A stretch of DNA of 64,000 nt from Spirochaetia bacterium (lineage in GTDB: Bacteria; Spirochaetota; Spirochaetia; UBA9216). Location of the stretch: the NCBI GenBank assembly GCA_965140585.1, contig OZ223270.1, positions 448,001 to 512,000 of the forward strand, read 5' to 3'. The position numbers and the translations under genes are program-made. The notes under the pieces are model-generated. The model was not told where the DNA came from. It ran no database searches and was given only the letters and a program-made list of their open reading frames with translations. The first letter of the stretch is position 1; every line of letters starts with the position of its first letter. Positions 1 through 64,000 of the stretch are shown piece by piece.

Positions 1-84
1 TATTTATTCATATGTTAACTTCATAATCTAACGTTGCAATATCTTCTTGTATCTAAATTTTTCATCACCAACTAAGATATCATA

Positions 85-1194
85 TTAAATATTTATTATA
101 TCATAATTTATTCTTAATTGATCACAAAGTTTACAAAACAACTTTCTTATACGATTATATTCTTTATAAACATGTGGAATAATAAAAATATTAACTTTTC
201 CTTTTCTATATAAATGTAGATTTATTACTGCTGCACTGCCAAATGTATAAGTATCAATTATTTGATTTTGATCAATGATTAAAAAAAACATTTCAACTGG
301 TATCTTTTGATCAATCTCAATTACATTTTCATATAAATCCGTTTTAATTTCAAATTTTTCTGTTGGATGCTTTTTTAGAATCACTAAATCATATTTTTTT
401 GAATATACCATTTTATCTATAATTCTTTTATAATATTCAACAGAAAGATCATTGTCTTTTGTAGAACCTCCAATATTTGGTGAGGTCAATAAGATTGATA
501 TTCTTTTCTTATTTTTTAGTTCTAACCTCAAATCTGACAAACGATATTGTTTAAATAAAATATCCTGATACTTTTTATTATTAATAAATGAAAATATATT
601 TAAAGGTTGTTTATAGTCGATTTTATTTTGTATTCTTTTTTTTCCTACATATTTATTTGGCATAGATAATCTAATTTCTTGTATATATTTTAAGCTACCT
701 AAATATGATGATGGATAGTTAAAAACATAGGCTAAATTTTTAAAAAAATATAATAAATTTTTATGTTTATTTACATTGACATAATTTGCATATCCATCTT
801 CATATAAAATAACATTTTTCCCTTCTTTATAAAATTTTTTTGCAAAAAAATACTCAAGACCAAACTCTGTTGAGATATATAATTCATCAAATTGATTGTC
901 TATAATGTTCTTATATTTTTTAATTTCATTATTATTAAAATTAAAAAATAAGACACGTTCCAAAAAGGATTTTTCTTTTACTTTATTAATTGTATTAGCA
1001 TCATCTATAAATACTACATTATCAAATAATTTTAATGATTTTATAATATTAATATAGTGTTCTGCTCCATTAAAATGATTTAAAACAATTAATTCATTAA
1101 TATTTTCACTATCTTCATTTACGACGATTGATGCAATAACTAAAAGATGAGCCGGTTGAGATATAAAATATAATTTTTTTTTTATTTTTTTCAA
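85..1194 (-). CDS. Nonulosonic acid (sialyl/legionaminyl) transferase-like glycosyltransferase
   Basis: Bacterial sialyltransferase motifs YEDG and KHP plus a downstream GS; lies in a CMP-nonulosonate locus. Confidence 0.7.
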   Translation of the reverse strand: MKKIKKKLYFISQPAHLLVIASIVVNEDSENINELIVLNHFNGAEHYINIIKSLKLFDNVVFIDDANTINKVKEKSFLERVLFFNFNNNEIKKYKNIIDNQFDELYISTEFGLEYFFAKKFYKEGKNVILYEDGYANYVNVNKHKNLLYFFKNLAYVFNYPSSYLGSLKYIQEIRLSMPNKYVGKKRIQNKIDYKQPLNIFSFINNKKYQDILFKQYRLSDLRLELKNKKRISILLTSPNIGGSTKDNDLSVEYYKRIIDKMVYSKKYDLVILKKHPTEKFEIKTDLYENVIEIDQKIPVEMFFLIIDQNQIIDTYTFGSAAVINLHLYRKGKVNIFIIPHVYKEYNRIRKLFCKLCDQLRINYDIINI

Positions 1195-1250
1195 AAGTTA
1201 TAAAGTCCTATTCAATTATCTTGATGTGAGCCTTAAAATCAAATTATCAA

Positions 1251-2642
1251 TTACAATATTTGTTTTAACAATTTTTTCTCTTTAATTACAATAATTGCTA
1301 TTATTATATATACACAAGTAATTATTGCTCTATAAACAAAATTATTAAAATAATTACTAACTATAAGAGCCATAAATAAATTCAGGATGTATATTAATAT
1401 TAATGGAAAAATTTTAAAAATTCTATTATATCTATTACTAATTAATACGGATATAATATTTCGTACAATATTAGAAATATAACTCGCAATAATAGCACCT
1501 TGGATACCGTAATTGGGAATCAAAAAATAATTTAATACAATATTTACAAATGCTGCTGATAAAGTTATTACTGGTATTAGTTTAGTATTATTATAATAAA
1601 TTGAATGAATATAGATATAATAGAAAGTATTTAGTGCGATAGTAAAGACTAAGAACAAGACATAATCTAAAGAACTAGCATAGGCTTCTTTTACTAATAA
1701 TCTATATCCTTCTTTTGAGAATATTGATATCCCAAAACTAAGAAATCCAATAAGTATCATAAAAATATATGAGGCACGTTTTAATATAAAAAAATTATTG
1801 TTTTTATAATTTTTATAAAACCACGGAGCATAGGATTTATTAAAGGCACTAATAAAAACTAAAAGAATATTGGCAAACTGAAATGCGAGATTATATATTC
1901 CTACTGATTCGGAATTAATATAACTATTTAAAAAAAATCTATCTATTGTACTCATCAATATTCCCGCAAGGCTATGTGGCAATAATGGCAATGAATAAGT
2001 AACTATTTCTTTTATTACGCTAAAATCATAATTGAATTTACAAATATTTAAATATTTATATATTGAAAAAGCCCCTAATATTACATTAGTTATTAAAAGT
2101 GCCAAAATCAAACCAAATACTTTCAATTTCAAAAGCACAACAAAGATCACAATCAAAATAATATTGATTACAGTATATAATAAATTTAAAAAAGCAATTT
2201 GATTTGATTTTTCTTTGGCAATTAAAATAGATTGATATAAATTTAAAAAACTATTTAAGATCCCAGCAACTATTATGATTATCAAGTAGGGTATAAATGG
2301 AATATCTGAATAAAATGAAAACTTTTCGATAATTTTAGAAAAAACAATACAAGATATTAAAATAACTATACTAAAAACAAAAACTACAATAAAAGAGTTA
2401 AAACAATATATTTCAAATTCATTTTTTTTATTATTTAAATGATATTTTCTAACGATTCCATCTGAAGTACCAAATAAAATTACAATGGATAATAAAATAA
2501 AAGAGGAATTTAGAATGCTATATATACCAAATTCATTAACAGCTAAATATGTTGTATATATTGGTATTAGAATGAAGCCACTAGCTTTTTGTACGACAGA
2601 AAGTATCGAAAAAATTGAAGCATTTTTAATTAATGAAGACAT
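1251..2642 (-). CDS. wzx: Oligosaccharide flippase (Wzx family)
   Basis: 463 aa polytopic membrane protein; LIPIYTTYL..EFGIY, IDRFFL..VGIYNLA and LIPNYGIQGA motifs. Confidence 0.9.
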   Translation of the reverse strand: MSSLIKNASIFSILSVVQKASGFILIPIYTTYLAVNEFGIYSILNSSFILLSIVILFGTSDGIVRKYHLNNKKNEFEIYCFNSFIVVFVFSIVILISCIVFSKIIEKFSFYSDIPFIPYLIIIIVAGILNSFLNLYQSILIAKEKSNQIAFLNLLYTVINIILIVIFVVLLKLKVFGLILALLITNVILGAFSIYKYLNICKFNYDFSVIKEIVTYSLPLLPHSLAGILMSTIDRFFLNSYINSESVGIYNLAFQFANILLVFISAFNKSYAPWFYKNYKNNNFFILKRASYIFMILIGFLSFGISIFSKEGYRLLVKEAYASSLDYVLFLVFTIALNTFYYIYIHSIYYNNTKLIPVITLSAAFVNIVLNYFLIPNYGIQGAIIASYISNIVRNIISVLISNRYNRIFKIFPLILIYILNLFMALIVSNYFNNFVYRAIITCVYIIIAIIVIKEKKLLKQIL

Positions 2643-3307
2643 TCTTTTACTTTTAAAACAATTTTTCTACTAATGAGGCTATGACCATAAGAATTAAAAT
2701 GATAACCATCAACTGTATAATTATCAATTTTTTCATTATCCTTAAAAATTTGAACTAATTCACAATTATCATAATTGTTTACTACCTCTTTTATAATATT
2801 ATTATAAATCTTAATATTATACATAATATCTTCAGATTTACTAATCATCGACTCTCCAACAGGAGAAATCTCAATAAATAATATTTTTTTTATATTCAAA
2901 TTTTGAGCTCTTTCACAATAAGATTTTACACTATTCTTGAATTCTACTACACTTGTATAAGTTCTTGTTTTTTTTCTTTTTCTAAGGATATTAAAAATGA
3001 ATATTGTTATTCTTTGTATAGCCAGTGGTAAATTATTTATTATTTTATTCTCAAAATAACTCAATTTTCGCGGTGCGCAATCAACAATTCCTAATTGTAT
3101 TAATACTATAGTAGGATTATAATATTCCAATAAATCTGGACCTTCTAGTTTTAATCTACTCATTAAGGAACCACGTTTAAATAATTCTACCCAATTAACA
3201 TTAGTAACTATATTTTTTAAAGTATTTGGCCAACAATCTTTATATAATACTTTCTCTCTTGGCATTCCCATAGAATCAGTAATTATTAAACCAATTTGCT
3301 TATCCAT
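2630..3307 (-). CDS. SGNH/GDSL hydrolase family protein
   Basis: Block I ITDS, block III QLGIVD, block V DGYH. Confidence 0.75.
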   Translation of the reverse strand: MDKQIGLIITDSMGMPREKVLYKDCWPNTLKNIVTNVNWVELFKRGSLMSRLKLEGPDLLEYYNPTIVLIQLGIVDCAPRKLSYFENKIINNLPLAIQRITIFIFNILRKRKKTRTYTSVVEFKNSVKSYCERAQNLNIKKILFIEISPVGESMISKSEDIMYNIKIYNNIIKEVVNNYDNCELVQIFKDNEKIDNYTVDGYHFNSYGHSLISRKIVLKVKECLH

Positions 3308-3314
3308 TTTCAGA

Positions 3315-4265
3315 TTAAAGAGATCCTTCTAATTTTTTTAAGTATTTTGAAAATTCATATATTTGTTCTTTTAATGTTTTTAAAGACTTCATCCCTTTTA
3401 TAAAAAATTGTACTTCCAAAAATAACCCAGGTTTATATTTTTCATCCAAAGTGTAATCTATTCCACTGACATCTTTCACTACTATAGACCCTAAATCTTG
3501 AATCTGTAATTTTTCGAGTGGAGCAAAATAAAGCCTATGTTTATGAGTTAAAAACTCAAGCCGCCATCGCCCTGGCGCATTCCAGTTTGCTTGATAGTTA
3601 AATAATACACCATTTTTTGTAACACCCGCCCCAGAGTATCGAGCAGCTTGCGGATGCCAATCGATCTCTCCTTGACCAGCACTGTAACATGAAATCTCAT
3701 TTGGTAAACCTCCCAAATAAAAAGCAAGATCTATTACATGGGAAGAATTAGCAATAAGCCATTGCTCTTTAACGCCTTCAGCTTTAGGAATATCTTTAAT
3801 TTTATGACTCCATTCAGTAAATTCGAAATTAAACGATGTAAGACCGCCATCATTTTGAATTATTTCTTGTGCCTTTAAGACTGATGCATAAAAACGACGA
3901 TTATAACCCAGATATATTTCAGCAGATCTTTCATTTGCATACTGCGATAAATATACAATCTGTTGATAGTTTAATCCACCTGGTTTCTCAACAAGGATAT
4001 CTTTAACACCGGCATTAATAAGATCAATAGAACACTGGCATAATTGTTCAACACCTACTGCTACAATAGCTTTTTCAGGAAGCTGTGGATTTGTTAATAA
4101 AAATTCAGACAATCCGCCAATAAAGACATCGACTCCTGTTTCTTTTTTAAATTTTATTGCAGATTTTTCTCCGCGACCTATAATCTTTACAGTCAAATCA
4201 AGATCTGTCAGTACTTTATAATATTCAATGGCCATTGGCCCAGTTCCGATTAGCCAAACATTCAT
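3315..4265 (-). CDS. Gfo/Idh/MocA family oxidoreductase
   Basis: GTGPMA Rossmann motif, VEKP, GYNRRF. Confidence 0.85.
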   Translation of the reverse strand: MNVWLIGTGPMAIEYYKVLTDLDLTVKIIGRGEKSAIKFKKETGVDVFIGGLSEFLLTNPQLPEKAIVAVGVEQLCQCSIDLINAGVKDILVEKPGGLNYQQIVYLSQYANERSAEIYLGYNRRFYASVLKAQEIIQNDGGLTSFNFEFTEWSHKIKDIPKAEGVKEQWLIANSSHVIDLAFYLGGLPNEISCYSAGQGEIDWHPQAARYSGAGVTKNGVLFNYQANWNAPGRWRLEFLTHKHRLYFAPLEKLQIQDLGSIVVKDVSGIDYTLDEKYKPGLFLEVQFFIKGMKSLKTLKEQIYEFSKYLKKLEGSL

Positions 4266-4272
4266 TTTATCC

Positions 4273-5247
4273 TCACGTTATTGGACAAAGATCTAATTCT
4301 TTTCCCAGAGATAGTTCGATATGTGATTGTATCTTTTCTATATAGTCAAGATGAATTTCCATCGATTCATCAAATTTTGTCAAGTCACAAACCCCTTTAC
4401 TAATCAGCTTATCCGCAACAAGACCTGTCAAATCACTTTGAAATAAAAATGGTTCAGTAAATACTTTTGTATTCCCGAGCTCTTTAATTGAAACATTTCC
4501 AGTTGATTCGTTGATTATTACTTCAATTTCGTTTATTTCAAGGATTACCCTGATAGGAGCTGTGCCAGGTATAGATGATGATGTAATTTCAAAACCAAAA
4601 TTACCATCATTACCAATTATGGTACCAGTTATCTCTTTATATCCTGAGCGTTTGCTATCAATAATTTTACTATCAAGCACATCCGTACTAATTGGAATCA
4701 CCTTATATTTTGATAAAAAATAAAATAAATCTAAAAAATGAATTCCATTGCAAGCAAGTCCCCAATTATTACCAGTTACAATCATTTTTAGTTTTTCTAT
4801 ACTTTTAAAATACTCCGCAATTTTTAAATACAAAGGCTGTAATCTTCTCGGGCAATTTACCCAAGCAACACAACCATTCTGTTCAAGCAGCGTTTTTATC
4901 CTATAATAATCTTCAACTTTTTGAAAAAGGATTTTCTCAAAAATTACATTTGAAACTGATTTTGTGAATAAAATTCTTTCAGTAACCAATGCTCTAATAT
5001 TTGCACCAGTTGCTATGACTGCAAGTATAAATTCAGTTTCCTCAATTTCAGCAATTGAGGGATGATATGACACAGAAATATTTGAATGTATTTCATTAGC
5101 TCTTTCTTTTGTAATATTCAATGAATTTTCATTCGGATCCACAACAAAAATGCGAACCGGGGTATTCATTTTTAAGAGGCCTTGTAGATGTCGACTTCCT
5201 AGCTGTCCAGCTCCTATAAGGATTATATTATTCTTCATAAAGTCCAA
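4273..5247 (-). CDS. Gfo/Idh/MocA family oxidoreductase
   Basis: GAGQLGSRH, FEK, NGIHFLD motifs. Confidence 0.8.
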   Translation of the reverse strand: MDFMKNNIILIGAGQLGSRHLQGLLKMNTPVRIFVVDPNENSLNITKERANEIHSNISVSYHPSIAEIEETEFILAVIATGANIRALVTERILFTKSVSNVIFEKILFQKVEDYYRIKTLLEQNGCVAWVNCPRRLQPLYLKIAEYFKSIEKLKMIVTGNNWGLACNGIHFLDLFYFLSKYKVIPISTDVLDSKIIDSKRSGYKEITGTIIGNDGNFGFEITSSSIPGTAPIRVILEINEIEVIINESTGNVSIKELGNTKVFTEPFLFQSDLTGLVADKLISKGVCDLTKFDESMEIHLDYIEKIQSHIELSLGKELDLCPIT

Positions 5248-5981
5248 CCATCATCTACTATAATATTTTGCCCATTAATATACTTTGAATCATCACTTAT
5301 CAGAAAAGCAAGAGAGCCTACAACATCATCCGGATCTAACATTCCTTTATTCGAAGCATATTCTTTATATTTTCTTAAAAATGATTCAGGTTGATTAAGA
5401 AAGATGCCACCTAAAGACAGTGAATTACATCTAATATTTTCTCCTTTACAATACTTAGCAATATACTTTGTTAAATGGATCACGGCTGATTTTATTCCAG
5501 CATATTCGACCGGCATTGTAATGTTTGTTCCATCATAAATTTCAAACCGAGGTGCACTTACACCATATATAGATGAAATATTTATGATATTACCGTATCC
5601 CTGTTCTCGAAAAAATTTAACTGCTTTCTGGCATACAAGGAAATAGCCACCTAGGTGAAGGCTTATATTTTCACAAAAATCCGTATATGTAACGTCTTCA
5701 AATTTTCTACCATAATTCTTATTACGTGGATATGCATTATTAACAATACCATCTATTTTAAGTTTTCTGTCGGTAAAAAAATTAAATAAATCTTCAACCG
5801 ACTTTTCTGAAGTTATATCAATAGGAAGAAAATCTACACCAAGATCTTTTGAAATTACTTCATTTTCAATTTTATCCAAATCAGCAATATAAACAGTATA
5901 ACCAATCTGTTTAAGAGCTTTTGAGTAAGCCTGACCCATCTGACCACAGCCACCTGTTATAATTACATTTTTGTTTTTCAA
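5235..5981 (-). CDS. ptmA: SDR oxidoreductase, PtmA-like
   Basis: TGGCGQMG, NNAYPRNKNYG, YAGIK (YxxxK), GQNIIVDDG; nonulosonate locus. Confidence 0.8.
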   Translation of the reverse strand: MKNKNVIITGGCGQMGQAYSKALKQIGYTVYIADLDKIENEVISKDLGVDFLPIDITSEKSVEDLFNFFTDRKLKIDGIVNNAYPRNKNYGRKFEDVTYTDFCENISLHLGGYFLVCQKAVKFFREQGYGNIINISSIYGVSAPRFEIYDGTNITMPVEYAGIKSAVIHLTKYIAKYCKGENIRCNSLSLGGIFLNQPESFLRKYKEYASNKGMLDPDDVVGSLAFLISDDSKYINGQNIIVDDGWTL

Positions 5982-5986
5982 AATAA

Positions 5987-6694
5987 TTAAGCTCTCTTTT
6001 TGTTTAAAATATATTCAACAATCTCAAAATCCAATTCACAATCAATATCTTGAGACCTTTCCTCTGGCATGATATATAACCCCGTTTTATCTGTAAAGAT
6101 AGAATCGCACTCTAATAGAGCATTCCTTTTCCATATATATATTGAAGCATTCATATCATAACATTTTGGTGAATCCTGACGTCTTAATACTTTTTTCACT
6201 AATTGCTTTGATAAAAAAACCCTTCCCAATTCATCACATTCAACCAAATTAAAATAAGGAGATCGTCTAGCTGGAGTTCCACTTATAAGTATATCATTAT
6301 TGTTCTCTTTAAATTGATGAAAGGCATTTAATATATCTTCGACATTTCTTAATGGTGAAGTAGCATCTAGATCAACATGATATTTAAATTTCTCATTATA
6401 ATAATTTTCAGCACTTAATAATGCATGTCGTATTACATCCAATTTCCCACTTGTATCAGATGCTAATTCCGCTGGTCGTTTAAAAATTACCTCAGCACCA
6501 GCTCTCTCTGCAGTTTTTAAAATTTCTTCAGAATCACTACTGACAATAATATGATTAAAAATATTAGCAGCAATTGCCTGTTCTATCGAATAAGTAATTA
6601 ATGGTTTTCCATTTAACAATCTGACATTCTTATTTTTAACACCTTTAGAGCCACCCCTTGCACATATAGAGCATAAAACACTATCTTTATTCAT
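5987..6694 (-). CDS. neuA: CMP-nonulosonic acid synthetase (acylneuraminate cytidylyltransferase)
   Basis: ARGGSKGVKNKN, TSPLR, RRQD, DIDCELDF motifs. Confidence 0.92.
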   Translation of the reverse strand: MNKDSVLCSICARGGSKGVKNKNVRLLNGKPLITYSIEQAIAANIFNHIIVSSDSEEILKTAERAGAEVIFKRPAELASDTSGKLDVIRHALLSAENYYNEKFKYHVDLDATSPLRNVEDILNAFHQFKENNNDILISGTPARRSPYFNLVECDELGRVFLSKQLVKKVLRRQDSPKCYDMNASIYIWKRNALLECDSIFTDKTGLYIMPEERSQDIDCELDFEIVEYILNKKRA

Positions 6695-7598
6695 TTCTAT
6701 TCCTTATATCTTCTATCCAGGATAAAACATCGATACCATCTGCAAATGTAGCAAGTTCTTTCTTTTGATTCCCCGACAGAGCTTGCAAGTGCATATTTTT
6801 ATAACTAACATTTATATCGTAAGGTTCTTCATATACAATTTCTTTTTGGCAGCCTTTGTCTGCACAAACTAATCTATTACTAAGTAAATCAGCAAAATAA
6901 GTATTACTATCTGTATTAATAATTATATTTCTCATAAATATTTTATTTAAATAATCAATAGTAATATTAAAAACAATACCTGATTGCAATATTCCAATTG
7001 ATGAAAAATAATCATCTGAATTTATATATAGATTTGAAATTGTTTTATTAATTGAGCTGTAACTCTTAATATTTCCAAAAACCCAAATTAGATAATCTAA
7101 CTCATGACTTAAATCAAGGAGAACACCACCTCCCCTTTCTTTAAAAGCACTGTATGTTTCAGAATAGTCTCTATCAGGACGCCAACTTGGTAAATATTGT
7201 CCCGTTTGAATATTTACACTTAAAATATGTTCATTTTCTGAAATTCTTTTAATCTTTTTAATTAAAGGATGGAAGCGTAAATTATAAGCAACATATATTT
7301 GATTATTTAAGGTTAAATTAAAAACTCTTAGTGAAAGAGGTTTTTCAACCAATATTATTTTTTCTTTAACTCTCTCGTTTAAATAAATTAACTGGTCTTC
7401 ATGATCCGAGGTTATTGATGAAATTATAAAATAATCAAATAGATTTAAATTATTTATATCTTTTAAATCCAAATATGTCTTATATTCTTTGATATTCTGC
7501 TTTGTAACAATTTGAATCTCGGAGATTTCATCAATCTCAGAAAGAATATTCACATGTCGTTTGCCTATTGAGCCATATCCAACAACCAATACTTTCAT
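6687..7598 (-). CDS. Gfo/Idh/MocA oxidoreductase (PtmF/ElaA-like)
   Basis: GYGSIGKRH, VEKP, YNLRFHP, GGGVLLDLSHELD. Confidence 0.85.
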   Translation of the reverse strand: MKVLVVGYGSIGKRHVNILSEIDEISEIQIVTKQNIKEYKTYLDLKDINNLNLFDYFIISSITSDHEDQLIYLNERVKEKIILVEKPLSLRVFNLTLNNQIYVAYNLRFHPLIKKIKRISENEHILSVNIQTGQYLPSWRPDRDYSETYSAFKERGGGVLLDLSHELDYLIWVFGNIKSYSSINKTISNLYINSDDYFSSIGILQSGIVFNITIDYLNKIFMRNIIINTDSNTYFADLLSNRLVCADKGCQKEIVYEEPYDINVSYKNMHLQALSGNQKKELATFADGIDVLSWIEDIRNRNE

Positions 7599-8662
7599 AT
7601 AAATTTACTTACCGCGCTTTTATATTCATCCCATTGACCAACATCAATATAATCATTTTCATTTACAGGGTATGTCATTACCTTCATTTCATTTTTTATT
7701 AATGTTTCAATTAAATGTGTCATATGGAAAAATTCATTATCCGGAATATATTCCCAGGCTTTACGCTCTAAAATATAAACACCTGTATTCACCGATATTG
7801 AATATTCCGGTTTTTCTCTTATATTTTTTACTCTTCCACCATTTTCAAACTCTACAACCCCGTATGGTATAGTTTGATGCTGAATAGAAGATAACATTGT
7901 TAATACTGCACCGGAGTCCTTATGAAACTTAATGACATCTGAATAGTCAGCTTTAACAATGATATCACAATTTGAGACAATAGATGTTTCAGGTGTATTT
8001 TCTAATAATTTCAAACTTGCTGCTGTACCCTGAAAAACTTTTTCTCTAAGAAAAGTTACATTATAATCTTTTTCTAACCCATTAAAGTATGCTTCAATAA
8101 GGTTACCCTTATAATTTACAGTCAAAAAGAAATCATTGATTTGATATTTTCTATACTCATCTATAATATGCTCTACCATTGTTTTTTGGCCAATAGGGAT
8201 TAAGGGTTTAGGGAGAACATTTGTAAAGGGCTCCATTCTTGTCCCTTTACCACCAGCCATTATAATCACAGGAACATTTAGATGCTCATACTTTGCCTTT
8301 TCAATCGTTTTCACAGTTCCTGAGATAGTAAATATATCGATAACCTTTCCAACTTTATTTACTACTGGAGCAAAAATAATATCAAGATTATCCATTTCCT
8401 GATAAGCCTCAAATTTTTTAAACCCTTCATCTAATCGAAAAGTTTTTTTATTACAAGAGAATTCTACCTTTGATTCGAGATTTCCATTATTTAAAATATA
8501 ACGCCTAACATCACCATCAGAAAAAGATCCAATTAATTTCTGTTCTTTATCAATTATAAATAATATTTTAGATGCAACTGCATCCAGTTTTTTCATCGCT
8601 TCTTTTACGCTTACATTTTTTTCTATAAGCAAATCTGTTAAATTGAATTCATGCATTACCAA
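7595..8662 (-). CDS. CBS-domain sugar-phosphate nucleotidyltransferase (PtmE/LgaF-like)
   Basis: N-terminal CBS pair (SDGDVRR) followed by MAGGKGTRM..PKPL, EKP, DVG. Confidence 0.9.
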   Translation of the reverse strand: MVMHEFNLTDLLIEKNVSVKEAMKKLDAVASKILFIIDKEQKLIGSFSDGDVRRYILNNGNLESKVEFSCNKKTFRLDEGFKKFEAYQEMDNLDIIFAPVVNKVGKVIDIFTISGTVKTIEKAKYEHLNVPVIIMAGGKGTRMEPFTNVLPKPLIPIGQKTMVEHIIDEYRKYQINDFFLTVNYKGNLIEAYFNGLEKDYNVTFLREKVFQGTAASLKLLENTPETSIVSNCDIIVKADYSDVIKFHKDSGAVLTMLSSIQHQTIPYGVVEFENGGRVKNIREKPEYSISVNTGVYILERKAWEYIPDNEFFHMTHLIETLIKNEMKVMTYPVNENDYIDVGQWDEYKSAVSKFI

Positions 8663-9324
8663 ACTTCCTTAACAATCATAAATGCCTCTGCATAATTCTC
8701 AGCAATAAAACTTCCCCTGTAAGTGGACAATGCCCTTATAACCTTTTCGCTCCTAGGAAATGGAGATTTCATTATTTCGGACTCATAAATTTTCATTGCT
8801 TTGATTTTGTCATTAATAAAACCTGTGATATTTACATAATAATTAGGCTTGAATATTCTTGATTCTATAGGAAATGCATTTTCTGTTTCACTTAAAGTCT
8901 CCATCATCAATATTTTTTTTATTGATGGATAACGAAAACTTTTAAAACAAGATGTTAACACTTTAAATATAACCTGGTGGTCACTATGAGCATCTCCATA
9001 ATAAGGAACATAAATTATTTCAGGTTGTATTCTGTGTATAATTTCGGAGAAGTTATTAATTAATTCTCCAAAAGGTTGTAAATCTACTTTGGTAGTCGGA
9101 ATATCAAGTTTAATTATCTCTGTAAATCCGTATATAGAGGCCACTTTTTTAATTTGTTCATTTCTATTTTCGATAAAATCCTTTGAATAACCTAATGTTT
9201 CATTAGCAGACGTTACTATTAACCAGTATATTTCATCACCAACATCCTTATGCTTAAAAAGTGTACCTCCACAACCTAAGGTTTCATCATCTGGATGTAC
9301 TGCTACAACTAATACTTTACTCAC
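8656..9324 (-). CDS. PIG-L family N-acetyl sugar deacetylase
   Basis: HPDDETLGCGG and HSDH motifs. Confidence 0.9.
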   Translation of the reverse strand: MSKVLVVAVHPDDETLGCGGTLFKHKDVGDEIYWLIVTSANETLGYSKDFIENRNEQIKKVASIYGFTEIIKLDIPTTKVDLQPFGELINNFSEIIHRIQPEIIYVPYYGDAHSDHQVIFKVLTSCFKSFRYPSIKKILMMETLSETENAFPIESRIFKPNYYVNITGFINDKIKAMKIYESEIMKSPFPRSEKVIRALSTYRGSFIAENYAEAFMIVKEVW

Positions 9325-9344
9325 TTCAAACCTCTATCAAAGAC

Positions 9345-10478
9345 TTATTCTTGTGTATTAATGTCTAAAATATTTTGAATGATTTTATATGCCCTTGAAC
9401 TGCTTTTTCCATCTCCATAAATATTTTTCATGGTCTGAATATTATCACCAAACTCTGAAGAAATAGCAGCCCTAATTGCTTCAAGAATATCACTTTTGCT
9501 ACAACTTGTATGTAGGACATTTTTCCCACAGGTTCTTCCAGACTGTCGGCGTCCAACATTTACAACAGGAATAGGAACAGACGCAGCCTCCAGAATACCA
9601 GATGAGGAATTACCAATTATTACCTTTGCGTTCTTATATAACGAAATAAATTCACTACGACTGAGATTTTTATAAATATAAAAATCAGGATGATCATTGA
9701 GTTTTGTAATTGTTGAAATAACTCGTTCATTACCAGGATCGACATTAGGATAACTTATAAAAACTTTCAATCTGCTTTCTTTAAGAGCATCAACCAGGTT
9801 ATCAATCTGGGCTTCAATCGAATACTCAGATTCCTCATACGGATGAAATATTACAACACAATAATCGCGAAACACCAGATCTGTGTTTAAGGAAATAGAA
9901 AGAGAATCAAGATTCATTTTTTTATTATTGATAAATCTATCCAGAGCCGGATTACCAATTACAAATATATTATTTGATTCAATTCCAAAACTTATTAAGC
10001 GAGTTTTATGTTCATTTAGGGTTACCATGTGATATTTAGAAAGCATAGATGTAGCATGTCTGATCTTATTATCAACAAATCCATTGAAAGATTGATCTCC
10101 CCCAAAAAAATGAACGACTGGAATATCAAGATAAACCCCAATTAATGCACCGACTATAACATCTTCTCTATCTCCTGTTACAAAAATAAGATTAGGAGAG
10201 TAGTTTTTTATAATATCAATGGAATTTTGAAGTAAAATACTTGCTGATTTTATTCTACTTTGTGGCGAATCGGAATTAATTAAAGTTTCAAGTTTTAAAA
10301 GAATTCTAAATCCATCATCCTCAATCTCACGAACGGAATTACCATAAGCTTTCGAGAGATGTGCTCCAGCTACCAACAATCTAAGCTCTATGTTCTTATC
10401 AGCATCTAAAAGTCGAAACAGATTAGACAACAAGTCATAATCTGATCTAATTGATGTAAAAGCTAATATTTTTTTCAT
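9345..10478 (-). CDS. neuC: Hydrolysing NDP-sugar 2-epimerase (NeuC/LegG)
   Basis: RSDY, GDR, RHA, GNSSSG, GRRQ.GR, YGDG. Confidence 0.9.
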   Translation of the reverse strand: MKKILAFTSIRSDYDLLSNLFRLLDADKNIELRLLVAGAHLSKAYGNSVREIEDDGFRILLKLETLINSDSPQSRIKSASILLQNSIDIIKNYSPNLIFVTGDREDVIVGALIGVYLDIPVVHFFGGDQSFNGFVDNKIRHATSMLSKYHMVTLNEHKTRLISFGIESNNIFVIGNPALDRFINNKKMNLDSLSISLNTDLVFRDYCVVIFHPYEESEYSIEAQIDNLVDALKESRLKVFISYPNVDPGNERVISTITKLNDHPDFYIYKNLSRSEFISLYKNAKVIIGNSSSGILEAASVPIPVVNVGRRQSGRTCGKNVLHTSCSKSDILEAIRAAISSEFGDNIQTMKNIYGDGKSSSRAYKIIQNILDINTQE

Positions 10479-10481
10479 AGT

Positions 10482-11417
10482 TCAATATACATCTGAATCA
10501 GCGAAGCGATAATGCCAATTCTTGATTAAGAATAAATCACCGGGAAGTTCTTTAAAAGGAATAACTCCAAAATAAGTACAGAACTCCTGTTCTAAGAATC
10601 CCAATTTCTCGAGAAGAAGATGTTCTTCAGAAAATAGGTTCGACCATATATTTATACTTTCGTATCCATCATTAAATACGGAGGTGCAAATTGATGTCCA
10701 TAAATGAAGCTGATCTTCAAGTCTTTCACTAAAAAAAACTTCCATAATATCAATCGATGATTGATATTCCTTATAGACAAGATTTGCAATAATTTTTTCT
10801 TTACTGGAAATCTGTAAAACCCTATAATCTTTTGGCTGCTCAATGAAACGCCATTTTATATACTCAAGGCTTCGATTCAACAGAATCCTATTATCAGAGA
10901 CCCATAGAGTATCAGTAAAATCTATATCCAACAATTCTTTATCAATCACTTTATAAACTTTCGATTCTTTTTTAAAACGAATTCTATCTAAACGAAAATT
11001 ATTTAGAATTGACAAATCCTCCCAACCCATATGTTTTCTAAATCCAAAATGTGAATTATGATTTGCATAACCATATACACCTAAAAAACCATCATGCCGT
11101 AGTTCCTGAAAAAGTTTTTCAGAAAGCATCTTAAAAAGACCTCTTCCTTGGTAATCTGGGTGAGTCATTGTCATATTAGAGTGAGCAATTAATTTTGGAC
11201 TTCCATCAATATGGATAAGCCCAGGAGATACCGCATAATATCCTGCCAGGACATCACTTTCAACACAATACGCTATATATACTTTATCAGTTACGGGGTT
11301 ATTTAAAAATCTCCATTTCCAATATGCTTCATCCAGATCCTGCTTGAAACTTGCTTGGAAAGTTTTTTGTATCATATGAAATGGAATGGTTTTCTCATTA
11401 AATAATTGTATTTCCAT
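10482..11417 (-). CDS. GNAT family N-acyltransferase
   Basis: YWKWRF..NP and THPDYQGRGLF acyl-CoA binding motif. Confidence 0.8.
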   Translation of the reverse strand: MEIQLFNEKTIPFHMIQKTFQASFKQDLDEAYWKWRFLNNPVTDKVYIAYCVESDVLAGYYAVSPGLIHIDGSPKLIAHSNMTMTHPDYQGRGLFKMLSEKLFQELRHDGFLGVYGYANHNSHFGFRKHMGWEDLSILNNFRLDRIRFKKESKVYKVIDKELLDIDFTDTLWVSDNRILLNRSLEYIKWRFIEQPKDYRVLQISSKEKIIANLVYKEYQSSIDIMEVFFSERLEDQLHLWTSICTSVFNDGYESINIWSNLFSEEHLLLEKLGFLEQEFCTYFGVIPFKELPGDLFLIKNWHYRFADSDVY

Positions 11418-11425
11418 ATTACTCC

Positions 11426-12259
11426 CTAATAGAAATAGAATCCCTGTTTGGTCTTCCTTCCCAAGAATCCATCCTCAACCATCTTAATTAATGTCTGATG
11501 AGGCATAAATCTTCTATCTTGCGTCTCCGAATACAGCTCCTGAAGAATCTGAAGTGTTATATCATTTCCAATATAGTCACTTAATTCAAGCGGACCCATC
11601 GGAACATTCGTACCTAATTTCATTGCTTCGTCGATATCCTGTGCATTGATCTTTGAAGTATAAAAAAACTCTATCGCAAAGTTAATATAGTTAAATAAGA
11701 GATTATTTACGATATATCCCTGAATAGGCGGGAGCTCAATTACCTTTTTATCATCAAAAGAGGATAAAAATTTATAAATCCTTTGCTTTACATCATTTAC
11801 GTTTTCTTTCAAAAAAGACAACTCAATTAATTTCATTTTTGTTGGGGGATTAAAGAAGTGAATACCTAAGAATCTGTCACGTGAAAAAAATCCACCTAAT
11901 TTTTCTAATGACAGACTTGAAGTTGTTGATGCAAGAATGGCATTCTCTTTTAATACAGATTTTAATTGGATATAAATTTTCTGTTTTGTTTCATACCTTT
12001 CTTTGGTTGATTCAATTACTAAATCAACTTCATGTAAATCATTTAAATTGGTAGTGAAGTCGACTCTCTTAATAATTTGCTCAAACACTTCAAAGGATAT
12101 TCTATTATATTTTACCTTCTTCTCAATATTCTCAATAAATTCTGACTGCTTTTTCTCAATATTTCTGAAATTATATGCTATGACATGTATTTTCTTCTCA
12201 GCCAAATATTCAACTAATTTAATGCCGATTGTTCCCAACCCAACTACACCAATTAACAT
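11426..12259 (-). CDS. hbd: 3-hydroxybutyryl/3-hydroxyacyl-CoA dehydrogenase
   Basis: GLGTIG, STTSSL, GIHFFNP, PMGP..L.D.IG.D, GRKT..GFY. Confidence 0.85.
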   Translation of the reverse strand: MLIGVVGLGTIGIKLVEYLAEKKIHVIAYNFRNIEKKQSEFIENIEKKVKYNRISFEVFEQIIKRVDFTTNLNDLHEVDLVIESTKERYETKQKIYIQLKSVLKENAILASTTSSLSLEKLGGFFSRDRFLGIHFFNPPTKMKLIELSFLKENVNDVKQRIYKFLSSFDDKKVIELPPIQGYIVNNLLFNYINFAIEFFYTSKINAQDIDEAMKLGTNVPMGPLELSDYIGNDITLQILQELYSETQDRRFMPHQTLIKMVEDGFLGRKTKQGFYFY

Positions 12260-12328
12260 ATTAAATCCTCCTGAACATAAATACTACTTACTCTATGATA
12301 AATGAGCCTTACAGAATTTTACGAAAAA

Positions 12329-13333
12329 TTATAAATTGATCATCTCATCCTTAGTAAAATCTCTATTTGCAACTCGTCCTAATACCTTAGCCCAAAGCAT
12401 TGGAGAAAGTCCTGTACCAGGTCTTTTAGTTGTAATATTATTTTCAGAAAAAACATCTCCTTTTTTTATATCACATATAGCTGTAATGCTTTTTCTTGCA
12501 ACTAAGGCATTTCTTTTCTCAGCTTCAGTACACTTTTTTATTTGAGATCCCATTCCTTTTTCAATGTTTCTTATTGCATTAACCATTATTTTTAATTCAT
12601 CAGGATTTAAACTTGCTTTATGATCTGGTCCACTCAATGTGTTATCAATCGTTATATGCTTTTCAATTACTTCAGCACCTAAAGCAACAGCAGCTATTGG
12701 AAATTCTATACCCAACGTATGATCTGAATATCCAACTTGCAGTGCAAAAGCCTGTTTTAAAGTCTTCAAGACATTAAGATTTACATCCGCAGGCTGTGTT
12801 GGATATTCTGTATTACAATGCATAATGATAATTTTATTTCTATCTGTACCGTATGAAGTTAAAACATCAATCGCATGTTCAATTTCTGATAAAGTAGACA
12901 TTCCTGTCGACATTATAATTTTTTCATTATATTGAGCTATTTTCCTTAAATATGGAAAGTTTGTTATTTCTCCTGATGGAATTTTCCAGAATGGTAGATT
13001 AAGTCCTTTTAGAAATTCAACTGAATCAAGGTCAAAAGCCGATGAACAAAATTGTATTCTATGATTATTACAATAATCAATTAACTCGAAATGCTGTTCT
13101 TGTGACAGAACCAACTTTTTTAACATATTTAGTTGTGTATCATTTTTTCCTGTATTCTTTTTTTGATAATCAGCCATTTTTGCAGATGAAGATGTTAATA
13201 GCTCAGGAACAAAAGTTTGAAATTTAATAAAATCGACACCCGCTTCTTCTGCTGCACATATTAATTCCTTTGCAAGTCCTATTTCACCATTATGATTAAC
13301 ACCTGCTTCAGCAATAATCAAAGTTTTTTTCAT
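12329..13333 (-). CDS. neuB: Nonulosonic acid synthase (NeuB/LegI)
   Basis: IAEAGVNHNG, KIPSGEITN, GYSDHT, GPDHKASL, C-terminal SAF domain KRPG.G.SP. Confidence 0.95.
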   Translation of the reverse strand: MKKTLIIAEAGVNHNGEIGLAKELICAAEEAGVDFIKFQTFVPELLTSSSAKMADYQKKNTGKNDTQLNMLKKLVLSQEQHFELIDYCNNHRIQFCSSAFDLDSVEFLKGLNLPFWKIPSGEITNFPYLRKIAQYNEKIIMSTGMSTLSEIEHAIDVLTSYGTDRNKIIIMHCNTEYPTQPADVNLNVLKTLKQAFALQVGYSDHTLGIEFPIAAVALGAEVIEKHITIDNTLSGPDHKASLNPDELKIMVNAIRNIEKGMGSQIKKCTEAEKRNALVARKSITAICDIKKGDVFSENNITTKRPGTGLSPMLWAKVLGRVANRDFTKDEMINL

Positions 13334-13974
13334 TATTTAATTTTCCTTGCCGGATTACCCAAATAAACTCCGGGGGTTTTTATTGTTTTCGTCACAACGG
13401 CACCCATGCCTATCAATGTATTATCCGGAATCCTAATTCCATTTCTTAAAATAGCCCCCGTACCAATCATACAATTATTCCCAATAGAACAATCACCATT
13501 TATAACAGCACCTGTAGAAATATGACAAAAATTACCAATTTTCACATCATGTTCAAGAAGAGCATTGCTATTTATTATACAATTCTTCCCAACTGATACT
13601 TCTGCATTAATTATAGCTCCAGAAAGAACAACTGACCCAACGCCTATCTTTGAATGTTTACTAACAACAGAAGAACTGGAGTGTATAACCGGAAGATCTG
13701 CATTTAAATAAATTAGTTTCTCGAATAGGCTAGAGCGAATAATATTATCAGCCTTAATTTGACCTATTGTAATAAAAAAGGAGAATCCCTTTCTAACGTA
13801 ATCTTTAATCTCGTTATCTGTTCCTATAATATTATAACCGAGAATATTGTTACCAATTTTTTCAGGAACATCTAAAATACCAATTATTTTAAATAGATCC
13901 GTACCTTCAATTACCTCTATACAAGACTTACAGTGTCCCCCACCGCCGATTAATATTAAATTTTTCATATGCAT
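13333..13974 (-). CDS. neuD: NeuD/LegH hexapeptide-repeat acetyltransferase
   Basis: GGGGH N-terminus, EHD motif, left-handed beta-helix repeats, GNPAR. Confidence 0.9.
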   Translation of the reverse strand: MHMKNLILIGGGGHCKSCIEVIEGTDLFKIIGILDVPEKIGNNILGYNIIGTDNEIKDYVRKGFSFFITIGQIKADNIIRSSLFEKLIYLNADLPVIHSSSSVVSKHSKIGVGSVVLSGAIINAEVSVGKNCIINSNALLEHDVKIGNFCHISTGAVINGDCSIGNNCMIGTGAILRNGIRIPDNTLIGMGAVVTKTIKTPGVYLGNPARKIK

Positions 13975-15107
13975 GAACTTGGAATATTAACAAGGCAATC
14001 TTCCAGAATTTTTGAATTTATACTATCATTTAAAGGTTTTGTCTTATATATATCTAACTCATTCATTAAAGTCCAAACTGGTCTGGTCATTACGCCATTT
14101 GAATTAGAATATTCAAGAAAAGCCTCTCTTTCTTCTTTTGTTTTAAACTTGATTGCATTAAGCCAGTAATTCGATTTAGTACCTTCACGTTCTGTTATAA
14201 AATCTATTCTTTCAGAGTCAAAAAAAGTTTTATATTTTAGAGCAATTTCTCTTTTCGTTTTAATCATTTCAGGAAGACACTCTACCTGTGCACACCCAAG
14301 CGCCGCATTAATATTCGGCATTCTATAATTAAACCCTATCATATCATGCCGAAATTCCCAACGATGAGGAATCTTTGCTGTTGTAGTAATATGTTTTGCC
14401 AGATGTCCAAACGACTCATCATTAGTAATTATCATCCCACCGCCACCGGTAGTAATAGTTTTATTTCCATTGAAACTAAGAATTCCACACCTTCCAAATA
14501 ATCCTGTATGAATTTCCCCTGAATAACTTCCGATTGATTCCGCTGCATCTTCAACTAAAGAAAGTCCCCATTCGTCACAGATCTCTTTTATCTCCTCAAT
14601 CCTTACAGGATGTCCGAATGTATGCATTGGAACACATGCTGAAACTATTCTGCCAGTTTTTTGATTAACAATATCGGAATTTTCTTTTTTACAGTTATCT
14701 TCTAGGAATTTTCTCAAAGAATATGGCGACATACCCATTGTATCTATATCGACATCGACAAAAACCGGAGATGCTCCACAGTATGAAATAGCATTACAAG
14801 TAGCAATAAAGGTCAATGGCTGTGTAATAACTTCATTTCCAGGTTTAACTCCAACAAGATGAAGTGCTGCATGCAAAGCTGATGTACCATTTACAACTGC
14901 AACCGCCTTTTTGGCACCTGTAAATTTCTGAACATCCATTTCAAATTGATCTACAAATTTTCCAACAGATGAAACAAATGTAGAATCAATGCATTCATTT
15001 AAATACCGCTTCTCATTTCCATTAAAAACAGGAACATGAAGAGGGATATATTCTTCGGTATTATAAATTTCTCTAATAAAATTTATAATTTTTTTGAAAT
15101 CAACCAT
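13965..15107 (-). CDS. legC: LegC family PLP-dependent aminotransferase
   Basis: IPLH.P.F.GNE, VSSVG..V, EDAAES.GS, SFNGNK.ITTGGGG. Confidence 0.93.
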   Translation of the reverse strand: MVDFKKIINFIREIYNTEEYIPLHVPVFNGNEKRYLNECIDSTFVSSVGKFVDQFEMDVQKFTGAKKAVAVVNGTSALHAALHLVGVKPGNEVITQPLTFIATCNAISYCGASPVFVDVDIDTMGMSPYSLRKFLEDNCKKENSDIVNQKTGRIVSACVPMHTFGHPVRIEEIKEICDEWGLSLVEDAAESIGSYSGEIHTGLFGRCGILSFNGNKTITTGGGGMIITNDESFGHLAKHITTTAKIPHRWEFRHDMIGFNYRMPNINAALGCAQVECLPEMIKTKREIALKYKTFFDSERIDFITEREGTKSNYWLNAIKFKTKEEREAFLEYSNSNGVMTRPVWTLMNELDIYKTKPLNDSINSKILEDCLVNIPSSCI

Positions 15108-15115
15108 TTATATAC

Positions 15116-16303
15116 CTACATCTTATTATCAAGATTTTTTCCGGTTTCATTATGCCCAAAATTAGAGACTATTGAGGTAAATAGATCTATAAAATCTTTT
15201 TTATCCCAATTCTCGCTTACTCTTATTTTTTCAATCCCGGAAAGAAAATTTTCCAGTTCTTTTTGATTTTTTCTATTCGAATTTTTAACAATACCAAGAG
15301 TTTCAAATCTATTGAAATCAACAGACTCTTTATCAGTATAAAACTCTTCAAAATCCTTCTCGCCTGTTGTATCTGATGATGAAAAGAAACAGGGCCAGGT
15401 TCCATCATTCTTTTTTTCTAAAGCAATTTTTCTGGCTTCATCCTCTGTTTTACAGATTTCTGGAGTCAATCCCCTTGCCTGAAGGTATTTCTCTGCAATT
15501 GATGAAAATGTAACAAGATTCAAATCACTGCTTAGTTTTGGAAAAAAGATATCTCCATTATCACCTAAAATGGTGGACATAAGACAGAGCTGACCTGCTT
15601 CTTCAGGAATTACAAAATATCGTCTTACATCATTCGGAGCAGCGATTGGCTGATTCTTTAAAATCCTTTGACTAAAACCATGAAGTAAACTACCATCAGA
15701 AAAAGCCACATTTGCAAATCTGGCAGTGGATATCTTTATTCCTTTACTTTTTTCAATAAGAAACATTTCCATTATACGTTTCGAAGCACCCATCATATTA
15801 ACCGGGTTTGCAGCCTTGTCCGTTGATACACAAAAATATTTTTTTGCACCTTGTTTTATAGCAAGATCAATAGTTTTAATTGTATTAATAATATTGGTAT
15901 CTACCATTCGCATGAGGGTATAAGGATCTTTTTCACTGCGCACATGTTTTAATGCCGAAAGGTTCAAAACATAATCATATGGTCCTTCGATTTTAATCAT
16001 TTTTTCAAAGGCAACAGATCCACAATCAAGAGCAAAAGTTTTAAAATCACCAGAAATGTATCCAAATGAACTTCGAATATCACGAACAAGTTCAACGAGA
16101 TTATTTTCACTTATATCAACAACATGTAGAAGCTTAGGATTTCTTTTAAAAATTTCCTTTACAACAGCTTGTCCTATAGAACCTGCACCACCTATTACTA
16201 AAAACCTTGATTTTTTTACTTCATCAGTAAGAAATTCTTCATTAGAAATAACATCATTTTTTAATAAAGGTTTGGTTCGACCAATTATGTTTAAGATATC
16301 CAT
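15116..16303 (-). CDS. legB: NDP-GlcNAc 4,6-dehydratase (LegB)
   Basis: GGAGSIG, LSALKHVRSEKDP, STDKAANPVNMMGASK, RFANVAFSDGSL. Confidence 0.92.
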   Translation of the reverse strand: MDILNIIGRTKPLLKNDVISNEEFLTDEVKKSRFLVIGGAGSIGQAVVKEIFKRNPKLLHVVDISENNLVELVRDIRSSFGYISGDFKTFALDCGSVAFEKMIKIEGPYDYVLNLSALKHVRSEKDPYTLMRMVDTNIINTIKTIDLAIKQGAKKYFCVSTDKAANPVNMMGASKRIMEMFLIEKSKGIKISTARFANVAFSDGSLLHGFSQRILKNQPIAAPNDVRRYFVIPEEAGQLCLMSTILGDNGDIFFPKLSSDLNLVTFSSIAEKYLQARGLTPEICKTEDEARKIALEKKNDGTWPCFFSSSDTTGEKDFEEFYTDKESVDFNRFETLGIVKNSNRKNQKELENFLSGIEKIRVSENWDKKDFIDLFTSIVSNFGHNETGKNLDNKM

Positions 16304-16334
16304 TTATTTACCTTATTTATTGTTTTTCCATTCT

Positions 16335-16841
16335 TTAAACAAAAACATCCTGCAGAAAAGTCACACCCTGCTTCTTCTCAGCATTATCTGGTATATAACT
16401 TTCCGCATATAGCCTGAATGTTTTTTCATTTATATCATGATCATTCCGGATTAATTTCAACCCGGATTTTATACATGCATACTCTACAATAAAATCAATA
16501 TCACTTGCTCCGACCAGAACTATACTTTCATACCCGGTTGCCTTTATACCACCTATAAGTGTCTCAATCTTATCCCGGTAGTCAGCAACGTTCTTAAGTG
16601 TCCGCTTGAAATACTTATAGCTGCGTCTGGTAATCTCTTCAACACCGGAGGGTGTAACAACATATCGGATATTCCTGTTATTAACCTTCTTGACCATCAG
16701 CCAGCCCTTCTGAACAAGACGTTTTAGGATAGCGTTAGTCATCCCGAGTGACAGCTCTGATGTTCTGGCAAGCTCACGCTGGCTTAGTGGAGTTGAGGTG
16801 TTATGAATACTGTTTAAAATTTCTATTTCTTTTTCGTTCAA
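16335..16841 (-). CDS. MarR-type winged-helix regulator, EPS-associated
   Basis: SQRELA...LSLGMTN.ILKRL..KG, YVVTP.G; heads the polysaccharide operon. Confidence 0.85.
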   Translation of the reverse strand: MNEKEIEILNSIHNTSTPLSQRELARTSELSLGMTNAILKRLVQKGWLMVKKVNNRNIRYVVTPSGVEEITRRSYKYFKRTLKNVADYRDKIETLIGGIKATGYESIVLVGASDIDFIVEYACIKSGLKLIRNDHDINEKTFRLYAESYIPDNAEKKQGVTFLQDVFV

Positions 16842-16852
16842 GGTATTATTCT

Positions 16853-17000
16853 AAACCTAAATACTTCAGCATTTAGGTTTTACCATAAGTATAAAGAAGT
16901 AATTTTAAAAAAATTACTTCAAACTAAAAATGACTACTAATCGAGTAGTCATTTTTAGTCAGGCACAATGAGTCCTTCCATTTTTGATTATAAAATGGAA
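16853..17000. repeat. Four tandem perfect inverted repeats
   Basis: aaacctaaat/atttaggttt (16853-16880), gaagtaattt/aaattacttc (16896-16920), actaaaaatgactact/agtagtcatttttagt (16923-16959), ttccatttt/aaaatggaa (16976-17000). Confidence 0.85.
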
Positions 17001-17085
17001 AATATATATGGACCCAATTCTGTGCATTCGCCGCCGAAACAGACTGATATGAAATGAGAACTGGTATGTTTCTGTCATCGGTTAG

Positions 17086-17196
17086 TGTTCGATGTATGAA
17101 CAATTATACCGCAATACAGGTCGATTTCAATAGAATTCGGATTAATATTCGGCTGAATTTACACATATCAATAAGAAATTGTTCGAATGCTGAACA
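17086..17196. promoter_or_regulatory. Two palindromic TGTTC-N7-GAACA candidate operators
   Basis: TGTTCGATGTATGAACA at 17086-17102 and TGTTCGAATGCTGAACA at 17180-17196. Confidence 0.5.
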
Positions 17197-17210
17197 TAAA
17201 TTTAGGAGTT

Positions 17211-17509
17211 TTATTCAGAATAAAAGATTTGTCCAATTCGATCGATATGATCAATTAGATCTTTATTATCAATATGCTCCATTACTGAAATATCTATCTT
17301 ATAAGGAAGCATCAAGTTCTCCAGCTCTTCATCAATTTGAAAGAGAATATCAGTAGAAAGTCCATTTCCAATTAAAGTAAGATCTATATCTGAGACGGTA
17401 TGAAACGTACCCTTGGATCTGGAGCCATAGATTAAAACTTTTTTTACTTGCGAGAATTATTAAAAAAACTCTGGATTTGAAGAATAGTATCTTCTTTTAA
17501 GCCAAACAT
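17211..17509 (-). pseudogene. Minimal nucleotidyltransferase (MNT), frameshifted
   Basis: MFGLKEDTILQIQS / VKKVLIYGSRSKG..SDIDL...LPYKIDI...DHIDRIG; single frameshift at or near a T7 run around 17462-17468. Confidence 0.85.
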
Positions 17510-17516
17510 TTTTAGA

Positions 17517-17940
17517 TTATTTTTCCTGCTCTGCTAATAAGCGCATCTTCTTCAACAACTTTTCAAATTCATCATAAAAATTCTGAACCACAACTTCAAT
17601 AATGTCTTCAGCGTTTTTTTTCATTATATGTATGCAAACTTTGATTCCTGCTTTGAATCATCTTCATCCAGGACTCACCATCCTCGATAAGACCATAGCT
17701 GAAGGCCTCTCTTACCGCATCTTTAGAACCAAAAATCTGTTTATTACCTCGATAATTAAAAAAATCTTTTATTGTATTCCATGCCAGTTCGTGAGTAAAT
17801 TCAAAAGACTGAATAAGACCCTGTTTTTCAAGATCACTTAATTCTCTTATTTGAGATAATTTTACCGCATTTTCGAGCTGTTTAAGAGCTTTAATATAAC
17901 TGTCCAGACTCTGAATCCAGCGGATATCTTTATTATCCAT
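17517..17940 (-). pseudogene. HEPN nucleotidyltransferase substrate-binding protein (HI0074-like), frameshifted
   Basis: DIRWIQ, GLIQSFEFTHELAW, RNQSLHTY; an A8 run truncates it and A7 restores NAEDIIEVVVQNFYDEF...QEK*. Confidence 0.85.
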
Positions 17941-17947
17941 TGATTTT

Positions 17948-18188
17948 AATATTATAAAACAAACCTTTTCCATTCAAGCTGACAACCCTGAAAATTCAGC
18001 AGATACCCCACTTTGCAGCCGGCGATGTGCAAATAATTGATTAACGCTGATTCGCGAACTTGCCTTGTCCTTGAAAATAAGAAAACGGATAGTAAAATGA
18101 AAAATCTGCAGGAGGAGTATACTAACTATTTCCCTAATCTCTGCCTGCCATTACCCTATACAAATCAGTGTTTTCAGTGGCAAATACC
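17948..18188 (-). repeat. GxxExxY-linked repeat, copy A (internally deleted)
   Basis: Near-identical to 18971-19108 joined to 19319-19462. Confidence 0.9.
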
Positions 18189-18240
18189 ATTCTGACAATA
18201 CTTCACAAAAGAATCTGTTATTATATAAATTCCGTTTTGA

Positions 18241-18648
18241 TTATCCTTTTACATCCTTCAAAGCAATTTTGAGATTTTTACAGGTTCTTATGAATATATC
18301 TTCTGAAAAAATAAGCATTGATTGAATCTCAATTTTTTCCGGAAGAAATTTATCGGAAATCGGGTATGCTTCAGATAGATGATAATCTGTTGCAATACCT
18401 AATTTTCTGACCTCTTCTTCAGAAAAATTCAGTTCACTTTCAAAATCATTATAAATTTCCAATAAATCATGTGTCTTTAAAACTTTTTTATTTTTATATG
18501 CGTAGTAGGTTTTTAAGGTTATTTCAATCGCGTAATGTATCTCTATAGCGATTATATCTGTAAAATGATCTGCATTCAGTAAAAGTTTTGCCGAACTAAG
18601 GTGATGCCAGGCCTTTATCAGCCATTCTTTAGCCGCTGTTTCGTTCAT
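18241..18648 (-). CDS. HEPN domain protein
   Basis: AKEWL.KA..L.SA, H.AIE..LK, KTHDL, YP; overlaps the upstream MNT gene. Confidence 0.85.
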   Translation of the reverse strand: MNETAAKEWLIKAWHHLSSAKLLLNADHFTDIIAIEIHYAIEITLKTYYAYKNKKVLKTHDLLEIYNDFESELNFSEEEVRKLGIATDYHLSEAYPISDKFLPEKIEIQSMLIFSEDIFIRTCKNLKIALKDVKG

Positions 18649-18964
18649 AAAGAATCTTTCCATTCTGAAGAATGTCTATCTTATAAAAATAATCTTTACG
18701 ATTTAAAATTTTTACCGGGTCATCTGATAAAATATCAAACCCTATTTCATATTTTTTTATCAGTTTTCTAAGATTTAATCTGGCATCGACTCTGTAAGTT
18801 CTGGCTTTTTCGGCTGACAGATTTCCTTTTAGAAGCATAAGATCAATATCACTGTCATCATTCGGAGAGCCATTTGCATAACTGCCGAAAAGTATTATCT
18901 TTTCAGGATCCAAAGATTTGAGACTTTCTATGATTTCAGGCTTAATTTTTTCAATATCAACCAT
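18629..18964 (-). CDS. Minimal nucleotidyltransferase (MNT)
   Basis: PEKIILFGSYANG.....SDIDL, C-terminal G.ILYE; start reassigned to ATG at 18964. Confidence 0.9.
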   Translation of the reverse strand: MVDIEKIKPEIIESLKSLDPEKIILFGSYANGSPNDDSDIDLMLLKGNLSAEKARTYRVDARLNLRKLIKKYEIGFDILSDDPVKILNRKDYFYKIDILQNGKILYERNSG

Positions 18965-18970
18965 AATCTG

Positions 18971-19462
18971 AATATTATAAAACAAACCTTTTCCATTCAA
19001 GCTGACAGCCCTGAAAATTGAGCAGATAACCCACTTTACAGCCAGCGATATGCAGATAATTGATTAACTGTGCTGAATGCGCCTCTGAGAACTGTTTAAC
19101 CGACTTTAGTTCAAGAATAACCTTGTTTTCATTAACAAGGTCCGCAAAATACTCACCCACACGGTTACCCTTGTATTCAACATTATAGGGCACATTGTCC
19201 CCAACCGATAACCTTATAACTTAAATCTTTGTACAGAACCATATCTGCCTCCTGCATTTTTATACAGAAGACACAGATCCGCTTTTCTGATTCTCAAGGA
19301 TGAGCGTAAATCAGCAACGCTGATTCGCGAACTTGCCTTGTCCTTGAAAATAAGAAAACTGATAGTAAAATGAAAAATCTGCAGGAGGAATATACTAACT
19401 ATTGCTCTAATAGCTGCCAGCCATTACCCTATATATACCAGTGTTTTCAGTGGCCAAATAAC
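18971..19462 (-). repeat. GxxExxY-linked repeat, copy B, containing a ~140-nt imperfect stem-loop (19248-19388)
   Basis: Nested arms cctcctgca/tgcaggagg, ttttctgattctcaagga/tccttgaaaataagaaaa, aatcagc/gctgatt. Confidence 0.85.
18975..19242 (-). pseudogene. GxxExxY family protein, internally deleted
   Basis: AGGAGG RBS then MVLYKDLSYKVIG, jumping out of frame to ..YKGNRVGEYFADLVNENKVILELKSV...AQLINYL...GYLLNF; the GxxExxY motif segment is missing. Confidence 0.85.
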
Positions 19463-19496
19463 CGTAAACTCTGAGAGCTGCTACAATAGACTATAT

Positions 19497-19790
19497 TTAC
19501 TTCAGCAGAATTCCGGAGTCTTCGATTTCTGATTTTAATAGCGAGTTTGTATTTTTGTTATATTGAACAATATCAAAGGGGTATTCTATTCCGCGTCTTT
19601 CGATATCAGCCAAAAATATAATCTTTTTTTATTAAAGATTATTTTCCTGTCGTTATTTTTAACAGCAAGATCTATATCTCCATCTTTCTTTTTATCATCT
19701 GTTCTGCTGCCGAATAAATAAACCGGATCAACACCGAAGTTTTTTTGCTGATATTAGAATTTCAGATTTTAAAGTTTCAGTTAATCTCAT
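19497..19790 (-). pseudogene. Minimal nucleotidyltransferase (MNT), two frameshifts
   Basis: MRLTETLK.. / VYLFGSRTDDKKKDGDIDL / PFDIVQY..EIEDSGILLK*; both shifts fall at A7 runs. Confidence 0.8.
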
Positions 19791-19852
19791 AAGAAAAAGC
19801 CCTTTTGGATTTAGTATAAAGTTATTAATTCTATCGATCAAATCCTATTTAA

Positions 19853-20392
19853 CTAAAACACAACCATCCCGATCACAGCCCCCGTCAGGATATATACCGG
19901 GGCCGGCAGCGGTTTGATTCTGTATGCGGCAAACAGGACAGCGAAAAGTATTAACGCAGGGATATTGATGCTGAAAGCCGGGGTGTCATTTAACAGGCTT
20001 TTAATGATCACATACCATGATGCAGAAGCAATAAGCCCAATGGCTGCCGGGCGGATACCCCACAGCACATTTTTAACGATTCTTTTTGAAGCATAATTCT
20101 TCATAAATGCAGCAATAAGAATGATAATTACTAGAGACGGAAGAACTATACCTGTAGTTGCAGCAAGAGACCCTTGAGCGGATGCAAGTTTGAAGCCGGT
20201 GTATGTTGCCATATTGATCCCTATCGGGCCCGGTGTCGACTGGCTTACGGCTATCATATCAATAAACTCATTGCCTCTAAGTAGCCCGCCGTCAACAACA
20301 GCAGTTTTTAGCAGAGGAAGGCTGGCCAGACCGCCGCCTATGGTAAAAAAGCCGATACGGATGAACATCAGAAACAGGTGAAGTATACTCAT
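19853..20392 (-). CDS. chrA: Short-chain chromate transporter subunit
   Basis: IGFFTIGGG, SQSTPGPIGINMATY.G. Confidence 0.9.
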   Translation of the reverse strand: MSILHLFLMFIRIGFFTIGGGLASLPLLKTAVVDGGLLRGNEFIDMIAVSQSTPGPIGINMATYTGFKLASAQGSLAATTGIVLPSLVIIILIAAFMKNYASKRIVKNVLWGIRPAAIGLIASASWYVIIKSLLNDTPAFSINIPALILFAVLFAAYRIKPLPAPVYILTGAVIGMVVF

Positions 20393-20934
20393 ATTTTTTT
20401 CCTTTCAACTGTGCTCTTTATCAAGCCGACAGCAGCCCCGGCTATTATCACAGGTACAGGGGAAAAACTGAAAACAGCAGCAGCTATGAAGGCAGCCACT
20501 GAAATTATTACCTCAACCGGCGATCTCCATCCTTTTTTTACAAGACTGATAAGTGTATTAACCAGAAGAACCGAAACAGCCACCCTTATACCAAGGAAGG
20601 CTTTCTGAACCAGGGCAATTTCCTGAAACCTGGGCAGAAAAACAGCAATTATCATTATTATAATAAGGGAGGGGGTTACCATCCCGACAGTCGAAACAAC
20701 AGCTCCCGGTATTCCTCGCTTTCTATATCCGACAAATGTTGCAGTATTGATAGCAATTATCCCAGGTGTTGCCTGTCCGATTGCATAGTAATCAAGCAGC
20801 TCTTCATCAGTCAGCCATCCTCTCTTTTCTATCAGCTCATCCCTGAGCATCGGAAGCATTACGTACCCGCCCCCTATGGAAAACAGGCCTATCCTGAAAA
20901 ATAGAAAATACAGAAGAATAAGTTCGTTAAGCAT
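20389..20934 (-). CDS. chrA: Short-chain chromate transporter subunit
   Basis: IGLFSIGGGYVM, GQATPGIIAINTATFVG. Confidence 0.9.
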   Translation of the reverse strand: MLNELILLYFLFFRIGLFSIGGGYVMLPMLRDELIEKRGWLTDEELLDYYAIGQATPGIIAINTATFVGYRKRGIPGAVVSTVGMVTPSLIIIMIIAVFLPRFQEIALVQKAFLGIRVAVSVLLVNTLISLVKKGWRSPVEVIISVAAFIAAAVFSFSPVPVIIAGAAVGLIKSTVERKKI

Positions 20935-21014
20935 AGACCCATATTACTTATTTGACAAAAGTTATAAAAGCCGGATTCTTGCATCAGCATAACTAAATAT
21001 ATTATTATCAGTAA

Positions 21015-21989
21015 ATGAGCAATTTACAGGTTTACGGAATTGGAAACGTCCTGATTGACGTTGTAGTGCATGTTACTGATGAAGATTTGGCAGGCCTCGG
21101 GCTTGATAAGGGAATAATGAAACTCACCGAGGGTGAGGAAAGAAATAAAATAGTTGAATTTATCAAGACCAAGCAACCCGAGTTTCACTGCGGAGGGTCA
21201 GCACCCAACACAATCATTACACTGTCACAGCTTGGTATAAATGCAGCACTTTCAGGTAAAATTGGACCTGATGATTTAGGAGACCGCTACGAAAAACAGC
21301 TTAAGGACCATAATGTTACCTCCTACCTAAAACGCGGTGAAGGCAACACCGGGACAAGCATCATCATGGTAAGTCCCGATTCCGAACGGACAATGAACAC
21401 CTCCCTTGAAATTAACCGTGAATACGGAATAGAGAACATACAGCCTGACGCAATTGCCGGGGCAGAATACCTCTATTTTACCGGGTATATGTGGGATACG
21501 GAATCGCAGAAGAACGCCCTGACTAAAGCAATCGAAATTGCCAAGGACGCGGGAACGAAAATAGTCTTTGATGCTGCCGACCCGTTTGCAGTCAACAGAA
21601 GTGAAGGTGAATTCTGCCGCCTTGTAGAAAACCATTTCGACATCGTATTTGCCAATGCTGAAGAAGCCAGGCTGATGTTCGGCTCTGACGATGTGGTTAA
21701 ATGCACAGAAATGCTGTCTGAAATCTGCGATATTGCAGTCGTAAAAAACGGCGCACAAGGTTCAGTTGTCCGAAAGGGGGCTGAATCCTATCAAATTCCT
21801 GTATACAAAACGAAGGCTGTTGATACTACAGGAGCCGGAGATATCTACGCTGCTGGCTTTCTCTACGGACTGTGCACCGGAAAAAGCCTAGAGCGAAGCG
21901 GACATATCGCATCAAAACTTGCATCAGGCATTGTGGGCCAGGTAGGCGCCCAATTCACAGCAGAAAGACTGAAAAGTATCGAGATTTAA
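21015..21989 (+). CDS. PfkB family carbohydrate/adenosine kinase
   Basis: GGSAPNT, FAN..EA, DTTGAGDIYAAGFL. Confidence 0.9.
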   Translation: MSNLQVYGIGNVLIDVVVHVTDEDLAGLGLDKGIMKLTEGEERNKIVEFIKTKQPEFHCGGSAPNTIITLSQLGINAALSGKIGPDDLGDRYEKQLKDHNVTSYLKRGEGNTGTSIIMVSPDSERTMNTSLEINREYGIENIQPDAIAGAEYLYFTGYMWDTESQKNALTKAIEIAKDAGTKIVFDAADPFAVNRSEGEFCRLVENHFDIVFANAEEARLMFGSDDVVKCTEMLSEICDIAVVKNGAQGSVVRKGAESYQIPVYKTKAVDTTGAGDIYAAGFLYGLCTGKSLERSGHIASKLASGIVGQVGAQFTAERLKSIEI

Positions 21990-22012
21990 TGTTTTTAATT
22001 ATATGGATAATC

Positions 22013-22039
22013 AAGCGGCCGGAATTAGGCCGCTTTTTT
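22013..22039 (+). terminator. Intrinsic terminator
   Basis: aagcggcc-loop-ggccgctt plus T run between convergent genes. Confidence 0.75.
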
Positions 22040-22547
22040 AATCTATCAGATAACCGGTAAAGCCGATTCCATACCTGGTATATGACTCTTCACCAAAGAC
22101 ATAGGCTGCGTCAAAATAAAATCCGCCCAGAGATATTCGTGCTCCAAGTTCAGGATTAATATGATACACAGAACTTTCATCTGTAGAATGCAGCATCACA
22201 GCACCGCCGTAGGATCTGAATGCCAGGATTTTTCCAAGGCTCATGTCCGCGTAAACATGTATGGGAATATCTATGAGGGCCGTCTCTCCATTCCCATAAT
22301 CATAGGTTAAATAGAGAAAACCAAGTTCTCCACCCGCCGAAAGAAACTTATTGACTCTGTAACCTGCACCAAGCAAGCCTCCTGCCCTGAAATAAGAAAT
22401 AGAGCCTGGAAACTGAGAGGACTCTTCATCCCGGAGATTATATGCGTTGTAGTAGAGTCCTGCGGAGATATCGACGGTCAACCCGTCGGCCGTCGCAAAC
22501 CCTGAAATAGACAGTGAGAGTATTGTGAGGATAATTGCCTTTTTCAA
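22038..22547 (-). CDS. Secreted protein, probable small outer-membrane beta-barrel
   Basis: Signal peptide ending ATA; Gly/aromatic alternating strands. Confidence 0.55.
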   Translation of the reverse strand: MKKAIILTILSLSISGFATADGLTVDISAGLYYNAYNLRDEESSQFPGSISYFRAGGLLGAGYRVNKFLSAGGELGFLYLTYDYGNGETALIDIPIHVYADMSLGKILAFRSYGGAVMLHSTDESSVYHINPELGARISLGGFYFDAAYVFGEESYTRYGIGFTGYLID

Positions 22548-22607
22548 AATATGCTCCCTTTTTTAATTAGTCATTTTATAATTGTATTTATTATCGGAAT
22601 ATAATGC

Positions 22608-22638
22608 AAAAAAATAGCCGCCTTTTTCAAGACGGCTT
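22608..22638 (-). terminator. Intrinsic terminator after aspS
   Basis: agccgtctt-loop-aaggcggct plus U tract on the minus strand. Confidence 0.65.
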
Positions 22639-22657
22639 TAAATTTTTATTGGAAGGT

Positions 22658-24433
22658 TTATTCTTCGCTGATCATCGAAATCTCAAGGCTGAGTTCCTCA
22701 AGCTGTGATTCTTCTACCGGACCCGGTGCATCGGACATCATACAGGTGGCCTTCTGTGTCTTTGGGAAGGCAATTACGTCTCTGATTGAATCTGTGCCGA
22801 TGAAAAGCATCATGATTCTGTCCAGACCGAGGGCAAGTCCTGCATGAGGCGGCGCTCCGTACTGGAGGGCTTCAAGAAGGAAGCCGAACTTGAGTTTTGC
22901 TTCTTCTTCATCTATACCAAGCAGGCTGAATATCTTCTGCTGCATTACATTGTCGTGAATTCTCACTGAGCCTCCGCCTATTTCGTTTCCATTAAGAACA
23001 AGGTCGTATGCATTGGTTTTTACAGCAAAAACATCGGTATCAAGCAGTTCTTCGTCTTCCGGTCTCGGTGCAGTGAATGGATGATGCATTGAATTAGGTT
23101 TACCGTTGTCATCCTTTTCAAAAAGCGGGAAGTCAACAACCCAGAGAAAGTTGAACTCGTTCTTGTCGAGAAGACCGAGTTTTTCACCCATTAGAAGTCT
23201 GAGTGCGGCAAGGCTCTGGCAGACAACCTTTTCCTTGTCGGCAACAAATATCAGAACATCACCTGTTTCTGCTCCCATTCTTTCATAAAGAGCCTTGGAC
23301 TCTTCCTCAGTAAAGAATTTAACAATCGGAGACTGGGGCCCGTCTGCATTTATCTTTATCCATGCAACACCCTTGCCCCGGAACGGTTTGATGTACGGGG
23401 TCATTTCATCAAGGTCTTTTCTACTAAGCTTGTCGGCAGCGCCCTTGAGGTTGATACAGCGAACGAGGCCCCCTGATGCTACAGCGTTTTTAAAAACACC
23501 GAAGCCTGAGTCTGAGAAAACATCGGAACAGTCAACGATCTCAAGGCCGAAACGAAGGTCCGGCTTATCGTTACCATATTTACGCATTGACTCTTCATAG
23601 CTGAGTCTCGGGAAAGGAAGTGCTATATCCTTATTAAAGATATCCTTCATCAGCTTTTTAAAGAGACCTTCGAGCATGTTGATGATATCGTCACGGTCAA
23701 CAAAGGACATCTCAAGGTCAACCTGGGTAAACTCCGGCTGTCTGTCGGCGCGGAGGTCCTCATCCCTAAAACACTTGGCAATCTGGAAATATCTGTCGAA
23801 GCCTGAAATCATAAGAGTCTGCTTGAAAAGCTGGGGACTCTGGGGCAGCGCGTAGAACATTCCCGGGTTTACACGGCTTGGAACTAGATAGTCACGTGCG
23901 CCTTCGGGTGTTGATTTCTGAAGAATCGGAGTTTCAACCTCAACAAAATCATTATCAAGAAAGTAGTTGCGGATCATTCCGGTTACCTTACTTCTGAAGA
24001 TCATGTTGTTCTGAAGCTGCTTTCCACGAAGATCGAGGTATCTGTGAACAAGCCTGGTCTCTGCGTTTACGCTCTCAGAATGCTGTACATCGAAGGGCGG
24101 AGTCTTTGATTTATTGAGAAGCTCAAAACTCTTTACGTAAACTTCAATATCACCGGTATCAAGGTTGGCATTCGCCATTCCTTCCGGTCTTGCCCTTACT
24201 TCACCCTCAACAGCAACTACAAACTGGCTTCTGAGTGTATGAGCCACGGCGTGAGCTTCCGGGGCAACCTGCGGATCAAAGACAATCTGGGTAAGCCCCC
24301 ATCTGTCGTGGAGGTCGATAAAGGCAACGCCTCCGTGATCGCGGTAGTTTTCAACCCATCCGTTAAGAACGATGCTTTTGCCTGCATCTTCCTTTCTGAG
24401 CTGTCCGCAGTTATGTGTTCTCTTCAGTTTCAT
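22658..24433 (-). CDS. aspS: Aspartate-tRNA ligase, probably non-discriminating
   Basis: RTH.CG, RDHGG, PEGARDY, FRDEDLRADRQPEFTQ, GAPPH.G. Confidence 0.97.
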   Translation of the reverse strand: MKLKRTHNCGQLRKEDAGKSIVLNGWVENYRDHGGVAFIDLHDRWGLTQIVFDPQVAPEAHAVAHTLRSQFVVAVEGEVRARPEGMANANLDTGDIEVYVKSFELLNKSKTPPFDVQHSESVNAETRLVHRYLDLRGKQLQNNMIFRSKVTGMIRNYFLDNDFVEVETPILQKSTPEGARDYLVPSRVNPGMFYALPQSPQLFKQTLMISGFDRYFQIAKCFRDEDLRADRQPEFTQVDLEMSFVDRDDIINMLEGLFKKLMKDIFNKDIALPFPRLSYEESMRKYGNDKPDLRFGLEIVDCSDVFSDSGFGVFKNAVASGGLVRCINLKGAADKLSRKDLDEMTPYIKPFRGKGVAWIKINADGPQSPIVKFFTEEESKALYERMGAETGDVLIFVADKEKVVCQSLAALRLLMGEKLGLLDKNEFNFLWVVDFPLFEKDDNGKPNSMHHPFTAPRPEDEELLDTDVFAVKTNAYDLVLNGNEIGGGSVRIHDNVMQQKIFSLLGIDEEEAKLKFGFLLEALQYGAPPHAGLALGLDRIMMLFIGTDSIRDVIAFPKTQKATCMMSDAPGPVEESQLEELSLEISMISEE

Positions 24434-25875
24434 TATTTATCCTCTATAAGTTTGCTAATTATACTCTGTACCGATTGCGGATTGGCTGTTCCCTTGGTAG
24501 CAGCCATAACCTTTCCGACGACAAATCCCCTTGGTTTCTGATCACCGGCTTTAAGCTGCTCAACAACCTTCGGATTTTCATCAAGGACCTTTTTTACAAT
24601 ATCTTCGAGTGCGCCATCATCGGCACTCTGATCCCAACCCTTTTCTTTTATTATTGTATCGGGATCCTTGTCATCATTAAAAATTGCCTGCAGAGTTTGA
24701 GCGGCTATTTTACCATGAATTTTATTATCATCAAGCATTTTCAGAAGCGATGTAAACCTCTCCACTGTCAGCGCAGAAGCCTCTGTTCCAAGGTCGGCCT
24801 TCGACATTCCCTTACTGTTAAGCACCTTCGCAACGTTGCCCATTATCCACTTTGCGGCGCTTGAAGCATCGGCCCCGGCAGCAGCGACCTGTTCAAAATA
24901 TTCTGCGCAGGTTTTCTCTTCGCAGAGGTAATCCGCCTGATCTTCGGTAAGGCCGAAATCCTTCACAAAGCGCTGCTTGCGGGCAAGCGGAAGCTCAGTA
25001 AGTGAATCTTCAATCATTGCGAAGAAGGCTTCATCCGGTCTGAAAGGCGGAAGGTCCGGCTCTGGAAAATAACGGTAGTCGTGGGCCTGTTCCTTACTTC
25101 TCATGCTTTCAGTGACTGAACGCTTTTCATCCCAGAGACGGGTTTCCTGAACAATTGTTCCGCCGCCGTTTATAACCTTTTCCTGCCGCTTTCGTTCATA
25201 CATCAGGGCTTTGTTAACAAAGCTTGATGAGTTGAGGTTCTTTATTTCAACCTTTCTTCCAAGACCCTTGCCCGGAAGGTTGATTGAGATGTTTGCGTCG
25301 CAGCGCATCGATCCCTCTTCCATGTTTCCATCGCAGACGCCGAGATGTCTTACAGTACGTCTGAATGCCTGAAGAAAATCCTCGGCCTCATCACCGGTTT
25401 TAAACTCAGGCTCGGTAACGATCTCAAGAAGGCAGGTTCCGGCACGGTTGTAGTCGCAGTAGGACTTTCCGCCCTCGTGAATCATCTTTCCTGCATCCTC
25501 TTCAAGGTGAATCTCGTGAAAGTTTATCTTCTTGATTTCCCCGCCTGATTCGTATTCAAAGAAACCTTTCTGTCCAAATGGATTGGTAAACTGGGAAATC
25601 TGATAGTTCTTGGTTAAATCCGGATAAAAGTAGTTCTTTCTCTCAAAAACACCGTTTGTTGCCAGTTCACAGTTCATTGCGCGGCATACAATGTATGAGA
25701 GCTTTACGGCTTCTTCATTAAGCGCCGGCAGAACTCCAGGGTAGCCGAGACAGACCGGGCAGACATTGCTGTTCGGTTCATCTCCGAATTTGGATTTGCA
25801 TCCGCAGAAGATCTTAGTCTCGGTAAGAAGCTGGATATGTATTTCAAGTCCTATAAACGTTTCGTATACTGACAT
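24433..25875 (-). CDS. gatB: Asp/Glu-tRNA amidotransferase subunit B
   Basis: IGLEIH.QL, RKNYFYPD, HLEEDAGK, DYRYFPEPDL. Confidence 0.97.
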   Translation of the reverse strand: MSVYETFIGLEIHIQLLTETKIFCGCKSKFGDEPNSNVCPVCLGYPGVLPALNEEAVKLSYIVCRAMNCELATNGVFERKNYFYPDLTKNYQISQFTNPFGQKGFFEYESGGEIKKINFHEIHLEEDAGKMIHEGGKSYCDYNRAGTCLLEIVTEPEFKTGDEAEDFLQAFRRTVRHLGVCDGNMEEGSMRCDANISINLPGKGLGRKVEIKNLNSSSFVNKALMYERKRQEKVINGGGTIVQETRLWDEKRSVTESMRSKEQAHDYRYFPEPDLPPFRPDEAFFAMIEDSLTELPLARKQRFVKDFGLTEDQADYLCEEKTCAEYFEQVAAAGADASSAAKWIMGNVAKVLNSKGMSKADLGTEASALTVERFTSLLKMLDDNKIHGKIAAQTLQAIFNDDKDPDTIIKEKGWDQSADDGALEDIVKKVLDENPKVVEQLKAGDQKPRGFVVGKVMAATKGTANPQSVQSIISKLIEDK

Positions 25876-27227
25876 CAGAGGGCCTCCATCTTTGCAGAAC
25901 AGCTTGCCGGAGGAAGCACTTCTGCGAGTTTTTCAGCAGCCTTGAAGATTCTTTCCTCGGAAAAAACAGGCCCCATGAGCTGCATACCGACCGGAAGTCC
26001 GTTTTCAACCGATACCGGAACACTCATCGCCGGAATTCCGGCAAGGTTGGCCGCTACTGTAAACTTATCGGCAAGCTTCTGCTGGAACTGGTCAAGGCTC
26101 TGATCGCCGTGTTTGAATGCTGAAGTAGGGAATGCGGGCATCATGACAAGGTCCGCACTATTAAAAACTTCGTCAAACTCGTTTCTTATTGCGGTTCTTA
26201 TCTTCTGGGCCTTTGTGTAATACTGATCCTGGAAGCCTGAACGCAGAACATAGGTTCCCATCAGAATTCTAAGCTTAACCTCATCACCGAAACCCTCATC
26301 GCGTGATTTTCTTACAAGATCTTCAAAGGCTTCTACACCGTCGCTTCTGTGACCGTATCGTACACCGTTGTAGCGTGCAAGGTTCGCACTGGCTTCACCC
26401 ATTGCTATTGTATAGTAAGCGGCAATTCCGTAGTCGAGCATCGGAAGGCTTACCTTTTTAATCGTGTAGCCAATCTTTTCAAATGCTTCAACAGCCTTTT
26501 TATATGCCGCTTCAACCTCAGACTTAAGCCCAAGATCTCCACCAAGAACTGCGATAGTTTTTGATTCTTCCGAAGCAGGGATATGGTCAACCGAGGTCTG
26601 GTCCATACCGTCCTTGGCCTTGATGATATTAAAAACCGTTCTGGCGGTATCAACGCTTTCTGCAAGTACTCCTACAACTTCGAGAGAAGAGGCATAGGCG
26701 ACAAGGCCGAAACGTGAAACAACGCCGTATGTGGGTTTTAGTCCGTATACGCCGCAGAAAGAAGCGGGCTGGCGTATTGATCCGCCTGTATCTGAACCAA
26801 GTGCAAAGGGAACAAGTCCCGCAGCAACAGCAGCAGCCGAACCGCCGCTTGAACCGCCGCAGACGCATTCGGTGTTCCAGGGGTTATTTGAAACGGCAAG
26901 CGCCGAATTATCAGAGGAAGACCCCATCCCGAACTCATCAAGATTAGCCTTACCCGCAACAACCGCTCCGGCATCCTTCAGTCTTTTAATCGCCGTGGCG
27001 TCATAGGGAGAAACAAAATCCTTGAGCATTTTGGATCCGCATGTAAGATGCAGACCTTCTACGGAAATATTATCCTTAACTCCGAAGGGAACTCCATCCA
27101 GAGCTCCGCCGGTTTTTCTGGAAGAAAATGCCTCTTCCCGTTCCTCGAACTCCAGAAAACTGGAGAACGGTTTATCATGTTCTTTAACGCCGGAAATATA
27201 GTCTTTCCAGTTTTTTACTGTAGTCAT
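25875..27227 (-). CDS. gatA: Asp/Glu-tRNA amidotransferase subunit A
   Basis: KDN, GGSSGGSAAAV, GSDTGGSIRQPA amidase signature. Confidence 0.97.
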   Translation of the reverse strand: MTTVKNWKDYISGVKEHDKPFSSFLEFEEREEAFSSRKTGGALDGVPFGVKDNISVEGLHLTCGSKMLKDFVSPYDATAIKRLKDAGAVVAGKANLDEFGMGSSSDNSALAVSNNPWNTECVCGGSSGGSAAAVAAGLVPFALGSDTGGSIRQPASFCGVYGLKPTYGVVSRFGLVAYASSLEVVGVLAESVDTARTVFNIIKAKDGMDQTSVDHIPASEESKTIAVLGGDLGLKSEVEAAYKKAVEAFEKIGYTIKKVSLPMLDYGIAAYYTIAMGEASANLARYNGVRYGHRSDGVEAFEDLVRKSRDEGFGDEVKLRILMGTYVLRSGFQDQYYTKAQKIRTAIRNEFDEVFNSADLVMMPAFPTSAFKHGDQSLDQFQQKLADKFTVAANLAGIPAMSVPVSVENGLPVGMQLMGPVFSEERIFKAAEKLAEVLPPASCSAKMEAL

Positions 27228-27263
27228 ATTATCAACCTTTGTAATATCGGTGGATTATGTAAA

Positions 27264-27542
27264 TTAAAGTACGTTGGGTATAACGATAAAATTATTTTCG
27301 TGCTCGGGGGCACGGTTAACAAGATCAACAGGATTATAATTATTTACTGCGTTATCATTGCGGAGAGCATTTTCTCTTACGAGTGCGTGAGTGGTCGGAG
27401 GAAGGTCATTTACATCGACTTTGTTCATCAGAGAGAAGTATTCAATCATCTCTGAGACCGCGGATCGAAGCCGGGTTTCTTCCTCTGCAGTCAGTTCAAG
27501 CTGAGCCTGTTCAGCAGTTATAATTAATTCGTCCTTTTCCAT
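27264..27542 (-). CDS. gatC: Asp/Glu-tRNA amidotransferase subunit C
   Basis: A.LEL..EE, LR.D, APE..NNFIVIPNVL; operon context; start may instead be 27560. Confidence 0.9.
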   Translation of the reverse strand: MEKDELIITAEQAQLELTAEEETRLRSAVSEMIEYFSLMNKVDVNDLPPTTHALVRENALRNDNAVNNYNPVDLVNRAPEHENNFIVIPNVL

Positions 27543-27553
27543 AACTAATGAAT

Positions 27554-27582
27554 TTGACATAATGGGTTGTCAGTGTCAATAT
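27554..27582. promoter_or_regulatory. Overlapping divergent sigma70 promoters (gatC and symporter)
   Basis: Plus strand TTGACA-17-CAATAT; minus strand TTGACA-17-CAAATT. Confidence 0.55.
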
Positions 27583-27598
27583 AGCGCGAGGTGATCTA

Positions 27599-28516
27599 TT
27601 GAGCTGGTATGGATTTATTCAAAAATACTTCGGCCTGTTTTTCGGTCTGGGAATACTAATCGGACTGATTTTTTCCTCTGTTTTCGGCGGATATAAAAAC
27701 CTCGTTCTGCCGCTGCTTGGAACTGTAATGCTGTTCACCTTTCTGTCTATAGATATCAGGCAGGCACTTTCAAATCTGAAGAAGTTTCACAACATTGCAG
27801 CGGTGTTCATCATCACCAAGGTGATCCTTCCCATCCTGCTTTATCATCTGGCAAAACCCCTTGGAGCTGATATTTCAATAGCCGTGTTCATGCTGTGCAT
27901 CACTCCCTTTGCATCTATTTCACCTACACTTACCACTCTGCTTGAAGGAGATACCGAGTTTATCCTGCTTAACCAGATACTGATGACCCTTCTTGCCCCC
28001 TTTTATATGCCGATACTGATTATGCTGGTTCTCGGGGCTGAGGTTCAGCTGAATCCTGTGCAGATGGTTAAAACGCTGACCTATCTTATTTTTGTTCCAT
28101 TCGCTCTGTCGCTTATAATCCGGCCTCTGCTGAAATCTGCGGTGCTTAAGACAAAAAAATACTTCGGGGCGATAAATATTCTGCTCATAATGGCTGTTAT
28201 CTGCATCCTGCTTGCCACAGCCGCCGGCAGTATCCTTGAAAACCCGCTTCAGACCCTGCCCCAGCTTGGCTTAAGTTATCTTCTGGGAGTAATTCTGATA
28301 CTCAGCGGTCTCTTCATCCCCTTCTTCCTTGATCGGAAAAAGCGAATCGGACTCTCTGTTTCTGTTCTGTACATGAACGTGGGGCTTACCGCAGTGGTTG
28401 CTTCAGGTTTTTTCAGCCCGGAAGTTCTGCTGTTTATTCTGATTTATGAAATACCGGTTAATACCCTGCCGACTCTGATGCGATCAGCAGCAGAACGATA
28501 TAGAAAAAGAGATTAA
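27599..28516 (+). CDS. Bile acid:sodium symporter family transporter
   Basis: About 10 TM segments; L.GDTE, N.GL motifs; GAGGTG RBS with TTG start. Confidence 0.75.
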   Translation: MSWYGFIQKYFGLFFGLGILIGLIFSSVFGGYKNLVLPLLGTVMLFTFLSIDIRQALSNLKKFHNIAAVFIITKVILPILLYHLAKPLGADISIAVFMLCITPFASISPTLTTLLEGDTEFILLNQILMTLLAPFYMPILIMLVLGAEVQLNPVQMVKTLTYLIFVPFALSLIIRPLLKSAVLKTKKYFGAINILLIMAVICILLATAAGSILENPLQTLPQLGLSYLLGVILILSGLFIPFFLDRKKRIGLSVSVLYMNVGLTAVVASGFFSPEVLLFILIYEIPVNTLPTLMRSAAERYRKRD

Positions 28517-29160
28517 AAGAGGGGCTTCTCGTTTTTAGGTGCGCCGATTGAGGATGGAGCTTCCGCCGGCTTTAGAAGAGTCCGCCTGCCTTTAAGTGAG
28601 CGTGAAAGGGTCAGCCTGTCTGCATACTCAAGATCCCCGCCTGCAGGAAGTCCGGAAGCAAGCTGGCTGATCCGAAGTCCCGATTTCTTAAGCAGATTAA
28701 CCAGATACATTGCAGTCGTCTCACCCTCAACAGTCGGGTTTGTGGCAATGATTAGTTCTTCCGCCTTTCCGTTTTTAAGCCGGTTAAGAAGGTGACCGAT
28801 TGTAAGCTCCTCAGGACCGATGCCGTCGATCGGGGAAATTACCCCCTTAAGAACATGGTAGTAGCCTTTGAAATCTCCTGTAGCCTCGATGGTCGTGATA
28901 TCTTCCGGCTGTTCAACAATGCAGATCAGACTGTGATCACGGGAGGCATCGCTGCAGATATCACAGGGATCCTCCTCCGTGTAGTTTCCGCAGATAGAGC
29001 AGGTTTTAATGTTTTCCTGAATTCCGCCTATAAGTTCTGCAAGGTTGGATACCCAGACCGGGTCGGCTTTCAGAATATGATAGGCCATCCTACGGGCGCT
29101 TTTTGAACCTATTCCGGGAAGTTTAGAAAGATTTTTTACAAGAAGATCGAGACTGTTCAA
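28513..29160 (-). CDS. recR: Recombination mediator RecR
   Basis: LPGIGSKSA.R, C4 zinc finger, TOPRIM ATNPTVEGE. Confidence 0.97.
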   Translation of the reverse strand: MNSLDLLVKNLSKLPGIGSKSARRMAYHILKADPVWVSNLAELIGGIQENIKTCSICGNYTEEDPCDICSDASRDHSLICIVEQPEDITTIEATGDFKGYYHVLKGVISPIDGIGPEELTIGHLLNRLKNGKAEELIIATNPTVEGETTAMYLVNLLKKSGLRISQLASGLPAGGDLEYADRLTLSRSLKGRRTLLKPAEAPSSIGAPKNEKPLF

Positions 29161-29175
29161 TTTCCGCCTTCTATC

Positions 29176-29493
29176 TTAAAACCCCATCATTTCCGGGGGA
29201 AGGTTCAGTTCGGAAGCAATGCTTGAAGCTTCCTGCTGTATTTTTTCCTTTATCTTGTTTGAAGCATCAGTAAATGCGGACAGAACAAGATCTTCAAGCA
29301 GTCCGATATCACTCGGATCAACCGCCTCGGGAGCTATCTTTACATCAAGCACCGAATACTGTCCGGTAAGGGTAATCTCAACCATCCCTCCGCCCGAAGA
29401 TCCGGTTGCGGTTACATTGTTGAGTTTTCCCTGCATATCCTGCATCTTACTCTGCATTCCCTGCAGATTTTTTATCATATCCATCGGATTCAT
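29176..29493 (-). CDS. ybaB: YbaB/EbfC nucleoid-associated protein
   Basis: G.SGGGMV, DP.D...LEDL; dnaX-ybaB-recR synteny. Confidence 0.95.
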   Translation of the reverse strand: MNPMDMIKNLQGMQSKMQDMQGKLNNVTATGSSGGGMVEITLTGQYSVLDVKIAPEAVDPSDIGLLEDLVLSAFTDASNKIKEKIQQEASSIASELNLPPEMMGF

Positions 29494-31518
29494 TTATTCA
29501 CCACCCTGAATGACCTGGCCGCGGAAAACCTTTTTTACAGCATCAACATGTTCCTGATGATCCTGTCCGCTTTCCTCGTCGCGGTTGATCTTTACTACTT
29601 CAACCTCGATCTGGTATGACCTTCCGGTCTGTTCATTAATTATTTCGTTTATAACCTGTCTGTCGTTCTTTACGACCGAGGCTGTATATCCGTTTTCAAA
29701 ACTCAAACAGAGTTTTCCGCCGTTAACGGTCCATCTCACCGACTGTTCTACCGCAGCAGCAAGTGTCAGCTTTCGCTTTCTGATGCCTTCAAGAATACGG
29801 CTCTTCTCATCAGAGCTGAATCCTCCGCTGCTTCCGGCCACTGTTGATTGAACAACAGCTGATGTCGGTTCCGGTGAGGCATAAGCCGGAGCTGCTTGTG
29901 CAGGAGCTGCGGGCATTGACGTTGGCGCTGCAGAGGGTGCTGCTTTTGCAGGAGCCGCTGCCTGAGCAGGAGGCTCAGAGACAGGCGGATCATCCACAAA
30001 TCTTTCGTAGTAATCCTCATCCTCTTCATCATCGTCATAATCATCCGGATCAAAGGCCCCGCTTACAGCCGGCTTCTGCACAGGAGGAACCTGTGATTGA
30101 ACTGAGGGCTGCTGAGACTGTGCCGGAGCCTGTCCGAACGGCTGAGCCTGGGGTTCAGGCCGTCCAAGCTTAACCGCAGGAGCTTCATCCTTAAGCTGAG
30201 GCGCATACTGTTCCGCATTCTCCTGTACCTGAAGCTGCACCGGCTGTGCGGGTGCTGAAGGTGCTGCTGCTGCCGGAGCAACCGGCCTTTCAACCTGAAC
30301 CTGTGCCTGTACAGGAGCAGAAGGCTGAGCTACAGATTGAACAGCAGAAACTGAAACAGGAACGGCCTTTGCACCTGAAATAGCGCTGCTTTTCAAGGCT
30401 TCAAGCCTGTCGTATATCTCTGCCGGAGAAATCCATGTACTTATGTCTGAAAGAAGACTCAGAAGCAGCTCGAGCTCAAAGCGTTCGTTAAGCGAATAGC
30501 GGACATCCCTGTAAAACTTAAAAATTAGCTCAAGAGCCTTTTCAAGCTGGGGGCGGGAAAAAGTTCTTACCGCAGTATCAGAATATCTGGCCTTTGCATA
30601 GCCCAGCAGAGCCTCGCTGTCTGCACCGCTTTTGATAAAAAGCAGGCTTCTAAAGTATTCGGCAAGGTCTACAGCAAACTGCTCTACCGAAACTCCGCCG
30701 GCGATAATCTCCGAACAGAGTCTTATTACTTCCGCGGCATTCCTGCCGGCCATGGCCTCGGCAATTGTATTCATACTGTCCAGGCCGACCAGGCCCAGTT
30801 TCTCACGTATTATCTCAAGGTTGATATTTCCATCTGAAAAGGCTACAACCTGGTCAAAAAGCGTATAAGCATCACGCATCGAACCGGTAGCTTCCTTTGC
30901 TATCCAGAACAGCGCATCCTCTTCCGCAGCGACATTCATTTCGCGGCAGGCATCAGAAAGGCTGTTTTTAATCCTCTCCAGCCCAATCAGCCTGAAATTA
31001 AACTGCTGACAGCGTGAACGGATTGTTGCGGGAACCTTGTGAATCTCGGTTGTCGCAAAGATAAAGATGATATATGGAGGCGGCTCTTCGATAGTTTTCA
31101 AAAGCGCGTTAAATGCGCTGTTTGAAAGCATGTGAACCTCATCAATGATGTAAACCTTGTAGCGGCATGAATTCGGCGCAAAAAGCACCTCGTCCTTGAT
31201 TTCACGGATATCGTTTACCGAAGTATTTGATGCTCCGTCAATCTCAATCACATCAAGGGCATTTCCCTTTGCTATCTCGGTACAGTTGCTGCAGACTCCG
31301 CAGGGTTCGGGTATCGGACCGTTTTCACAGTTGACCGCTTTGGCAAGAATTCTTGCTGCGGATGTTTTTCCGACGCCGCGTGGGCCTGAAAAAAGATAGG
31401 CGTGGGCAATCCTGCCTGCCTTAATCGAGTTCTTAATAGTTGAAACTACAAATTCCTGTCCGACCAGCTCTTCAAAGCCGGACGGACGACGTCTTGATGC
31501 GGTTACTTCATATGCCAT
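29494..31518 (-). CDS. dnaX: DNA polymerase III gamma/tau subunit
   Basis: HAYLFSGPRGVGKT, EIDGASN, DEVHML, SRC. Confidence 0.97.
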   Translation of the reverse strand: MAYEVTASRRRPSGFEELVGQEFVVSTIKNSIKAGRIAHAYLFSGPRGVGKTSAARILAKAVNCENGPIPEPCGVCSNCTEIAKGNALDVIEIDGASNTSVNDIREIKDEVLFAPNSCRYKVYIIDEVHMLSNSAFNALLKTIEEPPPYIIFIFATTEIHKVPATIRSRCQQFNFRLIGLERIKNSLSDACREMNVAAEEDALFWIAKEATGSMRDAYTLFDQVVAFSDGNINLEIIREKLGLVGLDSMNTIAEAMAGRNAAEVIRLCSEIIAGGVSVEQFAVDLAEYFRSLLFIKSGADSEALLGYAKARYSDTAVRTFSRPQLEKALELIFKFYRDVRYSLNERFELELLLSLLSDISTWISPAEIYDRLEALKSSAISGAKAVPVSVSAVQSVAQPSAPVQAQVQVERPVAPAAAAPSAPAQPVQLQVQENAEQYAPQLKDEAPAVKLGRPEPQAQPFGQAPAQSQQPSVQSQVPPVQKPAVSGAFDPDDYDDDEEDEDYYERFVDDPPVSEPPAQAAAPAKAAPSAAPTSMPAAPAQAAPAYASPEPTSAVVQSTVAGSSGGFSSDEKSRILEGIRKRKLTLAAAVEQSVRWTVNGGKLCLSFENGYTASVVKNDRQVINEIINEQTGRSYQIEVEVVKINRDEESGQDHQEHVDAVKKVFRGQVIQGGE

Positions 31519-31590
31519 ACGCGAAAATTGTATATGATAATCGGGCCGTTATCAAGCTCGGAGTTGATCAGGATTCGGGCGTATCTGTGT

Positions 31591-32541
31591 TTATGCGGGT
31601 TTTACCGGGATGCAGATATCGAATATATGCTTCCCTTCGGGGTGTTCATTCGGATCATTTTTTGAGAGTTCGTAGCTCAGACCGTCAGCAGCTTCATAGC
31701 CGCTGTCAGGAAGCCAGTCAGCACAAACCCAGTTCCAGGCATCACCGTACTGATCAACATCAATCTCAAACTCTACCATCGCATACTTTCCGGCAGGCAT
31801 AATCATCTTGCCAACCTCACCGCTGACCTCCGTATCAGGAGGTACAGTCAGGCAGACACTGGTTCGCAGCTTTGTTTCATCGGTAAGATTCGGATCATCA
31901 TGGTAAACACTCATAACCTTTGTATCCGGAAAATTAAGCAGCTCCCGCGCTCCGGCCCATCTGAAAAGTTTATCATACAAACCGGCAAATAAAGCCTCAT
32001 CCCCGGCATAGGGCCCGATATAACGCACATAGGCTACCGTCATATCCTCAACATTTTCTACTCTGACATTTCTGCCTTCTACTTTCATTCGGTTCCTCCG
32101 TTCATCAATAATCTTATGATCAAGATGATACGGCTTTGAGCCTGCCCCAGCTTCACAATCCTTGCCCAGCGTTTGTTCAATCTTGCTGTCTATTTTGCAA
32201 TCCTTGCTGAGCAGACTTAAACGCCAGTCTGTTGCTGACTGCCCGTAATGATCACGGAAGCTTCTTGCAAAAACTGATGATGAACTGAAACCGCAGTCCA
32301 GTGCAATTTCAGTGATATTTTTCTCTGTACCGGCAAGCATCCGGGCAGCCTTTTCCAGCCTCAGTCTTTTAATAAAAACATTAAGAGGCTCCCCCATGAA
32401 GGCTGTGAATATCCTGTGGAAATGATAAGGTGAAAACAAAGCGACAGCCGCCAGTTGCTCAAGCTTCAGCTCCTCATCGAGGTGTGAATCTATATAGTCT
32501 ATTACTCTGTTTATACGTTGTATGTAATCCTTACTGCTCAC
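31591..32541 (-). CDS. AraC family regulator with C-terminal GyrI-like effector domain
   Basis: N-terminal FSPYHFHRIF..RLRLEKAA..IALDCGF; C-terminal YHDDP..T....LR, GKYA, WLPDSGY, ICIPV. Confidence 0.93.
   Translation of the reverse strand: MSSKDYIQRINRVIDYIDSHLDEELKLEQLAAVALFSPYHFHRIFTAFMGEPLNVFIKRLRLEKAARMLAGTEKNITEIALDCGFSSSSVFARSFRDHYGQSATDWRLSLLSKDCKIDSKIEQTLGKDCEAGAGSKPYHLDHKIIDERRNRMKVEGRNVRVENVEDMTVAYVRYIGPYAGDEALFAGLYDKLFRWAGARELLNFPDTKVMSVYHDDPNLTDETKLRTSVCLTVPPDTEVSGEVGKMIMPAGKYAMVEFEIDVDQYGDAWNWVCADWLPDSGYEAADGLSYELSKNDPNEHPEGKHIFDICIPVKPA
32088..32208 (-). promoter_or_regulatory. Candidate intragenic AraC-activated promoter with RBS and in-frame start
   Basis: GCAAG(G)ATTG repeats starting at 32207, 32186 and 32165 (21-bp period); -10 TATCAT 32130-32125; GGAGG 32099-32095; ATG 32088 (Met152). 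Confidence 0.6.
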
Positions 32542-32932
32542 AGCGCTCCAGCCACTTTTTCACTTTTTCCCTGAACTCTCCGATTAAAAGTTCGAAATCA
32601 GGCTCTTCTGTTCCAGCCCAACGGAACTCAACATGTTCATCAGAAAGGTTAATATCGAAATTTTCTGTACTGCATTTATAAATAATTCCGGTGATGTGCC
32701 AGTTATCAAGAAAGACATTCCAGGTATCAACAAGAACCTCCGGGACAATTTTCATTCCGGTCTCTTCAAATACTTCCCGTATTACTGCCTGTTCGGCTGT
32801 CTCTCCGAATTCAAGATGTCCGCCCGGTAATTCCCAGACCGTGTTCCGTTCGGTATTGCGCCGAAGAATCAGAACATGGCCGTCAGGATCCTGAATTAAT
32901 GCTTTAATTGAAAAAGTTATTCTCCTTCCCAA
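32531..32932 (-). CDS. NUDIX hydrolase
   Basis: Nudix box GGHLEFGETAEQAVIREVFEETG; AGGAG RBS before TTG at 32932. Confidence 0.9.
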   Translation of the reverse strand: MGRRITFSIKALIQDPDGHVLILRRNTERNTVWELPGGHLEFGETAEQAVIREVFEETGMKIVPEVLVDTWNVFLDNWHITGIIYKCSTENFDINLSDEHVEFRWAGTEEPDFELLIGEFREKVKKWLERCEQ

Positions 32933-33003
32933 AACGTTTTTCTCCTGATTTTTTCTGGTTAAACAGTGTATCAGCAGATTCAAGATTTGAAAACTTTTAT
33001 TGA

Positions 33004-33699
33004 TTAGAAAGCGAAACTGCCTCCGATGCCGCAGGCTATTCCGCGCATCATCAGATAAGCATCGGCTGACTCAATCGTTTTAGCAGCGGTAAGTCCCGTT
33101 GAAGGTCCAGTAAGATAGGATGCAGTCAATGTAAGCGGATTATAAATATCCCTGTACTCTGCAAACAGATTAACAGTTACCTGTTTAATCTTTATACCAA
33201 GCGATCCTCCGGCAAGCCATCCGTAACCGAAGGGTGCACTGGCCGAAAACTCGGTAAAGCCGGCGTATTCATCCGCCGCCGCAACATCGTCTGCAGCCCA
33301 GCCTTCAAGCGGTGTAAGGGTAGCATTCCAGCTTCCGGCGCCTCCGCCGAATGCCTTAAGAACAACCGGGCCCATTTCTACTTTAAGCTGCAGCTTGATA
33401 TATGCCAGGAAGTTATCGGCAATAAACCAGGGCTTTGAAGGCGATACCGCATTCCCGTCGACGGAAGCGCCCTCCACCATATAACCGTGAAATTTACAGT
33501 AATCAAAACCTACCGGAATTTCAAGAAACTTTCCAAGCCCCAAAGAGGTACTTAGACCTGAGGTTAATGCTACAGCTCCATCATCATACAGGTACAGACT
33601 TTCCGGCACAAATACCGAAATCTTGGTTCCCGCTTCCTCAGCAAAAACAGTACCGCCCAGAATAAGAACCGAAAAAACTAAAACAGTAATTTTTTTCAT
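33004..33699 (-). CDS. Secreted protein, probable outer-membrane beta-barrel
   Basis: Signal peptide ending VFA; amphipathic strands; C-terminal Phe (GGSFAF). Confidence 0.6.
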   Translation of the reverse strand: MKKITVLVFSVLILGGTVFAEEAGTKISVFVPESLYLYDDGAVALTSGLSTSLGLGKFLEIPVGFDYCKFHGYMVEGASVDGNAVSPSKPWFIADNFLAYIKLQLKVEMGPVVLKAFGGGAGSWNATLTPLEGWAADDVAAADEYAGFTEFSASAPFGYGWLAGGSLGIKIKQVTVNLFAEYRDIYNPLTLTASYLTGPSTGLTAAKTIESADAYLMMRGIACGIGGSFAF

Positions 33700-33775
33700 A
33701 AATTTTCTCCTACAGTAACCTAAGTATAGTTAACCGTAGAAGCAAAGCAAGCGGTAAAATACGCATTTAGAAACC

Positions 33776-33818
33776 TGTGGATAACCTGTGGATAAATTAT
33801 GGAAATACATGTGAATAA
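33776..33818. promoter_or_regulatory. DnaA-box cluster outside oriC
   Basis: TGTGGATAA at 33776 and 33787, degenerate TATGGAAAT at 33798, TGTGAATAA at 33810. Confidence 0.75.
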
Positions 33819-33957
33819 AATTCTTCAAAATACAGTACCAAAGCCTCGAGGCTCTTATCAAACCTTGTAAATATTGAAGGCATATTGGAGAGAGCCGAAG
33901 GCTCGAATCAACGAGCCGCCTGAGAAGTCTTTCTAATATGCCTTTGGTATAAAAAAA

Positions 33958-34059
33958 CGCCGCCAAGCTTACTGCGGCTCAGTAAAACACCACTGACCGC
34001 TGCTTCCTTCCGGACCTGACGGGGTTGGGTAGTGCATACTAGCACAGGGCCTGACGGCG
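33958..34059 (-). ncRNA. ffs: Signal recognition particle (4.5S) RNA
   Basis: Conserved domain IV TCAGGTCCGGAAGGAAGCAGC within a long hairpin; T tract follows. Confidence 0.95.
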
Positions 34060-34065
34060 AATAAA

Positions 34066-34150
34066 CGGAGAGAGGGGGATTCGAACCCCCGGTACCTTTC
34101 GATACACACGCTTTCCAAGCGTGCGCCTTCGACCGCTCGGCCATCTCTCC
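34066..34150 (-). tRNA. tRNA-Ser(GGA)
   Basis: Cloverleaf with long variable arm; CACGC-TT-GGA-AA-GCGTG. Confidence 0.96.
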
Positions 34151-34187
34151 AGATGTGAAATATTGATGTTTCTCCGAGTCCTAGCTT

Positions 34188-34274
34188 CGGAGAGAGAGGG
34201 ATTCGAACCCTCGGTACAGCAAGCTGTACAACGGCTTTCGAGGCCGCCCGATTCAACCACTCTCGCATCTCTCC
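34188..34274 (-). tRNA. tRNA-Ser(CGA)
   Basis: GCGGC-CT-CGA-AA-GCCGT; long variable arm. Confidence 0.96.
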
Positions 34275-34388
34275 CAGATGACTGCAAAAAACTCTGCATA
34301 TCACTGTGGTTGAGTTTTTTAGGAAAACTATGTTTTCATAAAAAATCTCAAAAAACAAAATTATTCCGTCAGGAATAATTTTGTTTAG

Positions 34389-34462
34389 TATACCCAAGAG
34401 GACTCGAACCTCCGACCTTTAGGTCCGCAACCTAACGCTCTATCCAGCTGAGCTATGGGTAC
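34389..34462 (-). tRNA. tRNA-Arg(GCG)
   Basis: TTAGG-TT-GCG-GA-CCTAA; TAGCTCAG and GGTTCGAGTCC arms. Confidence 0.95.
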
Positions 34463-34557
34463 ATGGGAATAAGAAATCTGAGATTTCTTATTCTGAAATA
34501 TTCAACAAAGTCGAATACTTCATGATTTATATTTAACTGATTTAACAGTAAAAAAAA

Positions 34558-34644
34558 CGGAGAGGGAGGGATTCGAACCCTCGGTACCGTTACCAGTACA
34601 ACTCCTTAGCAGGGAGCCCGATTCAACCACTCTCGCACCTCTCC
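34558..34644 (-). tRNA. tRNA-Ser(GCT)
   Basis: GCTCC-CT-GCT-AA-GGAGT; long variable arm. Confidence 0.96.
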
Positions 34645-34673
34645 GAATGAAACCAGCCCTTGCGGGCAAAATA

Positions 34674-34758
34674 CGGAGAAGGTGGGATTCGAACCCACGG
34701 AACCTTGCGGCTCAACGGTTTTCAAGACCGCCTCCTTCGACCACTCGGACACCTCTCC
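34674..34758 (-). tRNA. tRNA-Ser(TGA)
   Basis: GCGGT-CT-TGA-AA-ACCGT; long variable arm. Confidence 0.96.
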
Positions 34759-34784
34759 ATATTACAATAATTGTCGTGGGGTCT

Positions 34785-34813
34785 AATATATGAATCAATG
34801 GCAGTTTTGTCAA
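34785..34813 (-). promoter_or_regulatory. Sigma70 promoter of the tRNA/ffs operon
   Basis: TTGACA-17-TATATT. Confidence 0.75.
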
Positions 34814-34993
34814 TATTGATAAAGGTAAAAACAATAGGATACAGAAATTATAAGCCTAAACTATAATTCATTTTGAACACGAAAATCCGGAAAGAAAATA
34901 TTAGACGTTTTTTACAGCTAACCTAAAACAATGTTATAATATGAAGCCTATCCAATATAATAATCAGAATTTTATAATAAACAGGAGAAAAAA

Positions 34994-35575
34994 ATGAGTA
35001 GAATTAAAAAATTATTTTTTGTAGGCATGCTGATAGTAATATTGGCATCATGTGAACAGATGGTAGCAATCCCATGGTTAATGAATCCTGAAATTGTTGA
35101 TACTGTTACTATTTATAATACTGTCGTATACAACCTTGATGATATCAGCTTATTTAGAATCGATTACGATTCCGAATTTGCCCAAACCGTCGATACAACA
35201 ATTAATTTATCCTCAGAAGAAAGTTTAATCCCATTTGAATATACTGTATCTGTTAACTATTCAGATATTGAAGCAATAAATATTACCCAGCAAGATAAAT
35301 GCTATACAGATGATGATGGAAATTATGCTTGGAGCATAAGTGCAGATGTTAGTTATGAGAAAAGCGATAGCTATTATCAACAGGAACTAATAGAAGAGCA
35401 CGATGTTAAAGGCTCATTTATGGTACATATAAACTTAACATCCCTTCAGGAATCTTGTTATTCAGCATTAGCAGGAGATCAATATATTATTTATATACCA
35501 GTTATTTTTACCGTAGATTGTGCAGGTATTATTGAGGAACAGGAGGTCTTTTGCCAAATTCCGTTAACTTATTAA
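34994..35575 (+). CDS. Hypothetical lipoprotein
   Basis: AGGAG RBS; basic N-region, hydrophobic stretch, lipobox LASC. Confidence 0.7.
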   Translation: MSRIKKLFFVGMLIVILASCEQMVAIPWLMNPEIVDTVTIYNTVVYNLDDISLFRIDYDSEFAQTVDTTINLSSEESLIPFEYTVSVNYSDIEAINITQQDKCYTDDDGNYAWSISADVSYEKSDSYYQQELIEEHDVKGSFMVHINLTSLQESCYSALAGDQYIIYIPVIFTVDCAGIIEEQEVFCQIPLTY

Positions 35576-35618
35576 TTTTAAATCAATAAAAATTCAGACA
35601 CGTTAAAAATTGAAAATT

Positions 35619-36497
35619 CTAATCGGTAAAAAGATCGAAGAGTCGTTCAAGATCTTCCATAGAATAATATGATATTTCGATCTTTCCCTGATTAAGGCTT
35701 CCGTTAATATTTATCTTGGTTCCGAGCCTGTCAATCAGTTTCTCTTTTATAACTTCCAGTTCAGGAATTCTTTTTGCAGTTCCGGAAGCCTTTGACTTTG
35801 ATGACTTCTTTCCAGATTCAGTGGCTCTCTGTCCTGCAAGTTTTTCAGCTTCTCTAACAGATAAACCTTCATCAAGTATTTTTTTGTGAAGTTCCGACAT
35901 CTGCTTTGAAGTGTTCATCGAAAGGATCGCCCGTGCATGTCCGGCAGATACTGTTCCCTGAACCAGGGAATTCTGCACTTCTTCCGGAAGCTTCAGAAGT
36001 CTCAGGCTGTTGGCTACAGTTGAACGCTTTTTCCCGACCTTCTCTGCAAGTTCTTCCTGATTGAGATTTTCTATATCCATCAGCTCTTTATATGCTATGG
36101 CCTCTTCAATCGGGTTCAGATCTTCACGCTGAATATTTTCAATCAGGGCAATTTCAAGTTTTTCATTGTTAGTATAATTTCTCTCAATTACAGGCATCTC
36201 TTTCAAACCGGCAATCTTTGAAGCACGGTAGCGTCTCTCACCTGCAATAATGATGAACCTGTCACCTGACTTTTCAACTATGATAGGCTGAATAACACCC
36301 TTGTCTTTAATAGAAACCGCTAACTCACTTAGGGCTTCCTCATCGAAGCTTTTTCTCGGCTGATCAGGATTTGGGATTATACTTTCTATAGAAACAATAG
36401 TAATTCCGGAGGATGAGTTTACAGATGAGTCAACACTTTCATCTGCTCCGCCCATAAGGGCACTTAAGCCGCTTCCGAGTGCAGGGCGCTTAGACAC
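35619..36497 (-). CDS. parB: Chromosome partition protein ParB
   Basis: PNPDQPRK.F, IAGERRYRA, ENIQREDLNPIEEA, HTH. Confidence 0.97.
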   Translation of the reverse strand: MSKRPALGSGLSALMGGADESVDSSVNSSSGITIVSIESIIPNPDQPRKSFDEEALSELAVSIKDKGVIQPIIVEKSGDRFIIIAGERRYRASKIAGLKEMPVIERNYTNNEKLEIALIENIQREDLNPIEEAIAYKELMDIENLNQEELAEKVGKKRSTVANSLRLLKLPEEVQNSLVQGTVSAGHARAILSMNTSKQMSELHKKILDEGLSVREAEKLAGQRATESGKKSSKSKASGTAKRIPELEVIKEKLIDRLGTKININGSLNQGKIEISYYSMEDLERLFDLFTD

Positions 36498-37248
36498 GAT
36501 CCATCACCTCCGCAGCAAGTTTTTCATAGCTTCGGGCACCAATACATGTCTTGTCATATAAGTTTACAGGAACGCCATGAGAAGGAGCTTCCGACAATCT
36601 TACATTTCTAGGGATTATGGTTCTGAACACCTTATCCTTGAAATAACCGGAAACCTCCTGGACTACTTCATTTGCAAGCCTTGTCCTGGAGTCGTACATT
36701 GTAAACAGGATACCGTCTATACTGAGATTTTTATTAAGTCCCTTCTGAACAGACTTAACAGTCTGAAGAAGAAGGCTGAGTCCTTCCAACGCAAAATATT
36801 CACACTGCAGAGGAATGATTACCGAATCCGCAGCAGCAAGCCCGTTAAGGGTAAGAACGCCGAGGGATGGAGGACAGTCAATAAAAACATAATCGTAATT
36901 GTTTTTAATTTTTGAAAGGCTGTTTTTAAGATAATACTCGCGATTCTCAAGGTTGATAAGCTCTACATTTGCACCGGTAAGATTTATATTGGAAGACAAT
37001 ATTTCCATATTATCCATCGCAGTTTTCTGAAGAGCTTCTTCAGGAGTTTTTTTACCAACTATAACTTCATATATACCGGCTTCATTTCTATCGGCCCCGA
37101 CACAACTCGAAAGATTGCCCTGCGGATCAAAATCAACAAGCAGAACTTTTTTCCCGGCTTCAGCAACATAGGCTCCCAGATTTGCGGCGGTTGTAGTTTT
37201 ACCTACTCCTCCCTTCTGGTTCGCGAATACAACAGTCTTTCCTTTCAT
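36490..37248 (-). CDS. parA: Chromosome partition ATPase ParA/Soj
   Basis: NQKGGVGKTTT, DPQGN, DCPPSLG, IPRNVRLSEAPSHG. Confidence 0.97.
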   Translation of the reverse strand: MKGKTVVFANQKGGVGKTTTAANLGAYVAEAGKKVLLVDFDPQGNLSSCVGADRNEAGIYEVIVGKKTPEEALQKTAMDNMEILSSNINLTGANVELINLENREYYLKNSLSKIKNNYDYVFIDCPPSLGVLTLNGLAAADSVIIPLQCEYFALEGLSLLLQTVKSVQKGLNKNLSIDGILFTMYDSRTRLANEVVQEVSGYFKDKVFRTIIPRNVRLSEAPSHGVPVNLYDKTCIGARSYEKLAAEVMDRV

Positions 37249-37320
37249 GCAAAGTATTTTATACTGTATTGTTATTTTTGGTAAGAGGCAAAAAACTTTT
37301 CATCCTAAAAACAGCTATTA

Positions 37321-37349
37321 TTGACGATCGCTTATCGTAATAGTAATAT
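37321..37349 (+). promoter_or_regulatory. Sigma70 promoter for the NifU-like gene
   Basis: TTGACG-17-TAATAT. Confidence 0.6.
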
Positions 37350-37368
37350 TAAACCAAGGAGTTCTCAG

Positions 37369-37590
37369 ATGAAAGAAGCAGTTAGTGCGGCATTAGAGGA
37401 TGTCAGACCGTCTCTCCAGGCAGACGGAGGCGACATTGAACTTGTCGATGTATCTGAAGACGGAGTTGTCTCTGTACAGCTCAAGGGAGCCTGTAACGGC
37501 TGTCCTATGTCTAAAATGACCCTTAAGCAGGGTGTTGAAAGGTATCTAAAAGAACAGGTACCCGGAGTAAAAGAAGTAGTAGAAGCCTGA
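37369..37590 (+). CDS. NifU C-terminal (Nfu) Fe-S carrier
   Basis: VRPSLQADGGDIELV, GACNGCPMS; AAGGAG RBS before ATG 37369. Confidence 0.93.
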   Translation: MKEAVSAALEDVRPSLQADGGDIELVDVSEDGVVSVQLKGACNGCPMSKMTLKQGVERYLKEQVPGVKEVVEA

Positions 37591-37596
37591 AGTCAT

Positions 37597-37628
37597 GGGC
37601 TGACTCATTCCGAGTCAGCTCTTTTTTT
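37597..37628 (+). terminator. Intrinsic terminator
   Basis: gggctgactc-attcc-gagtcagctc plus T7. Confidence 0.85.
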
Positions 37629-37760
37629 CTTTGTAAAAAACCAACAATCGATATATATTTAGAAAGATAGCTGTTATTTCCTATTTTTCTTAACTTTTAA
37701 TGGAAATCAGCCGTAAATTAGAGAGATCTATGATTATTATTCTGTAAACGGGGAAGCATA

Positions 37761-38810
37761 GTGAATTCCGGAAATAACAGCTTTATTCAACTGATAAAAG
37801 AGATCCCAAAGGCAGAAATTCATCTTCATCTTGAAGGTCTGGTGAGTGCTGACAGCATTTGGAACCTTATCCAGGACAATAACCTTGACCTTGAGGGAAT
37901 AAAAAAAAGAGAAGACTTAATTGAAAAATTTAAGGTTAAAAGTCTCGATGAGTTTATCGCACTGTTTATTAATGTAATACAATCCAGTTTTGTGAAAAAC
38001 CAGGATGTCGCATACCTTATAAATGATGCCAAGGAATATCTTACAAGAAACAACATTAAGTATGCAGAAATATTTTTTGCAGTAACCAAATTTATTCAGA
38101 CGGGTTTTTCATTTCCTTTTATGATGGATATTCTGGAAGCCGGGTCAAGAAAACTCTATGAAGAGTCCGGCATAACTGTCAAATGGCTGATTGATGTTTC
38201 CAGGACATTTGGACCGGAGAACGCCGAGAACAATCTGAATCTTGTTCTTGAAAACAGAAAACCAAGTGTAATCGGTATAGGCCTTGGAGGGGCGGAATCA
38301 TCCGGACCGGCAGAGGATTACAGCGAGGTATTCAAAAAAGCTGAAGCTGAAGGCTTAAAAGTAGTTGCCCATGCCGGTGAGGATATAGGGCCCGAATCAA
38401 TTACAGCAGCCCTCGATTACCTTAATGCAGCAAGAATTGGTCATGGAATAAGTGCAATTCAGGATGAAGCCCTTATGAACAGACTGGTTAAGGAACAGAT
38501 TCCTCTTGAAATATGTCCAACAAGTAATCTTTTCACTAGAAAATTTGTGGAAAAAATTAAGGATCATCCTATAAAAGCTTTTTTTGATAAAGGAATCTAT
38601 GTAACTCTTAATTCAGATGACCCTACTCTTTTTAACTCTGAACTTACAAATGAATATATAATGCTTTATAAAGAAGGTATTTTTGCCGAAAAAGAAATCT
38701 TAAAAATAATGAAAAACAATATTTTTTCCATTTTTGCTGAAGAGTCAGTAAAGAAACATCTCTGGTCTGAGGCGGAAAAGGTTATTTCCAAATACGGTTT
38801 CACGGAATAA
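37761..38810 (+). CDS. add: Adenosine/adenine deaminase
   Basis: PKAEIHLHLEG, HAGE, RIGHG, CPTSN, NSDDP. Confidence 0.92.
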   Translation: MNSGNNSFIQLIKEIPKAEIHLHLEGLVSADSIWNLIQDNNLDLEGIKKREDLIEKFKVKSLDEFIALFINVIQSSFVKNQDVAYLINDAKEYLTRNNIKYAEIFFAVTKFIQTGFSFPFMMDILEAGSRKLYEESGITVKWLIDVSRTFGPENAENNLNLVLENRKPSVIGIGLGGAESSGPAEDYSEVFKKAEAEGLKVVAHAGEDIGPESITAALDYLNAARIGHGISAIQDEALMNRLVKEQIPLEICPTSNLFTRKFVEKIKDHPIKAFFDKGIYVTLNSDDPTLFNSELTNEYIMLYKEGIFAEKEILKIMKNNIFSIFAEESVKKHLWSEAEKVISKYGFTE

Positions 38811-38826
38811 TGTTTCACGTGAAACA
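38811..38826. promoter_or_regulatory. parS: parS centromere-like site
   Basis: Perfect TGTTTCACGTGAAACA. Confidence 0.93.
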
Positions 38827-38867
38827 AAAAAAGGCTGACAAGAAATAATTCTTAGTCAGCCTTTTTT
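38826..38867. terminator. Bidirectional terminator between add and gyrA
   Basis: aaaaaaggctgac-loop-gtcagcctttttt. Confidence 0.85.
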
Positions 38868-38910
38868 ATATTCTTTTCAAATAAATACCGGGTTTCACCG
38901 GCATCCATTA

Positions 38911-41346
38911 TTATTCATCATCAGAATCTTTAATAACTCTTGCTACTCCAATTACAGAATCCGGTTTATTAATATTTACGACTCTAACCCCAAGTGCAGA
39001 CTTGCCCATAAGTGAAATATCTCCGCAGGCAAGTTTTAAGGTATTTCCCTGAGATGTAATACAAACCATTTCGTCTTCTTCCTTAACTTCCATCACACCG
39101 ATAATTTCGCCGGTTTTGTCTGTTACCTTATAGGCAATCTGGCCTCTGGTTCCTCGTCCATGCGGGGTAAACTGATCATAGTTTGTACGTTTTCCATATC
39201 CGTATTCGCTGATGATCATCATCATTTCGTCTTCTCTGACACAGAGAATGCCTGCAAGCTCATCATTTCCTGAAAGCTTAATACCTGTTACACCTCTGGT
39301 TGCTCGGCCCATAGTCCTTACAGCAGACTCGTTGAATCGTAAAGCGCTTCCTTTCTTGGTTACAAGAAAGACTTCTTCATTACCTTTTGTAAGTATTGCA
39401 CTTACAAGGGTATCTCCGTTGTCCAGTTTTACAGCTATAATTCCGCGTGTTTTAGCATTTGAGAAGTCAGAAGTTTTAACCTTTTTAACAATACCGCGTC
39501 TGGTTCCCATAAAGATGAACTCATCGTCTGTAAAATCTTTAAGGGAGACAATAGTTTTAATTTCTTCATCCGGCGAAATTGAGAGCAGAGCTTTAACCTG
39601 TGTTCCCCTTGCGGCTCTGGAACCTTCCGGTATTTCATGTATCTTCATCCAGTAGGCTTTTCCTACACTGGTGATGAAAAGTATATAATCATGGGTAGAG
39701 CCTACAAATAGATGTTCAATAAAGTCTTCATTCTTCAGATTAGCTGAGGATGAACCCTTTCCGCCCCTTCCCTGATTCTTATATGCTGTTACCGGAAGTC
39801 TTTTTATAAATCCCTTGCTGGAAATGAGGACAACCATATCCTCTTCCTTGATCATATCTTCTATATCAATTTTTTCAGCTTCTTCAAGAACAATTTCAGT
39901 TGTTCTTCCCTTTCCATATTTAACAGCTATTTCATCAGTCTCATCTTTTATAACACCAAGAATCTTGGACCCGTCAGACAGGAGGTCTTCGAGATAGGCA
40001 ATTAAAGCCCTGATTTCTGCCAGTTCATCGAGTATCTTCTGAGTTTCGAGACTGGTAAGTTTCTGAAGTCTCATATCAAGAATAGCCTGAGCCTGCCTTT
40101 CAGAAAGTTTGAAGGTATCCATCAATGAGGTTCTGGCTATGTCGACTGTTTTCGAACTCTTTATTATCTTGATAACATCATCAATATTATCAAGAGCTAT
40201 CTTGAGTCCAATGAGAATATGTTCCCTTTCCTTTGCCTTCTTCAGATCAAACTGGGTTCTTCTTGTAATAACTTCCTGTCGGTGTTCAACAAAGTATTTA
40301 ATCTGATCCTTCAGGGTAAGAAGTTTAGGTTTTCCTTTTACAATAGCTAAAGCATTTACATTAAAGTTCTGCTGCAGCTGTGTCTGTGTAAAAAGGCGGT
40401 TTAAAACAACCCTGGGTATAGCGCCCCTTTTCAGCTCAATAACAATCCTGATACCGTCCCTGTCAGACTCATCCCTCAAGTCAGAAATACCTTCAAGCTT
40501 CTTGTCGGAAACCAGGTCGGCAATCTTGGTAATAAGAGTAACTTTGTTAACCGCATAGGGAATTTCAGTAACAATAATTATATCTTTACCGGTTTTTGTA
40601 GTCTCAAGCGAACATCTCGCTCTTATTGTTACCCTGCCACGTCCTGTTTTATAGGCATTCTTGATACCTGTTTTTCCAAAGATGATACCTCTGGTTGGAA
40701 AATCAGGACCGCTGATATGCTCCATCAAACCTTCAATTGTAATTTCAGGATCATCAATATAAGCTTTTACAGCATTACTTACTTCTTCTAGATTATGCGG
40801 CGGCATGTTTGTTGCCATACCTACTGCAATTCCGCTTGCTCCGTTTATCAGAAGGTTTGGTATTGCTGCAGGCAGAACAAGCGGTTCCTGAAGTGAGTCA
40901 TCATAGTTCGGCCCAAAATCAACCGTTTCCTTTTTAATGTCGTTTAGCAGTTCATCAGCAATCTTCTGGAGTTTTGCCTCTGTATATCTCATTGCTGCAG
41001 GAGGATCCCCATCTATAGATCCGAAGTTACCCTGTCCATTGACAAGTGGATATCGCATAGAAAAATCCTGTGCAAGTCTTACAAGAGCATCGTATATGGA
41101 CTGGTCACCGTGAGGGTGATATTTACCAAGAACATCTCCAACTATTCTTCCGCACTTTTTATTAGGCCGGTCCGATTTCAGGCCCATTTCACTCATCGCA
41201 TAGAGTATTCTTCGATGTACCGGTTTCAGTCCATCACGGACATCAGGAAGGGCCCTGCTGATGATTACTGACATTGCGTAATTGAGATAGGAGTTTTTCA
41301 TCTCCTCCTCAATGGCAACTGGTATAACTTTTCCGGTTGTTTCCAA
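38911..41346 (-). CDS. gyrA: DNA gyrase subunit A
   Basis: [28 protein letters not shown], GyrA-box QGRGGKG. Confidence 0.98.
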
Positions 41347-41373
41347 TTTAGCCCCCGCTAAGTAAATTAGGTA

Positions 41374-43323
<1,950 letters not shown>

Positions 43324-43491
43324 CTATATTATATCTTTGTTAAAATAAAAAAACAAGCGTTGTGCTTCTTCAGCCAATTCTGAAATTACAAGAATTCCCT
43401 ATGATATTTCTTGCAAAGAGATACGCTATAGATTAAAATAGCCAATTAAGTGCTTGAGCCTGTTTTTAGAAATGTTTTTAAGGCACTTACT

Positions 43492-43709
43492 TGTGTATAA
43501 CTTGTGGATAACTTATTAAAAACTAATTATTTATACTGAATAAAATTATTCTGAGTTGATATATATAATTTTTATTTATATAGATTTGTAACTCATTATA
43601 ATATATAGACTTATTCATCTATGCTTATTTTAATCCGGATTTTTACAGTTATCCGGATTTTTTTAACGCTATTTGATTTTTTAGTTACTTGTGGATAAGC
43701 TGTTAATAA
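43492..43709. promoter_or_regulatory. DnaA boxes upstream of dnaA (origin part / autoregulation)
   Basis: TGTGTATAA 43492, TGTGGATAA 43503, TGTGGATAA 43690, TGTTAATAA 43701, flanking AT-rich DNA. Confidence 0.85.
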
Positions 43710-43722
43710 AAGGATTAAACCT

Positions 43723-45150
43723 ATGCCCGATAATGATGTATGGGATTGGAGCGGTTTCTGGTCTGAGACCCTCAATCAATTCAGGAACCGGATCACTGAA
43801 CAGGAATGGGTCATGTGGTTCAGTAACCTTGAATATATTTCCGGTAATGAAAATACCATAAACATAGCAGTACCCTCTTCCTTCTATAAAGATCAAATCT
43901 CCCAGAGATACGGTAAAGAACTGGGACAGACTATAGAAGAAATATGCGGTAATGAACTTTCTATTATTTTTGAAGTTGTAAAAAAATCAAAAGATACACA
44001 GGAATCAAAAAGACAGCCTGTTTCAGAGCCCGATGAAATTGAAACCCCGGTAAAAAGGGATAAACCTGTATCAAAACCTCAGGTTAGAGTTAGAGAATCA
44101 GCACTGTCTGATTCCCATTATCAGCTTAATCCTGATTATACATTTGATACCTTTGTTATTGGAGAAAACAATTCATTCGCTGCCAACGCAGCCTATGCTA
44201 TTTCCAAAAACCCTGGAACTGCATATAACCCCTGTCTTTTCTATGGGGGTGTAGGACTTGGAAAAACCCACCTTATTCAGTCTATAGGACATTCTGTTTT
44301 TGCAGATACTCCCGAACTGAAAATTGTTTATGTTACTGCCGAAACTTTCACCAATGAGTTTCTGGATCTTCTATCAAAGAAAAAGATCCAGCAGTTCAAA
44401 AATAAATACCGTACGGTAGATGTGCTTCTCATTGACGATATACATTTTCTTCAGGGAAAAGAAGCAACTCAGGAAGAGCTTTTTCATACCTTTAACGCAT
44501 TGTATGAATCCAAGAAACAGATAGTATTTACCTGTGACCGTCCGGTATCGGAACTTAAAAACCTGGCAGACAGATTAAGAAGCCGGTTTGAACGCGGGCT
44601 TAATGTTGATCTGAAACCGCCTAACCTTGAAACTCGTCAGGCTATCCTCATGAGAAAGCTTGAAAACAGAAATATTCCAATATCGAGAGAAGTTATTGAA
44701 CTCATCTGCCAGAATATAACTTCGAATGTAAGGGATCTGGAATCTGCACTCTTAAAGCTTGTAGCCTATTCTGAACTTGTTCATAAAGAAATAACCCTTG
44801 ATATTGCCAAAGAACAGCTGAAAGACCATTTCACAGATATTGTGCAGGCTAATGTTTCTGTTGATCAGATACAGAGAATTGTTGCAGATTATTTTGGTGT
44901 AGGCATATCGGATCTGAAAAGTAAAAAAAGAACCAAGGCGGTTACTCTTCCAAGACAGGTTGCAATGTATATACTTCGTGAAATGACTGAGTATTCAACA
45001 ACTGAGATTGGATATGAGTTCGGAGGCCGTGATCATACAACTGTTATGCATGCATGTCAGAGAATAGAAAGCAGAATGAAGACAGACTCTACACTTGAAC
45101 CGGCTATTAATAACCTTATCAGGACTATTAAAGACGAGCGTAAAAACTAG
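43723..45150 (+). CDS. dnaA: Chromosomal replication initiator DnaA
   Basis: YNP..YGGVGLGKTHL, LLIDDI, RLRSRF, GGRDHTTV.HA. Confidence 0.99.
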   Translation: MPDNDVWDWSGFWSETLNQFRNRITEQEWVMWFSNLEYISGNENTINIAVPSSFYKDQISQRYGKELGQTIEEICGNELSIIFEVVKKSKDTQESKRQPVSEPDEIETPVKRDKPVSKPQVRVRESALSDSHYQLNPDYTFDTFVIGENNSFAANAAYAISKNPGTAYNPCLFYGGVGLGKTHLIQSIGHSVFADTPELKIVYVTAETFTNEFLDLLSKKKIQQFKNKYRTVDVLLIDDIHFLQGKEATQEELFHTFNALYESKKQIVFTCDRPVSELKNLADRLRSRFERGLNVDLKPPNLETRQAILMRKLENRNIPISREVIELICQNITSNVRDLESALLKLVAYSELVHKEITLDIAKEQLKDHFTDIVQANVSVDQIQRIVADYFGVGISDLKSKKRTKAVTLPRQVAMYILREMTEYSTTEIGYEFGGRDHTTVMHACQRIESRMKTDSTLEPAINNLIRTIKDERKN

Positions 45151-45156
45151 AAAAAT

Positions 45157-45345
45157 CTGTTGATATTCTGTTTATGAATTGCGGAAAATTTATTATTCTG
45201 TTAATAAATTGAATAACCGGTTAATAATTCTTGAAAGTTATTATTTTTATATTTTCTTATGTATATAGGATTTAACCGGGTTATTAACATATTAGAAGAT
45301 ATTACTATTATTACTTCTTAATTAATATATAATGTATAATTAGAG
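45157..45345. other. oriC: oriC unwinding region (dnaA-dnaN intergenic)
   Basis: Degenerate DnaA boxes, TTATTAACA at 45281, trio-like TACTATTATTACTTCT at 45303-45318, AT-rich tract; gene orientation switches here. Confidence 0.8.
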
Positions 45346-45374
45346 AATGTATAATTGTATTGAAGGAGATATCA

Positions 45375-46478
45375 ATGAAATTTACTTGTGAAAAAAGCAA
45401 TATAACAAGAGAAATATCCATAGCTCAGGAAATTATATCTTCCAAAAATGCCCTGTCTATTCTTTCAAATGTTCTTCTTGAAGCTGAAAATAATACTCTT
45501 TCAATCAAAGCTACCGATCTCAAAGTAGGTTTTGAAACCAGTATACCCGTAGATATCAGTATGCCCGGAAGCACTACTGTTTACTGTGATAAATTCTTGA
45601 GTATTCTAAGATCACTTCCTGACGGTGATATTGAATTTGAACTGAAAGACGGAAAGCTTTATATTAAACCCTTATTCAAGAAAATTAACTTTCAGCTCAA
45701 GAGTATTGCCTCGGAGCAGTATCCTGAAATGCAGAAAATATCAGACGACAGTTTCTTTGTAATGCCCCAGAAAGATCTTATCGAAATGATTACCCAGACG
45801 GTTTTTGCCGTTTCTGATGATGAAACAAGATATTTTATGAACGGTGTCTTCATGGAAAACACAGAAGGTAATCTGATTATGGTTGCCACTGACGGAAGAA
45901 GACTGTCCTTTATCAAAAAGAATACTGCTGGTACAGTAAAACCTTTCAGCGGAGTAATAATTCCGCCAAAAGTTCTTTTACTCATAAGCAAACTCTGCAG
46001 CGGTGAAGGCTCAATACAGGTCGCTGTGACAGAGAAAAACATATTCTTTAAGTTTGATAACCAGAAGATATCATCAAGCCTTATAGAAGGCCAGTTTCCC
46101 AATTACAACAGGGTTATTCCGGATAATCAGCAATACGATATCACAGTAAGAAGAGATGAACTTGTTGAAGCTGTTAAACGTGTTTCTCTGCTGGTAGAGA
46201 ACAAATCCAGAAGAATATTTATGAACCTGGCTTCAGGAGTAATTGAGCTTAATTCCGAAGAAAGTGAAATCGGTGTGGCAAAAGAAGAAATTGAATGTGC
46301 TTTCGAGGGTCCTGAAACCACTATTGCACTTAATTATTCCTACCTTACCGACCCTCTGCGTGTCATCAACAATGAAAATGTAAGGATAAGGTTTTCTGAG
46401 CCTAATAAGGCCATAACAGTTCAGCCTGCAGAAGAAGCCGATTATTTTCACATTGTTATGCCGATGCAGCTTGACTGA
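45375..46478 (+). CDS. dnaN: DNA polymerase III beta clamp
   Basis: ATDL, DETRY.MNG, VATDGRRL, GQFPNY, VMPM. Confidence 0.98.
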   Translation: MKFTCEKSNITREISIAQEIISSKNALSILSNVLLEAENNTLSIKATDLKVGFETSIPVDISMPGSTTVYCDKFLSILRSLPDGDIEFELKDGKLYIKPLFKKINFQLKSIASEQYPEMQKISDDSFFVMPQKDLIEMITQTVFAVSDDETRYFMNGVFMENTEGNLIMVATDGRRLSFIKKNTAGTVKPFSGVIIPPKVLLLISKLCSGEGSIQVAVTEKNIFFKFDNQKISSSLIEGQFPNYNRVIPDNQQYDITVRRDELVEAVKRVSLLVENKSRRIFMNLASGVIELNSEESEIGVAKEEIECAFEGPETTIALNYSYLTDPLRVINNENVRIRFSEPNKAITVQPAEEADYFHIVMPMQLD

Positions 46479-46484
46479 TACTGA

Positions 46485-47567
46485 ATGAGTTTTAAAACTG
46501 TAAAAGTTTTTAATTTTCGAAACCTTAATAATTCAAGCATAAATTTTTCAGATAAAGATGTTTACCTGGTCGGTGAAAACGGCCAGGGTAAAACAAATTT
46601 TCTTGAAAGCATATATCTACTTTGTGTAGGCTCATCTTTCAGAACAAAAAATGAAAACATGTTTATTACATCAGGTCAGAAATCTATGTCTGTTTTCGGA
46701 GAATACCTCGATAAGGGTACTTTACGAAAAATACAGCTGAAAATTGAAAATGGACGTAAAAGTATTTCTGTTGATGGAGTCAGGCTGAAAGACAGAAAGG
46801 AACTTATTTCTGATTTTCCATGCATAGTATTTTCACATGATGATATTAATGTTGTAAACGGTGCCCCTGAAAAGCGCAGAATCTTTATGAATCAAACCAT
46901 AAGTCTTTATGATTCTGATTATATTGATTCGCTTCGCCTTTATAACAGAGTTCTTAAGATAAGAAACCGTGTTCTGAAAGAAAAACGGATTGATTTGATT
47001 GATTTATATGATAATCAGCTTGCTGAGGCTGGGATAGTAATTCAGAAAAAGCGGATACAGCTGATAAATGATTTCAACTCTACATTTTCTTTTCTTTACC
47101 GGACTATAGCTTCAGCTGACATTGATTTAAAAATCAGATATTCATCCTCCTGGAAAAATAAACCGGAGCAGGAAGAAATTTTAGCTGAATTAAAAGAGCA
47201 TCGTAAAAAAGATATTGATTATGCTCTTACAACTTCCGGCCCGCATCGTGACCGGATAGGTTTTTATAGCGGAAATCACAATTTTGCTTCAACTGCTTCG
47301 ACTGGTCAGGTGAGGCTTATTTCTTTATCCCTAAAAGCTTCACAGGCAGTGTTTTTCTCGGTAAAAACAGGAAAACAGCCGATTCTGCTTTTAGATGATG
47401 TACTGCTTGAACTTGATCTTCAGAAACGTAAACGATTTCTTGAGAATCTTCCTGATTATAAACAGGCTTTTTTTACCTTTCTTCCTGATGAGGGGCTTGT
47501 TGATTTTAAAAAAAGCGGCCATCTTCACAGAGTCAGTAATGGCAATATTAATCTGGAGGAAGTATGA
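46485..47567 (+). CDS. recF: DNA replication/repair protein RecF
   Basis: NFRN, GENGQGKTN, GPHRD, STGQ, LLLDDV..ELD. Confidence 0.95.
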   Translation: MSFKTVKVFNFRNLNNSSINFSDKDVYLVGENGQGKTNFLESIYLLCVGSSFRTKNENMFITSGQKSMSVFGEYLDKGTLRKIQLKIENGRKSISVDGVRLKDRKELISDFPCIVFSHDDINVVNGAPEKRRIFMNQTISLYDSDYIDSLRLYNRVLKIRNRVLKEKRIDLIDLYDNQLAEAGIVIQKKRIQLINDFNSTFSFLYRTIASADIDLKIRYSSSWKNKPEQEEILAELKEHRKKDIDYALTTSGPHRDRIGFYSGNHNFASTASTGQVRLISLSLKASQAVFFSVKTGKQPILLLDDVLLELDLQKRKRFLENLPDYKQAFFTFLPDEGLVDFKKSGHLHRVSNGNINLEEV

Positions 47568-47845
47568 AAAAAGCTGCTGATTTAATAAAAATCATGATTG
47601 ATAATATGATTCAGGATGAAAGTCAGCGTGAAGCTGTATCATTATTTTCATCCTGGTCGGAGATTGCCGGTATTGATGAAGGTGCGCATTCAAAGATTGA
47701 GGAGATAGAAAACGGCATAGTCTACGTTAAAGTAGATCACCCCGGCTGGCTTCAGAAGCTCGAATTTAAAAAAAGAACAATACTTAGAAAACTGCAGAAA
47801 AGTTATCCTGAATTGAAGTTAAAGGATGTCCGTATAAGACTTTAG
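47564..47845 (+). CDS. dciA: DciA/DUF721 family protein
   Basis: W.EIAG...AH, V.VDHPGW.Q.L; follows recF. Confidence 0.8.
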   Translation: MKKAADLIKIMIDNMIQDESQREAVSLFSSWSEIAGIDEGAHSKIEEIENGIVYVKVDHPGWLQKLEFKKRTILRKLQKSYPELKLKDVRIRL

Positions 47846-47848
47846 ATC

Positions 47849-47878
47849 TTGACATCTGCAGACTAAAAAACGTATACT
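47849..47878 (+). promoter_or_regulatory. Sigma70 promoter of the rpmH operon
   Basis: TTGACA-18-TATACT. Confidence 0.65.
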
Positions 47879-47966
47879 ACGGAACCTTAATGCAATTTAG
47901 AATCTAATTGATTATATTTTAATATATTTAACTGATATAACGATTTATACATAAGGAGCATCCCTG

Positions 47967-48122
47967 ATGAAAAGAACATATCAGCCCAGCAAGGTGAAGA
48001 GAAATCGTAAATTCGGCTTCAGGGCGAGAATGGCAACAGCAGGCGGCAGAGCAATTCTTGCACGCAGAAGAAAAAAAGGCAGAAAGAAACTTTCTGTTGC
48101 TGATGAAAAGAAGCCTTACTAG
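47967..48122 (+). CDS. rpmH: 50S ribosomal protein L34 (absent from the ORF track)
   Basis: [51 protein letters not shown]; AAGGAG RBS. Confidence 0.98.
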
Positions 48123-48456
48123 ACAAGAAAGACTTAAGAATCTTTCTGACATTAAAAATCTTTTTGCTTCCGGAAAGAAAGTTTCGGTTCCGGGAGCAAA
48201 ACTGGTTTATTCCGGAAATAATCTTGGGTATTCAAGATTCATGGTTACCTTAATCAGGAAGTACGGTAATTCGGTTCAGCGGAACCGTGCTAAGAGAGTT
48301 GCTAGAGAAGTTTACAGGCTGAATAAAGATCGGCTGAAACCCGGATTTGATTTGGCCATCATTCTTTTTCCTTCTGCAGATTTCTATTCTGCAAGAGAAA
48401 ACCAGATACTTGGATTATTAAAAAAAGCCAGGCTTTGCTCCGGCATGGGAGAATGA
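48103..48456 (+). CDS. rnpA: Ribonuclease P protein component
   Basis: [18 protein letters not shown] (RNR motif); overlaps the end of rpmH. Confidence 0.95.
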
Positions 48457-48466
48457 CAGGATCATT

Positions 48467-48688
48467 ATGAAAGAGCCGGTTAAAAAAACAATTATTGGGT
48501 CTATTAAATTTTATAAAAAATTTATATCGCCAATGCTTCCAGATACATGCCGGTACTACCCAACCTGTTCAAGTTACGCAATCACAGCAATAGAGAAATA
48601 CGGACCCGGAAAAGGCAGCTATATGGCTGCCCGACGCATTTTAAGGTGTAATCCTTTTCATGCAGGCGGTTATGATCCGGTTCCCTGA
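48467..48688 (+). CDS. yidD: Membrane protein insertion efficiency factor
   Basis: [26 protein letters not shown]. Confidence 0.97.
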
Positions 48689-48705
48689 AATAAAAAGGAG
48701 TAGCA

Positions 48706-50553
48706 ATGGATAAGAAAACGCTATTAGCGATTATCCTTTCAACAGTTGTAATTTCCGCCGGATTCCTTATCCAGGCAAAATTTTTTCCTGCACCAGAGCA
48801 GGAGGTCGTAGAAGAAACAGCAGTAACCCAGACTGAAGAAGTTCAGCAGACAGAATCAGTGCAGAATATTCCAAAGAGTCAGTCTGCGTCTTCTAAAGAA
48901 CTTATTTATACAGAAGATCAGGATGATATTATTGCCCAGAAAATAACTGCTGAAACTGAAAGATTCATCATTACATTTTCAAATGAAGGCGGAGTTTTAA
49001 CTTCACTGAAGCTTAAAGAACATCTTGATATGGGCGAACCTCTTGAAATGATTTTTGCCGGAGACAGCGGTAAGGCTGCTTTTGAACTGTCATTCGGTGA
49101 CTGGAAGGCCGTTCCTGTAGATGATAAGTTTAAATTCAGAAGAGTAGACGAATATACATTTGAGTTTTACAGAACCTACCTTGCACCTGCAGATTCTGAA
49201 GACAACAGGGTTCCTTTCATTCTTACAAAAACCTATAAATTTACTCCTGAAGACTATATGCTTGAGTTAAGAATTGGTATTGAAAACTCTGTGAATAAAA
49301 TTCCGTCTCTTAACTTTGACGGTTATTCATATACTCTGAGTTTTGTACCACAGATTGGACCTGAGTTTACAAAACTTGATAACAGGTATTTTTACAGGCG
49401 TTTTTATACTTACGAAGGTAAAAAGGCCAGTGTTGAAAAAATAAAGGATAACTATCTTGTACTCGAAGACCGTGTAACATGGACCGGAGTTGCCGGTAAG
49501 TATTTTGCTGCGATAGCAGTTCCCGATGCAACACAGTATGAAATTACACTCTCCGAGATGGCTGAAGGAAGTCTTCCGCAAGGTAATGAAATTTACTTTT
49601 CAAGACCTCCGGTAAAGAGTTCTAACAATGAAGATGTTTTCAAGTTTTATATGGGACCGAAGCTTAAAAAATATCTTCTCCCTTACAATTCAGCTGATGA
49701 AAACGGCTTTGCTATGAAAGACCTTAATCTCGATGAAATTGAAGATTCCAGCTCAATTCTTGGATGGCTTGAATGGATTCTTCAGAAGATTCTAGTCCTT
49801 GCTTATAAGCTTATCCCCAATTACGGTATCGGAATTATCATTCTGACTATCATCATGAAGGTTGTACTCTTTCCATTTACAAAGAAGAGTTACCAGTCTA
49901 CAGCTAAAATGTCTGCTCTCTCCCCGAAAATGGAAGAGCTGAAAGCTCAGTATAAAGACCAGCCTCAAAAACTTAATGCTGCAATGGGTGAGCTTTATAA
50001 GAAAGAAGGTGTCAGTCCAATGGGCGGATGTCTGCCTATGCTTCTGCAGTTTCCGGTTTTTATCGCCATGTACGGTCTTATGAACAAGTATTTTGAGTTT
50101 AGAGGTGCTGTATTCATTCCAGGATGGATTAATGACCTGGCAATGCCGGAATCAATTTTACACTTTGCAGGAACCCTGCCCTTACTTGGGTGGTCGGATT
50201 TAAGACTTCTTCCGATTATATTTGTAGGAACACAGATTCTGAGCCAGAAGATTATGCAGAGTAACCAGACCTCAGCAGCTGCCGGTAATATGAAGATGAT
50301 GATGTACATGATGCCTGTTATGTTTTTCTTTATTCTTTATAATGCACCATCAGGATTGCTGGTTTACTGGATTTTTTCAAACCTTTTTACAATGTTACAG
50401 CAGATGTATACAAATAAGCATCTTAAACCTGCTGCAGCCGGTAAGGGCGGAGCTGATTTTAAAATTACAGGAAATGACAGTAATTCGGCAGATAATAAAA
50501 AAAAGGTTGCGCCTCCAGCCAAAAAGAAGCCGAAAAAAAAGGGTAAGCGCTAA
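48706..50553 (+). CDS. yidC: Membrane protein insertase YidC
   Basis: NYGIGIIILT, LYKKEGVSPMGGCLP.L.Q.P, PSGL.VYW. Confidence 0.97.
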   Translation: MDKKTLLAIILSTVVISAGFLIQAKFFPAPEQEVVEETAVTQTEEVQQTESVQNIPKSQSASSKELIYTEDQDDIIAQKITAETERFIITFSNEGGVLTSLKLKEHLDMGEPLEMIFAGDSGKAAFELSFGDWKAVPVDDKFKFRRVDEYTFEFYRTYLAPADSEDNRVPFILTKTYKFTPEDYMLELRIGIENSVNKIPSLNFDGYSYTLSFVPQIGPEFTKLDNRYFYRRFYTYEGKKASVEKIKDNYLVLEDRVTWTGVAGKYFAAIAVPDATQYEITLSEMAEGSLPQGNEIYFSRPPVKSSNNEDVFKFYMGPKLKKYLLPYNSADENGFAMKDLNLDEIEDSSSILGWLEWILQKILVLAYKLIPNYGIGIIILTIIMKVVLFPFTKKSYQSTAKMSALSPKMEELKAQYKDQPQKLNAAMGELYKKEGVSPMGGCLPMLLQFPVFIAMYGLMNKYFEFRGAVFIPGWINDLAMPESILHFAGTLPLLGWSDLRLLPIIFVGTQILSQKIMQSNQTSAAAGNMKMMMYMMPVMFFFILYNAPSGLLVYWIFSNLFTMLQQMYTNKHLKPAAAGKGGADFKITGNDSNSADNKKKVAPPAKKKPKKKGKR

Positions 50554-50585
50554 AGAGAAAGTTATGTCTCTAAGGAGTTTAATAT

Positions 50586-51236
50586 ATGATCAAAGAATTT
50601 GAAGGTAAGACAGAGAAGGAGGCAATTGATAAAGCAGTAGAAGAACTTGGAATAGATCGGGAAGAATTCGACGTTGAAATTATAAACAAGCCGAAAAGCG
50701 GGTTATTCCGCAAAGGAAACGTCAAAATAAAGGTATATATCGGAGATTCTGAAGATTCAGCTGAAACCAGCATTGATGATTTTGAAAAACAGATTATTGA
50801 TTACCTTGAAAAACTTATAGAGAAAATGGGTTTTCCGGGTAAAGGAAAAATCGTTTTCAGAGAAGAAAACAAGATTGGACTTGAAATTGAATCTCAGTAT
50901 ACAGGTATTTTAATTGGAAGAAAGGGAAAAAACCTTGATTCAATACAGCTTTTGCTGAATGTATATGCCGGAAGACTCGGCAGTGAATGCAGAATCATCC
51001 TTGATGCCGAGAATTACAGAGAGCGCCGTGAAGAAAACCTTGTTAAACTTGCTAAAAAAAGTGCTGAACAGGTTAGAAGAACCAGAGGTTCCAGATTACT
51101 TGAACCAATGAACCCTTTTGAAAGAAGACTTGTTCATACAACACTTAATGAACTGACAGATATTGATACTATCAGCGAAGGTGAAGGACTGTATAAACAG
51201 ATAAGAGTTCTTTACCGTGGTGATGTTAGAAACTGA
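50586..51236 (+). CDS. jag: Jag/EloR RNA-binding protein (KH-R3H)
   Basis: GKT..EAI, ILIGRKGKNLD, PMNPFERRLVH. Confidence 0.95.
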   Translation: MIKEFEGKTEKEAIDKAVEELGIDREEFDVEIINKPKSGLFRKGNVKIKVYIGDSEDSAETSIDDFEKQIIDYLEKLIEKMGFPGKGKIVFREENKIGLEIESQYTGILIGRKGKNLDSIQLLLNVYAGRLGSECRIILDAENYRERREENLVKLAKKSAEQVRRTRGSRLLEPMNPFERRLVHTTLNELTDIDTISEGEGLYKQIRVLYRGDVRN

Positions 51237-51258
51237 TTAATTACTGCTAATTGCTTCC

Positions 51259-51288
51259 AGCCCCGCTTTTCCCGAAGCGGGGTTTTTT
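51259..51288 (+). terminator. Intrinsic terminator after jag
   Basis: ccccgctt-loop-aagcgggg plus T6. Confidence 0.85.
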
Positions 51289-51306
51289 AATTAATAAAGA
51301 AAAGAA

Positions 51307-52365
51307 TTAACTGTTTGGCGTGTGTTTCTTTGCAAGCTGGAAGAAGAAGCCTACTACTATAATCCATAGAACAATTGTAAGATTTATAATCCAGCCTGCC
51401 CCGCAAAGAGTCCAGGAAAAAACAGTTGCTGAAAGTAATATGCTTATGATGTATAATACAAGAAGAATCTGCTTTACACTTAGATTTCTGTCCATCAGTT
51501 TATGGTGTATATGCTCTCTGTCAGGAAAAAACATTGACTGACCTCTCATCTTTCTTCTGAGCATTGAAGTTAGAGTGTCCAGAACCGGGATAAAGATTAG
51601 ACTGATAGCAATAATCAGAGACATATCTGTAATGCGGTTCATTTCAATAAGAGGCATAGTGGCTATGGCAAAACCTATGAACAGACTTCCTGAGTCACCC
51701 ATAAAAATTTTTGCCGGCGGAAAATTAAATACTAGAAAACCAAGTATTGAACCGAACAGTGCAAATGCTACTATAGCTGTGGCGGTACTTCCGATTGAAA
51801 TAGATATAAGTGCAGTAAAAAGTGCTGCAATAGCACTTAATCCACCGCTAAGCCCATCCATTCCGTCTATAAGATTGACCGCATTACATACACCAATAAT
51901 CCAGACTCCGGTTAGTATATAGCCCAGAAACCCGATATCAAGGGTTACATTGATAAAGGGGATTCGTATCATTTCGAATGTGCGTCCCGGAATCATTATT
52001 ATCAGCGTTGCGGCTATCTGTATTACAAACTTGATATACGGATTCAGACTCTTAAAATCATCAATGAGTCCAATTATATGTATCATTAGATAGGCTATAA
52101 AAAAGATAAGTATACGCTGAGGAGGAATATTAAGTCCGATTGCGCCGGATTTTATTGAAATAAGCATTCCAACAAGCAGACCTGCAGACATCGATATAAA
52201 AATCCCTATTCCTGCCAGCCGCGGAACATTTCCGGTATGAATCTTCCGGTGATCAATATCATCATACCATTCATTTTTGTGACTCAAATGAATGAGTATT
52301 GGTATTATTATTACACAAAAACCAAATGAAAGAAGTCCAGCGAGTATTAAAGGAAGACCATACAT
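51307..52365 (-). CDS. wecA: Undecaprenyl-phosphate GlcNAc-1-P transferase (WecA/TagO, MraY family)
   Basis: RKIH...PRLAG, GLIDD, NAVNLIDGMDGL, FNFPPAKIFMGDSGS, DREHIHH. Confidence 0.9.
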   Translation of the reverse strand: MYGLPLILAGLLSFGFCVIIIPILIHLSHKNEWYDDIDHRKIHTGNVPRLAGIGIFISMSAGLLVGMLISIKSGAIGLNIPPQRILIFFIAYLMIHIIGLIDDFKSLNPYIKFVIQIAATLIIMIPGRTFEMIRIPFINVTLDIGFLGYILTGVWIIGVCNAVNLIDGMDGLSGGLSAIAALFTALISISIGSTATAIVAFALFGSILGFLVFNFPPAKIFMGDSGSLFIGFAIATMPLIEMNRITDMSLIIAISLIFIPVLDTLTSMLRRKMRGQSMFFPDREHIHHKLMDRNLSVKQILLVLYIISILLSATVFSWTLCGAGWIINLTIVLWIIVVGFFFQLAKKHTPNS

Positions 52366-52467
52366 ATAGACCAATATTAGTTCAGGTAATCCGCAGTGTC
52401 AATCATATATCTGTCCTTGTTTTTTTCATTATAGATCCTTATATTTAAAGGTACGGAGATATCTATC

Positions 52468-53898
52468 GTGGAATACAAAGTAAAAGACATAAATCTGGCC
52501 GACTGGGGCCGGAAAGAAATTGAGATCGCAGAACATGAAATGCCGGGCCTTATGGCGATCAGGGCAAAATATTCTAAGGAAAAACCGCTAAAAGGGCTTA
52601 GAATAACCGGTTCACTTCACATGACAATTCAGACAGCTGTGCTAATTGAGACTCTTGTAGAACTTGGAGCTGATGTAAGATGGGCAAGCTGCAATATTTT
52701 TTCAACCCAGGATCATGCTGCCGCAGCAATCGCTGTAGGTCGGCCGGAAAACGGCGGAACAGTTGATAATCCTAAGGGTGTTCCTGTCTTTGCCTGGAAG
52801 GGAGAAACGCTCGAAGAATACTGGGAGTGTACCCTTGATGCGCTTAGCTTTCCGGGAGGAAAGGGACCGAACCAGATCGTTGATGACGGAGGAGATGCAA
52901 CCCTTCTTATTCACAAGGGCGTTGAACTTGAAGGTGGCGACGGATGGGTTAAGACGGCTTCAGCAAAGCACGAAGAGAAGGTAATTAAAGACCTCCTTCT
53001 TAAAGTAAACAGTGAAAATGCATCATTTTTCACGGATATGGCAAAAGAAATACGCGGCTGTTCCGAGGAAACAACAACTGGAGTTCACCGTCTTTACCAT
53101 ATGATGGAGGAAGGAAGCCTGTTATTTCCCGCTATAAACGTTAACGACAGTGTTACAAAGAGTAAGTTCGATAACCTCTACGGCTGCCGTGAATCACTTG
53201 CAGACGGTCTGAAGCGGGCAACCGATGTAATGATTGCTGGTAAGGTAGCTATTGTCTGCGGCTACGGAGACGTAGGCAAGGGCTGTGCGCAGTCGATGCG
53301 CGGATTCGGAGCCAGAGTCGTTGTAACCGAGATTGACCCCATATGCGCCCTTCAGGCCTCTATGGAGGGGTTTGAAGTAAGTACTGTTGAAGACACACTT
53401 GGAACCGGGGATATCTATGTTACAACAACCGGTAACAAGGATGTTATAACTGCTGATCACATGAGTAAAATGAAGGATCAGTCAATAGTCTGCAATATCG
53501 GTCACTTCGACAACGAGATTCAGGTTGATGAGCTGAATGCATGGAAGGGAATAGAAAAGATTAATGTTAAACCTCAGGTTGATAAATATGTCTATGCAGA
53601 CGGTCATGAAATCTTTCTTCTTGCCGAAGGCAGGCTTGTGAACCTGGGTTGTGCAACAGGACATCCCTCATTTGTAATGTCGAACTCTTTTTCAAACCAG
53701 ACGCTTGCTCAGATAGATTTAGCTGAAAATGACTATAAACCCGGAGTATACCGTCTTTCAAAGAAGCTTGATGAAGAAGTTGCCCGACTTCACCTTGAAA
53801 AGATAGGTGTAAAGCTTACTAAACTTTCAAAAGATCAGGCCGATTATATCGGAGTAGATGTAGAGGGTCCCTACAAACCTGAACACTACAGATACTGA
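52468..53898 (+). CDS. ahcY: Adenosylhomocysteinase
   Basis: [44 protein letters not shown]. Confidence 0.98.
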
Positions 53899-53920
53899 TT
53901 CGTTTTATAGATTTTCATAT

Positions 53921-53964
53921 AAAGCTTTTCCGGTCCTTTGCTTACTTGAACCGGAAGAGCTTTT
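53921..53964 (+). terminator. Stem-loop / terminator after ahcY
   Basis: aaagcttttccggt-loop-accggaagagctttt. Confidence 0.7.
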
Positions 53965-53998
53965 AAATAAGCATCTTGAAAAAGATGATCATTTTGTA

Positions 53999-54140
53999 CC
54001 GGTTCCCATAACCGGGGCAATCTAAGGAGTAATAAAAAAATCACTTCCATGTAATTTTTTTATTTAAGAGAACTCAAATGTAATTTGATTTCTCCCTCCT
54101 CCTGATTCCGCATCCATGCGGAAAAAATAAGGAGAATAAA
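53999..54140 (+). promoter_or_regulatory. Structured metK leader, candidate cis-regulatory RNA
   Basis: Four hairpins plus an anti-SD ctcctcct able to pair with either aggag 54025 or the RBS aggag 54130. Confidence 0.5.
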
Positions 54141-55304
54141 ATGGAAAACAGAAACTATCTTTTCACTTCCGAATCGGTAGGTGAAGGTCATCCCGACAAA
54201 CTATGTGATCAGATCTCTGATGCAGTCCTTGATGCATGTCTGGCAGATGATCCGCAGTCCAGAGTCGCCTGCGAAACCTTTACTACAACCGGCATGGTCC
54301 TTGTAGGCGGGGAAATTACCACTAACACCTATGTGGATGTGCAGGAAATAGCACGAGGAGTAGCAAAGAAGATCGGTTATGTGAAACCGGAATACGGTCT
54401 GGACTGTGAATCAATGGCGGTACTCAATACAATTCACAGCCAGTCGCCTGATATCTCACAGGGCGTTACCGACGGTGCAGGATTATACAAGGAGCAGGGA
54501 GCCGGAGATCAGGGAATGATGTTCGGTTTTGCCTGCAAGGAAACACCTGAACTTATGCCTGCACCTGTAATGTTTTCACATCAGATACTGCTGAAAGCTG
54601 CTGATATGAGAAAATCAGGAAAACTAATGTGGCTCAGGCCGGATTCAAAGAGCCAGGTAACAATTGAATATGAAGGATTCACACCAAAAAGAATCGATAC
54701 TGTTGTAGTAAGCCACCAGCACGATGATGATGTTTCATATGAAGAGATAAAAGAAAGCATTATAAAGAAGATTATCAAACCGGTACTTGAGCCTACAGGG
54801 CTTCTTGCAGATGATACGAAGTTTTTCATCAACCCGACCGGACGTTTTGTAATTGGGGGCCCTCATGGAGACTCAGGACTTACCGGACGTAAAATCATAG
54901 TAGATACCTACGGCGGAATGGGCCGGCATGGAGGTGGAGCCTTCAGCGGTAAGGATCCTTCTAAGGTAGACCGATCGGCAGCATACATGGCACGTTATGT
55001 GGCCAAGAACATAGTATCTGCAGATCTGTGTGAACGATGTGAAGTTCAGCTTGCTTATGCTATAGGAGTTCCCTTTCCTGTTTCGGTAATGGTGGATACT
55101 TTCGGTACATCAAAGGTGCCTGAGGCAGTAATAGAGGCGGCAGCAGAAAAGGTTTTTGATCTTACCCCTGCTGGAATAATAAAAACTCTTGATCTTAAAA
55201 AACCGGTTTTTCAGGAGACCGCTGCCTACGGACATTTCGGCCGGGATATTTTTTCCTGGGAAAAAACTGATAAAGTAAAAGAATTATTGAAAGAAATAGG
55301 TTAG
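54141..55304 (+). CDS. metK: S-adenosylmethionine synthetase
   Basis: [27 protein letters not shown]. Confidence 0.99.
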
Positions 55305-55311
55305 TTTTATT

Positions 55312-55361
55312 AAAAAATCCCCCATTCTGCTTGATCTTTGAACAGAAAGGGGGTATTTTTT
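55312..55361 (+). terminator. Intrinsic terminator after metK
   Basis: cccccattctg-loop-cagaaaggggg plus T-rich tail. Confidence 0.7.
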
Positions 55362-55450
55362 AAAGATTATCGGTCATTGACCGATATTTTTACGGTTTTT
55401 TCTGTTTAAGAAGAATAAGTTTTAGAACGATGTTAAAAACTTATATTTTC

Positions 55451-55479
55451 TTGACAGCTAAAAATGGGGTTGGTATAAT
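55451..55479 (+). promoter_or_regulatory. Consensus sigma70 promoter
   Basis: TTGACA-17-TATAAT with extended TG. Confidence 0.85.
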
Positions 55480-55557
55480 TACCCCTAAATAGTATGAAAA
55501 ATGGGATACAAACGGGCCGTTGGCTTGATCCCAAAATTTTGGAGGAAGTGAAATAGT

Positions 55558-56787
55558 ATGAAAAAAATAGCACTTGTCCTTGCACTTCTGATGGTAATCG
55601 GAATGGGCGCATTTGCTCAGGTTGAAGCCTTTGTTTATGCAGAAATGGATACTTATGTAAGTATCGATCTTGAAACAGAAGAACTCGCTCTTACAAACGC
55701 TCCGTTTGCAATGCTCCAGTTCAAATTCGGTGAAGATGTAGCAACTGAAGCTGGAGATGGTGTTTACGGTTCAATCGCTGTAAACAATCTTGAAGGTAAC
55801 TACAGAGCATATGCCACAAGCGGCGACTGGTCAGATCTTACCTACGAAATGCACAGCGCAAAAGACCATTGGTCAGAAATGATCACTTGGGATGCAAGAA
55901 TCGTTATGGGTCCTGCATACCTTAAAATTGATGGTGATGAAACTATCAGAGCAAGAAATGCAGTAGTTGCTAACGTAGTTGATGATTTCACACTTACCGG
56001 TATGGAACTTAAGGGTAACTATGTTTCTTTCTCAACAGATGCTTCTTTAGAAGCAGGTTATTCAGTTGAAAACGTAATGGACATCGCTGTAGAATTCGGC
56101 GTTGTTAACGGAACTTTCGACACAGCAGGATATGCTCTTGATGCAGCTGTTTCTGTTACTGCAGTTCCCGGCCTTGGTCTTGATGCTAACTTTGTTACAG
56201 CTTTCGGCGGAGTTCTTGATGGTTCTGATTCAGGTTTTGCTGTAAAAGTTGGTTATGATGTAGCTGTTGCTGAAATGACTCTTACTCCTTTTGTTGCATT
56301 TGATGGAATTCTTGGAACAGAGTTTGGTTTTGATATCGGTGGTGGTGCTACTCTCGGTTGGGATAGCGATAAGGGCGGAAAAGTTGCAAAAAGCGGATCT
56401 AATCCTCTTTCAAGATTTTTTGGAACTACAGATCAGTGGGTAGATGCAGGTCTTACTCTTGGTGGTGAATACTCATCAGCAACTGAAGATGTAAACGTTA
56501 TGCTTTCTGCAGCATATGCTCCTGTTGAAAATTTGACAAGTATTGTTCTTGTTGAAGCAGGTTCACTTCTTAACACTGCAGTAATCGGTGTTGGAACTTA
56601 TGTTGACTACACTGTAGGTGACATTGTACCTCATGTAGGTTTTAAATACACCGAAGCAGCAACATCACTTGATGCTGGTGTAAGTTACAGTGGAATTGAT
56701 CATACAAAAATTTATGCTAACTACATCTCTGATGACTTAGCAAATGACAATGGCGCAATTACTATTGGTGCTGTTATCAGCAACTAG
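55558..56787 (+). CDS. Probable major outer-membrane/sheath protein (porin-like beta-barrel)
   Basis: Signal peptide ending AFA; acidic, Gly/Ala/Val/aromatic beta-strands; strong promoter, GGAGG RBS, own terminator. Confidence 0.65.
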   Translation: MKKIALVLALLMVIGMGAFAQVEAFVYAEMDTYVSIDLETEELALTNAPFAMLQFKFGEDVATEAGDGVYGSIAVNNLEGNYRAYATSGDWSDLTYEMHSAKDHWSEMITWDARIVMGPAYLKIDGDETIRARNAVVANVVDDFTLTGMELKGNYVSFSTDASLEAGYSVENVMDIAVEFGVVNGTFDTAGYALDAAVSVTAVPGLGLDANFVTAFGGVLDGSDSGFAVKVGYDVAVAEMTLTPFVAFDGILGTEFGFDIGGGATLGWDSDKGGKVAKSGSNPLSRFFGTTDQWVDAGLTLGGEYSSATEDVNVMLSAAYAPVENLTSIVLVEAGSLLNTAVIGVGTYVDYTVGDIVPHVGFKYTEAATSLDAGVSYSGIDHTKIYANYISDDLANDNGAITIGAVISN

Positions 56788-56805
56788 TCTTAATTAGTTA
56801 CTTAT

Positions 56806-56833
56806 AAGCCGCTTCTATGGAAGCGGCTTTTTT
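56806..56833 (+). terminator. Intrinsic terminator
   Basis: aagccgcttc-tatg-gaagcggctt plus T run. Confidence 0.9.
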
Positions 56834-57029
56834 ATGCTTTAATAAAAATATTAGTTATAGGAGACAGACAGGCATTCTATTCAGGTTAATTAAAAATAGA
56901 ATTTAGTTTATATGCAATTAATTAATGCAATATCAAAACCTAAATGTTTAACTTTTTAAGTTTTGATATTTGCTATTGCTCGGAAATTATTTGTTTAAAT
57001 AAAATAAATGATGTTTTACCAGAAGGATA

Positions 57030-57845
57030 TTATAAGTTTCTCTCTTTTTTTATCTGATCCCAGGCATTTTGTATTTCAATAAACTTTGTTTTTGCAAGTT
57101 TCTGAAACTCTTCCGGAAGTCCCTTAGATGAAACCTTGTCAGGATGATATTCTGATACCAGTTTACGGTATGCTTTCTTAATCTTATCATTATTGTCGGA
57201 AGGACTGCATCCGAGGACTGAATAAGCAGATGACCCGGATGAATAAGAATTGTAGCTGTTTGATGAAGATGAATAAGATGTATATGGTGCTTTCATCTGT
57301 ACAAATTGTTCGTCACTTATATGAAATATATGAACGGCATCTCTAATAAGTGTTTCTTCATCGGCACTTATTCCATTATCTTCATGAGCAACCCTAAGCA
57401 TTATATCGATCATCAAGGTAAGTATCTGAGGCTGGAACCTGAACTCTCGGTAAAACTGGTTTGCAAACTGATAAAAGGTTTCAGAGGCATTAATTGCAGT
57501 ATTAAAGATTCGAAGTGCGCTGTTTTTTGTAGCTGCATCCATCTTTAAATCCACATCCATGAATTCTTCAACTTTCTTTCTTTCTTTATCTGAAACATTA
57601 CCGTCTACAGCAGCCAGTTTAGCTAGCATTGAAAAGGCTCCGACAAAGAATGTCATCTGATTATGCTGAGTACGGTTCATCCTGGTACCATACATGTTTG
57701 AATATTTATCGGAAAACTCTCCCTCAGTAAATTTGGAAGCCGATCCGGAAATAAAAGAACCGAATGCGGCACCGGCTATAGCCCCGATAGGCCCTCCGAA
57801 GAATAAACCAATAGTTCCGCCTATTAAAGTTCCTAGACAACTCAA
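57030..57845 (-). CDS. djlA: DjlA-like co-chaperone (TerB + J domain)
   Basis: Gly-rich N-terminal TM, AKLAAVDG.V...E, C-terminal AYRKL..EYHPDK. Confidence 0.88.
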   Translation of the reverse strand: MSCLGTLIGGTIGLFFGGPIGAIAGAAFGSFISGSASKFTEGEFSDKYSNMYGTRMNRTQHNQMTFFVGAFSMLAKLAAVDGNVSDKERKKVEEFMDVDLKMDAATKNSALRIFNTAINASETFYQFANQFYREFRFQPQILTLMIDIMLRVAHEDNGISADEETLIRDAVHIFHISDEQFVQMKAPYTSYSSSSNSYNSYSSGSSAYSVLGCSPSDNNDKIKKAYRKLVSEYHPDKVSSKGLPEEFQKLAKTKFIEIQNAWDQIKKERNL

Positions 57846-57888
57846 TTTATTACCTCACAAAAAAGGCGGACTGAATGTCCGCCTGAGT

Positions 57889-59313
57889 TTATAATTTATC
57901 TATAAGCATCGAACATTTACCCGAAGGAATAGGCAAAGTTTTTTTCTTCTGCTCATCAAGAATGTTTATTGTAAAATAGTAAAGCTTTTCAGATTCAAGT
58001 CTTATTTCCCAGCCTCTGCCACTCTTATTACTTAAAATGGTAATTAGATTTCTCTTTAAAGAAAGATTTTCTATTCCCATAATTTCAAGTGTCGGCATTA
58101 TCCAGTCAACGGTTTTTCGAGGCAGACTTATATACAAACCAAGTATATTTTCTACCATCAGGGTAACCGTTGATAAAGCGGTATATGCAAGAAGAACAGG
58201 TCTTGGGAAACTGGCTTTATCACTCCATTTTGCAGGACCGTCTTTAGTAGGAAGATAAGCTTCAAAGATGTTACCTTTCTCTTTGCCTTCAGGATGAAGA
58301 GTATCAAGCATGAAATAAAGATGTCTGATAGAACATTCTCTTGCCAGTTCATATCTTGCGTACTTTTCAAGGCCCTTAACTACCATAAAGGTAAAAGGAG
58401 GTACAACTGAACCTCTATAACCTTCTCCGTCTTCACAGTATGCTGATTCAGATACCGCAAGTGTCGGAAAAGGATTATCTGTTCCAAAACTATTGGGATT
58501 TTTCAGATGTTCAATGAGAGCGTTGGCTCTGTCTTCATTCGGGATCTCTGCAAGAAGCGGCCAGAAGGAAGCTATGGTTTTAATTTTGACCTGGGATTCG
58601 TTTTTATCCAAATCATAGTAAATACCTTCTTCATCATTCCACATAAAAGATGAAATCCGTGTTTTTAATGAAAAATATTTCCGCTTATATTTGAAACTGA
58701 GTTCCTTGTCGTTTAGAATATCACCGATTTCTGACATATACAGAGCATTTACAGCCTGCTGTGCATTAAAATCTACCGGATAGAACATTCCATCACGCGG
58801 CGAATTTTCCATCAGGGTAGCTGCAAGAGGTACTGAATAAAGTCCGTTGCTCTGCTTGAATGTCTTTTCAAGCCATGAGAAATACTTCTCTAGATATACT
58901 ATTATATCTTTAAGCCTCTTTTTATTCCCTTCTTTATGGTACAGATTATATTCTGCCCAGGAAAACAAGGGCGGATGCACGCATTCAGGATTATCATCAG
59001 TAAATACTGGCTTCCCGGTTTCTTCGCGGTAAATACCTCTTATTGCACCGCTTTCTTCCTGTTTAGCATAAAAAAGATCCAGTGAAGGGATCGCTGGAAA
59101 CTGATTATTACTGTACACCAGGAAAAATGTTGAAAGACATGATTCAAACTGATTTATTGTTTCACTTTCTGGATAATTGAAATAGGTTTTCGGAAGTCCG
59201 TTTTTTGAATTTCCTTTTTTCCATGAGTCCTGAAGCCAGGCCCATGTTTTTTCATAAAGGTCTACAAAATCTTGATCGTAGAAATGAACAGCAGGGAAAC
59301 CTTTCTTTACCAA
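57889..59313 (-). CDS. Trehalase/MGH1-like (alpha/alpha)6 glycoside hydrolase family protein
   Basis: HPPLFSWAE, MENSPR, MWN.E.G.YYD, KTIASFWPL, YRG.V, FEAY. Confidence 0.75.
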   Translation of the reverse strand: MVKKGFPAVHFYDQDFVDLYEKTWAWLQDSWKKGNSKNGLPKTYFNYPESETINQFESCLSTFFLVYSNNQFPAIPSLDLFYAKQEESGAIRGIYREETGKPVFTDDNPECVHPPLFSWAEYNLYHKEGNKKRLKDIIVYLEKYFSWLEKTFKQSNGLYSVPLAATLMENSPRDGMFYPVDFNAQQAVNALYMSEIGDILNDKELSFKYKRKYFSLKTRISSFMWNDEEGIYYDLDKNESQVKIKTIASFWPLLAEIPNEDRANALIEHLKNPNSFGTDNPFPTLAVSESAYCEDGEGYRGSVVPPFTFMVVKGLEKYARYELARECSIRHLYFMLDTLHPEGKEKGNIFEAYLPTKDGPAKWSDKASFPRPVLLAYTALSTVTLMVENILGLYISLPRKTVDWIMPTLEIMGIENLSLKRNLITILSNKSGRGWEIRLESEKLYYFTINILDEQKKKTLPIPSGKCSMLIDKL

Positions 59314-59486
59314 TTATTAAACCTCATTCTTAAAGTGTAGTCACATATAACTTATTATTTTATCATGAATAAATGTAGAATTGACCGTCATGACTATTAT
59401 AAGATAATATAAAATATATCTCAAGTCAAATTGGAAAAAAGAGGAAAATCTGAAGATTACGTTTATTCTATGGGAAATTAAATTTG

Positions 59487-61343
59487 ATGTCAATTACCGG
59501 CGATGATGAGTTAAAAAAATTTTTACCAGTTAATAAAAAAGATTTAAATAATTCAGGCTGGAAAGAGTGTGATTTTATTATAATCAGCGGTGACGCCTAT
59601 GTAGATCATCCTTCTTTCGGTTCAGCAATCATTTCCAGGATTCTCGAAAAAGAAGGCTTTAGAGTTGGTATTATAAGTCAACCCGATTGGACGAATCCTG
59701 ATTCAGTGAAAATACTCGGACGTCCACGACTTGCCTTTTTACTTACCTCAGGAAATATGGACTCGATGGTGAGCAATTATTCTTCTTCTCTAAGAAAAAG
59801 AAAAAACGATTCATATTCCCCTGGAGGAATCCCCGGGCGAAGACCTGATCGTGCCTTAATTGTGTATACATCTCTTGTTAAAGCTGCTTTTAAGGGAGTT
59901 CCAGTTGTCATAGGCGGGATAGAGGCATCACTTAGAAGACTTAGTCATTATGATTACTGGAGTGATAAGATAAGAAGGTCAGTATTAATTGATACCAAGG
60001 CTGATTTACTTGTTTATGGTATGGCGGAAAGACAGATTACAGAACTTGGAAAAAGACTTTCTGCCGGCATCCAAATTGGAGAAATTAGAGATATTCCGGG
60101 AACCGTTGTAAAGTTAAGCGAGAAAGATTTTAGTTATTATGCCGGGACGGCTGATAATCTGCTTCAACTACCTGAATACCAGGATATTTTAAAAGATAAA
60201 AATAAGTTTGCAGAGAGTTTTAGGATTCAGTATGAAAATACAAATCCTTTCTCTGCATCTATACTTGCAGAAAAAACTGATACTCAATGGGTTATTCAGA
60301 ATCCTCCTCAAAAACCTCTTTCAACTGAAGAGCTTGATGCGGTTTACAATCTTCCTTTTACCAGGAAATATCATCATATGTATGAGAAGGATGGGGGGAT
60401 TCCTGCTTTAAAGGAAGTAGAGTTTAGTCTTGCTGTAAACAGGGGATGTTTCGGTGCCTGCAGTTTCTGTGCTCTGGTCTTTCACCAGGGCAGGATTGTT
60501 CAGGCAAGATCGATTGAATCTATTATTTCGGAAGCAGAGCACATGGTGCAAAATCCTGAATTTAAGGGAATAATACATGATGCTGGCGGACCTACTGCTA
60601 ATTTTTTCCATGCCTCATGTAAAAAACAGGAGAAACACGGCTCATGTCCCGACAGGGAATGCTTATTTCCTGAACCCTGTCCGAATCTTGATACAGATCA
60701 CACTGAATATTTGAGACTCCTTCGAAGGCTGAGGAAGCTACCGGAAATTAAAAGAGTATTTATTCGATCCGGAATAAGATTCGATTATCTTATGGAAGCG
60801 GTAAAGCGGGAGAATAAATTAAATAAAACATCAGGTGAGGAATTCTTCAGCGATTTGTGTAAATATCATGTCAGCGGCCAGCTGAAAACTGCACCAGAAC
60901 ATGTTTCTGCGGGGGTTCTGAACCTTATGCGCAAGCCGGGAAACAGGGTTTACAGAGAGTTTGAAGATAAGTTCAGAGAAATAAATAAAATAGAAGGAAA
61001 AAAACAGTATATTATTCCCTATCTTATTTCCGGACATCCCGGTTCCGGGCTTAAAGAAGCTATTGAGCTGGCTGTTTATCTTAAAAAGCAGAAATTTATT
61101 CCTGATCAAGTTCAGGATTTCTACCCTACTCCTTCTACTATATCTACATGCATGTATTATTCAGGAATTAATCCTCTTAACGGGAAAAAGGTATATACTG
61201 CAAAAACACCGCAGGAAAAAGCCATGCAGCGTGCTCTGCTTCACTTTCATAAGCCGGAAAATCGAAAACTTGTCATAAAGGCATTGAAAGAAGTAGGCAG
61301 AACTGATCTAATAGGCAGCGGAAAAAACTGTCTTATCAGGTGA
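59487..61343 (+). CDS. ygiQ: YgiQ family radical SAM protein
   Basis: GDAYVDHPSFG, RGCFGACSFC, GGPTAN, SGIRFD, QVQDFYPTP. Confidence 0.93.
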   Translation: MSITGDDELKKFLPVNKKDLNNSGWKECDFIIISGDAYVDHPSFGSAIISRILEKEGFRVGIISQPDWTNPDSVKILGRPRLAFLLTSGNMDSMVSNYSSSLRKRKNDSYSPGGIPGRRPDRALIVYTSLVKAAFKGVPVVIGGIEASLRRLSHYDYWSDKIRRSVLIDTKADLLVYGMAERQITELGKRLSAGIQIGEIRDIPGTVVKLSEKDFSYYAGTADNLLQLPEYQDILKDKNKFAESFRIQYENTNPFSASILAEKTDTQWVIQNPPQKPLSTEELDAVYNLPFTRKYHHMYEKDGGIPALKEVEFSLAVNRGCFGACSFCALVFHQGRIVQARSIESIISEAEHMVQNPEFKGIIHDAGGPTANFFHASCKKQEKHGSCPDRECLFPEPCPNLDTDHTEYLRLLRRLRKLPEIKRVFIRSGIRFDYLMEAVKRENKLNKTSGEEFFSDLCKYHVSGQLKTAPEHVSAGVLNLMRKPGNRVYREFEDKFREINKIEGKKQYIIPYLISGHPGSGLKEAIELAVYLKKQKFIPDQVQDFYPTPSTISTCMYYSGINPLNGKKVYTAKTPQEKAMQRALLHFHKPENRKLVIKALKEVGRTDLIGSGKNCLIR

Positions 61344-61346
61344 TAA

Positions 61347-62696
61347 ATGAAAAAATTAATTAAAGACCCTGTATATCCGGAATTATTGAAAATTGCTGGA
61401 CCCATTGCTCTTCATAATCTGGTTATAAATTCTCTAAGCTTTATAGATACTTTTATGATTGGAAGGCTTGGTGAAACAGAGATTGCCGCAGTAGGCATTG
61501 GAAACCAGCTGTTTTTTCTTTATTCGCTTGTTCTTTTTGGAATAGGAAGCGGCTGTGGAGTTTTTGTATCTCAGTACTGGGGAAAAAAGGATTTTAACGG
61601 AATAAGAAGATCTGCCGGTCTTGGTGTTGTCTTCGGTTTAACAGCGGCATTGCCCTTTCTATTTCTATCGCTATTAATCCCAGTTCAGATTACTTCGATA
61701 TTTTCTACAGATATCAGTGTTATCACTCCGGGTGCGGAATATCTTAAGATTGTCTCTTTAAGTTATATTTTTTCTTCTGTAAGTATTATTTTTGCACAGG
61801 TTCAGCGAAGTATTGAAAAGCCTGCTGTTCCTCTGCTTGTTTCACTCTGTGCCCTGGGAATCAACACAATTCTCAACTATCTTTTCATTTTCGGAAAGGC
61901 CGGTTTTCCAGCATGGGAAGTAAAGGGTGTTGCAATTGCAACTGTTATTTCCAGATTTATTGAATGCCTTCTTATGATATCGATTGTGTTTTTTAACAGG
62001 AAAAACCCGCTTAACGGAAAGCTGAAGGATTTTATAAGTTTTCCGGAAGGGTTTTTTCCAAGATTTATAAGGACAACTGCGCCTGTAATAATTAATGAAT
62101 TATTCTGGTCGCTTGGAATGACTGTTTATAAGGCAGTTTACGGACGTCTGGGTACAGATTCTCTGGCTTCAGTGAATATTACAGAGGCTATAATGAATCT
62201 GATGTTTGTTGCGCTTATAGGCTCAGGCTTCGGAACGGCGGTAATAACCGGAAAAAAAATCGGTGAGCAGAAATATGATGAGGCCAGAAGAAACGGGGCA
62301 AAATTTGTAAAACTCGCCTTTATTGAAGGCCTTATCATGGCTGCGGTTACTCTTTTGCTTTGCAGGAAACTGCCTTCAGCCTTTAATGTTTCTCAGCATG
62401 TAAAAGACAATGCTTCAATTTTAATTATTATATATGCCGCCCTTCTTCCTTTTAAATCATTTAATATTCATACAATTGTCGGTGTTTTCAGGGGTGGTGG
62501 AGATACCCTGTTTGCAGCAGGTGCTGAAATATCCGGCGTATGGGCTGTAGGTGTGGTTCTTGCGTTAATTACAGGACTGTGGCTTCGTATGCCGGTATAT
62601 TTCGTATTTGCTTTTGTGAATTGTGAAGAAATATATAAATTCCTGGTTGGGGTATGGAGAATGACTTCGGGTAAATGGCTGCATGATGTAACATGA
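61347..62696 (+). CDS. MATE family efflux transporter
   Basis: IDTFMIGRLGE..IAAVG, SQYWG, GVAIATVISR, RGGGDT. Confidence 0.93.
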   Translation: MKKLIKDPVYPELLKIAGPIALHNLVINSLSFIDTFMIGRLGETEIAAVGIGNQLFFLYSLVLFGIGSGCGVFVSQYWGKKDFNGIRRSAGLGVVFGLTAALPFLFLSLLIPVQITSIFSTDISVITPGAEYLKIVSLSYIFSSVSIIFAQVQRSIEKPAVPLLVSLCALGINTILNYLFIFGKAGFPAWEVKGVAIATVISRFIECLLMISIVFFNRKNPLNGKLKDFISFPEGFFPRFIRTTAPVIINELFWSLGMTVYKAVYGRLGTDSLASVNITEAIMNLMFVALIGSGFGTAVITGKKIGEQKYDEARRNGAKFVKLAFIEGLIMAAVTLLLCRKLPSAFNVSQHVKDNASILIIIYAALLPFKSFNIHTIVGVFRGGGDTLFAAGAEISGVWAVGVVLALITGLWLRMPVYFVFAFVNCEEIYKFLVGVWRMTSGKWLHDVT

Positions 62697-62748
62697 TCTT
62701 GTGTTACAAGCCATAAAAGCATTAAGATACTTCTGATAAGGAGAAATT

Positions 62749-63462
62749 ATGTTAGTGCCTATCCTCAATTCCGATGAATCTTATGAATTAAATCCGCCGA
62801 AAATAGTAGCCCTGGGTCTTAATTATGATGAGCATATTAAAGAAAGCCTGTCTTTGAAAGCCAGGGGTCTCACTCCGGAAAGACCTTCTGAACCGGTAAT
62901 CTTTCCCAAGGCTACATCTGCAATCATCGGAAATGGTGAAAATATTGTATTACCCTCTTTTCTCGGCGGTTACAGTTTTGAATCAGAAACCAGAACTGAT
63001 TATGAGGCAGAACTGGCCTTTATTATCAAAAAAGACTGCCGGAATATCCGAAGAGAGGATGCTGCAGATTATATTTACGGGTTTACATGTCTTAATGATA
63101 TAAGCCAGCGTAATCTTCAGACAGGTGATAAATCCGGATGGTTCAGAGGCAAATCGCTTGATACTTTCTGTCCTGTGGGTCCTGTAATAGTTCGTCCGGA
63201 AGATCTTTCAGATCCTCAGAATCTGAATATAGAGTGCCGGCTCAACGGGAAGATTGTGCAGAAAGGCAATACTTCTATGATGATTTTCGGTATTTATGAG
63301 ATAATTGAGATTCTATCCTCCTGGTTTACTCTGAAAAAGGGAGATCTTATATCAACGGGTACCCCATCGGGTATTGGCCCTCTTTCTGCCGGAGATATAG
63401 TTGAGGTGGAAATTGAAGGAATAGGTATTCTTAAAAATCAGGTAATCGAAGAAGCTAAATAA
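62749..63462 (+). CDS. Fumarylacetoacetate hydrolase family protein
   Basis: KIVALGLNY..H, DYEAEL, ND.S.R, GKSLDTF.P.GP, TGTPSG. Confidence 0.93.
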   Translation: MLVPILNSDESYELNPPKIVALGLNYDEHIKESLSLKARGLTPERPSEPVIFPKATSAIIGNGENIVLPSFLGGYSFESETRTDYEAELAFIIKKDCRNIRREDAADYIYGFTCLNDISQRNLQTGDKSGWFRGKSLDTFCPVGPVIVRPEDLSDPQNLNIECRLNGKIVQKGNTSMMIFGIYEIIEILSSWFTLKKGDLISTGTPSGIGPLSAGDIVEVEIEGIGILKNQVIEEAK

Positions 63463-63480
63463 GTACAGGAGTCAACCAGC

Positions 63481-64000
63481 ATGAGTTTTTCAAAATTTGG
63501 TGAAAGATTTATTTCGGGTACCGGGATAAAAGATTTAATTGATGATCTTGGAAAATATGCCGGGCTGGAGGGTTCCTGTATGCTTGGCGGCGGAAATCCT
63601 GCAATTATTCCGGATGTCAGCAGTATCTGGAGAGATCGTATAAAAGAAATTGCCGCAGACCCTGAAAATCTGGACAGGATGCTCGGCCTGTATGATACTT
63701 CTATTGGAAAGATAGTATTCTTTGAGAAACTTGCTGAAATGCTTAATGCCGAATACGGCTGGCCTGTTACGGCTGAAAATATTGCTGTGGTAAACGGCAG
63801 TCAGACTTCATGCTTTCTTCTTTTTAACATGATTGCAGGAAGTAATACAGCAGGTGGGAAAAACCGCCTTCTTCTTCCTCTTATGCCGGAATATATCGGC
63901 TATGCTGATCAGTGTATCGATCCGGATTCTTTTGTATCATGCAGACCTGAGATAAACGAGAGTGGTAACCGGGAATTTAAATATTCAGTAAACTTTGACT
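63481..64000 (+). CDS. avtA: Valine-pyruvate aminotransferase (5' part, runs off the window)
   Basis: MSFSKFGERF...GI..L.DDL, MLGGGNPA, NIAVVNGSQ, LP..PEYIGYADQ. Confidence 0.85.
   Translation, partial: MSFSKFGERFISGTGIKDLIDDLGKYAGLEGSCMLGGGNPAIIPDVSSIWRDRIKEIAADPENLDRMLGLYDTSIGKIVFFEKLAEMLNAEYGWPVTAENIAVVNGSQTSCFLLFNMIAGSNTAGGKNRLLLPLMPEYIGYADQCIDPDSFVSCRPEINESGNREFKYSVNFD

Follow-up and report, generated by a model that had tools for sequence, protein, structure and literature searches.

The regulator gene and its surroundings

The locus lies in a window of 64 kb (the whole stretch of DNA that was analyzed) and consists of a regulator gene and the NUDIX-family gene upstream of it, both on the minus strand:

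31591..32541, minus strand: full-length regulator gene; 316 aa, GTG start; AraC-type HTH, linker and GyrI-like domain
32221..32454, minus strand: coding region of the two-HTH DNA-binding domain; residues 30-107, HTH_18; AlphaFold pLDDT >90
32531..32983, minus strand: upstream NUDIX-family gene; Pfam NUDIX E 7.6e-18; its end overlaps the regulator start by 11 nt

Pfam profiles placed HTH_18 at residues 30-107 (E 1.5e-20) and the GyrI-like domain at residues 158-314 (E 8.2e-36). The AraC/XylS family profile PF12833 was matched with 73.7 bits (cut-off 33.6) and PF00165 (HTH_AraC) with E 4.7e-16. GyrI-like PF06445 was matched over profile positions 2-155 of 155, and Cass2 at E 2.3e-24. The best solved structure for the regulator was 7R3W (STM3175; E 5.6e-26), followed by RamA, SoxS, Rob and MarA; SbmC/GyrI (1JYH) matched as well (E 3e-6). 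Across 89 homolog sequences, R43 is invariant and R93 nearly invariant, residues that we take to be the recognition-helix Arg pair with DNA-contact roles in the MarA/SoxS/Rob/RamA subgroup. The DNA-binding domain belongs nearest to this subgroup. AlphaFold, run with 89 sequences, gave pLDDT values >90 in both domains and <50 only at residues 114-152, which is exactly the stretch running from the boxes described below to Met152.

The long form of the regulator is probably expressed from the transcript of the NUDIX gene. In a neighborhood comparison, this gene and a 231-aa ORF recurred within the same genus only. No box of ≥8 bits was found by matrix scan upstream of the NUDIX-regulator pair (32542 to 36000). 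The genome contains 26 AraC-type matches, one of them a second AraC-GyrI gene.

Repeats and candidate promoter elements in the linker DNA

On the minus strand of the linker DNA, the dinucleotide GC recurs at 32207, 32186 and 32165, with an exact 21-nt period. The following elements were assigned between the DNA-binding and GyrI-like domains:

32190..32210, minus strand: box 1 (distal), TCAGCAAGGATTGCAAAATAG; start 80 nt before the -10; 12.5 bits
32169..32189, minus strand: box 2 (middle), ACAGCAAGATTGAACAAACGC; start 59 nt before the -10; 18.0 bits
32148..32168, minus strand: box 3 (proximal), TGGGCAAGGATTGTGAAGCTG; start 38 nt before the -10, over the -35 region; 10.3 bits
32125..32130, minus strand: candidate -10 element TATCAT; codons Tyr138-His139; 18 bp past the last box
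32117..32121, minus strand: predicted transcription start zone, 4-8 nt past the -10, as deduced from the -10 position
32095..32099, minus strand: Shine-Dalgarno (SD) sequence GGAGG; codons CGG-AGG; 6 nt (AACCGA) before the internal ATG
32086..32088, minus strand: in-frame internal start ATG (Met152); Met conserved at the domain boundary
31591..32088, minus strand: predicted short product, a 165-aa stand-alone GyrI-like protein; coordinates include the stop codon

An earlier, sequence-only reading of this DNA had placed the ORF, the three GC dinucleotides, TATCAT, GGAGG, the ATG at 32088 and the 165-aa frame at these same positions, and all of them hold. It had described three direct repeats of 21-bp period. 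The GC spacing is indeed exact, but the middle copy, AGCAAGATTG, is shifted one base out of register within its unit. The 10-mer GCAAGGATTG occurs in two exact copies in the whole window, both in the linker and 42 nt apart. The proposed -35 element AAGCTG is present at 32153-32148 and is followed by a 17-nt spacer and TATCAT, but it matches TTGACA at 1/6 positions, and the -35 zone, which shows no conservation among the homologs, has no conserved role.

The matrix used to score the boxes was built from the linkers of other species, with the genome of the window and its twin excluded. The box consensus is ATAGCAAgaatgGTCAA, i.e. GCAA-N8-AA. Taken singly, box 2 is one of the six top-scoring sites of the 4.85-Mb genome, and the two box pairs of the linker are the best tandem pairs of the genome (30.5 and 28.3 bits). 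The geometry of box 3 equals that of intergenic promoters adjoining homologs. This box is in forward orientation and occupies -38 to -19 relative to the -10, with a poor -35 and a -10 present, the arrangement of a class II promoter; assuming a start 7 nt past the -10, its center falls at ~-40. The repeats had been read as ara-like half-sites. Their period and the overlap with the -35 fit this comparison, but each unit resembles a complete two-part site of the MarA/Rob type (GCAA-N8-AA). The leader appeared unstructured, folding no better than shuffled sequences (z -0.48), and no Rfam match was obtained inside 31591-32541 at E up to 1.

Judged by the window sequence alone, neither the repeat nor the promoter exceeds chance. 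Allowing ≤1 mismatch, GCAAGGATTG had 6 matches, compared to 4.75 ± 2.11 in shuffles, and the regulator gene carries six further short two-copy repeat families. A sigma-70 scan of 31300-33900 returned 3 sites (3.9 ± 1.8 in shuffles), none at the proposed promoter. A chance origin of the module was ruled out through the comparative data only: the observation is far above chance because the module is conserved in homologs.

Conservation of the module in homologs

The comparison set comprised 89 distinct full-length homologs (32-94% amino acid identity), obtained from 91 rows by removing two duplicate DNA sequences; since the homologs are mutually related, counts over this set overstate the number of independent events. 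Rows in which only one domain was matched (L024, L026, L027, L028 and L032) and rows that were partial or interrupted (L055, L105, L022, L063 and L082) were dropped. The relatives surveyed were the best 80 of >579 related stretches. Note that the Bacteroidales homologs form a tight cluster.

At the position of the -10, TAYNNT was found in 72/72 homologs having the linker Tyr, compared to 19.1 expected from third-position T use, and its final T is the third position of 13 different codons. The first codon of the box reads NGC in 71/72 and 69/72 cases, encoding Ser (AGC), Arg (CGC) or Gly (GGC). Here Ser is AGC in 59/60 and 47/47 cases, against a background of 24%, while every Arg is CGC and every Gly is GGC. 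Box codon 5 is NAA, with CAA 45 times and CAG 0 times. Upstream of the internal start, an Arg codon stands three positions ahead of the ATG and reads AGG in 43/50 cases (20% background); the codon preceding it is TGG, AGG or CGG. The four highest third-position information values of the gene (303 columns analyzed) all lie in the linker, under variable amino acids. Thus, conservation at synonymous sites, which the sequence-only reading had proposed as a test for the repeats, the -10 and the ribosome-binding site with its ATG, was borne out (NGC, NAA, TAYNNT in 72/72 and AGG in 43/50), and conservation was not confined to the amino acid level, the outcome that would have spoken against an embedded promoter. 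As judged from these codon patterns, the boxes, the -10, the SD sequence and the ATG are kept by selection at the nucleotide rather than the peptide level.

The spacing of the elements is likewise shared. Measured from the -10, the homologs have AGCAA at -78, -57 and -36, while GGAGG lies at +31 and the ATG at +42; the Tyr-to-ATG distance is 42 nt in 45/70. GGAGG lies ≤20 nt from the ATG in 44 of 79 homologs (N6 spacing in 42), while 20 of the 79 scanned have no SD-like 4-mer. A Met stands at the domain boundary in 80/91 aligned homologs, and public gene calls of 161-168 aa start at the Met equivalent to Met152. The full module, strictly defined (-10, two boxes and ATG), is present in 54/89 homologs, whose record labels name about ten phyla. 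The remaining 35/89 fail the strict definition; 17/89 are without the Tyr/-10 and 10/89 without the Met.

At the Tyr position, 23 homologs read TAYTTTTG, 21 of them labeled Bacteroidota. This sequence fits TANNTTTG, which PMC6847099 gives as the -7 element of Bacteroidetes promoters, recognized by sigma-ABfr; the window has TATCAT instead, so the element is not there. Bacteroidota are reported not to use SD sequences (PMC6847099), yet their copies retain TGGAGG. Therefore, TGGAGG may owe its presence in this group to something else, for example to recent transfer or to a constraint on the Trp-Arg peptide.

The module outside coding DNA

Several relatives have the elements in front of separate genes. 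In L097, a stop codon is followed by boxes at -80, -59 and -38, TATCCT, AAAGGAGG and an ATG, at which a separate GyrI-like gene begins. In L029, boxes and TACAAT precede a binding-protein gene. A single box at -38 stands upstream of five homologous regulator genes (L066, L084, L098, L100 and L103), with -10 sequences reading TAnnTTTG or TATTAT; in L066, L084, L098 and L103, the Bacteroidetes -7 element follows the box upstream of the regulator. A stand-alone GyrI-like gene in L123 has a -10, TGGAGGAGG and ATG, but is without boxes. Box matches of ≥12 bits in the flanks of homologs (6.5e-5) were only about twofold more frequent than in the genome of the window (3.1e-5). Six further relatives were considered as natural split genes and rejected. 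L082, L063, L055 and L105 are truncated or interrupted by a single in-frame stop and resemble pseudogenes or sequencing errors, L122 ends at a contig edge, and L024, a truncated stand-alone fragment, lacks the module.

In the 4.85-Mb genome, boxes of ≥12 bits with TAnnnT at 18 bp numbered 6/299, about the level expected by chance, and therefore only the top match is telling. It is intergenic, with a box, 18 bp, TAAAAT, SD sequence and ATG ahead of a dehydrogenase operon.

Proposed mechanism and alternative explanations

We propose that the linker-coding DNA also serves as a self-sufficient unit for expressing the second half of the gene. This unit would comprise three 21-bp activator boxes in tandem, followed by a -10, a leader of ~30 nt with GGAGG, and an ATG 6 nt on. 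By starting 38 nt before the -10, the proximal box would cover the missing -35; each box would accommodate one two-HTH domain, the proximal one being centered near -40. Transcription from this internal promoter would yield the stand-alone 165-aa GyrI-like protein, and, as with TipA, ribosomes may also start at the internal ATG of the full-length mRNA. The boxes would most likely be occupied by the long product of the gene itself. In the resulting one-gene circuit the long form would sense and activate, while the short form accumulates. We consider it probable, on the basis of the sequence comparisons, that the linker contains an intragenic class II promoter of the MarA/Rob style that directs synthesis of the 165-aa protein and would most likely be bound by the long form. 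The embedded promoter of the sequence-only reading is supported, with signals kept at synonymous sites and a module that recurs in non-coding DNA. We infer promoter activity, self-binding and ligand dependence of the module. By analogy with TipAS, AlbAS and the ligand-binding domain of STM3175/YgiV, the short form would bind the inducing small molecule and so buffer or neutralize the inducer.

A broader interpretation, toward which we lean with less assurance, is that the linker is a captured promoter rather than a protein feature. Its peptide motifs (the S-K/N-x-x-Q heptads, the invariant Tyr, W/R-R and the Met) would then be the translated shadow of the boxes, the -10, the SD sequence and the start codon. 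A regulator bound to its own ORF would switch the gene from sensor to sponge production and may in addition act as a block to transcription reading through into the long mRNA. The embedded promoter would have been re-tuned to the RNA polymerase of each phylum, mostly as TAnnnT and as TAnnTTTG in Bacteroidota.

The evidence also bears on other readings of the locus. Conceivably, only a translation start lies inside the gene, so that the short protein would be translated from the full-length mRNA and some other role would fall to the boxes and TAYNNT. Conservation of the SD sequence and the ATG at the nucleotide level and the lack of structure in the leader agree with this, as does the origin of TipAL and TipAS from two start codons of one gene (PMC7762955). 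An internal start by itself nevertheless leaves three observations unexplained, namely the final T of TAYNNT, which never varies (72/72), the Bacteroidota-specific TAYTTTTG and the fixed distance of 38 nt from box to -10, which recurs in intergenic promoters, and we regard it as improbable. It is unlikely, if a little less so, that the boxes serve another, paralogous AraC-type regulator or that the promoter is constitutive, either of which would deprive the short form of self-control. Although the genome offers other candidates in its 26 AraC-type matches, the top-scoring single box is found 3.6 kb away from the second AraC-GyrI gene, and L123 retains -10, SD sequence and ATG without boxes, the boxes accompany one family, whether in the linker, upstream of the regulator or just past its stop. 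This association spans many phyla with differing neighbor genes, and the best tandem box pairs of the genome are the linker's own.

Two further proposals do without a working internal promoter. As an intragenic operator for negative autoregulation, the boxes would block elongation of the gene's own mRNA. Tandem sites in a transcribed region could hinder elongation, but such an operator does not account for the -10, the SD sequence and the ATG, and it is a misfit with the module ahead of separate genes in L097 and L029; we give this proposal very little credence. It is similarly hard to believe that the module is left over from an ancient gene fusion, or that it encodes a linker peptide of S-K/N-x-x-Q heptads with a function of its own, the DNA signals being functionless today. 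A fusion origin is plausible in itself, L097 being unfused, and the motif does resemble a repeat at the peptide level. However, synonymous sites should decay at 40-55% amino acid identity, yet those of the linker are the most conserved third positions of the gene. Moreover, the first box residue alternates between Ser, Arg and Gly while NGC persists, and the linker is predicted to be disordered despite an alignment of 89 sequences.

If the embedded promoter is real, sensor, activator, target promoter and effector would be combined in a compact and widespread one-gene design, a ready-made, portable and self-contained inducible part. Selection at the DNA level would explain a linker that is conserved yet 'disordered', and the linker would be a clear bacterial case of overlapping codes. 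Annotation would also be missing a small-molecule-binding protein of ~19 kDa in hundreds of genomes (at least 579 related stretches). Given that albicidin, an antibiotic, is bound by STM3175 and YgiV, such concealed inducible sponges would be relevant to the tolerance of small toxic molecules in bacteria.

Comparison with known systems

At araI1-araI2, AraC binds direct repeats with a 21-bp period, of which the promoter-proximal one overlaps the -35. AraC binds as a dimer through its N-terminal sugar-binding domain, and the ara sites are intergenic. The araI1-araI2 sequences are presumably unrelated to the linker boxes, and we take the N-terminal domain of AraC to be different as well.

The candidate promoter resembles the class II marbox promoters, such as micF and lpxC P2, with which it shares a bipartite 20-bp site in forward orientation that overlaps a poor -35 and is centered near -41. 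Sites for MarA, SoxS, Rob and RamA read GCAC-N8-AAA (PMC10268841, PMC8811837). Class II sites are in forward orientation, overlap the -35 and are centered at -36 to -55, ~-41 at micF (PMC12052159, PMC8811837), and their promoters match the -35 consensus at ≤3 positions (PMC10268841). In contrast, the candidate core in the linker is GCAA rather than GCAC, two or three sites stand in tandem at a 21-bp period instead of one, and the whole promoter is translated as the activator's own linker.

STM3175 of Salmonella, YgiV of E. coli and Rob, as AraC-HTH and GyrI-like regulators, share the domain architecture of the regulator. Tolerance of albicidin is increased by E. coli YgiV and also by the isolated ligand-binding domain of STM3175, and E. 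coli has a form that is naturally only 160 aa long (PMC10414762). The linker of STM3175 is only ~10 aa long, and the terms 'isoform', 'internal' and 'alternative start' are absent from the main text of the STM3175 paper (PMC10414762). In E. coli rob, a Met is present where the domain begins, but no box in the linker reaches 8 bits; E. coli ygiV directly follows ygiW with no AraC remnant in between. The sequence-only reading knew of no description of such a circuit for AraC-GyrI fusions; in the part of the literature searched, no paper joins the GyrI-like or AraC_E_bind domain with an internal promoter, start or isoform.

A parallel in regulatory logic is offered by TipAL/TipAS of Streptomyces lividans and AlbA/AlbAS, MerR-family 'minimal autoregulated multidrug-resistance systems' in which the short form is a drug binder (PMC7762955, bioRxiv 10.64898/2026.09.21.753095, PMC3048380). 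As in these systems, one gene would give rise to a long sensor and activator and a short ligand-domain protein, here predicted. At our locus the nucleotides of SD-N6-ATG are conserved, and the stand-alone relatives start from the equivalent Met. Unlike TipA, the regulator has an HTH of the AraC rather than the MerR type, and its ligand domain is GyrI-like and not of the TipAS type (Pfam). It is thus outside the TipA class and resembles TipA in logic only. Furthermore, as described in these sources, TipA and AlbA use two start codons and a regulated promoter upstream, whereas here the boxes and the -10 lie inside the coding sequence. If the embedded module holds true, AraC-GyrI regulators would join TipA and AlbA among the few two-isoform drug-sensing systems.

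The regulator gene and its linker

The regulator in the window joins an AraC-type DNA-binding domain to a GyrI-like domain. It lies near a cluster of RNA genes.

31591..32541, minus strand: full-length regulator gene (316 aa, GTG start)
Residues 30-107: AraC-type two-HTH domain (HTH_18, E 1.5e-20)
Residues 158-314: GyrI-like small-molecule-binding domain (E 8.2e-36)
33958-34056, minus strand: bacterial small SRP RNA (Rfam)
34066-34150, minus strand: tRNA (Rfam)
34188-34274, minus strand: tRNA (Rfam)
34389-34462, minus strand: tRNA (Rfam)

The sequence-only reading had proposed that the linker hides a promoter for the GyrI-like domain, and all of its coordinates were borne out when the sequence was read again. 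The repeats recur at a 21-nt period ("GC" at 32207, 32186 and 32165), AAGCTG (32153-32148) is followed after 17 nt by TATCAT (32130-32125, minus strand), and GGAGG (32099-32095) stands 6 nt before an in-frame ATG at 32088, which opens a frame of 165 aa. By themselves, these features of the window sequence do not stand out statistically. The proposed promoter was not called by a plain sigma-70 scan, the repeat 10-mer, when one mismatch is allowed, occurs about as often as in shuffled sequence, and the gene contains six further short two-copy repeats. In an AlphaFold2 model (89-sequence alignment) pLDDT is >90 in both domains and <50 only at residues 114-152, exactly from the first box to Met152, the proposed internal start.

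ORFs predicted in 33958-34462 are spurious, given the SRP RNA and three tRNAs there. This RNA cluster and, downstream, a run of ORFs resembling dnaX, ybaB and recR flank the regulator, a NUDIX gene and a 231-aa ORF that has no Pfam family. The 72-nt gap between the regulator stop and the next ORF holds a good sigma-70-like site (TTGATA-17-TACAAT, 31527-31555, minus strand).

The linker is conserved as DNA

Homologues came from same-class genomes (17 of the 61 had matches at E ≤ 1e-30) and from a one-genome-per-species collection, where the best 80 of at least 579 related stretches were retained. Ten rows were left out (five one-domain matches and five partial or interrupted). The 91 rows kept and aligned comprise 89 distinct DNA sequences, which share 32-94% identity with the protein of the window. 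Labels in the sequence records include Spirochaetota, Bacteroidota, Neomarinimicrobiota, Ignavibacteria, Calditrichaeota, Chloroflexi, Firmicutes, Polyangiaceae, Thermoleophilia and Acetothermia. Four otherwise intact family members (L082, L063, L055 and L105) carry single in-frame stops or truncations and are either pseudogenes or assembly errors.

Codon choice indicates that the linker is conserved at the level of DNA, not of the peptide. In an alignment anchored on a conserved Tyr (Y138 in the window), the next codon ends in T in 72/72 distinct Tyr-bearing sequences, against 19.1 expected from gene-wide third-position T use, and occurs in 13 forms encoding Phe, Ile, Val, Thr, Gly, Pro, Leu, His, Asn, Ser, Tyr or Asp. 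With this invariant T the hexamer is TAYNNT, which is the core of a -10 element; in that frame TA- has a sense reading only as Tyr. Upstream of the -10, AGCAA is repeated at -78, -57 and -36. Both proximal units begin with an NGC codon (71/72 and 69/72): Ser is encoded by AGC in 59/60 and 47/47 cases versus a background of 24%, and Arg or Gly by CGC or GGC. The fifth box codon is NAA (CAA 45 versus CAG 0; AAA 16 versus AAG 1). In 44 of 79 sequences, GGAGG and the boundary ATG are no more than 20 nt apart, and in 42 the spacing is exactly 6 nt. Its Arg codon is AGG in 43/50 (background 20%) and the codon before it is TGG, AGG or CGG, so that Trp-Arg and Arg-Arg swap while GGAGG is kept. Among 303 analysed gene columns, the four highest third-position information values all fall in the linker, beneath variable amino acids.

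By strict string criteria, the -10 is present in 72 of the 89 sequences, the proximal, middle and third boxes in 61, 62 and 26, the boundary ATG in 70 and a Shine-Dalgarno sequence (SD) of at least 4 nt in 57. The full set (-10, two boxes and ATG) occurs in 54, the window among them; 35 fail it. We conclude with high confidence that the linker DNA signals are under selection.

The boxes resemble class II activator sites

Linkers of the other species give the box consensus ATAGCAAGAATGGTCAA, or GCAA-N8-AA. The solved structures nearest to the DNA-binding domain are STM3175 (7R3W), RamA, SoxS, Rob and MarA, a group whose sites read GCAC-N8-AAA (PMC10268841, printed rows), also given as "TTT-7X-CGTG" and "CACT-7X-AAA" (PMC8811837). 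At class II promoters of the MarA/Rob group, a forward site lies over the -35 with its centre between -36 and -55 (PMC12052159), at about -41 in micF (PMC8811837), and at most three positions agree with the -35 consensus (PMC10268841). The proximal linker box has the same orientation; it starts 38 nt and ends 19 nt ahead of the -10, which places its centre at about -40. No conservation was seen in the -35 zone among homologue linkers, and AAGCTG agrees with the consensus at one of six positions.

In 23 homologues, Phe-Cys after the Tyr yields TAYTTTTG, which is the Bacteroidetes -7 element TANNTTTG (PMC6847099). The records assign 21 of these carriers to Bacteroidota and one to Melioribacteraceae, and one has no label; being close kin, they represent few independent events. 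In Bacteroidota homologues (e.g. L088, L092, L095) AAATGGAGGACnAAT-ATG is almost invariant and TGGAGG-N6-ATG is kept. Bacteroidota are reported to be without SD use (PMC6847099); retention of TGGAGG could reflect a constraint on the Trp-Arg peptide, genuine use of SD sequences or a recent transfer.

The module outside coding DNA

We scanned the homologue flanks with the box matrix; matches overall were only about twice as frequent as in the window's own genome. At the homologue locus L097 the module is in its unfused state. It starts 17 nt past the TAG stop codon of a related AraC-GyrI gene and comprises three boxes at -80/-59/-38, TATCCT and AAAGGAGG, after which a separate, stand-alone GyrI-like gene begins with its own ATG. 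Upstream of that ATG, the frame of the GyrI-like gene runs without a stop across the boxes and has a linker-like reading (RK-IGQPD-RK...). Past the stop codon, L029 has three boxes and TACAAT before a solute-binding-protein gene, and L023 has two boxes before the contig end. Five homologous regulator genes (L066, L084, L098, L100 and L103) have a single upstream box of 13-20 bits, with a distance of exactly 38 nt from the box start to TAnnTTTG or TATTAT. In L123 (G190:C80:4300-6100), a stand-alone GyrI-like gene with 59% identity to the window's domain follows an unrelated gene and retains TATATT, TGGAGGAGG, ATG and a linker-like reading (YIDGTEYQKWRRYEM). No box was found in this locus, which has lost the boxes and the entire HTH half.

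A search for relatives of the 165-aa product among proteins of 90-289 aa returned 72, many of them 161-168-aa gene calls starting at the equivalent Met. Many of the latter come from short contigs, where calls may be truncated. Others lie on long sequences, one of 81 kb and another an 8.5-Mb chromosome, whose copy is named GyrI-like domain-containing protein by its source.

Using a matrix built without the window's genome and its twin, we found that the two best tandem box pairs in the 4.85-Mb genome are the regulator linker's own. The best single box (21.3 bits) is intergenic, at C6:940527 (minus strand; L119 3954..3163, minus strand). TAAAAT comes 18 bp after it, then AGGAG and the start codon ATG of a dehydrogenase operon, with ORFs of 263 aa (short-chain-dehydrogenase-like), 219 aa (membrane) and 211 aa. 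This operon may belong to the regulon of the window regulator or of a paralogue 3.6 kb away. Otherwise, boxes of at least 12 bits with TAnnnT at the right spacing were at chance level (6/299). A second AraC-HTH/GyrI-like gene (L002; C6:936012-936887, plus strand; 313-aa frame) precedes a transporter-like ORF; its linker is without S-K heptads or boxes, but its GyrI-like domain opens with a Met (RLIMNPKIKVL).

Proposed mechanism

Most likely, the linker DNA would act as an activator-dependent promoter of class II type that also carries a ribosome site and a start codon, its output being the GyrI-like domain alone. The boxes would most likely be occupied by the gene's own long product, since they accompany the family in three arrangements across phyla while neighbouring genes differ. 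No terminator-like site was found 3' of the regulator on its strand, and transcripts from the internal promoter might therefore read on.

We are less confident of the identity of the box-binding protein and of the role of the short form than of selection on the DNA. The short form would bind the inducer, by analogy with TipAS and AlbAS (PMC7762955; abstract of bioRxiv 10.64898/2026.09.21.753095) and with the STM3175 ligand domain, which on its own is reported to raise albicidin tolerance, as is E. coli YgiV (PMC10414762). Alternatively, the short form may act in trans on the HTH domain, or the bound activator may roadblock the long mRNA.

Comparison with known systems

Our full-text literature search (partial coverage, main texts) returned no description of such an internal module in AraC-GyrI proteins. 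The text of the STM3175 paper mentions no isoform or internal start, and a 2026 review on bacterial N-terminal proteoforms mentions neither AraC nor TipA. E. coli K-12 ygiV (160 aa; within L120, 3165000-3172000) is separated by 52 nt from ygiW, which precedes it, and shows no remnant of an HTH half. The linker of E. coli rob (L121) is only short, and a Met (EFTMPEHK) opens its GyrI-like domain. Rob and STM3175 have the architecture of the regulator in common but not the module; no box was found in rob. TipA-class one-gene systems, in contrast, are alike in logic but differ in their domains, so that the regulator is not a TipA-class member, and here the regulated promoter would lie inside the coding sequence.
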